Shown piece by piece: positions 1 to 64,000 of a stretch of DNA of 64,000 nucleotides. A program made the translations under genes and the position numbers. Under the pieces are notes generated by a model, which made no database searches, was not told where the DNA came from, and worked only from the letters and a program-made list of their open reading frames with translations. Within the stretch, counting starts at the first letter, position 1; each line of letters opens with the position of its first letter. This DNA comes from Yuukianura sp. NJ FZ-2021 (lineage: Eukaryota): the NCBI GenBank assembly GCA_046563655.1, contig CM102290.1:1674001-1738000 (forward strand), in the 5' to 3' direction.

Positions 1-612
1 ACATCCAGAAGGTTGAGCGAGAATGACGCGAAATGAAGTATAGCAAAAAGTCCGATCGGTAGGATTGCCACTAGAAAGAAATCAATCATAAAAATTAAGC
101 CATCTATGCATGTACCGTAAAGTTCTAAGATTGACTTGGACAATGTTAAACTTACGAGTGATGGGTTGAGAGTAAATAAATATGAGAGAGTAGAAGAGGT
201 AATGACAAGAGTCCTCCAGCATCAACTGTGCAAAGAATAATTGCGTAAACGACGGAGGCGGTAGGCGCTGATGAAGACGTAGGGCCGACGTTGCTGCCGC
301 TGCCATAAATGCTTTGTAGTAGAAATTTGAAGCATGTCTATAAAAAAAGTACACCAACTTTAGATCCAAGATTATCAATCACACGTTAATCAATCAATTA
401 GAAACTAATTACCCGAAGATTGGTACGAGGTACAGAAATCCAAATCCAATTGTCATCAGACGAGTGACCCACTGCGCAAAGTCAACCTTCCGAGCCTTGA
501 CAACTGCAACGAATTTATCCCATTGGGCCGGTGGTGGAGTCGGAATTGATGAATTAGGCTGGTCACCTTGACCCTGGCTCTGCTCTTCCTGATTCTGTTC
601 TGTTTCAGCCAT
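1..612 (-). CDS. TMEM33: Transmembrane protein 33 / Krueppel homolog 2 (5' exons only; runs off the window start)
   Basis: ATG at 612 (MAETEQNQ...). Exons encode FYYKAFMAAAATSALRLHQRLP...LMLEDSCHYLFYSLIF...AILPIGLFAILH, matching TMEM33 (TSALRLHQRLP, LEDSCHYL). GT-AG introns. Confidence 0.93.
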
Positions 613-1410
613 TTTCTTACCAAATCCGGGACAGAGGATGACAGTTACAAAATTCGGCTGCTCAGATCCAAGTTTAGTCACCGATAGTTCGACAACTTTC
701 TGTTTCTCTAAAAAACAAGTTCGAAAAACAAGTCCAAACAATGAGTTTCAAAGTTCCTATAGCAACAAAATAGAATTAACTATTAAAAAGTTAAAAATCT
801 ATTTTCTTGTTTACGAACCTGGATGAGTTTCCTCTCCAGTTAAGCAATGCCGCAGATGACTCACCGAATTAACTAATTTGCGAAACTGCTCACTAGTTCG
901 TAAGCTAAGAAGAAAGAAGGGAAATGGACTACGATTCGAGTTCGTAAGCCGAAAGAGAAAAGAACTGAAATGACCACTTTCTGTGCTGCACTACTTTTCG
1001 CAATTGCAAAAAAAAAATTAAGCCGATGTGTGTTAATCCTTCATGATGATTGACGCATGCGCAGAAGAGGTGTGGTTTCCCGTTTTGAAACAAGGAGGAA
1101 ATGACCTGCAATTTCAAACATATGACACGCAGCAGTCGGCATTTTTCGCTCCATAGAAACACTCCGTTATGCTAATCTTATCGTTAATAAGCGATAAGTG
1201 AGTGATTAGTAAGTAGTCTGATGTTATCGCGTTATCTCTCGTAACTAATCAGTTGCAATGTTAGTAAACAAAAAAAAGTTTCATAAATTGACTTTATTTT
1301 TAACTCGAAGTCTCATATAAGAAGGCAGTACTTACTTCATACATATAATTTTTCAAATAAGTTTTGTATAAGCGTACTTAATATTTTTCGGAAACCAATG
1401 AGTTTTCATT

Positions 1411-1599
1411 GGTTTAACGATAATCACTGTAGCCGAACATTGTACCCATGTTGTGTGGCTACAGTAGGTGGCTGTATCTGAGTGGCAACATTTGTAGCCA
1501 CCACAAGATAAGCGGCAACATAAGTATAGCAACAGCGTATTCACCTATTGTAGACGCAAAGTGGCTACACAGTGTGGCTACAATGCCGATCGCTAAACC
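1411..1599. mobile_element. MITE-like element, family C (GTGGCTACA/TGTAGCCAC motifs)
   Basis: Imperfect terminal inverted repeats (ggtttaacgataatcactgtagccg vs reverse complement of the right end, ggtttagcgatcggcattgtagcca). Internal GTGGCTACA repeats. Homologous copies at 12.3 kb and 16.2 kb. Confidence 0.7.
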
Positions 1600-2981
1600 T
1601 TAACCCAACCTTTCATTGAATTGATAAAACGTTAAGTAAACGTTAGGGTTTGAGCGGTGGTGTGAACTGGCGGCAAACGAACTCAAGTTCAAATTTGTGC
1701 GGAGTGAAAACTCAGTGTTTTTGAGCTTTTTAAGTACTTTTTGTATTTTTTTGTGTTAAAAGAGTAGGGAGAGTGGGTGGACGGGAGTAGTGGGTGTTGA
1801 TCTCTGAGGTTTTTTGATGGGAAGAGGAAAACAAGTTTCTCTTCTTTTTCTGCAAGGAATTCCTACCATTTATTTGTGTGCTCTTCTTCCTTTCGTCCTC
1901 GCAGCAGCTGATCACTTTGCCAATAAATTGTTGTTATCCCAATCTAAGAGTCCAAGAAGTACAGAAGAAGACGAGGAGAGCCTTGTCATTTTCTCAGCAT
2001 ACAACATCCATCCTATTGTCTTCGGTAAGCTCTGCCTAGCCTCCGTCTAACTTTTGCACCTCCTTGGAGCAGTGGATCTCCCCCACTTAATATGTTATTA
2101 TTCTAGCAAAACGAGTTTTGACTTCTTCACTAAAGCTACCCACAAAGGATCATCTTCACTTGTCGTTGTTGTCAGTTAAGGTGGGTGAGACATCAAGATG
2201 AAGGCTCTGGAATCTCATTTTTAACTTATCAGCCTCACTGTTAGCATAACACCTTCTAAATTTACCAAGAATTGTTATTAACTATTTAAGACGAAAAATC
2301 GGGATTTATAGAGCCTTGTGTTCTAATTACCCTTTGTTTGTTTTCTTGGATTTAGAAAATGGATTTTGCTCCTTGTCAAGACACACGGCTCAAATCACCT
2401 TTTCTAGTAAAGCAACTCGTCACCGTCGTCTAGATGTAAAACGTCATATCCTACATATTTCAAGTTTTTGTTACACCTTCCGTCCAAAGGCTACCCGAAG
2501 TAGAGCAAGAGCAACACACGGCAGGATGAAAGCGCAGTGCTGTTTGTCAGGATTCTTTCTCCGGTCAAGTGACTGAACAGCAACTGACATTTTTGTGGTG
2601 TAAAGCTGATAGATTGATCTATTTCTGTGTCCAATCGAAACCGAAGCCACCGTCGTCATCTAAACTCAAAGGTAATAATTACATATCGAAGAATGCATTT
2701 GTGCATATAAAATCACATGAAATAATCAACCATCTTCATTTCTCATTGTCTCAATTAATTGAGAAAGGGGGACGACCAGAGGGTCGCCGCCAAGGTCTCT
2801 CATATCCTCTTCTGATTCATGTTTTGTGTCCCTCTCCTCGAACAGGGTGCTGGCAGTATCCTCTACTCTTTGGCAAAGGAACTCCCTTCATCAAGATGTG
2901 TCCATCGTCATAAGGACTGAAGGAGCGGCGCCTAATCCTAAGAATCAGCCCTTCTTTCCAAGATCGGCCTGCTTCAACTAA

Positions 2982-4115
<1,134 letters not shown>

Positions 4116-4800
4116 ACTCAGAGCTCCACTCATGTCGTCGTCAACAAAGAGCCACTGTTCGTTTGGTCTTCCTCTGGGCTTCGCATCGGGTCCTTTATCA
4201 TGATGATCACTATACTAAATAGACAACAAAACAGAGCCTACACGTCTCATCATAAAAGCTATTCTATTTTGTACTTAAGAAGAATAAAAGCAAGTCGAGA
4301 TTGAGAAAGGATTTACGACGGACGGAGATATGCCAAGATAAGTCTCAAATGGCCGGAGGGGATGCTGGCAGCATGCAGAGGTAAGGTGTTGGTTCCGGTT
4401 ATGGACTAATTGACCACACCCTTGTGAGGAGGGGGTTAGAGGGGGCGTCAAGTCCACAACAATTGAGAATCCCTTTGGGCAGTATTGTTGTGTCGACGGA
4501 AACCTCCTCTCACCTACCTCCTCAATTTCATTTACCTTTTGGATCCACACGAGTCGAGGTGTACGTAGTTGGTCCAAGGGGCACCTTCCAAGTCATCGTC
4601 ATCGTCATCGTGTCCTTGGAACGTCAGTAAGTGACCACCCATCGTTCAGTTTCTTTTCAAGTTCTACACAAAGGCTGTTCTGACTTTCGTCTTTCCAGGA
4701 TTAGCCCTGGTTATCCATCGTTTTCGGGCGCCATTTTACTTTTTGAAATTTTGAAGTGTGACATGCCGTGAGAAGTGACGACGAAGTCGGACGCCTAGCG

Positions 4801-7800
4801 ATGTCAACAACGTTCCAACTCCTCATCTTCGCTACTCTCGTCGTCCTGTCTCTGTCTCTCGAGCAGAAACGAACAGGTAATGAACTTGACTATACTTTAA
4901 CTTAACAAATTAACTTTGTTAAGTTAGTTTGTTAAATTAAGTTAGTTTGTTGCGTTAAGTAAGTAGTTGTTAACAAACCTCCACGAACCTTAACCTTACA
5001 AGGTTCAACTAAGGTCATCAGTTTGAGATTGTGGACATAGGTCAATGTCCAGTGGTCACTGACCAGATGGAATGTGTCAGTTTGAGGAATGTGGACAAAG
5101 GAAGAGAAAGTGTTGTTTTGAGGTACATTTTGACTTAGCCAGGGAGCATACTGCATACCATCTCAGAAGGGGGGTTGAAATTGTTAAATATTAAGGGGGG
5201 TGGGGGGTTGTTTCGTTTCGCTCCTGTGCACATTAAAACTCAAAAGTGAACAAAGGGGGTAAGAAGTGGCCCACTTTCCACTTAAAGGTGTGACCTCCAT
5301 TCCTAAATTAAAACATTTCGTCTGTCTCAGACACTACAATGGGCCTCTCTCCCCTGAATGACCAAGGTCACCAACCCTACCTACTAATAGTAGTCTCCAC
5401 CTACACTAAAAAGTAACTTTAAGCTACAAATTAACAATTAGCGGATTACTTTTTTTACCTAATCTTCACCGTTTATCTAAGACAAAAGACATAAAACGTA
5501 TGATCTGAAACGTAACAAGGATTTGGGGTACAAAAAAATCCACCCTTGGTTATTACCATAACCAAAGCAATTGTTAATCCTTGATAACTTTATTTGGATC
5601 GACTAACGTCACTTCCTAACTTAACCTACCATATACACCAATGTGTTTTTACACATTGTGTTTCCGCATTTCGATTCCAATTACTAATTGAACCATTTCA
5701 AACTTTTTTATCGTTGAAGGTATCGGAACCACCCGAGAGGTGAATGGAAGGAGTCGTTTTGGAAACGTTCCGATTCAGCCCCGCCCACAACAGCAACAAC
5801 TCAGCCAAGAAATTCCGAGTTCGTCGACACAGGAAACGGCTGAATATGTGTACGAGTACTACGACGAACCGGACTACCAGCACTATCCACCCAGGCCACC
5901 CACCAATCATCACCATCTACAACAACAACAGCATCAGCATCAGCATCCTGGTCTGGAATCGCTGCAAGGACGCAGTGTCAATCCCGGGGTCAAAGGTCAC
6001 TCCTCACCCCCTCCGATACCTACATCGAACGTCAGAGCGAACATCTTAGCCAGTGCTAGAGATCGCTTCACCTTTACCACTTCTACCAAGAGACCTCATG
6101 TCCTACATGCTCAACTTTCAAGGTAAGTTAGGAATATTTCAAAAACGAGTACTTTTTTTTGAAATTTTGAAAGTATTTACATTTGTTCGTTTTTTTTTAG
6201 ATTTAACCCGGGTATTTCTAAAGAAACGCTTCATTTGTCTAAATCTTCGACTGAAACTCCCACAGAAGAGGAATATGAATATGTTTACGAAGATGCTGAA
6301 CATGACACTATCGAGGCCCCACCGGAGCCACCAAGCAAAGAAAAAGAAATTGAAACAAAAGTTAGTGTGTCAGTATCAGCGTCACAGCACACTTCAACTC
6401 CCATGCCGAAACAGTTGAGTCCTGAATCTGGAATTGTCATTTCTGTCGCCACAACGCGAAGTGTCAGCAGTCGCCTCAATCCGATTCCCCAAACGACTCC
6501 GTCTACACCACAAACGACTGGACAAGCACAACAAAACTTACCAGTTTCAGTACCTCCTCCAGTATTTGTGCCGTTTGTGGTCGAAAAGGCAAAGGATATC
6601 GCCAGGGCTGTACCGAACGAAAGTGCTGGAATAAGTTCGAGCGTCAGGAATACGAAAAATGAGCTGTCACGTGACACTACTGCGCAGGGCGTACCGGAAG
6701 TGAAGACAGAAAGTAGCAGTGCCAGGTCCATTGCTTCGTCAACATCAACTACGTCAACTACAACTTCACCATCTCCGTTGTTGGATCTTGGCATAAAATT
6801 TGAAGATGTGTCGAAATTCTTACCGCCGGATTACAAAAAGCCACCGCCCCCACCCCCTTCCCCACAACCCATTCATAGCCTACTGCCTAAAATACTGTTT
6901 CAGGAAGTCGTTAGCCAGGCATTCCTGCCCAAGGACTACGTTTTATCAACTCCTTCTACCACAACTGCGTTACCATCAACTTCTACAACTACTGCTGCAA
7001 GTACTACTGCCAGCACTACTGCCATTCCTGCAACTACTTCTACGACTACTACTACTGAGGCTCCAACAAGTACAACTACTACTACTCAAGCTCCGCCCCC
7101 TCCAGCTCCAGCTCCAATCAATCCTCTGCAGGCACTCATGAACAAAATTCGTTTTGACGACGACATTTCCCGCCTCCTACCGCCTGGATACAAAGAGAAA
7201 AGTCTGCTCCCGCCAGACTACAAACCACCACCATCAACCAACCAATCCGCATCCACCACTCCCACAACCACCGTGGCTCCACCCTTAACCACCGGCAGGT
7301 CTGTGGTTCCACCAAAAGTAGTTTTTCCAACGAGAGCCGGTGGGTTCAAAGCAGCCAGGCCCACGACAGCGGAGCCACCAAAGGCTGAGACACCAGCCCC
7401 ACCTAAAGTGGCACTCAAGTCTGGCTGGCCCACGAGGTAAAACGTTTCCTTAACGAAAAAAATCTTTAAAAACTAAACGTTTTTCTTGTACTTTTTTTTT
7501 TTTTTAGAAAAACGACAGAATTCACTGGATGGCCAACAGTATCAACGACACCGATGCCTACGAGCACAACGCCCTCGACGACAACTGCTGTGACGTCAAG
7601 TACCGAACCACCGACGACAACAGAACGAACTACGACCACAAAAGCTCCACCGAAACGGAATCCAGTCACATTGTGTGAGTCCAACATTTGCAAAATGGAA
7701 GCGACACTGAGACTTACGGGCGGGGTCAGATGGAAACCAGAGTATGCGGACATCAATACCGAAGAGTGGAAGCATCTTGAGAGCACTGTAAAAAGAGAGG

Positions 7801-8785
7801 TAAAATTCAAACAAAAAAAAATTTTCACTTTGTTTTTAAATTCTAACTTTTTTGTTTTTTTATAGTTGGATGGAGCATATCGTTCCAGTGGCCTAGCACC
7901 ATTCTACCGATCAATCGAAATTGAAGCTTTCAAGTAAGTCGATTAACTTAATACTTCAATTACCGTTTTAATTAACGTCAATGTGTTTTTTTTCATAGTG
8001 AGGGCAGCGTTGTAGTAGATTACTTCCTACTAATGGACAACGTTGACCGTGAAATTAGTTCGGAACAAATTCGTGCTCTATTTCATGCTTCACTTCTTCA
8101 AGCTGAAGATCCATTTGAAAAAGATCGACTTCGGCTAGGACGGTACACAATTGATCCACGCTACACAGATTTCAAAGGTATGACAATTGAAAAGAAGTTA
8201 AAATTTCAAAAAAAAATTGTTGATTTGTAATTGAAACTAAACTTACATGAATTTCAGCTCGAACATTTGAGAGCGAAGGAGTCACAGGAGAACTGGAAGA
8301 AGCTCTGATTCCACAGTGGGGAATCGCTGTCATCGTCATCGGCTTGGCTTCACTCCTGTTCGTCATAATTTTTGCAGTGACATTGGTACGTTTTCTAAAA
8401 TTCAATTTAAAAAAGTGAATTTTTTTTAACACTTTGTTTTAAAATTTTGTAGATGGTGAGCAAGCAGCGTAAGGGCGGAGCTAAGAAAGGCGGTGTTTCC
8501 TTGACCCAAGAAATGTTGAACGAGTTCAACAAAAGAAGTTTAGGCAGTGGCGGGGGAGATTCGTCCGTCCGAAGAGAGGATCTGTACAACATGGACGATG
8601 TTTGGGACGAAAGTCGGTTAGAGCGGACACTGGATCTCCGGTCAGGTCGAAGGTCAAGCTTGAGTAAAGACGGAGGCTACAATATCTATGACAGTTGGAA
8701 AACGGAATGGCATGGATACAGCCACCACTTTAGCAAGGGAGACTCAAGTACTCGACGGAGGGCGGACTATGATACAGACTTTTAA
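4801..8785 (+). CDS. Type I transmembrane mucin-like protein with a SEA domain
   Basis: Eight phase-compatible exons (4801-4876, 5720-6122, 6201-7436, 7508-7799, 7866-7933, 7999-~8177, ~8258-8385, 8453-8785). Signal peptide MSTTFQLLIFATLVVLSLS, long P/T/S-rich region, SEA motif FNEGSVVVDY formed across a splice junction, TM helix WGIAVIVIGLASLLFVIIFAVTL, cytoplasmic tail ending DTDF. Confidence 0.85.
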
Positions 8786-9062
8786 AAAAACCGAAATCTG
8801 AAGTCCGGAAAAACCGAAATTTCAATTCCGGAAAAACCGAAATTTGAGATCCGTCTTACTACATTACCTGCCTGAATGGGTTCATGTGCCACCTCTAGTC
8901 ACAAAAATAGGATAGGCACGTATAATTTTTTATTCTTTGTCTCATACTCATAATTTTTTAGACAAGCTGTAAATATTTTTTAATTTGAGAAGTAAGAAAT
9001 AATGAATACTTGCAAGGCGCCTTTGGTAGATTGTTCCCATTCGTCCGGTTTTTAGAAATAAC

Positions 9063-12000
9063 CTACAAATTTCTGTTTAAGAAGCTTAGCAAAGTTGTCT
9101 CAAAGTGTTCACTCGCTTCCAGTCTTCGGAGACTATGACGCTCATGAGGATAAACCTAGCACAAAAAACTTTTAAATTTCAACTTCAAGTTAAAGTTTTG
9201 TCAATTTCGGAATTCGTACCTGCAAGTTGTGCGGTTTTCCTGCTTTTACAAGAGCGTTGATAAGTTGGGCCGTGTGGGTGAAATGAACATTTTCATCCAC
9301 CAGGCCATGAATTAGTAAAAGACGATTCTCTTCGTCCGGGAAAAGATGGACGTAGGAGAGGACAGAACTCCTTTGATACGCCGCAGCATTTGAACTGGGA
9401 AGACCCATGTAACGCTCAGTGTATCCAGTATCATAGAGGTCCCACGATGTCACGGGCGCTCCTGCAACTGCAACTTTAAAAAGTTTAGGAAACTGCACAA
9501 GGCCCATCAGCGTCAAGTATCCTCCGTAAGACCATCCATAGATTCCAAGTCGGTCCATGTCTATAAAACCTAGTCGTTCACCCAATGCTACAAGTACTTC
9601 CACTTGATCCTGTACTTCAACAGTACCCTGCAACACAACACAACGTAAAAACTCATGTTAATAGTAATGGGAATCCGGCGTTGGTTTTGCCTTTATTCGC
9701 AACAGGACATAATATAAGCCCAAACCCCAGGGATTGACAAATCAACCCCAAATCCCCGGGGATCGGCAAATCAACCCCAATTCCCCGCGGATTGACATAT
9801 CTTGCCCAAATCCCAGCAAATTGATTACCCAACCCCAAATCCCGGAGATTGACAACCCCAAAACCCCGGAGATTGCCAAATCAACCCCAATTGCCCGGGG
9901 ATTTATAACCCCAAATCCCCGGGAACTGATTAAACCATACACTGACTTAAACAAACACAACTTTTTTTTGTAATTTTTAAACATTACCATGCGTCGTCTG
10001 ATGTGACTTTCAAATTCAACACCTCTGTGATTTGAGCCCCTGGAATCAACGCAAACGACGCAATAGCCCTGAGAAGCCAACAAGTGTAGCCATAATTGTC
10101 CAGAACCCTGGAATTCAAAATTTAAAAACCTCAAAACTGGAAATTTTGAAGCACCAAGTTAACACTTACGCTCACTTTGTACGAGTTGTACACAAGTTGT
10201 ACTTCGGGACCACCATAGATGTTAAGAATCGTAGGATATTTTTTGGTAGGATCAAAATTTACTGGACGGTACACCATGGCATACAACGTCTCTCCAGTGT
10301 TCAGCTCATGCGTCAAAATAAGTGGAGCAGGAATCTCTGGATCTGGATTTGGAGCTGACACAAAATCCAAATTTCAAATAGATTACAAAATTTTGATGAA
10401 AATTCAAAATTCATTTTTTCAAAACTCACTCGACGAAGCATGTAAGTATGCAATGGGTTGGAGCCGCACGTCGTTATACTTGGACGGATTCTCTGAGTTG
10501 TAGACCAGTCTCGTGAGGACGCACCGTGGCGGAGTTGTGATATTGGAATAAGTGACAATGACTAAATTGTAGTCTAGAGAAATGACAGCCGTGTTGGAAC
10601 TGTCTAGAGACGTTAGTCTTTCTGGTGGTCCACCATCTTTCACTTCGTCCAGAGACACGACGTAGAGATGCCTCTCGAGCGGACTGTTCATGAGGCCAGT
10701 GAAGTACACCAAACGCCGCTCAAAATCGACTGTGATTGGTGCATTGATGACCTCCCACCGCCCACTAGTTAACTGGATTTTCCTTGACACAATTGGAGTA
10801 AGGCGTATAGCTGTGTAACAAAGTTATCATAAAGATTATGAAATTCTAAAATCTGAAATATTGAAATTCAAAATTACGAAACTTACGCGGATTTTCATTT
10901 TGAGATAGGCTAACACAGACGGGATGGCATAGAACGGATTTAACCTTATACAAATGTCTAAATCCCGTTTCCTCACTAGCCCAAATAAATTCAATCGTAT
11001 CATCATTCTCTCTGTAGGGGAAGAACTCCAAAATATCATGTACCTAGTGATTCAAAAAACCACTTTTTTAAAAAAAAAAAAGTTTTCTTTTTGAAAAAAA
11101 AAAGTTTCAAAATTTTGAAAAAAGACTTACGTTGATCCAATTGGAAGACACTTCATTGTATATAACATAAGGGGGAGGTGTTCTGTATCCATCTTTACTG
11201 CTTGGGGCTTTGATGAGAACCAACTGAAGGTACTCTTGTTCCCTGTCCAACAATTGGGTCCAAACACTGCAAATAAAAAAGTTTTTCAATATTTTATTTT
11301 TCAAAAAAAAAGTTTCAAAATTTTGATTATTTTTACTTACAAATTTCCATCGGGTGTCCAACCTGCTCTGACGAGATACTCTGCTTGAGGAAAGTAGCTC
11401 GATAAGGGATAAGAGAAATCTTTGATTTGACTCGATACGATTGTTTTCCCTTGTATCCTAAATTCTACTATTCTTAAAGTAGATTTGGCATTGGGTGATC
11501 CTGGTGTTGGAAATCGATATTCTTCTCTCTCAGTTCCCGGCGGAGTAAGGAAACTAACTAAACCAACATCCGATTCATCTACTTCTTCATATAAAATTTG
11601 ATACACTCCATCTGCCATCAAAACCAACAAATTATGAAAATCAGGAAATTTAAAAAATCAAAATTTCAAAATTTGAAGTTACCTTCACATGTCGGTTTCC
11701 ACCAAAAGCCTTGAAATCGATGAAACTCTTCTTGGATAATGTAGGATGGATAACCAGCACTCTTGGCCTGTGGATGTGGACCGGTCGAAGGCGCATGCTC
11801 TGTAAACGTTAACTGAACTTCTACTGGTTCCGGAAAGTGACCGAGAACGAAAATGTCGCCATTGAGGACATAGGCCACGAGGGATGGATTGTGTGGACAC
11901 ATTTCAAAGTTAAGTCTTGGTAAGCCTTGATGAATCAAACTTTCTGGCAGTTCCTCGGCAAGATGTGGCAGTTCTTTCTAAAAATTGCAAAATTCTCAAT

Positions 12001-12848
12001 GAAACATTTTCATCAAAGTTCAACTTTGTGAAATTCTGTCCAAAACTGAAACTTACTGTGTCTGAGTCAACACAGGTGAATAGAAACGTAGATGAACTGA
12101 ACAGAAACGTTCCGGATGGACCATGAAAATTGTAAGCACCAACCCCAGAAGGCGTTGTCATTCGTTTCCGTTCCATTTGCAATTCTTCTTCTTTCGATGG
12201 CGAGAAATCCGAACCCTAACACCAAAACATGACCAATTTTTGCACAAAACTTGCAATTTATGCACAAAACTTGTAAAATTTTGCACAAAAAAAATGGTGG
12301 AGGTAGGGATTTACGGCCGCCATTGTAGCCACACAGTGTTACCACTTCGTCATTTCTAGTGGTTACAATGAGTGGCTACACCTGAGTGGCAACCTAAGAA
12401 GCCATTTTAAGCCACCATAACCTAAAATGGCAACATCAGTTGCCGCACAGTGTAGCCACTAAAATGACAGTGGCAACACTGTGTGGCTACACAGACGGTC
12501 GTTAACCTCACCCCAACCAAAAAAATAGTAATTGAGTAATTCCCTTAAAGTAATTGAGTCTAATTTAATTACCGGGACATCTGGAACAGCAATTTGCATC
12601 CATGGGTAGGTAAGCGATGGTGGGTGGTTTGGTGGGATTGGTGGGGCCAATTTCGGAATGTCAACGCCATAGAGTGAGTTTTCCTTAGAATTAGGTGGAC
12701 TGGACATAAAGTAAACACGGTAGTCCCCATTGGCCTTTTGTCTCACTGCAAAGGAGTGGGGCAGTCTGTAGGAAAGGCCCCACAGCCACCGCCGAACTCC
12801 CCGAACTTCTTCTCTCAGCTCCGCCCAACTCTTTCTCCCGTCACTCAT
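9063..12848 (-). CDS. DPP9: Dipeptidyl peptidase 8/9 (peptidase S9B)
   Basis: Multi-exon. SKEEELQMERKR, IIQEEFHRFQGFWW, YGGPEVQLV, catalytic GWSYGG, HGLVDENVHF, last exon VYPHERHSLR...NL*. An extra upstream exon is possible. Confidence 0.95.
9716..9925. repeat. Degenerate minisatellite (AACCCCAAATCCCCGG-GATT units) in a DPP9 intron
   Basis: About 7-8 imperfect tandem copies of accccaaat(c/t)ccc(g)g...gatt. Confidence 0.85.
12307..12507. mobile_element. MITE-like element, family C, in DPP9 intron 1
   Basis: Inverted ends acggccgccattgtagccacacagtg ... cactgtgtggctacacagacggtcgttaacc. Homologous to 1411-1599 and 16210-16375. Confidence 0.72.
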
Positions 12849-13523
12849 TTCTCCAAGAGGTCAAAGGTCAACTGAGGTCACTCAACTCCCCAACCTTGTT
12901 TCTAACGGCAGTAGCCCTGCAAAATAACAGTTTATGTTCTACTCCTACTCAAATCTGGATCCTGACGTCTTGTGTCATCTGCCTTTGGGCTTACTCTCCT
13001 ACGGTAGCAGTAGCTATGAACATTTTTCAAACAACAAATTCCCTCTCAGGATCTCAACCCTACATCAAACCAAAGGAACAAAGAAATATTACAAAATTAA
13101 ATTTTGGTAAAATTTCAATAAAAATTAACTTTGCGTAAATTTTCAATGTAAAAAAAAATTTAACTCGTACCTAAACTGAAGAAGTTTTGAAAAATTTCGG
13201 GTATTTAGTAGCGGAGTTGCGAGAAATATTTATATTTAATTTAGCAGCTAGATTACCAGATTATTTAACAAATTATTTACCACAACTAAATATGGCTATT
13301 AAATATTTAAAAAAAGGAATGAGCTATAGAAATTCAGTTCGGTTTTGTGGTGGATCGACGTCATTCGTTTCAAAAATGGAAATTCCAAAATTGGTCACAT
13401 TTTCAGAAAACGCACAGCTCTTCCTTCATAGTTGAGTTGAACCAACTAAGTAGGAACTTTTGGTTTGAAACGATTGACGATTCGATATTACGATAGTTTT
13501 GTGATGTTAGCATGGAATTCGGG

Positions 13524-16500
13524 TTATAAGTTTTTGGGAAGCAGCCCGAGTCCAGATAACAGCCCAGTTTCGTCACCTACAAAAATTAGTTTTAAGTCCA
13601 ACCTAAACTAAAACTCTCATTAACTTCGACTGGTTTTTGATTTTTGTTAAAAATCAAAAACCAACCGAATATTTCGTACTCATTTTCTCACGACATGTCA
13701 AGTTCGGTGATCCTGCGTCATCAAATTCCTCTTCATCTGGGCGTAATAATCCAGTTCGTTTTCTACAGCTACTCATATGAGCCACTAAAATATAAAAAAA
13801 ATAAGTAACAGTGAAAAATTAAAATGGAGCTTTGCAATTGGCTTACTCAGGGCTTTGGAATTTTCTGGTGTTGCACCGCATGCGCATTGGATAAACAGTT
13901 TTGGAACTTTGGTGTGCATAGATCCAACACCTTTGGCTCTACGGCCCACTTGATGATTATTTTTGTTATGAGCAAACATACTCTTTTCACATGAAGTGCT
14001 AAATGGACATTTGGAACAAGTCAAGCACCCGCTGCAAGAAAAAAACAACAACAAAATTTACAATAACATCAATCAATTAGATTGTCATCAATTAAACCTA
14101 ACTAGTTCAGAAATCCTAGAAACTTACGGAAAATGGTCATCCGAAGTTAAGTTATGTTTGCATTCACAACAATTGTATACTTCGTTAGGATCTTCTCCTT
14201 TCGGAACAAAAAACTTAACAGCATCCAGACAAATTTTCCCCTTTTCAAGATGTGCTAGATGAATCGGCTGGTTCTTCGCATTTCCTTTAGTTTTGGCGTC
14301 TTTTGATGATCCCGATGAAGATGCTCCTTTCAACTTCTTCGAAGGTGGATAGGTAAAATTGGCTTTTGCGAATTTCGGTGGTAGAGGCATTAGAAGGACC
14401 TTGTCCTGGGCAGACTGTAGTGTGATGTAGTTGGCCATTGAACGAGGTGACTCATGTAACCCACTGTACGTGTGTCCACGGACGTCCATGTCCGTTGCAA
14501 AAGTTAACACACACTGAGAACACTTTTTCCCTTTCTTCCCAGAATGACTCTGAAGATGGCCCACGACGTTCTGAATGTCCGGAGCATTTCGAATGGAAAA
14601 TACTTTTAGGCAAATGGGACACTGGACTTGATCAGTTCCAGCGTGCTCCTACAGTAAAAAAAAAGTTGACTGGGTCAGTTTAGATATTTCCATTTCAAAG
14701 CGTAGTTTGCGTAAAGTTTTACCCTGTTAAAGTGTTCCACAACTTCGTGATGCCTCGAACTTCTAAAGGTGCAGCAATGACATTTGTACGGCATCTCACA
14801 CTTCTCATGCGTTTGCCACATGTGAATAATCAGAGAGTTTTTGTTGGGGAAAGATTCTTGGCAAATGAGGCATGGATTCGCCGCTAGTTCTAGTCGGTGA
14901 GCCTGAGTAAAAATTTAGCAGTTATGAAAAAGTAAATAACACAAAATTCAAAATAAAAAAAACGTACCGTTGATAAGTGTGTCGCATAGAGCGTTTGACT
15001 TCCAATTTCCTTGAGGCAGAACTCACAGTACACAACGTGGCTTGACGTTCTCCCGACGTTATTCACGTGTCCGGCAATGTGTCTTATAATTTCCTGATTC
15101 GTTAGAAACGGTTTGAAGCACAACGGACACTGGATCGAAAAATTGAAAAAAAAACTTGCCAGTACTTATATTTTTTAATTTCCATAAAAAAATTTAAACA
15201 CTAAAAAACTAACCTTGTGTGTGGTGGGAAAGGCTCCAAGCACTTCGCCATCAAAACCTTTGGATTCACCGTAGTAGTAGCCATACAAGTTGACACCATT
15301 CTTCGTATCATTTGACTTGGAGTTGAGGTAGGCCCTCAAATCCTCTTTGCTCAAACCGTTCACCTTCCTCTTCAGTGTTGAATTTGGATTTGTGAGTGAG
15401 ATCTCTGGAAGTAAAATTGGTGGCAGATTTGTGAGTCCATTTTCCGTCGACAGTCGCTTTTTCTTCTTCATTGCGCTAGAAGCTGGAGGTGAAGTTGGAG
15501 CTGGAGATGAAGTGGAACTAGAGTAACCATTACTACTTCGTACATAAGCTGCATAAGATTCGAGTGTCGGCATGCCACTTCCAGCTCCTCGAATGCTGTC
15601 TGGAAGCATGTCAATCCCAGTTGGATTCATGGCCTTGGAGTATGACCATTCAGCGAAAGGATTTAGTGAAATTTTGTTCAGTCTCGAAATGAGAGTTTCG
15701 TCTGCAACATAACATCAAAAAAATCAGTTCAGTTAAAACTAAAATGTTGAAATTAGAAGACAAAAAGTTTCAAATTACCTAGTTCCCATTTGGTCATTTG
15801 AACCAAATGATTAATCATGTTGTCAAAGGCTTGAAGAGAAGTAGATGCCCATAATTCTCTCCAGGAAAGCTCGTCCAGGAATTGCTGAATGAGACTTTTG
15901 CTCAGAACGGACAACGTGTTCTTTAGAATACATAGAAGAAGGAAACAATTAATGAATGCAGTTAAAAAAATACATGAGTTAATTGGATTTTACCTGGAAC
16001 ATTTTAGGAATCACATGTTTCAAGTAGTTCATAATATTGCCGTTGGTCATTTGCGTTCCAACTCCTGTTCCAGAAGGAGTCTTTGACTGAACGACAGACT
16101 TGAATCCCATTTCTGCCAGAGAACTCTGAAAATTAACAATTTGTTTCCATTAATTGATTGTTTTTAAAAAAAATATTTTTTACAGTAAATAAAAACTGGT
16201 TGGGGAAAAGGGTTAACGACCGTCATTGTTGCCGCGCAGTGTAGCCACATCGGCCATCTTTAGTGGCTATACTGTCGGACAACTTATGTTGCCACTCATG
16301 TGTAGCCATCTATTGTAAGCTACTAAAAATGGCGGAGTGGCTACACAGTGCGGCTACAATAACGGTCATCAATCCTTAATTTGACCGAAAAACTGTCAAC
16401 AATAATTGATTTCTATTCCTCACCTTATCAATGGAGTAGTCTATGAGAATCGTCGACTCTTTGTCCACCCAAGTTTTGAGTGGCCACAGAATTTGTTGCA

Positions 16501-18959
16501 GTCTTGTCTGAGTTGTGGATGGCGTTGCTCCACCAAGTGGATTAATCACCTTCATGCGAACTACGTTCTTCGCTGGATCCAGTACTCCAACAATCTCAAT
16601 TTTAATTGGTTTCTGATTCGGCATCATTTGATTCAACGGAGTTCCAAGTGTAATGATCCCAACTTCTACAAACTTGTCACGTCCACCCATTACTGGAGCG
16701 TATTCATGCAGAGCCGCCACACAGCAACTTCGTAACAGAGTGTAGAAGTTTTTCAAGTAGTAACTGCTGACCTAAATAATAAAACAATTGTATTAAACCA
16801 TTAGATTTTAATAAAATCTAAAATTATTATTATACCTTGACCCATTGTAGGACGTTCTGTGCCGAAGTCTGACATGCCCAATGGTAAATGAGCTTCATGA
16901 TTACTCCCGGAGTGTAAACAGCTGATTCGAAGATTGAACCATGGAAAACAGAAATTTGTGTATCAGGACAGCACTCGGTAATCCAAACATAGCCACCGCT
17001 AAACGGTTGCTTTCCACTGTCTGAGTACATGCCCAACTTGTACTTGATATTTTCTCGATCCGGTGTCATGTGCAGTACACAACGATGTTCCAGACGTAAT
17101 AGTCCCTGCTGCATAAGCCATTCAGTCAATTTCGCTGGTGAGTGGACCAGAAGATTCTTGACTTTTGTGTCTATTAAAAAACCTTTCCAGTTTACTGCCA
17201 AAAATGAGTGCAAAGTTTACCATAAGAAGGAAAACGAACCTTACCCAAATCAGATCTAGCAGCAGCCAGAGCTTGTCGACTAACTTTCTCACCAAGGTAA
17301 GGCTTGATGACCACAACTAATGATGGGAACGTCTTATTGTTATTTGAATCTTTATCAGCTTGGCTCCCATTGATGGTATTCGTCGTTTCCATTTGAGGAC
17401 CAGCGGGAACTACAATCTGAGTTCCTGGGGCAGAACTTGGAGGACGAGACAATTGATTCGGTGAATTTGGTGTGGCTGGTCGCACTGTGCTACCAGGACG
17501 TGGTTTCCCAGCATACTGAATTACTGGTGGTCTATTAGGGGTTGGAAGCGAAGGACGCCCGAGAATATGCGGTGCGATGCGATTCGTTGTTGCATTTTGT
17601 GCTGGGCGAGAATTGGGTGGAGGTGGTTGTGGTGCTGCAGTTCGATTTACAGTTGAAGGTGCTGAACGGTTCTGTGGAGTTGGTTTATTAGCTGAAGCGA
17701 TATTTGGATTTACTGCACGAACAGGAGCAGCGATTTTAGGAGGCTGTGGTCTTACTACGCTGCTGGGACCTGCTTTCTGGGATGCTGGTGGATATCTCAC
17801 TGTAACAGTATTAGGACGTTGTCCTCGTGCATTTGGATTATTCATACTTAGAGAACTTGTGGAAATAATTCTTGGCGAAAATGAGTCGGCTCCAGACGTG
17901 ATGGGAGTCAGACTTGAGGGGACACGAGGAGGCCGAGTTTGCACTGCTACAATTGTTCTGGTTTGTGGGCCTGAGGGACGGTTATTAGTATTGGCTCTGA
18001 CTGAGGTAATTGAAACTGCCCCACGAATTTGAGGTAGCCTTGAAACCGTCGCCGTGGTACCACCATTTTGCCCTGCTGAAAAATAAGATGAATTAGTTTA
18101 TCTAACAACGAAAACCTCGAATGTAAATAAAGTACCTGGACTAGAACTCGGCACTACGAGAACTCCAGAAGTGGCATCAAAGAAAATAGGTTGCAAATTC
18201 TGAGCGTTCACAAGCTGACCATTTACAAGTGCCAGTTGACTGTTCAGTGGCTGTCCTGCCGTTGTTGCTGTGATTGCTCCAGTAGCACCTTCAAGCGTCA
18301 AAATCTCATTTATAAAGGCTCAAAAGACAGCAAAATCTCATCAAGTTCTTACCGGCAGGTGGAATCACATTTGAAGGAGCAGTACTCCTTGGTTGAGAAG
18401 TTGAAACTGATGTAGTAGATGGTCTAGGAAGTGGTGCAATAAGTTTGCCTCTGGTACCCAACGATCGCTGTCTCACAACACTAATTGGTGGTCGATTATT
18501 ACTAAATTGCATTCCTGGTCTCGCATTTATCAAAGTATGTCCCGTGTTGAGGGGACGGAATCCCATAGGTACTTGCGCTGGTTGTAGTGGCCGAGTAAGC
18601 GACGTTCCAGAAGATCCAGGCCCTTTTCCTAAGGATCCCATCACAATTGTATTCCTCCTTTGAGTCTGTAGTCTTGGTTTAATACACCATTTCTTTACAA
18701 GCTGCATCGTTTGTTGGAAAGCTTTAACATCCTCCTAAATCATAAAGTCATTAATTAACTAATTAATACCATGCAAGAAATCTGTTATTCAACTTACCGC
18801 CTGTTTCATACGTTGCGCTTTATTTATAGGCTCATCAACGCAGTCCATTGTCAGATCTGTAGGGGGCTTCGGAGGTGCTGGCCGTTCTTCTAAGATGACC
18901 AAATCATCATCCTCTTCCTCGTCTTCGTCCATGACGATAAGTTCAGGTTCTGGCTCCAT
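13524..18959 (-). CDS. POGZ/ZNF280/row-family zinc-finger protein with an internal Merlin/IS1595-like transposase-derived domain
   Basis: ATG 18959. N-terminal TDLTMDCVDEP resembles POGZ TDLFMECEEE. Zinc fingers align with POGZ: CLICQESF..HMWQTHEKCEMPYKCHCCTFRSS (POGZ [23 protein letters not shown]), QCPICLKVF, and HPZ-like CCECKHNLTSDDHFP..CSKCPFSTSCEKSMFAHNKNNH. The last exon and stop position are uncertain. Confidence 0.88.
16210..16375. mobile_element. MITE-like element, family C, in an intron of the POGZ-like gene
   Basis: gggttaacgaccgtcattgttgccgcgcagtgtagccac ... gtggctacacagtgcggctacaataacggtcatcaatcc inverted ends. Confidence 0.72.
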
Positions 18960-19921
18960 TCTCCAGTACGTGTACTAGTACCTACCTTGTGACAAAGAAA
19001 TTTACCTGTTTCTTTGTAGACGTCAACTGTATCCGCGTGGTCCAATGAATACTGACTAGTGACAGGGCAGAGAGATGATGACACTGCTCAGCTAACAACA
19101 AATCATTCAACTAATTAAATTCCTCCGACTCCTTACTAAAGAAGAAACCTGTGTACTGGATATGAATGAGCGCGAGATCCTCTTTTGTTGTTGGACTTTG
19201 CGAAAGTTTATTGTTGTGGAATCGAGGAAAAACTTTTCACGCCAATTTCACCATAGTCCGAGCTGGGCAAATCTTAGCAACATAATCCTCATTAATCAAA
19301 TCAAAAATTTGTCCAGTGTTAACTTAATTACTTAATCAATAAAGGTCAAGTTACTTGTCAAAAACACTAGTTTCAACTAAACTTGTTTGGTACTTTGGAA
19401 ATTATTGAGCATTTCTGCTCACAGATGCCCATTTATGAAACAAATATAAAAAATTATTTTTTAAATAGGCGGGAAAACGTCGGAAAATCTGCGTCTACAC
19501 TGCCGTGGAATTTCCATTACCCTTTAAAACGTTTTGCATATGCAGTGGATATTTGCGTCGTCGTGGCATGTCGCATGGATCCGTCGCGTAAATCCGTGAA
19601 TTCGCGCGGTTAGTCAAAAAGCTACGCCAATCAGCCTACCTGAGTTGGAGATTAGGGAAATTAGTGAATTATCGGCAACAGTGTACGCTAGAGGGCGTGC
19701 AGAATATGTTCAAAACCACTAAACGACGCCAACTTTATTCTGGAAACAATACGCCGTCACAAATTCCTAAAACAATAGCTCAAAACCACATGATTAAAAA
19801 TCATTCATTAAATTTTGAATAGATTGACAATGATTAATTTAACGTATAAATCCGTCTAGAGTTTAGTGTGACGCGAAAATTAGGAAATATTTCAGGTTAA
19901 TTTGGATTCATCTAATGTATC

Positions 19922-22732
19922 TTAAAACGGAAGTGTAGCATATGACAACCAATGGAGATACTCCGATACACGCGTGTACACGTCAGGCCAATATGGCAAC
20001 AATGCGCAACCTCCAATTCCGAAACTAACGATTCCAACGACTTGTCTCCTTCCGGTTGTAGTCGACTCTACCACTAGTGGTCCACCACTATCTAAAAAAT
20101 TAGAGCCCGATTGCCAAAATTAACTACGGCGCTGCACTCCACAGCATGAAAATGTTTCGGAGGAAAAATTAAATTTAAATTTACCTCCGAAACAAGTACC
20201 GGAACAATTCGGAGCAACGGCGCACAACATCGTAGAGAAAACGTAGTCGACCTTGAGCCGTTTCTTACATTCTTCGTTGTCTATGAGTTTGTTGTCTACG
20301 CGTTGAAGGTGTGTAGCTAATTTCCCCAGGGGGTAATGTATTGCCCCCCAACCTGAGATCACAGCATCAGCTCCAGCATATGTCTTCCCTATAGGTTAGG
20401 CTAGTTAGGTTAACAAATATTACCAAACAGAATTTTGGTGCCTCAGTACCGGAGTACCGTTTCGGCTAACCGAGCTGTTTGTATCGTGTACCGGATTCTG
20501 GAAGACACACAGGCGCAATTCCCTCTCTAAATTGAATGTCCTTCTTGAGTCGTATGACTGCAATGTCGTTCTTGAGATAGTACGGATCAAAGTGCGAGTG
20601 GAACAAGATGGAGTGCAGTGACATTGTAACGTGTTTGGCTTCTGTAGTTAGGTTAAGGTTAAGGTCACCCAGCACTATTCGAATATTGCGCAAGTTCAAC
20701 GGTGAAACGGCAAGGAAGCAATGCTGGCAACAATGCACGAAAAATTTGTAGTTCAGCGGTACTTTTTAGAAAAAAAAATTCAAAATTTTGAATCTTACCG
20801 CCGCAGTTAAGATGATTCTACTACTAAGAATGGATCCACCACACACGTGACCTTTGACATCCTGGATACTGACTTGCCACGGAAACTCGTTACGTAGAGC
20901 ATCTTGTCCGCGGATAATTCTCTCCTTTAACTTTTCGGCGGCAATATCCAGTCCAGTATTTTTACAAAGTGTGTTATTAGGATTGGGAGTTGCATGTGTA
21001 GTACTTTCCAGAATAGCTTCATGAGCTCGTTTCAAATACTCTTTAAAAAACGTTTGGAAATAATTTTTTTTAACTTTTTTGAAAAAAAGTTTGTTTTTTT
21101 CAGTTTACGTATGAAAAAGTAATTGTCAGGGGCCTCCACTTTTCCCTCCTTCAACTCTCCCTCTTCAGTAGAAATTGAATTGTCCCTCTCTCCACCACTT
21201 TCACTACTTCCGTTGACTCGTCTTCCACAACCCGAAGCATCTGAAATCAAAGGTCAATGAATCCAGGGTTAATTAATGTAGGAGAGGTCAGAGGTCAAAG
21301 GTTCACCTTTGATCTGGGTCACTTGACACTTCAACTGGGTCAGTTGTATATTCCATTTGAACGTTTCTGCCGAACTTTGTATGATCGAAAGAAGCTTGAG
21401 TGGAACGCGGGCGTCAACGGGTACGATTGCTAAACGAATCAAATACAAATTAATTAATATATTAATTAACTTTATAATAAAAATAATAAAATAATTATAA
21501 TTATTTTATTTTCTTTTTACAAAGGAAAAGGCTATGCTTCTCAAAGCGGGGTATTGTGGTGCTCGAGCAAGTGGTAGGTGGTCGGGAAGTGGTAGGTGAT
21601 CTGGAAATGGTATGATAGATGGTCGTGAAATGATAAATGGTTAGTTCTTGGGAAGGTTGTAGGTGGTTGATGGCCGTGAAGTGGAGGATGGTCGAGCAAG
21701 TGGTAGGTGGTAGGTGGTGGGGCAAGTGGTCGGTGGTCGGAAAGTGGTAGGTGATGGGGAAATTGTATATACCATGTGGTAGGTGGTCGTGAAATCATAA
21801 ATGGTCAGTTCTATGAAGGTGGTAGATGGCCGTGAAGTGGTAGGTGGTGGGGCAAGTGGTCGGTGGTCGGGAAGTCTAGATGATTCATGAAGTTATGAGG
21901 TAATGCCTACTTACTGGAGTACCCTGACAGTTCCCCGCACCGTGGAAACGCCGGACCATCCAGAGAGTCTAGAATCAGCAATTGGTCCATGTGACATAGC
22001 CCGCGGTCCAACGGCCTCGTTGTGTTGAACTCAATAAAATCCAAACTGAAAATGAAAGACAAATTGAATGCTGAAAAAAATTAGCATTTTTTGAAAATTT
22101 TGGCTTCCAAATTTGATTCTTACCGAACTCCACCTAAATATAAAATTGAGCTTATTAGTTTTTGGATATATTTTTTTCAAAAATTTTTTCTTCACTTACA
22201 AATTCCTGGTTGAAGATTAATTACAAATTGGCACAAAAGTGTTCCCACGGTGGGTGCAGGGTATCCAGGACTTTGCCAAAACGATTCCAAATCTCTTGTG
22301 CTCCCTCTACATCCACCGTCAACTTGTTTTTCAAAATTTCAAAAAATTTCAATTAAAGTTCAAAATTAGTAAAACTTTTCCGTAACTACTTCCTGTCGTA
22401 CAACTTACATTGACAACATGTTGATTGTTCAATGTCACCACACTCTGAGGTCATGACCCCACCTAGTCTACTGCACGTTGACACGGGCAGACAAAGTCCT
22501 TGACAAGGAGAAGTCGCTTCTTCTATTCCATGATAATTTTTATGATTAATTACTACGAAATCTTCAGATTCAGCCTCTCCTGACAAACCAGCTTCATACA
22601 ATCTGCGGAAGTTGAATCAAAAAAACAATTCAAAAAACGACAAAAAAAAATTTTCTGAAGGATTTTCTAACAAAAAGTTCACCGATGCCGAAAAACTTAC
22701 AAGGTCAACACTACTACGATTAGTTTCTTCAT
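19922..22732 (-). CDS. Secreted serine protease (S1) with N-terminal Cys-rich and CUB domains
   Basis: Signal peptide [11 protein letters not shown]. Cys-rich [18 protein letters not shown] motifs WQSPGYP, ICGVRLDFIEF, CGELSG. Activation site R-IIRG. Intact triad TAAHC, DIAVI, GDSGGP. Gly at the S1-pocket (189) position suggests non-trypsin specificity. Confidence 0.9.
21553..21872. repeat. G-rich minisatellite (GTGGTAGGTGGTCG units) in a protease intron
   Basis: Many imperfect copies of aagtggtaggtggtcg, with a higher-order duplication. Confidence 0.85.
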
Positions 22733-23515
22733 TTTCAATTTGGAGGAAATCACAATCAGTAAGAAACTTTTCTTAAAATTTTAACTTAGACAAACAAAAT
22801 TTCAGTTTAGAAAAACAATTTTAAAATTTCGTAATTTGCTTGTTTTACACTCTGTTTTTGTTCCCGTTAAACTTAGAATGAAGGATATGCGAAGCAGTTA
22901 GGCAAAAAAAATTGCCAATAATTTGCCAATTTCCCCTCGGGCTTAAATTCTTTTGTTTCAAAAACTTTTGCATCTTTTTCTTGTCTTTTCGGATTTAGTG
23001 TCAGAGACCTCTGCAAAGACGATGGAAACAACAATAGGAGGAAAAGTTAAATTCTCAACAACAATTGACAAGAAAAAAAGTTTTTGAAAAAACTAAAAAT
23101 TAACTTCCGGTTTTCACTTTCAAAATTTAACTTTTTGAGTCAATTAGAGTCACTGCACGAAAGCTTCCCCTAGCACTATACATTCTCAAATTATGTTACA
23201 AATTTCAAGGTCTTTTCCAGAAACAAATTTTTGTTGAAACGAGTTTTTAGAAATTTCAAAAAAATTGTGTCACTCGTGCAAAAACAGTTTTTGCAATCAT
23301 GCCTTCTCGTTTGACTAAAAATAGATCCTTCATCAAACAATTCTGCAACAATTACATGCGCATACACAGACATGCGCTAACTTTATACCCACGCGGTTTC
23401 CAAAAAAAACAAAAAAAAAACAAATTCGTCGTTATAAAAATTTGACATATTCGTTTTCTATTTTTTCTTTCATTTTACGAAAACGCTCCGTTTTGCGTAA
23501 ACGAATGTTTTATGC

Positions 23516-23732
23516 CAAGGTTCCTTGACACCCGAGTTGTAATTCCTACAACAGGTTGTCCAATAGCTCAGGGTTTCCAAAAATCTTACTTCATATAAGT
23601 TCTGTACCAATCCCATTTACATTACATGCGAAAAATCACCATAGAAAGGCAGATTTGCTATTTTCAAACAAATTTTAAAACTTCCAGTTATTGGACAACC
23701 TGGTATAGAAAAAGTTTTTTTTTCGAACCTTA
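23516..23732 (+). mobile_element. MITE family B (CAAGGTT termini, P-superfamily-like)
   Basis: Starts caaggttccttgaca and ends aacctta. Internal inverted repeat acaggttgtccaata / tattggacaacctg. Flanks ttttatgc / gcttatgc (6/8). Confidence 0.75.
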
Positions 23733-24523
23733 GCTTATGCTAAAAAAAAACAATCTGGAGAGATTTCTACGCGCAAAATTAAAAAAAAATGTTAGTACGT
23801 TATGTTATTTTTTTTGAGCATATGTAATATGTAATATGGGTTAAAATATGTAACGTGATGCTGACAAAGTAATTGATTCCTTGGTCCAAGTGGTTTTTGT
23901 GACGAGAGTCGACTGTTGTCCAATAGGTATGGATGAATGGCCAGTTTCGGTTCATGTCCGGTGAAGAAAAGAGGAACTCCAATTAGTCCAAGGCCCCCAA
24001 CTCTACTTATTTTGGACCACACTGTACATTTAGAACATGATCTCCTAACATATTGTAATACAATTACAACCAACAGTTCTATCTAATCCATAACATCTAA
24101 TCGTCCGGGTACCTCACAAACCAATCACCATCACAACCAAAGTCACTCCGAGCTCACTTCTTGTGCTGGACGAGGCTCAGTTGACTCCAGATGCCCTTAG
24201 CTGTAACTCTAAACCTCCACTTAACTTCTCCAACACACTTCATTCCACACTTCAGTTGAAATCCAAACGCTCAAGGGCTCACAAGTCCATGTCCAGTCTT
24301 CCAGCACTCTCCGCTTGCCCAACTGAGGTCAAGTGTCAAACCGCTTTCCGTTGTCACGGCAACTGCCTAAGGACGCTTGGTCACCTCTGCGTCTGCGTAG
24401 TAATTCTCACCACTCAAAAACCGTTGGAAACGCTAATCCTTGCCTCTGAATTGGACTAAAAAGTTAACTTTGTCGTTAAATTTGTCGTTGTTAAAGTGCG
24501 TCTGTGTCAAGTGCACTTGGAAA

Positions 24524-26523
<2,000 letters not shown>

Positions 26524-27950
26524 CCCATCACTTCAACAAACTCACTTCAACCTTAACTTTGGCTTTAACTTTAACTCCAAGAGTGCTAAACTATAAATTT
26601 AAATATAAAATTAAAATTGTTAAACTTAAACTTATTGTTTGTTAACTACAAAAACATCAAATCCTTCCATTTTTACCTAAAAATGACTAGTCGAATTGTA
26701 ATTAAAGGTCAAAATACTATGTACTTCAAAGTGTTAATTAATTGAATAAATTGGAATACCATGATGATAACACATGTAAGATGGAAGGGCTATGAATTTA
26801 TTTTTAAGATATAACCAACATGCTACGCGTGCTTGGTGGGGCTTCGCCCTTCGCATGTAAAATCATCCAAAGTTTTATGACTTTTTTTTTATCTAAAGTA
26901 ATACAACGCTAGAACTTGTGATGACGTTTTAAAAATGAGCAACTATTTTGGAAAACTTCAGTTTCTGGCGACAGGAAGTTACATTTTTGGACACACAGCG
27001 ACTTTAAAGCTTAAAAATTTGAGAGTAAACAAATCAATTATTAGTTACTATCCAATTCCGGAATTACCTTTCACCTGTAACTTCCTTTTAGTATACATAT
27101 TTTACTATAATACGTTTTAAAATATATTTTTTATCTCTACTTTATTGAAACGAAACAAGGAAGAGCTTCATTTTGACAGCTTACCACATGTATTCCACGT
27201 GGAATTTAAATTCAAAAAAAGCGCATGTAAATGTGTAAGCTTAAAGCGCGAAATTCAAATTTGGCAAAAGGAATTGCAAAAAAAAAATCATCTTTGCAAT
27301 TTTTTTTTCTTCCATAACATTTTGGTGTGCGCAAATAATCGTATGTTTCTTCCTAAAACTATCCGACGATCCGAATCCTCCTCGCCCTTGGCTTACATTC
27401 AACTTCAACGTATCGATTTTTTTGGTAGTTTGGTCACTTTTGGCAGGCGAACTTTGTAACGTAAGTATATGTTTGTGTAGGAACAATGAGCTAACGGTAA
27501 CTGTAAAGTAATGGACTTATCAAGTTACTAAATTCGCAAGAATAAGCCAAGGAATAATTGATTTGCCATCCTTGTTGTATCCGTTTATGTTAAAAGGTAA
27601 ACGTCATCCTTATAAATTTTGTATCCATATTGGCTATTTTGAACTTAAATTTATCAAATCAATTGAAATTGAACTGGTGTAGCTTTCTAGTACAACACAT
27701 GTGACATAATGATACCCTGCACTTACACTGGCGTACTAAAGTTGATCGTGTAATATTGTCTGATGTTTTGACTTATTTTCAGGAAATCGTTGTAACTTCG
27801 GTGTTCTTGGACGTTGTGAAGTTGTTGGCTGATTAAAGCTGCCTAGTGATAGGCCATGGACGACTGAACATTTAATTACCGCCGTACCGTCTTTGACATA
27901 CAACATTTGTGAAAGTTCTTTGGACATACTTAAGTTAGAGGTGTTCAGTA

Positions 27951-29830
27951 ATGGCGGCTGCTGGACAAGACAAGACGGTGAATAAAGTTGCCGTGTGTTC
28001 TGCAATATTTGCGGGACTTGGTTTTGTTGGCTACAGTGTAGTACGAACTGCTCTTCATCGACGAAGAAGGGAATATGATGGTATGTATCCAACTCTTAGA
28101 AAAATTACATAAAAATTTAGTTTTGAATTTAATTGAAGTGTGTTTGGTCTATAACAGTCAGTTATCCAGAGGGTGAAGCTCGACTGTATTTTAGAAAACT
28201 GTCTCAAACGACACAGACGGACACACTCCTTGGAAACATGGATGTTTCAAAAGGGGGTCGTGTCATTTTACGTCCACTGTCAGTTCAAGAGAGGATTCGA
28301 GAACTTAACTTTAGAGCTCGACACTTTGCAGATACAATGCTAGCCCTTCAAGGTCATCCTCGAGCTACTACAAATTCTGTTGGACCTCGTAGTCTCCAAG
28401 TATGTTGATTAATTTCAGATATTAATTATACACTAAGTAATCACATTAACAGACTCACTTTTACTTTTCAGTGTTCTCCTTGGAGTTCCCCCCGGATTCT
28501 CAGTCCAGTTGACATTCGTCATTTTATTGCCAGTCGTTCGTCAGACAACTTGTCCGTTGTGAACCAACGTTCAGAAGGTCAATCTCCTGTCCGACGGCGT
28601 TGGTCTCGTAAGTCAAAGGGCAAGTGCAGTCCAGATCCAGATGTGGAAATTAGCTCAGAAGAAACTGACCGGGCCATTGCGGATATTAGTGAGGAATTGA
28701 AAGAGAAACTGGAAGCACTCAGTTTGAAAGGAAGGTAAGGTCAAATGTCCTTCTACTATCATATTGTACTGAATCTGGATTCATTTGTAGGGCAATGGAT
28801 CCATACGAGGCAAAGACGCTTGTTGCCCTTCTATCAGCATCTGACGAAGGAGTTCTGGAGCGAGCTCTCGTGACTCTGGCTAACCTAGCTACACTTGAAA
28901 TCAACCAGCATCGTCTTCGTGAAGGCGGATGTCTCCATCGACTTCAAAATCTTCTGAGTCATCCAAAAGACGAAATTAGACTTGCTACAGTTCGAGCTCT
29001 TGGGAACTTGGCACTGAATGAAGAGAATCAAAGAGAAATGAAGGTTCGTAATTGTTATCAATTCACAATTAACTAAAGTTATTTACTAATCTGTTTTGGT
29101 GCAGGGCGTGATTCCAATCCTGGTTTCATTCTTGAGTGCTAGAAGTCGCGAAGAGGATGGAGAAGAAATATCAGAAGCAGTTTTGACTACACTGGCAAAT
29201 GTCGCTGTCCTCCCAAATTACCACCACGAATTCTTTACTTACCTGGACTCCTTCTATGGTCTAATTGACGTAGAATCTGTTGCACTTCAGCTCCAAACTC
29301 TTAAACTTCTTGTCAATCTCTCAACCAATCCAGAAATGGTACCTAGTCTGCTTGGTGCCAAGGTGAGTTTATGCAACTAACAATTTCCAAATTCCTTATA
29401 TTCACGTTAACTCAAAATGAAAAAGTGACGAACAATCTCCGTGACCTTGGCCATGTATTTTGCAGGCTCCGCAGCGACTGTTCTATTTACTCTGCAAGGA
29501 CTCCACTTGTGACGGTGACTACGAGGTTCTGCTGAGACTAGTCACATTCTTGGCCAATATTGTCACGACAGCCAAACGAGAAAAAGTTAAACACGGAGAT
29601 CTCCCAGCCACTCTAAAAGCAGCTTCACCAGACACGCTGTGAGTCTAACCTTTTTCAAAAGTTAAAAAAAAGTGTTAAATTATGTTCTTATTTCCAGATA
29701 TGCTTCAATTTATGGAGTGAACAAATCAGAAAAACTAAAAGAACGATCAGAACAACTCATGAATCACCATTCCCATCAAGATATTCGAATTCAAGCAAGA
29801 CGACTTCACTCAGCCCTGTCGCCCGCATGA
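27951..29830 (+). CDS. Armadillo-repeat protein, ARMC10/ARMCX-like, with N-terminal membrane anchor
   Basis: Seven phase-compatible exons. N-terminal hydrophobic helix VAVCSAIFAGLGFVGYSVV followed by RRRR. ARM repeats (LERALVTLANLA, VRALGNLALNEENQ, LKLLVNLSTNPEMVPSLLGAKAP, VLLRLVTFLANI) typical of the Arm_2 family. Confidence 0.8.
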
Positions 29831-31107
29831 TTCTGCCATCAATTCGTCATTAAACATGAATTCTTTTCTCTCAATTTACTTTTATCCCTAGGCCGACAAC
29901 AGTTATAGTCAATTATCCTAATAAAAACAGCGTTGAGCCTAATACGCTTAACTTCGTTACATGATTATTAGCTCGGTGACTGATTTGTTAGTGTTGATTC
30001 TAGTTTTGACGGCATTTGTTTGTCCTTAGTGGAATCAGTGACAGGCTTCTCTTTTTCTATACGTTTCATATCGCGAACAGCCCCTTCATGTAGGGAAGTC
30101 CTAAGAACCACATAGGCATCAAGTAGTATGTTTTTACATGCACAACATCCAGTATCAGACCTTAATCTTAATTAATTGAATGTAATTTACAACGTACCGC
30201 TCAGCAATTTGCTTGTAGTGAACAAATCCAATTATCCCGGTCGCAACGACACACGACACAGCAAACGTCACTTTTGAAGCTTTGCTCATTTAGCAAGTTT
30301 TTTTTCTAGAAATACTCGCTCGTATTCAGCTAAATCTTTAGCACATCGTTAGAAAATTAAACTAGTAATTAACTTCAATTAACAATTAACTTCAATTAAT
30401 GAATTCTGGACAGCTAAAGCAATTCCGGTTTACTTTTGCACAACACAAAACAAATGCTTTCGTGATATAAAAAATTCAAATTTCCTTCGCGCCAACTTGA
30501 GATTTTACTGTCTCAAGGAGTATTTTGATCGCCTACTTTCTTAAAACACTAACAATTGCTATTGTTCTAAACATTTTCAATTGAATTTTTAATTAGAACA
30601 ATGACGAGAATGCTTGGTATTCTTGCTGGGGCGTCGCTCCAGTTCTTTCAACCGTCATATTCAGAATTTAGACTGCTCCTCCGTCAAGGTCAAAAACCAA
30701 AAACATGCAAAGATTTGCCGTGAAACGACTGGAAATGGCTTGGAACGTCGTAAAAAGTAAAAAGGGGCAACAAAAAAATTGTGAAAAAAAAATTTGACGA
30801 AAAAATCAATTTCTGTTCCGGATTGGAGAAATTGTGGATCCAGTTTCAAAGTTTCAAGAAAAAAAATTTTGTAGCTCATTTCTGGAGTAAGTATTGTACG
30901 GCAATGAAAATTTGGTAATTAGATAATAGAAATTAAAATGAGTTTCCATTTCCTGCGGTTAGCTCACCAATGTTCATTTCCAGGAATTACATTTTCTGTC
31001 TTGCACCGCAAATAAAATCTAATTTAATTTTTTCCTGGAAGGAGTATAAAAGCAGAAGAAAATTTCAATTTCAATCTCGTGTCGTTTTTCCCAATTTTCA
31101 ACTAACC

Positions 31108-34100
31108 ATGATTTCAAAATTCCGTTTTTTGATCAAATTGATTCTAGTAGCTAACCAATTATTTAGGTTAGCAAATGCTGACCAATCACTGGACGCCATG
31201 TTGAGTAAGCCAAATGCAGCCAAATAAAAAAACCAAACTGGAAAATTCGAAAATCAAAAATCAAATTTTTAGAACTGGCTAATTTTTGTGCTGGTTTGAA
31301 CTTAGATGATCAAATTGAGCTTGTAGAGGTCATGCTAAGTGAATCCAGGAACTGTGACCTCTGGATTTTGTCTCAGCATATGGACGTTGACCTGTTGGAT
31401 AGAATCTGGGCGAGAGGTCAACCTGTTCATCTTATATCTCCGCAAGGTCATGACCTCAACTTGACCTTTGGATTCCATCGGTTTCACAAATTGCAAATGA
31501 CTAGCTGCAGTCAACTAGCAGTATTCTGCCAATCAGTCCAAGCGTGTTCTAGCACTGCTTCTGCTCTTGCTCCTTTGACCCCCCAACTTTACCCCAGAAG
31601 AAAGCTACTCCTCTTTTTAGAAAATGGTATTTCAAAAATTGAAACTTTTTCAAAAACGAAAACCAAGGTTGTTTAATTCAAAATTTTGTTTTTTTAACAG
31701 GTTATACCGTAACTCCTTTTTTCAAATTTTTCAATTTCTTGAACCGTATATCTGACGCAGCTCCGTTGCGTTAGTAATTCTAAATCAAAACTATGACTCA
31801 GCAACGTATAAATGAAAAAAAAAATCGACAGGTTATTGTGAAAATCAAGAAAATTGGTACAAGTTATTTCTTTGTGTTTTTTTTAAATCGGAGTTATGGC
31901 ATAACCTGTTAGCGCATTTGTATAAATGAGCGTCATAGCAACCTTGGTCTTAACAATTTTAAATACCGAATTTCAGAAACGTCCAACTCCATGAAAAAGC
32001 CCTTTGCTGACCACAAAACTTTCGACGCCTTGACCGATATGTTCCGTTCACTCAAAGTTCAAATCACGTTGATCCGAAAGTACACTGGGGAACCCATTAG
32101 GAAACAAAAAGTGAATGACCTTGGACCAATTTTTCATGTAAGTTTTAAACTAAAACTCAAAGTATACACCTTAGAGCTGACTTTGACCTTTGACCTTTCT
32201 ACTTTCAGTTGATGACATGGACTGTAAATTGGGTAAACATGTTGACTTGGCTTTGTTTTTAATGTACTGAATTTTAAGTAATGATGTCATACTAACTCTT
32301 ATGTTAGGCTAACATAACCTAACATGATGGTTAGATTAAGTTAGGCTGTATGTCTCAGTTCCCCGGTGGCTCTCCCTTGCTCTTTGACGCTTGGACCAAG
32401 TCCAATGGATTTCAATTTCAAAACCAATTAACAATTGATGCGAACAAGATCAAAGTATCTACGAAAACGACAACTCTCCGTTTCTGCCTGCCCTCCTTCC
32501 ACATGCGACCCATTTTCAAACCATACAACTCCAATTTCGGCTTCACTGGAACGCATGCTGAATTCATCCAGGCATGTAAATTTGGAAAAAAAAAATTAAA
32601 ATCAAGGTTTTTTGACAACGATAAATAAATTTTCTTTAAAATGTTGGGTACTATCTCCATTGTTAACAAAAAAAAAGAAAAAAAAATTCATATGCAAAAT
32701 TTAAAAAAGTCGGCTGTATTGTTATGACTACAGTGCCGTGAAATGAAGACACTTTTTTTTTGCAAAATAAAAAAAAATGGGGTATTACCCAACCTGTTAA
32801 ACAAAATGAAAGTCAACAAACCTTGGTTTAAAGTATAGTTCTAGATTCCAAATTGTATTTCTAGGATTTGGCAAACGCCATGCATGTCACTCCGGTCGTT
32901 AGAGAAGCCAATGAGAGAGAATACGGAAGCCAATTGGACGACGGATCCTGGACAGGAGCCATCGGATGTATAGATCGGATGGAAGCGGACATAGGGATTG
33001 GGCACTTGCTGTTTACCAGTGAAAGGAAGCAAGCCGTAAGAAAACATGATTCGAAATTTTGAAATTATTTTTTTTTGAATTTTCGTTTTTAGAAAATTAT
33101 TCTTGGACCGTGGGACTCCATTCTGAACAGCGTCGTGGTCTGCTCCAGTCCTGCGCCGCTTCCACTCGCAACTCTCTTATTTTTACCGTTCCCTTGCGAT
33201 ATGTGGATCTCCGTGATGTTTTGGTGTCTCCTGACATTCTTGACATTCAAAGGACTCGAACAAGCTACCAAACGATGTTTGAAGCCAATCTACCTCAGAG
33301 GCCCCACATGGTATGACCCGCCAAAAATCAAGGTCGAAAAATTCAAATTCCTGCAAGTTCTAGCGCCACTCTGTTTTCAACCGGTTCCTGAGCGGAGGAT
33401 TCCCAAAAGATGTCACTTTGTCGTCCTCTTCTGCCATTGGCTCGTTTTTGCTTACTTGGTCGCCATTCTCTTTTCAACGGAACTTGTTGGACTCCTACTC
33501 CAAATTCCGCGGGAAGCGAAAATCAAATCGGTAGAGGACTTGGTTGACCGGAACGAGGATGCTTGGTATCTCACCAAACTGGTTCACCAGGTAAGCCAAA
33601 AAGTCAAGGTCTAGTGGTTCAATATTCGAATGCAAAACCCCAAGTATTCGAATAACGAATAACTATTCGAACATTATCAGGAAGTATTCGAAGTTTGAAT
33701 AGTGCTAACTCCTAGTAACCTAACTTGAATAAAACGGTGGAGTTTTTCTTCTGAGCAATCAGCGAAGAAAAAAAAAACGTTTTTGCAGAATCTCACATCG
33801 CCCCAAAGCCATTCGAAATTTATTGTATAAATTTTGTATTTTGTGTAAACATTGTTTTCTTTTTCAATTAATTTAATTAATTAAAAGTTTAGATTTTAAA
33901 TTTTATCTACAGTTGTCTTTTCGTTACGAAATGGAACGAAAAAGACGGGCATTGGACGACAGATTTTAAAAGTTTATCAGGGTTTGAATTGGGCTGGTTT
34001 CCCACCTATGCACTCGAGTACCGTCCTGAGATATTCGAATAACGAACACCTCTAAAACCTAGTATTCGAGTTCTAATATTCGAATATAAATATTCGAACT

Positions 34101-34688
34101 CGAACCACTAACCTTCCATCATTTGAACTACTTTCCACTTTGTAGATGCTCGAGAAGTCCAAGTTCCACGTGGACAAAGGGCTGCTGACCTCGGAACATC
34201 ATCGGGGTTTTGCTCCTACGAATCCAAATGATACAACTTTTGATTTTGATTCGGAAGGCTACACTTTTTTAGCCACTACTATTGACAGTTGCTTGATCGC
34301 TGAAGAGGGAAGGTCAAAGTTCTACTTGCCACATTCCATGAGCCGAGGAGCAATTCCACGCCTATACTTGTCCAAGCATATCTCGCTCTTGGGTTCTTCT
34401 GGACTCTTTTTGAGAAACGACATGGACACTAGTGTTCAAGAGTTCTTATACCGATTCACTGGAAACTACATAGCGACAGGGTTGTTCAATCGGCGGTTGA
34501 AGTCGCTTCATACCACCAGTTTGGACTATAACACCTACGATCAATTGGTCAACGAACCACTTCGTCCCGTACCACTTGACCTCGCACAGGTCAAAATCGT
34601 ATTCAATACTTACATCCTCGGCCTCATGCTGTCAGTATTCGTTTTCATTGGAGAAATACTGGTGTCTCGAAAAACGAAGAGAAAGTAA
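31108..34688 (+). CDS. Divergent ionotropic (chemosensory) receptor, iGluR/IR family
   Basis: Exons 31108-31204, 31273-~31626, 31977-32137, 32209-32232, 32359-32571, 32865-33035, 33093-33590, 34146-34688. S1 lobe YGSQLDDGSWTGAIGCIDRMEADIGIG, LPFPCDMW/TM1, WLVF..L...FSTELVGLL..P..IKSVEDL, C-terminal PLDLAQV..F..YILGL..S..VFIGEIL. Confidence 0.85.
31664..31946. mobile_element. MITE related to families A/B (CAAGGTT...AACCTTG) in an IR intron
   Basis: Terminal caaggttg / caaccttg. Internal inverted repeat taacaggttat..taactcc / ggagttatggcataacctgtta. TSD not evident. Confidence 0.6.
32603..32825 (+). mobile_element. MITE family A in an IR intron
   Basis: Full-length similarity to 34753-35017, 44102-44348 and 57234-57494. 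Confidence 0.8.
33612..34110. mobile_element. MITE family E (TAGTGGTTCRA TIR, subterminal TATTCGAATA repeats; hAT-like) in an IR intron
   Basis: tagtggttcaa ... tcgaaccacta. Clusters of tattcga motifs at both ends. No clear TSD. Confidence 0.68.
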
Positions 34689-34752
34689 TTTTTGAAGTTT
34701 CTCAAAATTTTGAACAATACACGGATCGCGTTATCTCCAAGAAGGGTGGGGG

Positions 34753-35017
34753 CAAGGTTCTTGACAACGAAACTTAATTTCCTTTAACAGGTTGGGTACT
34801 GCCTAGCTGGTTGACAGAAAAACGGGAAAAAAATGGTACCAATTTTAGTACCAATCCGAATAATTACTGCCAATAAACCTTATGTAAAATTTAAAAAATT
34901 CAGCTGTGTTGTTATGACTCCGATGCCCAGAAATGAAAAGACACTTTTTTTTTTACAAAATCAAAAAAAAGAGGTATTACCCAACCTGTTAAAGAGAATT
35001 AAATTTAAAAAACCTTG
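34753..35017 (+). mobile_element. MITE family A (CAAGGTT TIR, 8-bp TSD; P-superfamily-like)
   Basis: Perfect 8-bp TSD ggtggggg (34745-34752 / 35018-35025). Internal inverted repeat tttaacaggttgggta / tacccaacctgttaaa. Confidence 0.88.
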
Positions 35018-35891
35018 GGTGGGGGTAATTTGGACGTTAATCTTTTCATTTTGAAAACGGCGGTGAAAGGATAGTGGGGAAAGTGAAAGTGTTTTTGGGC
35101 ATGATGAAAATGTTTCGGTTCAACGCATCTTCCAAACTCCGTTTTTTGAAAAGCTCAAATTGACTTTTTTCTTTTTACTTTTTAAAAGAGTTTGAACTTT
35201 TTAAAAATTGAGAAGTTGAACCGCGGATTTTGAGCAAAAGTTTCTTTTTTTTTTTAAGTTTAAAAAAGTGGCTTAGAGAGGAACAAAGCCTTATTCCCAT
35301 CTTCAATAATCCGCCCACAAATCATGGTTTACAAATGTTTCCACTCTGGAATAATTCATGATCAAATACGTCATCTTCCGTTTCCTGGAACGTTAGGTTA
35401 GTTAGGTTAGGTGGTAAGGAGGACCCGATCCCATTAGCAAACCCATCTGTCAATCTGTCATGGAAGGTTAACTTTCTCCTTATGGGCCACCATCAAAAAA
35501 TATAGCCTAACCTAACCTCTAACGGCCTCTCAAAAACTAAATCTGACCATAACCCGAAACATTTTTTAAAGGAACATTAAACTAAAAGCAATGCAACTTA
35601 ACGTAACCGTCTTACATTTCTAGTACCGCATTTTCTGGCATATAGCACGCACTCGCGTATAATACGCATACTCACGTAATTCTTTCAATTTGGTTTAGAT
35701 TTAGGATTTGAGGGATATTTGATGGATTTGTTGAGGTGGCATTAGATGAAAACAGTTTAAGGTAAAGGTTAGTAGATATATATTTGTATTCATATGTTCA
35801 TCTATATTTATTTATATAGATATAAAGTTTAATAATAATGAAATCTAGCTAAGTCTGAGGAATACCTAAAATTTCTGCTTGATGAAATCTT

Positions 35892-36001
35892 GTAGTACCT
35901 TCGGGACTATAATTATAAAAATTGAAACGATACAGAGAAGATTAGCATGGCCCCTGCGCGAGAATGACACGCAAAACCCTGAAGGGTACCACATTTATTT
36001 T
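35892..36001 (+). ncRNA. U6: U6 snRNA, divergent copy (variant gene or pseudogene)
   Basis: Contains the invariant core ACGATACAGAGAAGATTAGCATGGCCCCTGCGC..ATGACACGCAAA, a 5' TTCG hairpin and a T-rich 3' end. Full U6 length. Confidence 0.9.
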
Positions 36002-39000
36002 ATATAGTTAAAGATTAATTATATATATTAGGTATTGAATGTAATATCCGTGCAGTTGATTAGAAAAATCTTTAGTTTTCAGGGAGAAAATATTATTTCT
36101 GAATTTTTCGAAGCCGCACGGATAACACTCGCCGTATAGGCAAGGAAATACGGTAATAGAAATACTAACAACCGCTAAACTTGTACATCAATAACAAATT
36201 TGGCCTGCTTTCAGAGGCCTGCTATTTAAAGGGTTCTAAGAATTTAAGAATCATAGTTTGCGGAAAATCCGAACCTAACCGTCCTTTGTAACAACAAAAG
36301 AGTTCCAAAGTTAGCCTAATCAAGTCATAGATACTCCGAATCCCATTAGTGCTCTGTGTCAAATCATCTAAAATCCTGAAAGCCTAATGAAATGACAAAT
36401 TTTTATGAATTAAAGGTTGTAAATTGGAAAAAATTGATCCGTTAACAGTTGACAATTTACACAAACCATGCAACGGTTTCGTTAACGAATCAACCACGGT
36501 TGGTGAAAATTCAACTCTGCCAAAATTTCATTTATTTGAGTCCAAAATTTTTGTTTTCCGAACTACAGAAGTAGTTTTTTTTGTTTTGGAAAGTACGTTT
36601 TTTATGTGAAAATTGTTTATGTTTTGTTCAGAGTGTCCCAATTGTTCGAACAAGGTTCTTCATGTTTTTTTGTGTAGGAAAGTAGAAAAGTTTAACCCTT
36701 AAGCCTATAGAATTTCGTACCAGTTGCAGAAGTTGTAAATCTACAAATTGACAACAAACTTTTGTGTTCCTCTTCAAGTGTCAACAAAAATCTGACCACA
36801 CTAGACAATCACACCCCAAGGACTGGACACTGGGCAATTCACAAAAAAGTCTAACTGGAAAAAAAGTTTCGAAATTTTAGTTCCGCAAAAAGTCTAATAG
36901 GAAAGGTTTGAATAGGAGGACACTCGTTGAACGTTTTCAGTGTTCAATTGAACCAAAAGTAGGTTGAATTTTTTTGGACTTTGGAAATAAGAAAACTTGT
37001 GTTTTGTTCTAAAAAGAAAGTTTTTTTTTCCAATTCGAAGTGTTAAGGGTGAGAGGACGTAGACAGCTTAAGGGCGAGGTGGTTGACGCAAAAATAAAAA
37101 GAAAACGTAGCGTGCGTACGAAAACTTCAAAGTTCCCACCGGGTGGGTAAAGCGTCCGTAACCTCTTGCACGACACACAAACGACCACGGTTTTCACGGT
37201 GCAGCGGTCGTTGTCTTTTTTAGAAAAAGTGTCACGGCGTTCCCGCAGTCATAAATCATCAAAAACTAAAAGAAAAAAATGCTTGCCCAAATAAGTCAGG
37301 GAAAACAAAAGGGGGAAGACGACAGAAACAATTGAAATGACATGAAAAAAGCGGGAAAAACGAAGAAAGCGGGGAAAATCGTAGTTTGTGGACGGATTGC
37401 TTTTCCAATTTTTTCTTGTAACTTTCTCCCCCCTTAGACACACATGGCACAAAAATGTTCTTAGACAAAAGTTGAACTTAGCCAAAAACGACGTGCAACT
37501 CTGTCTAGTTTCATCCTTTCCATAAATCAAAATTTCAATTTTTGCAATAAAAAAATTTTTTTAGCGAATTTCAAAAATTCTTGTTAAAAGTTTCACCTTC
37601 CTTTCCTTACATTTTAAGTAAACTGTAACCCAAAACCAAAAAATAAAATTTTTGTACTATAATCAAACTTTACCTTTTTACTAAACTCTCGCGGTGTTTC
37701 AAAAAAAAATTTTTCAAAATTTGAAAATCGTTTTTTGAACGACACCATATTGAATGTTAATTTTTTCAAAAGTGCGAGTGTGTGTGTATGAGTAAAAGTG
37801 CAGATTATGGAGTAGAGGTGTGCAAAAGAAAAAGAATAAGCAGGAGTGGAGTGATTAAAATCACACAGTGATTAATACTCAACAAACGTTAGTAACTTGA
37901 GTAATATGCTAAAACTAATGAATAATTAAGTACTAAGGTGATGAATATTCAAAGAAAGTGATAAATAATCAAGTAGATATCGTGTGAAAATCGTCAGCCA
38001 TGCTAAAAAATGTTTTAACAGATGTCATGATGTAGTACTTAGGGATTTTTAGTAGGAAATCGTGAAATCGTGATTTTTGAGCCCAGCTTTCCCTTACTAA
38101 TCCTGATTTAACAGTTGAAGAAGTTTTTGAAGTGACTATGGAGTGGATGTGACATTGGTCCAAAAGACTCCTAGTAAGAACTTGGAGCCTTTGTATCCAT
38201 AAAGAAGCAGCTGGAGATGGGAGGCTGTTTCTGGAGTGGCGAAAGACGCTGTTCAACGTCGGATTTATGCAAAATGTTTTGAGGGAATGGCGGAGTGTTT
38301 GGTAAGTAGTACAGTGTGAATTTCATGGGGGAACTTAGCAGATGGAGGCAGAACAAACTTTGGACATTAACGTCCCTCCTTCTTCTTCTGGAAGGCCATA
38401 GTTCCATTATTCCGTCCAGAAAAGGACGGAAGGACGTCCTATCCGTCCCACCATTACCCACGAACCACCGCCACCAAGTCTATGCCGCCAAAAGACTTTT
38501 CCTTCTTCCATTGTTCTTGCCTAATGGACCTCATCCCCACCTTTACTCTGGTCCCACCAGGGTACGAATCCCACTTCCTCAAAAAATTTTTCATGTGGGA
38601 TTTTAATCGATTTTTAACAGTTTGGCCTTTTCCAGTTTTAGAAATTCTGGACACTTCGACTTTTCGAATTTTCTTTCAGAAAATGTTACATGGGAGAGTT
38701 TTCGTAGAATGTGAGGTAATTTGAGTTATAACTGAAAAGGTGATTAAAATCGAGTAAAATTGAGTAGAATTCGGTTTAGATTGGGGAGTGGGTGGTTAAC
38801 TATGAGGTTTTTTGAGAAGAAAAATCAAGGGAATTGTGAAAGAAGAGCGGGAAGGAGTGAAAGCCATCCCCATTGCAATCATCATTACGATTCTTAATTA
38901 TTTTCACCATCATCCTCCTCATCATGACTGCCTGAGCCTGTCCCTTGCCAAATTACGGGAATTACTTGGACTAAAGATACAATTTTACAAGGGGACATTC

Positions 39001-39599
39001 CTTTATGATCCTCCGAAATGGCCAAGCACAAAGACCCAACTATTTTTCCAACTTAATAAGTTCTAACACTGAACAAACTTGTTATAAACTAGTAGTTAGT
39101 TGCACGAAACCTGAAATTTTTTTTTAGAAAAACTACAGTACTGTGCTAAAAACTTTTTTTGATTGTAGAGAAAGTTTAATTTTATTTTCAAAAATATTCA
39201 CAAATGGTATTAAATCACAGTTTCTCTTTTTCTTTCTGCTTCCCAATTAAACTAATTAAGGTGACAGAAAGTGTCAAAAGTTTAATTGTTAGACAGATCC
39301 TGTTACCTAAGTTTTCAAAAACAATTTTTCCCCTTTTTTTCGAAAATTTATTTTTGTTTCAAAATTTTCTGTAAAACTTTGGTAAATGTCATGGGAATGA
39401 GAACTGCCAAGTTTTGATTGGCGGGGCAAACTTTTTGTTTGAATTTTTGCTGCTTGCTGCAAAAATTCTTTGTTCGAGAGAGTGAACGAACATCTGTTTG
39501 GAGGATGGAGATGTGAGATTTTCTGGAGGAGGTCAGGAAGTCAAGGCTTATCAAAGGAGGGGTCAAGTTCTAGATCGATTGTCCCGTGTCAAGGTCAAG

Positions 39600-40640
39600 A
39601 TGACGTCAGGAGGGAAGGACACTACCATTGGTGCTGGGGGGACAGTAGGAATCACAAGTATACTTCGATCGCCTACGGAAACATTCGTTGAAGTCGAAGT
39701 AGATGACAATGTCAACTATTCTCCGGATCTGACCACTTTGGACAATGTCAACTACTCTTCTGATCAGACCACTTTGGACAATGACAACGACGAAGACTCA
39801 GTATACGCAGACGCAGCGTCACTACTGTCAAATGACACAATTCCGATTTCGACGGATCCTACCGAAACCGACAATACAGCAGTACAGGAAGAGATTGTCC
39901 CGAGCCCGACATCCGGCAAGAGAGTCAGGTTCCTTGTACCAGCTGATCACAACGAAGCAGCCGACCGCCCACGGCCTGCCAGATTACTGTCTCGACGTCA
40001 TCGGAATCTTCACGAACTCGGTAGAACGCTAGGACATGCAGCACATCGCCGTCGTCGACGTCCAGCCCAACGGCCGCCACGTACCGGCTTCTTTGCCTCA
40101 ATCTCAGCATGGTTCAATACCGTTGGACACCGGATCCGTAAGATGAAGTTTCGGCGGGGACGAGGTGCCCGACGTTGTAAGAAAGCGGATCAGACGGTCC
40201 CACTTCTGGGAGAAACCGTGACCGGAATCGGGTCAGATACGGCTCAGACTAACCGGATTGGGACTTCAGCAGTTGGATCTACACAGTCTATTTTCGAGTA
40301 TGACGGATCATCTGATGGTGAGGGCTTGACTGGTTTATTTGACCAACACTTTCCTGGAGTGGAGTCCAAGATCGTCAATGAAATGTTCGTTGATTACCAA
40401 GTTTTTCTACGGAAGGAGCGACTGATGATGTTCTTCCGGTTGGAACAGGCCGAACAGGCTCATGGGACCGAATCCAAGACGGAAGAGGATGATGATGACA
40501 GTGTCGTGGGGGACTTTGATATTATTCAAAATAAGTGGGATCCAGAACCCATCTTGCGTAAGCACATTACGGATGCTGAACATGTCGCTCTGATTCTTCG
40601 AAACTTCCAGGACACCATACAAGACTTGTACCAATTCTAA
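39600..40640 (+). CDS. Hypothetical intronless protein, largely disordered
   Basis: Frame open from 39498 (380 codons) with first in-frame ATG at 39600. Raised GC in an AT-rich region. AATAAA near 40813. No recognisable family. Confidence 0.65.
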   Translation: MTSGGKDTTIGAGGTVGITSILRSPTETFVEVEVDDNVNYSPDLTTLDNVNYSSDQTTLDNDNDEDSVYADAASLLSNDTIPISTDPTETDNTAVQEEIVPSPTSGKRVRFLVPADHNEAADRPRPARLLSRRHRNLHELGRTLGHAAHRRRRRPAQRPPRTGFFASISAWFNTVGHRIRKMKFRRGRGARRCKKADQTVPLLGETVTGIGSDTAQTNRIGTSAVGSTQSIFEYDGSSDGEGLTGLFDQHFPGVESKIVNEMFVDYQVFLRKERLMMFFRLEQAEQAHGTESKTEEDDDDSVVGDFDIIQNKWDPEPILRKHITDAEHVALILRNFQDTIQDLYQF

Positions 40641-42794
40641 AGCAAAATCTCATCTCTACAAATCATATGTGTTCGTATAACGTACAAATTCAACTCCTAA
40701 ATTAGTCAAATTCCTAAATTAAGTTCCTTGGGATTGGCTTTTAACTGCTCGATTGTGGTACACGACACTAATCGATTAAAATTATGCGCAGGTATTTATC
40801 ATTTGGATGGTAAATAAAATACCATGTAAGTTGGTTTTTCATCAAAACGTTCAATAACTAACATATAACGTATGTAAATCTCTTACTTTCAGTAACATAG
40901 ATTAGTTAATTTAAACTTGTAATTAATTGCATTACTTTCCGTAATCTAAGTTTTTAAACTAAAGTTTTTGTTATAGTTTTACTAAATCATTTTTACAAAA
41001 AAGTTAAAGCGACAGGTACGAATTTTGGCGAAGACTCTAAAGCTGCCCCGGGTTGTTACTTGAACATTTACGGTAACGATGGAACATTTTACGCTGAAAT
41101 TGCTCAAAAACATACATAACAAAGGATGTTACCGCTGATTTTTTTTAATCTTTTCTCGATTGACAGGTTGCTAAGCTGAGATTGATTGATGAAGATCCTC
41201 TCGCTCCAACTTAGTGAACGCATCATACTACAAGATCAACGTTTCTTGTTTCAATTTGAATTTTCTACATAGTCTCTCGTTTCTTGAAGGAAGTTCACTT
41301 CCTGTCGTCGTTTGTTAAGTCAATCCTTCAAGTGGAAATCCGGTGTTTGGTGAAGAGAGTGTTCCAATTCTTCCTTTTTCAATTGTTTTTCAAATTTTAC
41401 AATAATTGAAAAATTAATATGAAATTTTGAAATTCAAGTTCCGCAGAGATGAAGAGGGAGGGATAATGCTGTTCTTGACCGTGACACGTACAGAAGGCCT
41501 TGTGCTGAATGGCGTCCTTTAAAATATGACTTCCTGGATGGCCTTTGTGCGATGTCTTGTGCAAAGGGAGATTTATACTTGTGAAGGGGGAATGACTGTA
41601 ACGTTAACGCATTTTGGTCCGTAGAGACAATGAAGTTGGTTGGACAATGCTCTACATTTACCATCCAAACTATCATTAACATCCCCAATTCTTTTATTTT
41701 ATTTGACTTCATTGTCTTTTCTTTGAAAAAAAAAAACAGGGAAATCAGTAACAGAAAGTGGGGCAGTACATACTACAGTGCGGAAGAATAAAAACTTCCA
41801 CGAAAAAAAAAACTTTAGATTTCTAGAAAGAAAAAACTCCAAATCGTTTTTCAATGTCTTCCCCACTTTCGGATTTTCATTTTCGAAAGACAAATTACGG
41901 CAATTTTCAGTCCGTTGTTAAAAAACGACATTCGTTATGTATTCTCTTAAGTTTTTTTTAAGACTTTTTCTTAGTAAAATTTAAGTTATGTTTAACTAAT
42001 TATTGTTAGAGCTAAGCTAAAAAAAAACTACCATTTTGTTTCAGTTTTGTTTTTTTTAAAGTTTTTTGGACGGAGGGAGTAACTATAAGAGAAAAGAGAA
42101 AAAGCCATAGTCATGTGCCTCAACTCAGCCGCCTTGAACCTGTTTGAATTCTCCGAACTTTTGAAAACCGTGCGTGAGGTTTTGCTTGTTGTTGTTTTCA
42201 GGAAAAAAAAAAGTACGTTTTCAACTTTTTTTCCATTTTTTTTTTGAAAAGTTGGGCGTAAGCTGGCTGTTGCCAGTACTTTTACTGCGTGAGTTTTTTG
42301 GGGAATTGGACACATGATATATATTAGTTTTTGGTAAGTTTTCTCACAAGGTAGCTCTCTGTAGTAACATTTAGAAGAAGAGAAAATTAAAAACTTGTCT
42401 AGAAAGCCAAGTGGTTTCTGTTTGAACAAAATGAGTTCGTTTTCTTCTAAAAAAAACTAGCCTAACCGGACACACGGAGAAGAGAAGAAGCTCCATTTCA
42501 AGGGTCAATAAATTTTGACCTGTCAATTTTTCTTCTTTTCATACAGAAACACTAGGGAAAGCGGTTGGTCAGACCAAGAAAGTTTTGTTTCACTTGTACC
42601 TAGTACTCCAGAAGAAGTAAATGCGACAAGCCACTGGACCAAGGTTCACCTCACGCCTGTTCCCACTTTCGGTCAGTTTTCAAAATTTTTGTCCGAAACG
42701 TCCGAGCAGTCTGAAACGCATAAACAAACGCATGTGCTAGACGAAACCTAGCCACGCCTCCCAAATTTTCATATCTACCGCGGGCCTTTATAAG

Positions 42795-43142
42795 CAGTGT
42801 TGCCGGCCGCTTAAACATCCAGTGGCTTAATTGCCACTTTCACTGGATATCCAGTGAATGAAACTTTTAGTGGATCGAAGAAATTAATGGTTTAGCATTA
42901 GCACGAAATTTAAAAAAAATCAAATTTAAAATTACGAAATAATATCAAAAAGAGTTTCTTTCAACGTTAAAATTACTTATTTAAAATTGAATTGTTTTGA
43001 ATTGTTTAGGCTTTTTGTATTTAATTAATTCAAACTCCGCGGGCGAAGCTACGCCCCTGTGGATCCATCCATTTCGTCCATTTATTCCACTGGATATCCA
43101 GCCGTGAACGAAATGTCGAAAAATGGATATCCAGCAACACTG
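42795..43142. mobile_element. hAT-type MITE (family F)
   Basis: TIR CAGTGTTGC / GCAACACTG. 8-bp TSD tttataag / cttataag. Subterminal TGGATATCCA repeats. Confidence 0.82.
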
Positions 43143-44101
43143 CTTATAAGGTTAAAATTAGTTTTGGTTATTTCGATCCACCGAAAAGGATTGGTCCGAA
43201 ATGTCTAAAAACACATTTTCAGACGACTGGAATGTCCAGTGACCGAAACTGGGAACTCTGGCCTAATGTTAACCTAGCCTAATGTTTCCTTGTGCTCAGC
43301 AAAAGGAGAAAACTATTAAGGTTTGGAGAATAAGAAGAGAAAGTTGCCGTGTCCAAATCTTCCTGGAATCTACTCCATCACACACAAAAACTCCCGGCTA
43401 AGTTAAGGTTTCGTTCCGCAAAGACCACTTTTTTTCTAGTTCTAGGAGAAGTTGGTGGTGCTATGGAAGTTAGAGAAAGAAAAAAAGGCGCCAAGACTTA
43501 AACTCAATATTTTCTTGTACGTTATAGTAAAGTGACTGAGCATTTCGTTCGTATTTTCCTTTGGTTTTGGTTTTTGGTATGGAGAAACCGTTTCTTTGGT
43601 TCATCAAAAAGGTAATCGGTCGGATTTATTTGAGCTACGGAGAGGAGCTACGTGAGCAGAATTTTCCCACTCAATTTTTTCAGTTTTTTCCGTTTTTCAG
43701 GTTCTAAAGGATTCAGAAGAGGTCCCTTGGATTATTACATTTATCACAGATTGATGACCTCGCCCTTTTCGCAGCCCTGCTTAAGGGCCCCCTCCTTTGT
43801 CCACTTTTCTGGACGACGCTCGAGAGCCCTTCAAGCAACTTTGTCGTTGTCCTGCAACGCACAAGCAACGCCGTGAGCACGCTCCACAATGTTCAGCCTT
43901 CAAAGCAAACGAAGATGAAGAAAAAAAAATTCAAAATCAAACACCAAAAAAAAAATTTTTTTTTTCAGTCCGCAAAAAAAAATTAAAGATGTTAGTTTTT
44001 GTTGAAACATATTTTTTAAAAAACTAGAATAGCTGTATGTCTGTCGTAACAGAAAATACAAAGGATCCGACGACATTTTACAATTTGAAGGTTGGCGGCC
44101 T

Positions 44102-44348
44102 CAAGGTTCCTTGACAAAGAAAAGCTAATTTTCTTTAACAGGTTGAGTACTACCTCGCTTGTTGACAAAAAATGAAAAAAAAATGGTAACAATTTTGACA
44201 ATTCGTATGTAAAATTTAAAAAATTCAGCTGTATTTTTGTGACTACGATGCCCTGAAATGAAAGGACACTTTTTTTTTCAAAATTGAAAAAAAAAAACGA
44301 TGAGGTATTACTTAACCTGTTAAAGAAAATCACAGTCAATAAACCTTG
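44102..44348 (+). mobile_element. MITE family A
   Basis: caaggttccttgaca ... aaaccttg. TSD ggcggcct / ggcgggct (7/8). Confidence 0.86.
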
Positions 44349-45246
44349 GGCGGGCTTTTGTATAATTCAAATTTGAAGTATCTCGCTTGCGTACTATAAC
44401 TTTTAAACAATTAAGAGTTTTAAGATGTCATTAAGCAGAGATAGAAAATTAGGGCCGTTTGAATGACGCGGTAGAATTTAATTTTCACCTTTTTCAAAAA
44501 AAAAGTTGTTCAAATTGAATTCTTGAAAGGGAATGGCGGGAAGGTTTTTGTGTTGCTCATGGAGCCAAGTCACGATTTCTCTGTTTACCTTTCCCGCCAT
44601 TCTCCTTTTTCTCCAAAGGGAGGCCTTAATAAGGGCTCCCTACGATCATTCCCCTCCGAAAAAAAAACCCGCCAAATTCTGTTTTCAAATTTGGCGGGCG
44701 TTTGTGTCAATCCATCGAATAGAGACATTTGCTGGGAGTTGTTTGGGCAAAGAACGGAAGTGATCTGAGCCGAACGTCTTCTGGAGTGTTTGTAATTAAA
44801 CCAAGATTAAAAACTTCCTTTCACTTTCTTCCATTTGGAAATTCCGGAGAGGTTTTAAAAGGGCAGGGATTAACGACCAGAAAGTTGCGGACTTAAAAAC
44901 AGAAAACGACTCTTTTTTTGTAGCTTTCTACGAATTCCTTCTCTTTTGCCTCGTTTGGGAAATTCAAAATCGATACTTTTACTCACTTTCTCTCATTTCT
45001 CATTTCAATTCAGGATGGGAGTGCAGACTTTCAGTTCGAATGATTGTGTACACCATGGTCCACAAATCAACAAATAACTCTTTCTGCTTTTAAATTTAAC
45101 AGGCAGTTATCAAAAAAAAAAATTGGGAGCTTCAATTCAATTGGTTGAGTTCAAATAGCTCAACTGCCAAATTTGTTCAATGTGTTAATTGAACTTGTCA
45201 ATTGCTTGATTTGTGAAGTTTGTGTTGCACTAATTTTTTGTTGAAT

Positions 45247-45482
45247 CAAGGTTTGTAAAAAAAAAAAACGATTTTTCTACACCAGGTTGTCTAATAACTC
45301 GATGATTTTCATTTTATTTTACAATTTGAAAATTTTTTTCCCTACGGTAATTATGTTCATGTAAAGCAATTGGAATTGGGAGAAAATTGGGGGAAAATAT
45401 TATTTGAAGCAAAATTTTTGCAAACCCCAAGTTATTGGAGAACCCGGTGTAGGAAATACAATTCGGTTGTCAAGGAACCTTG
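45247..45482 (-). mobile_element. MITE family B (reverse orientation)
   Basis: Ends tgtcaaggaaccttg. Homologous to the reverse complement of 23516-23732. Confidence 0.75.
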
Positions 45483-47808
45483 AATATAATGTAATAATAT
45501 ATGTTGACCGTCCAGAAGTGTCAGGGAATCCTTCGACATTGAACCAAAGTGAAATCCAAAATTTGAGCAAGGTTCTTCAACGCTCTCCTGCACCTAACCT
45601 AAACCTTTCACTCTCACTTCCAACAGCATCACAGAGTCACCCTAATGCATGCTTGATCGTAATGGATTTTTTCTCTCGTTTTTTTTTAAATCTGTCCAAT
45701 TCTTAACATTTTCATATTTTTTTTTGTTCTTCAAAATGGAATCAGTCACTTGGGAGGCGAAAATGAGCTTCCGATTCTTTTAACTTGAACCAAAAGAAAG
45801 GAATTTTTAACCAAAAGAAAGTTGGCACGATTGAAAAAAATTTTTTTTTTGTTACAAATGGACCAATTTTGAGGTACTCTGAAAAAAAAAAATTCTAAAT
45901 TAATTTTACATTAGCCTAAAAGTTAAAGCGGGAAATTTAAAATTCAAGTTTTTACCTCATTTTTTTTTGAAAAAGTAGAGCCACCTTTGCCACAAAATGA
46001 TTCAATTAGTTTTTAAGGTAGGTTAACTAATTAAGTTTTGGTTCAATTAAGTTACCAAGAAATTTTTTTTGACATGCTAACAGGAAAATTCAATTTGTTA
46101 AAACCTGCTGAACTGCAATGGTCCAATTAAGTAGCTAAAGGAAGGCTTTCATATAAGGCAGGATGTACTGGTGAGAAAAAGTGCAGCGTCAGGGCTTTTC
46201 AAATACGCGCCCGGGTTATTAATACGAAAAATTACGGTAAAAATGCACTTTACAGGTCAGCGACCACTGCAGTATCCCGACACTGTTACTGTCGCTTTTT
46301 TTCAAGCATTTTTGACAGCATTTCCTCACTGCTCCTCCGACTTTTCTTCTTTTCGTTTCTTCTGCAGCAGTGAGCCAGCAGCGCTCAGAACCGAAAACGA
46401 AAGTGAGTGAAGGGGGGGCCCTTTGCTCTTCCTGACTAGAATGAATTAGGGCTCTTAATATTTCTCATCCTTAAGCCAAGGTATTGTTCCCCTGTGTCCT
46501 TTCGGTGTTAGTTACACAAATTAGTTTCCCGTTTCTGAGTCTTCTGTATACTAATGGGCGTCGTCTCTTCAACTCTGCCACGGCATTACTAAAAACAAGC
46601 ATAAAAATTTAACAGTAACATGTTCCAGTTCCTTCGTAAGCATATAGCCATCTTCTTGAAAAAAGAGCAACTTTTCTAACCCAAGACCCAACGAGTTTTT
46701 GAAGTTAGGCTGAAACTTGACTGTTTTGAAAAAACAGGAGAACAAAGTTTGTCAAAGCCCAAAAGGCTGGAGAGCTGGAGCATTGGGAATTGGATCTTGT
46801 TCGTCTTGGATGTTTCGGAGATGACTTTTTTTCGTCTTGGAAAGTTGTTTGGTCAGAAAGTGCCGTCACATGTCCTGCCTCGGTAATAAGGAAAGTCTTA
46901 GAGCGTTGTGAAGTTCGTTCCTCCTGCGTCTCTGCGCCTATAAGACAAAGAAAGAAGAAAAGTTTTTAGTTGTCGGAAGGCCTCTAGCCATAAGCCGTCT
47001 TCCTAAATTAACACCTTGTACGACACGACCAGAAAGGTTTAGGAACTTTTGTGGAGCTTCTAGTCGTCTTGGAGGCAGAGAAAGATTTATCACCACCAGA
47101 AGTAGTAGTAAGGGGCTCTCCTTTGGTTTGGACCCAGTAGTTACTCCCTCCGTCGCTGGAAACATCTTTAGAATCTTGGTGAAAATTTTTCTTAGGCTGG
47201 AAAGAAAGATGTTTGTTAAATATTTCCGGGCTTAAGAAGATCCTCGGCAGGCGCCTCTATTCAAACTTTTCCACTTCCATACATCAAGCCAAGGTTTGAA
47301 GCCGTTTTCCTCCTCTCCTCGATTCTTCCAACGCGCATAACTTGTCGGCTGCCTTTCTCTAGTCATTATTATAATAGGCTTAGAGGGACCTCAGGTGGAG
47401 TTTTACGGTTTCCCTGTTGTTCCGTGTTGAGCAGGAAGGCTGGTTGCAACGTCGCGGTTCGTTGTAGTAACAAAGTGGAAGAAAACTTGTGATTGATCCT
47501 CAGCTTTCCCTCTGGCATGAGAAATGACAGTTCTCCACTCGTCTGAATAAAACGGATGAGGAAAGAGAAAGTTAGCAGAAAAAAAAGTAGACTCAATTAC
47601 CGAAACTCAGGACCCAGAACGAAAAACAAACAACTGCCAAAAACTGCATCAGCTCAAAATTCCTTCAAGGTAAATGGACTGCTCAAAACCTTTTGTTTTT
47701 ACTACAAAGGAAACAAAAAAGTTCATAACGAATTGAAGAAAAAAGTAGAATTGGTTCATAATGTGAAATGAATATTGACACTAATAGTGTACATTGTTAC
47801 ATGAAACG

Positions 47809-48535
47809 TTAGTTTTCCCAGGTATTCCAACCACCCATGTCAGTGTCCTTGTTGACACGAGTCAACTTGGTTGGGTCAATTCCTTGATCCATTTTCCAGT
47901 GACTCATGTTGTAATCCCAGTACACCATATTCCGAGTATCATCGCTTGCAATGGAAAGAAATCGTGCTGGTTCTTTTCCTTCTTGTTTAGCTTTGGTCCA
48001 TTCTTCAGGCGGATCAACCGAGGTCAGGTCAACGAACTTCTTCGGCTTTGGTTTCCCATCGTCCACTTCGTTATCAGAGTCGGACTTATCACTATCTTCT
48101 ACAGCAAGACCAAGAGATATAAGGTGTGCTTTGTGTTCTCGTGCTGCTCGACGCTGTAATAGATCCAATAAGTTATTTAGTATATCTCTGTAAACATTTC
48201 AATAAGATTAGTATAATCAAGGTCTTAACAGCAAGACGTCGTCGACTGATGTAGCACACAAGTCCACACTTCCGAACAAGTTGTTCCTTCCAGTCGTTTG
48301 GTATACATATGTACGTCAGTTGTAGTTTATGGGCGACATGGAGGCATCGCATCGTAAGTTGCTTCTTGGTTAGACCGGCTTTCTTCTTCTTCGACAATTT
48401 CGTATACCATTCGCAAAGTTCTTCGATGAGTAATTCCTGCTTCCTTTCCTTCACATTAAACCGGAGACTTGCTAGTTGTTCCTCTTCGATTAATTCCTGA
48501 ACTGCTTTGGGACGGAAGGCGGAAGGAGCTGTCAT
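47809..48535 (-). CDS. Hypothetical two-exon protein (orphan)
   Basis: ORFs 48173-48556 and 47809-48168 can be joined by a phase-2 intron ending ...ctaat...tgtttacag at about 48189. The donor is uncertain (48314 or about 48270). ATG 48535 follows an acceptor, and upstream UTR-like exons are present. Confidence 0.5.
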
Positions 48536-50040
48536 CCTGCTTCTCTTCACCGACAAATTCTACATAGAAAATGAAACATCGATTTGTAAAGTTTCTCAAC
48601 TAATTAATCATTAGCGAATAGTGACATAATACCTTTATGTCTACACTGTTTTACTCCGTTCAATAACGAACAACAGTTACGATTTACGCACGACACCCCT
48701 CAAGATACTTAACTAAAACAAACTCTACGGAAACCATACAGTTACCGACAAAGACAAGCAAAAGCAAACTATTAATTAGTTTGCTTGTTTGATTAATTAA
48801 GTGGATTATTCACTTACCTTATCACAACAATGTTACACTGTAACACCGGTCAAATTGAAATCAAGGCAAGCGGATCAGCGGATGACGCGTACAATGTGTC
48901 GTGATGTACCAACGGACAAAATTGAGGTTGACTTAGCCCCGTTATACACTAATGGTCCACTTATATTGCCATTTTATGTTAGACTTGGTTATGTTAGAGC
49001 GGCTACAAATGTTGCCACCGAGGTGTAGCCACCTATTGAAGCCACACAAGATGTGAAAACCGAAACCGAAGAATCACAACAATGACACAGAATTGGCGGG
49101 CTAGAGGAAGAAAGAATGCGATAAGGAATTTATACCACCCTCCAGAGTTGGGCATTTTCATCTCACCTGCAGAGCTGGGCATTTCATTTCCATTACAAAA
49201 TAGTATCCACAAGTAGCCATTTCATTCACCAAACGCACGTTAATCGTTTTACTTCTTTTTTTTACATCAAATTTAAGCGTTTGATTCCCAACTACGAAGT
49301 TTATAGTTGCCCCAAACCTTGACCATTCTTGCCAGCGAATTAAATTTTGTCTAGTTAAAAATGATCTCAACAACAAAAATTACATTAAATTTTTATCGTG
49401 ACCGCGACGTCATATGGTTCTTAGGTACATAGTAAGTTTTATTGAGACATTGTACTTGGACGATGCGGTTGAAAGTGGCTCGCTAAAATGTTTGTAGCGG
49501 CAAGAATGGGACATGGAACACCAAAGAAAGAAAATGACGATGTCAAGGTTTGAGCGTCTTTCGGAATAGTTTACAACAGTGACAGATGAGTACATCACAG
49601 AAAAACCCGGGGAGAAAAGAAACCCGAGAAAAGAGGGAGTCAACGACACGCACTTTCTCCAAGCAAAAGGAGAAAGTCGTGGGACACCACTGCTGTGGGT
49701 TCTCCAGAAAATTTTCCAAAGAAAAAGTTGGATCCTTCCAGAATTTTTTTGTTGTTGGTAAATAAATAAAGACAGACGCTCCTTGGAGAAATACACTTAA
49801 GAACAACTAATGTGACAACTTAACAATCCTGGAAAATCTGTTGAAAACCTTCATCTTTTTATTCACAAAGGAAAGAAAGAGATACATATGCTTAAAAGTG
49901 TATTTATTCATATGGAAATGTCAACTTTTCATGCTCAGATTCTTCTTTTTAAAAACCAAATCCTACACTAACAAACGAATTTCATACTGTCAAAATTTTA
50001 AAATCAAAAACTTAACCTTACACCAGCTTTTTCTCTTTTT

Positions 50041-50191
50041 CTACCACTTTTGTCCACTAAGATTTTAATTCTACCACTTTTGTCCACTGACATTTAATTT
50101 CTACCACTTTTATCTACTAACCCTTCGTTTCTGTCACTTTTGTCCACTAACCTTTGATTTCTGCCACTTTTGTCCACTAACCTTTCATTTC
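50041..50191. repeat. Five 30-bp tandem repeats overlapping the stop codon of the SAA-like gene
   Basis: ctaccacttttgtccactaa...ttt units starting at 50041, 50071, 50101, 50131 and 50161. Confidence 0.92.
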
Positions 50192-50829
50192 AGCCATGGC
50201 CCGATCCCGTCCACGCCGATTGGCGGCCATTGTGTTCTTAACTTCCTGTGGCGTGCGCATGTCACCGTATCCTTTACGGGCAGGTCCTTTGTTGTACTTT
50301 GTTGTAAATCGAACATTTTTGTACTGCTCACGAACGGCTGAAATTCCTTCAGCTAAACGTGGATTGCCCATGCGTTTTGTTGCGTCATAGTTGGCCTTTT
50401 CATGAGCACTACAAAATACAAAATAGAAATTTTTGAAATTTGGATTTTGAAAAAGTTAGTTTGTCCGACATACTTCAAGTTTCCTCCGCGAATATTTGCT
50501 GTTCTCATGTCACTGTAGCTTTTACGGAAGTCATTCATGGATTTAACTGTATCAATTGGATGACGGATGAAAGATTTTGCAATCGTTCCAAGGCCAGTGC
50601 GATGTCCAGTTTCATCTCTCGGACGAATCTTGAAAAAGTTCTTGCCCTGAGCAACAAAAAAAATTCATGGTAAACATACCCTATAACTTATTTAAAAAAA
50701 ATATTTGACCTTTGACCTCCTTCTAAAAACATTTGACCTTTGACATACTCTTACCTCCACAAACGTCATTGCCAAAAGAAACACAAGGAAGACACCAGGA
50801 ACGCTTTTCTGAAAACCAAGCAACTGCAT
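50177..50829 (-). CDS. Serum amyloid A-like secreted protein (159 aa)
   Basis: Exons 50829-50755, 50646-50474 and 50408-50177, GT-AG and phase-compatible. Signal peptide, then DFRKSYSDMRTANIRGGNLNAHEKANYDATKRMGNPRLAEGISAVRE...AANRRGR, which aligns with SAA [47 protein letters not shown]...AANEWGR. Confidence 0.8.
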
Positions 50830-53800
50830 TTTGCAATTTTTTGAAAATTCCAAACTCTGAGTTTAATTTTCAAAATTCGAAAGAATAAAACAGTTTGTTA
50901 GTCAAATCAAGTCAAACGCTAACTAAACCAAGTTCAGTCACAAATTCTTCTTATGAAGCGAAAAACGTCCAGACAAAATCACAAGACATGTCAAACTATC
51001 GCCAAAACTCGCGTATGACTGTACCTCTCATGCTTAAAATTCTAAGAAACTACTTTTTAACGAATCCTGCACTTTTTTTTCTGAAAATTTTGATTTCCTT
51101 CCTAGAACTAAACAGTTAGTTGACATTTGATAACTGAATTTAAGTTTCCTTTTAAGCACTGTTTAGTTCCCTAGTTGACATTTCACATCAAAATTTGCAA
51201 AAAGATTATTTATGGTATGACATGATTCTAAAGTGGAGCATAAACAAAAGAAGTAAAAAAAATCAACTTTTTGCTAAACTTATTGCTACTCCTACAGATA
51301 ACTTTTCACATGACGAATGAAATCAGTTGATTCGTCACTTCATTTCAAAAAAAAAAAACAAAAGAAAATGAGTTCTAAAAAAGTACCTCTACAAAAGAAT
51401 AAAAAGTTCTAGTAAAATTTCACAAAAATTATACATGAACGAAACACATAATTCCAAACATATTGTGACGAAAAAGTAAAAAAGGAAAAGCTTCCTACTT
51501 TTAGTCAAAAATTGAAAATCCGAAATAAATTGTGTTCTCAACTTCAAGAAATTGTTGGAGACGAATGACTCTTTTGTATTTTGTGCTAAAACTGGCAAAG
51601 GACCACTGCTGCTTCACTTTAGTATTTTGTGAAGAGTCCAAAAAGTCATTGCGTTGGCTCCTCATCCATCATGTTGAAGAGCTGACACATGGAAATAATA
51701 AGAGCCCTTCTCAGATTGTACTTTAGATTGTCTAGCCTAACTTCTACAATTCTACAAAACATAACCTACGTTAGGTTCCTAGAAGCTTCGAAGTCTACAA
51801 AACTTACTACAATCTACCAGATTCTAGTAGCACGTTTTAGACGCCGTTGGTGAAAGCAGAATGGCCAAAATGGCACAACTCCTTTCTTCTCTTTGTTAGA
51901 TTTAGACTACGTTGGAGGCCACTTGAGAACCAAAATCACACGACCATTTTCATCTCCAGTTTCCGCCAACATTCAATCTGAACCCAAAACTAAAGCAAAA
52001 CATCTCTACCTAGTTACTCCCTCCAACTCAGAAGATATTTCACAAGGCTTAACATTTCAAACGTTAATCAAAACCGGCTTTCTCAGCTCATTTGTGGCTA
52101 AGCAAAAATGTTAATTTTTAAATTTCAATTTAAATCAAGCAATTGAAGCTATTTTTTGACAAAGTTTAGAAGCTTAAAAACAGAAAAAAAATGGAAATCT
52201 GAGACACGGAAATGGAAATTTGGAAATAAAAAAATAAGTTGATGATTGAAGAAAAATTGAGTCCCACTTTCACCAACCTCGAAACTGAATTAAACAAAAC
52301 AAAAATTTTCGTTCGATTGAACATAGTTTTCAGAAAACTTTCACTTTTCAACTCAAAAACAAAGTTGCGGTGCTCAAAACTTTTCGTTTTTGTAACTAAA
52401 AGGGAAAAAACAAAAACCCCACAAAAACAAAAGATGCATAGCCGGAATTACCCAGATTATGCACAAAGTTTACCCGTTTTTAGAAGTTAAGTTTTAAAAA
52501 ACTTTTTTTTTAAACTTTTTTTTTTGAAAAACGAGAATAAGGTGTTGCACTGGCCTTGAATACTGAAACAAGAGGCTGTGCTAACAGTTACTGTTGAGTT
52601 GGATGCTCGAGTAAGGATTTGGTCGTTGACGAGGAAATAATGACTGTTACGAGGAAAGTTGAACAAGTCACTTAAGCAACCCACGAACCACCCGAAACCC
52701 ACACCGGTGGGGCCGTTCTCAGCGGCCATCTTGCATTCCAAATTGTTTTTTCCCGCAAATACCAATTTAAAAATAGTAGCCTCAGGCTACCATGATTGAC
52801 CCGTGTTGAACTAATTTCGTTGTTGACCTATTTCTGTTTGTCTTTTATTAGACGAATGGAGGTGTTAAACTATACAATGTTAGGAACTTCATTTGGGGGT
52901 GGGGAAGGGATGGAGATGGGGGGAGAGAAACTGGGCATGTTAAGTGTGTGAGAAGTGAAAGTTACTAGTACAAAGTTGCAGTAGATTTCTTTTTTGCATG
53001 ATTAGCCAAAAACCTAAGAAAAGTTAGAATGTATGAGGAAAAAAGAGGGAAATTTAAAAAAAGAATAATTTTTTGAAAGGTCACGGCGTTGTTTTCACCA
53101 TTGATTCAACTTTTCCTTTAGATTTGTTCAAATGCTTTTCCCATTTTGGTTAAACAAGTCATGTTTCCAGAAATAAACATGCAGTTGTACAGCCTGTTTC
53201 AAAAATAAGAAACAATGAGGAAAAAATTACTGTGTTTTACTGATGAGAAAAAGGAAGGAAACTTTCACTAGCGCGTCTGAAAAATTATTTTGTTTAGAAA
53301 ACTGTAACAACTAACTTATTTTCCTCATTTTTTTTAAATTTTCGCGCGTGTAAGAGGTGGGCTAATTGGGTTTCAAGAGTTCTAACCTGGTCAGGCATAC
53401 TGATGAGTGCTGTTTCATAAATCAACTGTAGTCTATAATTAAAATAATTGTGTCTATAATTAAAACAAGTATTTAAAAAATATACAACATACAAAAAAAA
53501 TTAGAGCAAGTCAAAAAAAAACGTCAAAACGTCAAAAAAATCAGGAAAGTGTAATTTTTTGCCTAAGTTTGAGCTGTAGTTGACCTCTGACTTTCTCCTT
53601 GTCTCCATGTCACACCTTCCTCATTAAGCCTAGAGAAAGGTGACTTTTAATGAAAGGAAAAAGTAAGGAGAGGGAAAGAGTGAAAGTGCGCGGGAGGTTT
53701 TGAATAAGTTTTGTCTAAACCAACGGAATGGTCTCATTAGTGCTGCTGTGCTCTCAATTTGTGAACTTTTGTGCATATCCTACTATGGTCTTCTACAGAT

Positions 53801-54330
53801 AGTAAGTATATGTTCTGTGTGTCGATTGTTAAGCAGTGATGAAGATGCGGAAGGAAGTCGATAGAAGTGGGTTCGAGACTCTGAGTCTTTTTGGCTCCTT
53901 TTTATGCATGACTTTGCAAATTGGGATTTTGATTACTTTGGCACGCAGAGAGCCTCACTCGAACCAACGACGCAGACAAGGAAAAGAGGAAGCTGTGAAC
54001 AACGTCAATTGGCGAATGGCGATGGTAACAGAGGCACAAAAACCATACTATGCCTTCACTAAAAAGAACTGGGACGCACCACGAAGATATCTTAAGGTAA
54101 AGTTACCGTAAATCTCCACGTATAACCCAGATTCCAATTTGGAAAGTTGAATTTCTCACTGCCATGCCGCCCAAATGAAACTGTTTACACTGTTCAAAAT
54201 TTCATAACTGCTAGTTCTAAGCTACGGCTCTCCAAGGTTGTAGAAGAACCTCACGGTGAAATGTAGGAGGTTACGTGATATCATGTGTATTTTTGACTCT
54301 ATAATAAGTATTGTAAATTCAAAAAAAAAT

Positions 54331-54554
54331 CTAGGTTCCTAAACAAAAAGAAAACTTTTTCTACACCAGGTTGTCCGATAACTCGAAGTTTTAAAATTTT
54401 TTTGAAAGTAGCAAATCTGCCTTCCTATGGCAATTTTTTGCATGTAATGTAAGTGGGATTGGTGCTAAAAGTTGTTTAAAGCAAATTTTTTGAAAACCCT
54501 GAGTTATTGAACAACCTGTCGTAGGAAATACAACTTGGTTGTCAAGGAACCTTG
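54331..54554 (-). mobile_element. MITE family B (reverse orientation)
   Basis: ctaggtt ... tgtcaaggaaccttg. Flanks aaaaaaat / aaaaaaaa. Homologous to the 23516 and 45247 copies. Confidence 0.78.
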
Positions 54555-57233
54555 AAAAAAAAAGATATTGACAGCTTCGTAATAACATTAATGTGATAAG
54601 GTATAATACACAAAATTGATATCTCTATGTGGAGCTTTACGGTAAAAGTTTTTCAAAACTGTAAAACTTTTACAGTAAAACGGACCATACTGTAGATCCT
54701 GTCAACGCAATCCAATGTACTACGTTTCTAACCAATTCAAAGTACAAACTGGAACAGTGGGACTGTTATTACAACAAAAAAGGGTCAATGAGTGAATCTT
54801 TACGGTATTTTATTCACACAAGTATAACATTCAATGCAAAAAAAAAATGGTTCACGACAATGGATTATGGCAAGCCAGACAACAAAATATTCCATTGTGT
54901 TGGATTTGTTCTTAAGTTGGAATAATTTAAATTTGATTCTCATCCCACTTTGTAACAGTTTATTTTCAAGTCCAATTTAAATCTGAGAAGAGTGCGGGAG
55001 ATATGAATACAAAATCTTGGTTGAAAATCTCCATTGTAACTCTTCTGGATGCAAAATTAGAATACAATGGATACCATATGCCTCACATTTTAACACAACA
55101 AAATCCATCTTCCATACTATCCAAATATTGATCTCGTCTTTACATTATGAAATTCTCTCAAAGTCTTGAACAATGAACAAACATCTTGTTCTAAAAAATG
55201 AAGTGTTTTAGAAAAAGTGAAAGTCACAACACTTTATTCCTAATCCACAACAACACTTTCTCCTTTTTTCTCACTTTGTCAACTTTTGCGTAGTGTGAGA
55301 ATGGAAAAGGAAGTTGTTCCTAAGGGATCTTGGACTTAAGCTCTCCTCAACTTACTTTTTTTTCGGTTTTCAACATGAATTTAGCACTGCTTCTTTTGTT
55401 TCTTTTTTAGTCTGTTCTACGTCTTATGAATCCTTGTTCGAAATTGGATTTTTTTTGCCTTGTAGTAATGTAAGTACTGTGCAAAGTAGTAGATGAGAGA
55501 TGAGAAAAAGAGGCAATGAACTCTCATGATTTTTTTTTGGTAAGTTATAATGTTGCAAGGCTTCATTGAATTTAGTTCATTTTGTTTCGAAAAACTAGTT
55601 AAGCAGCTAATCTGCTCTCAATATCCAGTCAAACGAATCAACAAATTGTTCCATTTCTATAAAACCAAAACAATTTGAATTTTTATTTTGTTGAATAGTG
55701 ACAAAAAATTTGTTTTAACCCACGATCAGTAAAAAGTTTTCATTGTGAGTGGTATGACCAGATGCGAAAAATATTTACTAAAAACCAGCGAAATATTTAA
55801 ATAAATACAATATTTACTGAAAAGGCTCCAAATATTTAGTAACTTAAAATTAAGGATATTGATTTTGTTAACTTTATAGGCATGGGAACTAAATATTTTT
55901 GGCATCTATGACATAAAGAGTTAGCATCGAAGAATCAACAATATTCGAAAAAAATTTGTGCAAAATTCTTTTTGAACTTTGACGTTTGGAACTTTGTGTT
56001 CTCAGTACGGTGCAAGTGAAACACGATGTGGAAAAAAAAAAGATCGTGGGAATTTTTTTTTAAACAAAAAATCGGCTTCTTGCTGTGAACTTTTTTCCTC
56101 GTCTTCACAAAATCAATTTTTTTTTTGCTTAAAAAAGCGTTTTTCCCGCTATTTAAAAGTTTAATTTTCTCTGCTTTTTTCTAAAGTCGTTTACATCATC
56201 ATCATTTTCATTCCCGAGACACTTTTTTCTCGTGTGCTTTTGTTAGTAAGTTTAAAAGTTGTAAAAGTGTTGGAAGGGGTGAATGTCCATGAGAAAAGGG
56301 AGTCATGGTTCCAAGACACGAAATTCACTTGAGACGATTTGGAAAAAGATCTTACTTAACTTTTACTGTTGAAAAATATTACATTTTGACAAAGTTCCCT
56401 TGAGAAACACCGTTTGTTCCCTTTGTACTAGTTTAGTACAGTAGTTTGTGCCATAACGACATTTTCAGCAGGATTTTTGTGTTAGCCCTAAAGCAAGAAC
56501 GATGAAACCAACACTCGATTGCTCAATTGATTCAATTTTGTTATCAATTAATCGATTACACTTTAAAATGATTTATTCCAAACGTACTTCAAAAACCACG
56601 CCCAGAAAAAGTGAGAAAAGAGAAAAAATGTGAGAAAATTTGGTCAACTCCGCGAGTAAAAATTTTTTAAATTTTTCAAAAATGGTTGTTAAAACAAATT
56701 CCAATTTTCTCCACAATTTGTAACTTTGCAACAGTTTTAAAAGGATTCTTTTAAAAATTTAAAAAGTAGTGTGCACTTTTTTGATTGTTTAAATCAGTTG
56801 ATGTTCCTTTGCTCAAATTTATTGATGCCGTAATTCGTCAAACCAAATTCACTGAATGCTTTTTTTTTGAAAATTGTGTTGTCACATGTCCATGTCCACC
56901 TCGTTAGCCAAAGTTAGGAGTGATATAATTTGCGGTTGGACGGAATGAATGATGGGAGAGCGGGAGAATTGGAATTCGTGTCTCAAGGTCTGTGACTCGT
57001 ACTTAAAATGTGTCCAATTAATTGAAAGGCTCCAAGGTGTGAAATAGCCCTCTGATTGATTGGTATAAGGGGGATATTCCCAGCATATCCGAGTATTAGT
57101 GAGTAAGGTGTTGGCATTAAGCGGCTAGAGTCTTTTGGTAAGAAACCTAATGGTGGAGAGGGGATTAGGAATGGGAATGTTATAGCATAGACACGCTACG
57201 TAACCAGACACTTATGGACGAAAACTTATGGAC

Positions 57234-57494
57234 CAAGGTTCCTTGACAACGAAAAGCAAATGTTCTTTAACAGGTTGGGTACTACCGCGCTTGTAGACAA
57301 AAAAACAGAGAAATTGATACCAATTTTAGTACCAATCCAAAAAATTGTACCAATTCGTATACAAAATTTAAAAAATTCGGCGGTATTGTTGTGATTACAA
57401 TGCCCTGAAATGAAAGGTTACTTTTTTTTGCAAAATCAAAAAATCATGAGGTATTACCCAACCTGTTAAAGAAAATCAAAGTCAAAAAACCTTG
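57234..57494 (+). mobile_element. MITE family A
   Basis: Perfect 8-bp TSD ttatggac (57226-57233 / 57495-57502). Confidence 0.88.
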
Positions 57495-58107
57495 TTATGG
57501 ACGGACAGTCAAGAATGATACTGGTCCTTAAGTTACCGTTCATGAGCGTCAGGTAATCGGAAACATGTAGTCCGTGCTAACGAATCCATAGCTTTTGCTC
57601 ATGCGCCCTCCTTTCCCCTCAACTTCAGCAGCCGTTTGTAGCAGAAGAAGCTCCAAAAAAACAAAAACCTACCGAAGTCTTCTACTTCCCTTCAGTTTCA
57701 AACTTTAGTTTGGCGGGAGTAGGACGAAACGTAAGGCATCTACGTTCAGTTACTGTATTGTAGCCAACTTTTCAAAAAAAAAGTCACCCCTCCTGCTGTT
57801 GTACTTGGAAATCACCCTTACTCTTGTTCTTTTTCAAAAAAAAGTTCCCCCTGTATTTTTTCTGGTTGATGTGAGGCCGTGAGAAGGCTAAGGTCATTAA
57901 GGAACCCTGCATATACTGTTCTACCGTTTCAAAAAAAACACACCCTTGAAGCTGTCTGTTACAACATTTTTCGGTCCAAACAGCCAAAAACTGCTATTTT
58001 CAAACCGAAAAGCGTCGATTTCTAGCCCTGATCATCGACAGACGAAAAAATTTTGTGCAAAAAAGTTGTCGAATCGAGCGAGAAAGCAGAAAAAACTTTT
58101 TCTTGAA

Positions 58108-58300
58108 GGTTACAATAAAAACGTTGCAGTACTGGAACGAATGTTACGACAAAAACGTTTTCAGTACGACAACAAAAGTTACGACAAAACTGTTTTCCGT
58201 ACTGCAACCACGGTTACGACGAAAACGTTTCCCGTACGCCAACCAACGTTACAGCAACAACGTTTTCCGTTCTGCAACAATTTTTACGACAAAAACATTT
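58108..58300. repeat. Degenerate tandem repeat (TTACGACAAAAACGTTTTCCGTAC-like units)
   Basis: About six imperfect copies of ttac(g/a)ac..aaacgttt. Confidence 0.7.
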
Positions 58301-59226
58301 TTACACACTTTTCTGCAGCACTCTAGTGGAAAACGACTAAAAAGCAAGCAGTTTTTAGTCTGTTACGACTAAAATCAAAGTCTATTACAAGATTTAGTCT
58401 CAGCCCAAAGTCAGGAGTAATATCCCATACTACAACTATTTCATAGAAAATCAAAAGTGGATGACACAAAAAGTGATACAAAGTAGAAAAAAACACAGCA
58501 AAAAGTTGTTTCATTTTTTTTTATATCATACTCAAATCAAGTTTGATTTTTTTTTGCTGAAGGTCGTTTACGAAGATTGAATTCCTGAATTTTTAGTGTT
58601 GTTGTTGGTTAGCCATCAAGTGCAACTAAATTTTTTTTGGCATGCAAAGACTATACGCAACACTTTAAAACCAAAAGTGATTTAAGCCTCAAACCAAAAA
58701 ACAACACAACAGAAACAAGTCATCCTCGACAGAACTGGATTCCTGAAGGAGGAGGGTGGAAAACCAAGGTGTTGTGCACAATTTTCAAAAGGTTTTTGAA
58801 ACTAGTGCTCCAAAAAAACGAAAAAAGTTTAGTCCTTTGAAAGTAGGGCTAAAACTTCAAAAGAAAAGAGTAAAAATAGACGCCTCATTGAAATTTTAAA
58901 TTTCAAAAGACTTTGAAAGTTCAAGTGTTACGCGGGGTTGAAAATTTTTCTCCAACAGAAGGGTGAACACCGTGTTAAATTTTTTCTTCACAAGTTTTTT
59001 TTCTTGAAAAGGGGTCAAAACAGAAGTTTTTGAAAAAAAAAGTTTTTTGAAAGAACTTTAGTGGAAAAGGTGGTGACCAGATGGAAAGCTGCGTCGTGGT
59101 CGTCATGGTAACCACTGCAAACAGCTAGTACCGTAGTGCAATACCTTCAGTTAAGTTAGGTTGTGGTGGTTACTTTCAAAAATGGTCCAGAGGACACTAT
59201 GTAGTTACCAGAACGTGTGTGGTGAC

Positions 59227-62200
59227 ATGATGCAGAGGGGAAGTGGTTACCGTGGTTACGGTGGTTACTCGGGCTTTGTCAAAGGCTTCCTCTGTCTCAC
59301 CCTTGTTCTTAATTATGTCATCCCCTCTGCCTCTGCCTGTCCCTCTGTTTGCATTTGCAAATGGAAATCCGGAAAACAAACGGTAAGAATTTGGTTTCAT
59401 TTGTACTCTAAAACATAACTTTAAGGGTAGGTTCAGCCTAACTTTTCGGTTCTTCCAAGGGCCCTTGTGCTAAATCCTTTGACTACACATTCATCAGTCA
59501 TACTTTCCACTACTCTTCAGAGCGATTTTGGCGCGCACTTATTTGAATTATGACAAAATACTCAAAGTTAATGACGCTGAAGAGCGAGAGAGAGAGAGAA
59601 GCTTGACGGGTTATTAAAATCAACGCTTCCCGCCAACAGCTCAAAATTCAAATTAAAAACAACCCGGGTTAAGTTTAAAAAATCAAGTTATGTTTAAAAA
59701 ATTCCATGCGGTTTAAGTTTGTTTTTCAAAAAAAAAGAGTAAGAATTTGAGTGGGTACTTTTGGTGATGTGGTGTGTTGGGGATTTGGACTAGTTCCAAA
59801 AAAGTAGTTGTAAATACTGTTTGAAAATTCTTAAAAAGTGGTTTTTGGGAGCTTTAAAATTTTGCGGGGTGCGGTTTTTAAACATAATCAAGATTCTTTT
59901 TAGAGCCACTCAACCACTTCACCCTTAGTAGCTTTTCCTTCTGCTCCTTTCCAAGTTTTAGTTGTTGGTAAAAACAGTTTTTTAAGAGGGAAATGAAACG
60001 AGAAAGTCCTGTCTTTAAAAATGAATGTTTTTGGAACAGTGGAGATAGGTTTAGTTACACAAGTGAGACTTTTATGAACACCCATTTCGAAGAAAAAACA
60101 CGATAGCAAAAAGATTTACTACTCCCAAGTTGAAGTTACAGTAACTTAACGATGGTTGACTAATTAAAGAAGTTCAGTTAAAATTTCGACTTTTCCGAAT
60201 TTGGTTTTTGTGGAACAAAGAACTTTTCCGTTTGGTGAATTTCCAAACTTTGTCAATTTCTCAATTCCTGCAATCAGCTCAATTAACTTTGACATTTTAC
60301 CATTTTCAGTTTGAATCACTTTGAAAACGGGAAACTTGTTTTTAAAAAACAGTTTTGTTTATAACTCATGCAAGAAGTATTTTGTTTTCAAATTCTAATA
60401 GAAAGCAAAGGTAAAAATAAGCTTTTTGTGTTTTTGAAAACGATAATACTTTTACTTCAATTTTTTTTTGGTATTTATCAACCATTTGTTTTTAGTTTGT
60501 AGCCAAATAGAACAAATATTTTGAAAATGGAACATAATTAATGACAGAAAAACTAACATGGAAGTCACTTGTGAATTAGTTGCGCGAGTTTTCCAGGAAA
60601 TATTGACAGTAGTTTAGAAGTATGAGGAGGGAAAGGTGAAAACTTTTTAAAATGACAATCGCTATAGTATGTGGAAGAATTCGGGAATTTCCAAAATAGT
60701 GAATAATTTTGACTAAAGTTTTGTGCCCTATAATTACAAGAAGTCCAATGTGGGCATAGTACTAGAAAAAGGTGATGCCGCTAGAAATGTTGCAAAATGC
60801 TTCCAAATTATTATTTGCCTTTTACACACACTTTTTATTACAAACTAAAATTAGAACTTCCCTGGAGCCGATATTCAAATAAACTATGAAGGGATATCTG
60901 TCCAATCTAGAAATCCAATTCTGTAAACGATTATAACTTCGCAGTGTGACTAACCATGGTTACCTACATTTCGAAATATTTCAAGACAAAGACAAATAAA
61001 TCAATTCCAATTTTGAAACTAACTAAAAAATAGCTTTTTGAAGGTATAGAAATAACGCTAATGTTAGATATATAAAAAGTCAATAGCGGACAACCTATTA
61101 TTTTATGAACTGGAAATGCATAGCTTAGCTAGAAATTATTTCACTTCATAATTTTGTATTTCTTTTGCATAATTACAGTGAACTGCGTTTCTATTTTTAT
61201 TTAGATTTTTCCCAATAAGTTAAGTGAGATAGTATGCTGAAACCAAACTACCAAAATATACTTTTGAAAAAAAATTCTTTCGCTCATTTTTTTTGTAAAA
61301 TCTATAACAATTTTTTATCATTATAACAATTAATATTTCTTAGAATTTCATAATTTTTGTAATTACAAAAGGAAAAAAAATCATTTGCACCCCTAATTTC
61401 TGCGACGGAAATCCCCTCATACTGTGAAGCAAATTTTAAAATAAAATTTTTTTCTTACCCAAAAAGCGATTTTATGTTCAGCATTTTAGTTTTAACTTAT
61501 CACTTATCATCTTTGATTTTTTTTGAAAGGTACGGCAGTTTTTTCGAACGAAAAAAATGTCTGGAAACAATGTTAGTAGCGTGCTCAAAAATGTTTGTTC
61601 CTAACAAAAAAGGAAGTAGAGCAGGAATTTTCAAGTGTCGCAAAGATTTATGGACGGTTAGAAAACATGTTTTCTTCATGTTTTTGAAAAAATAAGGTTT
61701 AAGATTCTTTTTTTTTCATCTTGTTCAAGAATGCAATTATTTTTCTGCACTCTGGTCTTAACATGCAATTAATTTTTGGTACTCGGAGTTGCAAAAAAAA
61801 AAGTTTTTTCTTTTCATTTTTTTTTTGCTCTCCAAATTTTCAAATTTCCAGGGCCTCTTTGTTAAATAAAAAAGAGTTGAATTATATGAAGTTTAAGTTA
61901 GAAGCAGAGCTTCTTCTTCTTCTTTAAGTAAGAAACTTGTGAGTTTCGGAGAAACCTTTAACGAGAATGTTGTCTGGAAAAGTTAGTTGGACAAAATCAA
62001 GAAGTCGTATATTTAACTTTCTTGTTTCTCCAACTTCCTTTGACTTTTTATTTTACTTTTACGGCTCCTTCCTAAAAAAAAGTTCAGGAGACTCCAAACG
62101 TCCTGTTTTTAGAAAATATACATAAAAACACTTTTTCATAAAACTACAAAAAAAAACTGATTTTTCTTTCCGCTTCTGGTTTCCTCACCTTCCAGTTTAG

Positions 62201-62605
62201 TCTGTAAATACTAACATTAATTCAAAACTTACAAATTTTCTGTTTAAGAAACGGAAGCGACTGAGTAAAAAAAAAGTTAAAAAAATTGAAAACAATTTCT
62301 AAAAATTTTGAATCTTTTTTTTAGGTTGAATGTGAGAATCAAAACCTGAGTGCTCTTCCAGACGGAATCTACGCCGAAACGCAAGTACTCAACATTTCAG
62401 GCAATCGACTCGGAGTTCTTCCGCGAGACGCGTTTTTACGCGCCGGACTTCTGAATTTGCAAAGAATTTACGCCCGTAATTCGCGTCTCCGACAAATTGA
62501 TCCTTTAGCATTCAATGAACTCATCAATCTTGTAGAATTGGATTTAAGTGATAATCTACTGACGGCAGTTCCATCAAATGCTTTTAAATCTACACAATTC
62601 CTCAG
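59227..62605 (+). CDS. kek: Kekkon family LRR-Ig transmembrane protein (kek1/2/3 type), first two coding exons; continues beyond the window
   Basis: Exon 59227(or 59182)-59382 encodes a signal peptide plus CPSVCICKWKSGKQT. Exon 62325-62605 encodes VEC..L..LP..I..ETQVLNISGN.L..L..DAF.RAGLLNLQRIY...NLVELDLSDNLLTAVPS. Matches the Kek1 N-terminus CKWKGGKQTVEC. Confidence 0.9.
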
Positions 62606-64000
62606 GTAAACAGTAACGCTTTTACAATTCAAGGCTAAAAAAGTTAACACTTTCAAAAAACGGAAGGTGACAAGTGTAGGTGTGAAAATTCTCACTTTCA
62701 CCTTTTTTCAATTTTGGCACACACAGCAGTATGTTTTGGAATGTTAAACGTTTGAGGCTTTTTTTGGAAAGAAGAAAAATGTTCGCTCAAGGTGAAAGTT
62801 ATCGATTAGAAAAATGCTATCACGAGCTTTCACTCTTTTTTTTAATACCAATAAGGAAGTTGATGTGTCAAAATCAGTCATCGCCATCATTCTATCACGT
62901 CGCGGTACACATTTGACTGCGTCAATATTGAAATGAAACTATGAAATGGTTTTTATATATTTTTCAAAAAAAAAAATTGAAAACAAAAAGAAACGTTGTC
63001 TTCCGGCTACGGAAACTCAAAAAAAAATTGAAATCGAAAAATCATATTATTTGAAAAACTTTTCTTTTCGTTTTTTAGACAAATTAATGGACCTGTTTTT
63101 TTAAAGGCTCCAAGAGTTATGTATCTTTTTTTTTCAAAATTTTGAAAAGATAGTGTGAAAAAATGTGAATCAGAGAAAAGTGAGAAACGGTTTTTGAGCG
63201 ATTCAAAAATCTTTTCTCAACTAATCAAGCTGGAATTTTGACACGCTTTTTTTTTCCTTTTTATACTTTTCTCCTTTAAAACTTTTTTTTCCAAAAACAT
63301 TTCACTCGTTTTTTTTTTCAAAAAAGTTTTCCTTTGGCGCTGCTGTTTGAAACTGTTGAAAGTTGGTCCATTTGGAGTCTAATGAACCGATTCCTTGTTT
63401 CCTAAAGAACCAATTTGAATGATGTTAGTTGAAAATTTATTTTCATTTGAGCACCAACGCATTCTACAAAGAATGGCGCCAAAAATCGTGAAATTCAAAA
63501 TTTTCAAAATTCAAATTCCCGGATTTCCGGAAACTACTAAGTTCGGTTTCCTACGGTTAGTACATTAGTGTCTCTGTCTGGTTTTAATTCCCATGACAAC
63601 CGAATGAGAACTTTCACTCTGTTCGGTTGTGCTTTTCTGGCTTTTCAAAAAGCTTTTTTAGAAAGGCTTTCAGAAACTCCGCCCAAGAAATTGTAGAAAA
63701 GTGAAAGGTTCCATTTTGCTTTTCTCAAAAACTGTTTTCTGAAATCAAATTGTGAGCATCAAAATATTTAATACCCACTTGAGTCTTCTGTCCTTTTGTT
63801 TGGTTCAAGGTTTTCCTTTGAGGTTTTTCCCTCTCCCTTCCAGAACAGACTTTGAAAAAGGCGGGAAAGTTTGCCTCTTTTGAAACTTTCTCTCCCTTTG
63901 ATTTCTCCACTTCCTTGGAAACACTTAAGGACTTGCACGTAATTAGGTTCTCCATTGGGAGTCAAAGTCTCAGCACTTTTTAATACGCTCCAACTTCAAA

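What the first reader, a model, noticed from the sequence alone, without database searches (positions are those of the whole stretch)
50177..50829. Serum amyloid A-like gene in an arthropod-type genome, with remodelled hallmark motifs
Seen: the three-exon model gives MQLLGFQKSVPGVFLVFLLAMTFVEG-KNFFKIRPRDETGHRTGLGTIAKSFIRHPIDTVKSMNDFRKSYSDMRTANIRGGNLNAHEKANYDATKRMGNPRLAEGISAVREQYKNVRFTTKYNKGPARKGYGDMRTPQEVKNTMAANRRGRDRAMAEMKG. YSDMR.AN, H...NYDA.KR, AE.IS..RE and AAN..GR match SAA in order and near-identical spacing. The conserved DKYFHARG and GPGG are replaced by NLNAHEKA and MGNP. There is a basic insertion containing a second YGDMRT copy, and the Pro-rich tail is missing. Known: SAA is an acute-phase, lipid-binding four-helix protein of vertebrates with patchy invertebrate occurrence, and I know of none in Drosophila. 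Inference: a strongly cationic secreted SAA derivative, possibly an antimicrobial or immune effector.
Basis: partly seen in the sequence, partly recalled or inferred. Interest (0 to 1): 0.75.

Follow-up and report, generated by a model that had tools for sequence, protein, structure and literature searches.

The report
Cnidarian-type SAA-like gene in arthropod
An arthropod genome carries an intact three-exon gene for a small, secreted, strongly basic relative of the immune protein serum amyloid A, and its only named close relatives are in corals, sea anemones and a hydroid.

Summary
The minus-strand exons 50829-50755, 50646-50474 and 50408-50177 have GT-AG introns. They give a 159-residue precursor: a signal-like exon, then a 133-residue basic domain with no cysteine. 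The protein is homologous to serum amyloid A (SAA), but it is not a canonical SAA. Exon 3 alone scores below Pfam's SAA cut-off. The gene belongs to a family of 72 proteins. A profile of 38 of its sequences hits only SAA chains among solved structures (8 of 8, E down to 3.7e-7). A model of a relative 54-61% identical superposes on human and mouse SAA at Z 9.2-9.6, with the next match at 3.3. The His, Glu and sNxxGR positions are kept. New parts are a conserved N-terminal DETGHRTGLGT motif and a beta-hairpin insert. The SAA tail is absent. A neighbouring DPP9 exon has arthropod best hits. All 13 organism-named relatives of the gene are cnidarian. Contamination is unlikely. Whether the gene is an old relic or came by transfer is unresolved. 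No transcript data were found, and an immune-effector role is inferred only.

The parts
50755..50829 (-). Exon 1: ATG plus 25 codons. It has a signal-peptide-like segment with hydrophobic core VPGVFLVFLLAMTFV. The likely cleavage site is after the Gly that starts exon 2.
   Evidence: Kyte-Doolittle 11-residue means up to 2.84. The donor is GAG|GTAAGA. Complete relatives also start with a signal-like segment. The cleavage site is inferred, because no signal-peptide predictor was available.
50647..50754 (-). Intron 1: 108 nt, GT...AG, phase 0, GC 0.29.
50474..50646 (-). Exon 2: the conserved N-terminal motif (RPRDETGHRTGLGT) and helix 1, ending ...YSDMRTANIRGGNL.
   Evidence: P0001. It aligns to relatives. 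The helix assignment comes from the model of relative P0005.
50409..50473 (-). Intron 2: 65 nt, GT...AG, phase 2, GC 0.25.
   Evidence: The alignment to the family HMM runs across the junction without a gap.
50177..50408 (-). Exon 3: helix 2 (His85), helix 3 (Glu109), a beta-hairpin insert with GDMRT, helix 4 with AANRRGR (Asn144, Gly147, Arg148), then the TAG stop.
   Evidence: P0002. Pfam SAA E 0.011. AlphaFold model of this exon: pLDDT 84.5, helices 2-13, 16-30 and 53-75, strands 34-37 and 44-47. Conserved columns.
50038..50191 (.). A 30-bp tandem repeat of 5.1 copies. Its first unit supplies the last codons and the stop of the gene. The rest lies in the presumed 3' UTR.
49903..49908 (-). 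AATAAA, a candidate polyadenylation signal 269 nt after the stop.
   Evidence: Read. Its use is inferred.

Best explanation
This is a real, intact arthropod gene. It encodes a secreted, very basic protein of about 15 kDa that is homologous to serum amyloid A. It belongs to a distinct subfamily without the SAA tail. The subfamily is marked by a conserved N-terminal DETGHRTGLGT motif and a beta-hairpin with GD(T/M)RT between helices 3 and 4. Its named members are otherwise all cnidarian.

Shown: the gene structure, the homology, the fold of a close relative, and retention of the family's conserved residues.

Inferred mechanism: after secretion, the four-helix cone takes up the tail of a lipid. 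The positive surface charge (31 Lys+Arg against 14 Asp+Glu) draws the protein to anionic microbial envelopes. His85, Glu109, Asn144 and Arg148 correspond to the pocket positions that Burroughs et al. 2025 predict act on phosphate-linked lipid head groups. In this reading they bind or cleave such a head group, which makes the protein an extracellular defence effector. The origin is unresolved: an old animal paralogue lost almost everywhere, or a transfer into this arthropod lineage.

The confidence of 0.55 is for the whole statement. I put the gene and its SAA homology at about 0.9 and the defence-effector role at about 0.45.
For: Gene structure: canonical splice sites and a 480-nt frame. The family HMM aligns without a gap across junction 2 at 171.8 bits.

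Homology: exon 3 hits Pfam SAA at E 0.011. 32 of the 38 sequences in alignment A2 hit SAA at E<=0.01, best 1.1e-7; the 38 include the window's two exon peptides. 21 of the 72 family proteins carry a precomputed PF00277 hit. The family profile against all PDB sequences gives 8 hits at E<=1, and all 8 are SAA, at 3.7e-7 to 2.3e-4.

Fold: the AlphaFold model of relative P0005 has pLDDT 80.2 and pTM 0.70. P0005 is 61% and 54% identical to exons 2 and 3 by alignment A1. The first 7 Foldseek hits are all native SAA, with probability 0.93-1.00; the next hit has 0.05. VIA-align gives Z 9.2-9.6 over 83-88 residues at rmsd 2.9-3.1; the next hit is at 3.3.

Constraint: the window keeps 39 of the 43 columns that are at least 90% conserved in 78 relatives, including His, Glu, Asn, Gly and Arg.

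Secretion and charge.

Host setting: the window has no N. The DPP9 exon's organism-named best hits are all arthropods. The gene's GC and GC3 lie within the range of neighbouring ORFs.

Literature: the pocket residues, the sNxxGR motif and the predicted lipid head-group chemistry come from PMC12419801, sections 7, 9 and 37. SAA genes respond to infection in a tick and a prawn (passages read).
Against: No transcript evidence could be obtained. The window's own peptides do not reach Pfam's SAA cut-off: exon 3 scores 16.5 bits against 30.8, and exon 2 has no hit. The whole spliced protein could not be scanned against Pfam. Single-exon phmmer searches against PDB found no SAA. The model of exon 3 alone did not retrieve SAA; the best Z was 2.7. 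The C-terminal tail, or fifth helix, which PMC12419801 treats as shared by the SAA-Wnt clade, is absent. Catalysis by any animal SAA is a published prediction, not a demonstrated activity. No binding, killing or induction was tested here. P0008, the window's nearest relative on the tree, has lost the His and the Asn, so these residues are not indispensable in every lineage.
Confidence: 0.55

Rival explanations
1. The molecule is the same, but it is a passive carrier and not a defence effector. It would be a haemolymph or gut lipid- or retinoid-binding protein, like the HDL-associated and retinol-binding roles of vertebrate SAA, with no catalysis and no role in killing microbes.
For: The fold matches SAA structures, including mouse SAA3 bound to retinol (6py0). 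No enzymatic activity of an animal SAA has been shown; PMC12419801 section 37 only proposes one. P0008 lacks the His and the Asn.
Against: The window keeps the His, Glu, Asn, Gly and Arg positions. A net charge of about +17 is unusual for a simple lipid carrier and fits binding to anionic surfaces. SAA genes respond to infection in a tick and a prawn.
Confidence: 0.2
2. The gene entered this arthropod lineage by horizontal transfer from a cnidarian-like eukaryote. It was then domesticated: introns were gained and the Ser/Arg-rich linker was lost.
For: All 13 organism-named relatives, from 11 species, are cnidarians, and no arthropod is named among the 72 family proteins (lineages checked for three species). 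The window is up to 62% identical to relatives on the hydroid side of the tree. The modelled relative is only 25-28% identical to vertebrate SAA. Other agents' unchecked notes describe this genome as rich in transferred genes.
Against: The window and P0008 form their own branch against all 38 other rows, with support 94/94. That also fits vertical descent if the root lies on that branch. The window's distance to cnidarians is about the same as the distance between hydrozoan and anthozoan members (62% each). Its intron positions differ from those inferred for cnidarian genes. Its composition matches the host. So any transfer would be old. Most relatives are unnamed and could include non-cnidarians.
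Confidence: 0.3
3. The gene is an assembly artefact or contamination: a piece of cnidarian DNA wrongly joined to an arthropod contig, or a decaying, unexpressed relic.
For: The nearest named relatives belong to another phylum. No run holding this stretch was listed. No paralogue lies in the window.
Against: The 64-kb window has no N. GC runs smoothly between 0.32 and 0.45. An arthropod-type DPP9 exon lies on the same sequence. The gene lacks the intron that cnidarian gene calls imply inside the Gly codon of HRTG|LGT, and it has two short AT-rich introns of its own. The best identity to any of about 15 billion proteins is only 61-62%. The frame is intact and 39 of 43 conserved positions are kept.
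Confidence: 0.05
4. The resemblance to SAA is chance or convergence in a small helical protein, and the family is unrelated to SAA.
For: Single-exon searches were weak. Foldseek E-values were 0.11-0.64. Helical bundles give middling structural scores easily (notes).
Against: The only PDB sequences hit by the family profile are SAA, 8 of 8. 32 of 38 family members hit the same Pfam family. The motif order and spacing and the sNxxGR motif agree. SAA stands 6 Z units above the next structure.
Confidence: 0.03

Closest known systems
Vertebrate serum amyloid A (human SAA1, PDB 4IP8/4IP9; mouse SAA3, 4Q5G/6PXZ/6PY0)
   Same: Both are secreted. Both have the four-helix cone: Z 9.2-9.6 over 83-88 residues for the model of a close relative. 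The motif blocks have the same order and spacing. The His in helix 2, the Glu in helix 3 and the sNxxGR motif in helix 4 are kept.
   Different: Identity is only 25-28%. The window protein has a conserved N-terminal extension (DETGHRTGLGT) before helix 1. It has a beta-hairpin insert between helices 3 and 4. It ends 11 residues after the GR, so there is no C-terminal tail. The calculated pI is 10.6-10.7.
Cnidarian 'uncharacterized' SAA-like proteins (for example XP_057295121.1 of Hydractinia symbiolongicarpus, LOC116613261 of Nematostella vectensis, LOC107358347 of Acropora digitifera)
   Same: They share the subfamily's N-terminal motif, the GGNL.AHE.AN block, ISA.REQYK, the GD(T/M)RT hairpin, the M.AN..GR end, and the lack of a tail. 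Identity to the window is up to 62%.
   Different: Most have a long Ser/Arg-rich linker between the signal peptide and the domain. Some are auto-named 'micronuclear linker histone polyprotein', and the linker is my guess for why. The window has no linker. Their gene calls imply an intron inside the Gly codon of HRTG|LGT (inferred from P0034 and P0035), which the window lacks. The window has Met in place of Thr in GDTRT and a longer hairpin, both shared with P0008.
Arthropod SAA genes already reported: tick serum amyloid A (Antunes et al. [quoted passage not shown]
   Same: These are SAA-family genes in arthropods, and they are reported as responding to infection (passages read).
   Different: No arthropod-named protein appeared among the 72 relatives of the window's subfamily, so they are probably of the canonical type. 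That is an inference.
Bacterial SAA-like and other lipocone toxin domains (prok-SAA, TelC; Bacteroides fragilis T6SS effector BteO, PDB 9UU0)
   Same: According to PMC12419801 they belong to the same superfamily. In the search over PDB representatives that does not use Foldseek, the best match of the model was BteO residues 375-500, at Z 6.3 over 104 residues.
   Different: Identity to BteO is 14% and the Z is middling for a helical protein. Those domains are tips of large bacterial toxins. This gene encodes a stand-alone secreted animal protein.

Membership tests
Serum amyloid A (Pfam PF00277; 'Met-SAA' of the lipocone superfamily) | The protein itself scores above Pfam's gathering cut-off (30.8 bits). 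| tested here: inconclusive
   Only single-exon peptides could be scanned. Exon 3 scores 16.5 bits at E 0.011, and exon 2 has no hit. The whole spliced protein was not scanned. The nearest relatives score 14.8-29.1 bits.
Serum amyloid A (Pfam PF00277; 'Met-SAA' of the lipocone superfamily) | Significant sequence-profile relationship to bona fide SAA. | tested here: met
   The family profile A2, which includes the window's exon peptides, was run against 177,635 PDB sequences. All 8 hits at E<=1 are SAA, at E 3.7e-7 to 2.3e-4. 32 of 38 members hit PF00277 at E<=0.01. 21 of 72 relatives carry a precomputed PF00277 hit.
Serum amyloid A (Pfam PF00277; 'Met-SAA' of the lipocone superfamily) | Four-helix cone fold of native SAA. 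| tested here: met
   This was met for the relative P0005, which is 54-61% identical to the window's exons. Foldseek's first 7 hits are all SAA. VIA-align gives Z 9.2-9.6, with the next hit at 3.3. The model of the window's exon 3 alone shows the same helix-helix-hairpin-helix elements, but it did not retrieve SAA by itself.
SAA-Wnt (SAW) clade of lipocones (PMC12419801, section 9) | sNxxGR motif in helix 4, plus the pocket His (helix 2) and Glu (helix 3). | tested here: met
   The motif is AANRRGR. His85, Glu109, Asn144, Gly147 and Arg148 sit in family columns that are at least 90% conserved. The His and the Glu align to those of human SAA1.
SAA-Wnt (SAW) clade of lipocones (PMC12419801, section 9) | A fifth C-terminal helix or tail packing between helices 2 and 4. 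| tested here: not met
   The protein ends 11 residues after the GR. The last helix of both models runs to the C-terminus. The superposition covers residues 2-91 of the 105-residue 4ip8 chain. For this reason it is filed as a tail-less SAA-like subfamily and not as a canonical SAA.
Serum amyloid A (function) | Acute-phase induction and binding of lipid or HDL. | not testable with these tools

The most novel reading that the evidence does not exclude
An animal-to-animal gene transfer: a secreted SAA-type defence protein of the cnidarian kind was taken up by an arthropod lineage, acquired its own introns, lost the Ser/Arg linker, and has been kept under constraint with its predicted lipid head-group active site intact.
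Probability: 0.3. Interest if true: 0.75.

Novelty: new variant of a known kind. Interest (0 to 1): 0.45.

Why it matters
SAA is a classic acute-phase protein, and its molecular activity is still debated. This gene belongs to a well-conserved but unnamed branch of the family. That branch lacks the tail and carries two extra conserved elements, while keeping the residues recently proposed to form an active site. It therefore offers an independent system for testing whether SAA-type proteins are enzymes acting on microbial lipids. The distribution is also unusual: cnidarians plus one arthropod lineage. It means either very wide loss of an ancient paralogue or a rare transfer between animals. A rooted tree and a screen of hexapod genomes could settle which.

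Tried and rejected
- Word-index search with the 92-residue ORF around exon 3: no candidate.
- phmmer of each exon peptide against PDB: no SAA. The best hits were RecX at E 0.45 and Alr5209 at E 0.68, both taken as chance.
- Whole genome of the window: none is held.
- RNA evidence: no RNA holder was listed.
- Earlier notes of this scan about this place, this sequence or SAA: none.
- ESM Atlas with exon 3: best score 0.85, to unnamed clusters, so uninformative. ESM Atlas with the downstream neighbour ORF: no usable hit.
- Paralogue in the window: tblastn gave a collinear pair of weak hits at 63316-63654 (E 0.82). On reading, this is low-complexity sequence without the family motifs, so it was rejected.
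- P0004, a 411-residue repeat protein, was a spurious hit of the phmmer search and was dropped.
The single protein P0008 then found no confirmed locus. The intron positions of relatives therefore could not be read from DNA.
- Model of exon 3 alone against PDB: no SAA among Foldseek's 58 chains, best Z 2.7. A partial domain is not a fair test.
- VIA-align over 48,161 PDB representatives: SAA was not among the 50 rows shown, and the best match was BteO at Z 6.3.
- Literature: no paper holds both 'serum amyloid A' and 'Collembola'. None holds any of six LOC identifiers of cnidarian relatives. The searches gave nothing relevant.
- Supplements of PMC12419801: the motifs GDTRT, GDMRT, ETGHRTG and HRTGLGT and three accession numbers occur in none of the 6 readable supplementary files. 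One PDF could not be read.

Full report
**Observation.** The region 50177-50829 holds a minus-strand gene of three exons.

- Exon 1 is 50829-50755. It holds the ATG and 25 codons, with donor GAG|GTAAGA.
- Intron 1 is 108 nt and ends in a pyrimidine tract plus CAG.
- Exon 2 is 50646-50474, with donor AA|GTATGT.
- Intron 2 is 65 nt.
- Exon 3 is 50408-50177 and ends in TAG.

Joined by coordinates in a script, the exons give 480 nt, which is 159 codons plus the stop. The precursor has pI 10.6, 31 Lys+Arg against 14 Asp+Glu, and no cysteine. Its N-terminal hydrophobic core resembles a signal peptide. The frame of exon 2 has no start codon of its own, so an upstream exon is needed. A 30-bp tandem repeat of 5.1 copies (50038-50191) supplies the last codons and the stop. 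An AATAAA lies 269 nt further on. tblastn of the spliced protein found no paralogue in the window. The only collinear weak hits, at 63316-63654, are low-complexity sequence.

**First tests on the window's own peptides were weak.** Exon 3 (P0002, 76 residues) hits Pfam SAA at E 0.011 and 16.5 bits, against a cut-off of 30.8. Exon 2 (P0001) hits nothing. phmmer of each exon against PDB sequences found no SAA. The joined protein could not be passed to these tools, so the case rests on relatives.

**The family.**

- phmmer of exon 3 against 1.84 billion representative proteins gave 9 hits at E<=0.001. Eight are true relatives, at 42-61% identity. One (P0004) is a spurious repeat protein.
- Of the eight, 5 hit Pfam SAA below the cut-off, at 14.8-29.1 bits, and 3 do not hit it.
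- A profile search with alignment A1 found 72 proteins at E<=0.01. Of these, 21 carry a precomputed PF00277 hit.
- An HMM of 78 relatives built without the window aligns residues 27-156 of the spliced protein in one stretch of 171.8 bits, with no gap at the exon 2/3 junction. This validates that junction.
- The window keeps 39 of the 43 columns that are at least 90% conserved in those 78 relatives.

**Relationship to SAA.**

- A profile of 38 family sequences (A2, which includes the window's two exon peptides) was searched against all PDB sequences. It hits 8 sequences at E<=1, and all 8 are SAA. The best are 7zky at 3.7e-7 and 4ip8 at 5.6e-7.
- 32 of the 38 sequences hit Pfam SAA at E<=0.01.
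- AlphaFold2 on A2, with the relative P0005 as target, gave pLDDT 80.2 and pTM 0.70. P0005 is 61% and 54% identical to exons 2 and 3.
- The model has a disordered N-terminus, helices 21-52, 59-73, 75-91 and 109-127, and a beta-hairpin at 93-103.
- Foldseek's first 7 PDB hits are all native SAA, with target TM 0.55-0.68, probability 0.93-1.00 and E 0.11-0.64. The next hit has probability 0.05.
- VIA-align on those chains gives Z 9.2-9.6 over 83-88 residues, at rmsd 2.9-3.1 A and 25-28% identity. The next hit is at 3.3.
- The search over PDB representatives that does not use Foldseek did not list SAA. Its best matches were the T6SS effector BteO at Z 6.3, and a WNT8A complex at Z 4.7 in rank 9. 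Those matches are weak. They are in line with the lipocone superfamily proposed in PMC12419801.
- The model of the window's exon 3 alone has pLDDT 84.5 and shows the same helix-helix-hairpin-helix elements. It did not retrieve SAA by itself.

**What is the same as SAA and what differs.** According to PMC12419801 (sections 7 and 9, read), SAA and Wnt form a clade of the lipocone superfamily. The clade has pocket residues His (helix 2), Glu (helix 3) and an sNxxGR motif (helix 4), plus a fifth C-terminal helix.

- Kept in the window: His85, Glu109 and AANRRGR.
- Missing: the tail, or fifth helix.
- Added: two subfamily-wide elements. One is the motif DETGHRTGLGT ahead of helix 1. The other is a hairpin insert carrying G-D-T/M-R-T.

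I therefore file the gene as a tail-less SAA-like subfamily, homologous to SAA but not canonical. The motifs of this subfamily do not occur in the 6 readable supplementary files of PMC12419801; one PDF could not be read. No paper in the library names six LOC identifiers of its cnidarian members.

**Host and distribution.**

- The window is eukaryotic: it holds a U6 snRNA.
- A DPP9-type exon at 9193-9657 has 7501 hits, and the best 120 were listed. Every organism-named row among them is an arthropod, at 65-73% identity. Diptera and thrips cover most of the query.
- Other agents' unchecked notes call the genome springtail-like and rich in transferred genes. I confirmed only the arthropod affinity.
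- By contrast, all 13 organism-named relatives of the SAA-like gene are cnidarian. They come from 11 species in the genera Hydractinia, Acropora (four species), Actinostola, Actinia, Nematostella, Oculina, Pocillopora and Orbicella.
- The lineages of three of those species were checked. The cnidarian status of the rest is from my own knowledge.
- SAA as such is already reported in ticks and prawns (passages read).

**Contamination is unlikely.**

- The window has no N.
- GC is smooth along the window.
- The gene's GC (0.455) and GC3 (0.42) lie within the range of neighbouring ORFs, and its introns are short and AT-rich.
- Cnidarian gene calls that read through an intron (P0034, P0035) place one inside the Gly codon of HRTG|LGT. 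Many other gene calls begin just before GLGT. The window has no intron there and has its own at other positions. This point is an inference from protein sequences.

**Trees.** I used 38 and 39 of the 78 relatives. I left out P0004 (spurious) before that count. From the 78 I left out P0013 and P0014 (near-duplicates of P0005), P0078-P0081 (truncated), P0034, P0035, P0048 and P0069 (intron read-through), and every call lacking the GLGT block.

- A branch with support 100/99 separates 31 rows from the rest. All six anthozoan-named rows in the tree lie among those 31.
- The remaining rows are the window, P0008, P0029, P0003/P0016, P0006, P0015 and the Hydractinia pair.
- The window joins P0008, an unnamed 151-residue protein that shares GDMRT and GNP.(L/V)AE, with support 94/94 against all others.
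- The root is unknown. The tree fits vertical descent if the root lies on that branch. It also fits an old transfer from the hydrozoan side.
- The window's identity to these relatives is up to 62%. That equals the identity between the Hydractinia-cluster protein P0005 and the Nematostella members. Either history would therefore be ancient.

**Mechanism.**

- Shown: a secretory-type precursor, an SAA-type cone in a close relative, the pocket residues retained, and strong positive charge.
- Inferred: the protein acts outside cells on microbial or other lipids. I take defence as the most likely role, at about 0.45. This rests on the published prediction that animal SAAs keep an active site for phosphate-linked lipid head groups (PMC12419801, section 37) and on infection-responsive SAA genes in other arthropods.
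- A passive lipid-carrier role is the main rival.
- P0008 has lost the His and the Asn. This warns against assuming catalysis.
- No expression data exist here.

**Verdict.** The added twist is that it is a member of an unnamed, cnidarian-dominated, tail-less SAA subfamily sitting in an arthropod genome. Interest is moderate. Its origin and activity are open and testable.

Noticed in passing
window 35892-35998 (+): A full-length U6 spliceosomal snRNA gene (94.9 bits, E 3e-23).
   Followed up: no
window 50038-50191: A 30-bp minisatellite of 5.1 copies. Its first unit encodes the last residues and the stop codon of the SAA-like gene. The unit also contains AAAG|GTTAGT, which looks like a splice donor. 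Relatives end at the same point with ...G, so a fourth exon is not needed.
   Followed up: partly
window 9190-9657 (-): An exon of a DPP9-type dipeptidyl peptidase. All organism-named best hits are arthropods at 65-73% identity, and none is closer, so the species has no near relative among the named proteins.
   Followed up: partly
window 59155-59418 and 62325-62609 (+): Exons of a leucine-rich-repeat protein (LRR_8, E 3e-11), preceded by a signal-like and cysteine-rich N-terminal cap.
   Followed up: no
window 25891-26523 (+): A proline-rich ORF ending in three C2H2 zinc fingers. It looks like the Sp/KLF type, but that name is from recall and not from a call.
   Followed up: no
window 6163-7440 (+): A 425-residue open frame rich in Pro, Thr and Ser, with repeated LLPPDYK-like motifs. 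It looks mucin-like and has no Pfam hit at E<=0.001.
   Followed up: no
window 47809-48559 (-): Two adjoining ORFs of 128-129 residues just downstream of the SAA-like gene. They have no Pfam hit and no Atlas hit, so the neighbour is unidentified.
   Followed up: partly
relatives P0020, P0021: Sea-anemone members of the family are auto-named 'micronuclear linker histone polyprotein(-like)', probably because of their long Ser/Arg/Lys-rich linker. That annotation hides an SAA-like domain.
   Followed up: partly
model mff49e007e361 (relative P0005): In the structure search over PDB representatives that does not use Foldseek, the best match is the toxin part of the Bacteroides fragilis T6SS effector BteO (9uu0_B residues 375-500, Z 6.3). 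A WNT8A complex is at Z 4.7. Both are weak, but they are in line with the proposed lipocone superfamily.
   Followed up: no
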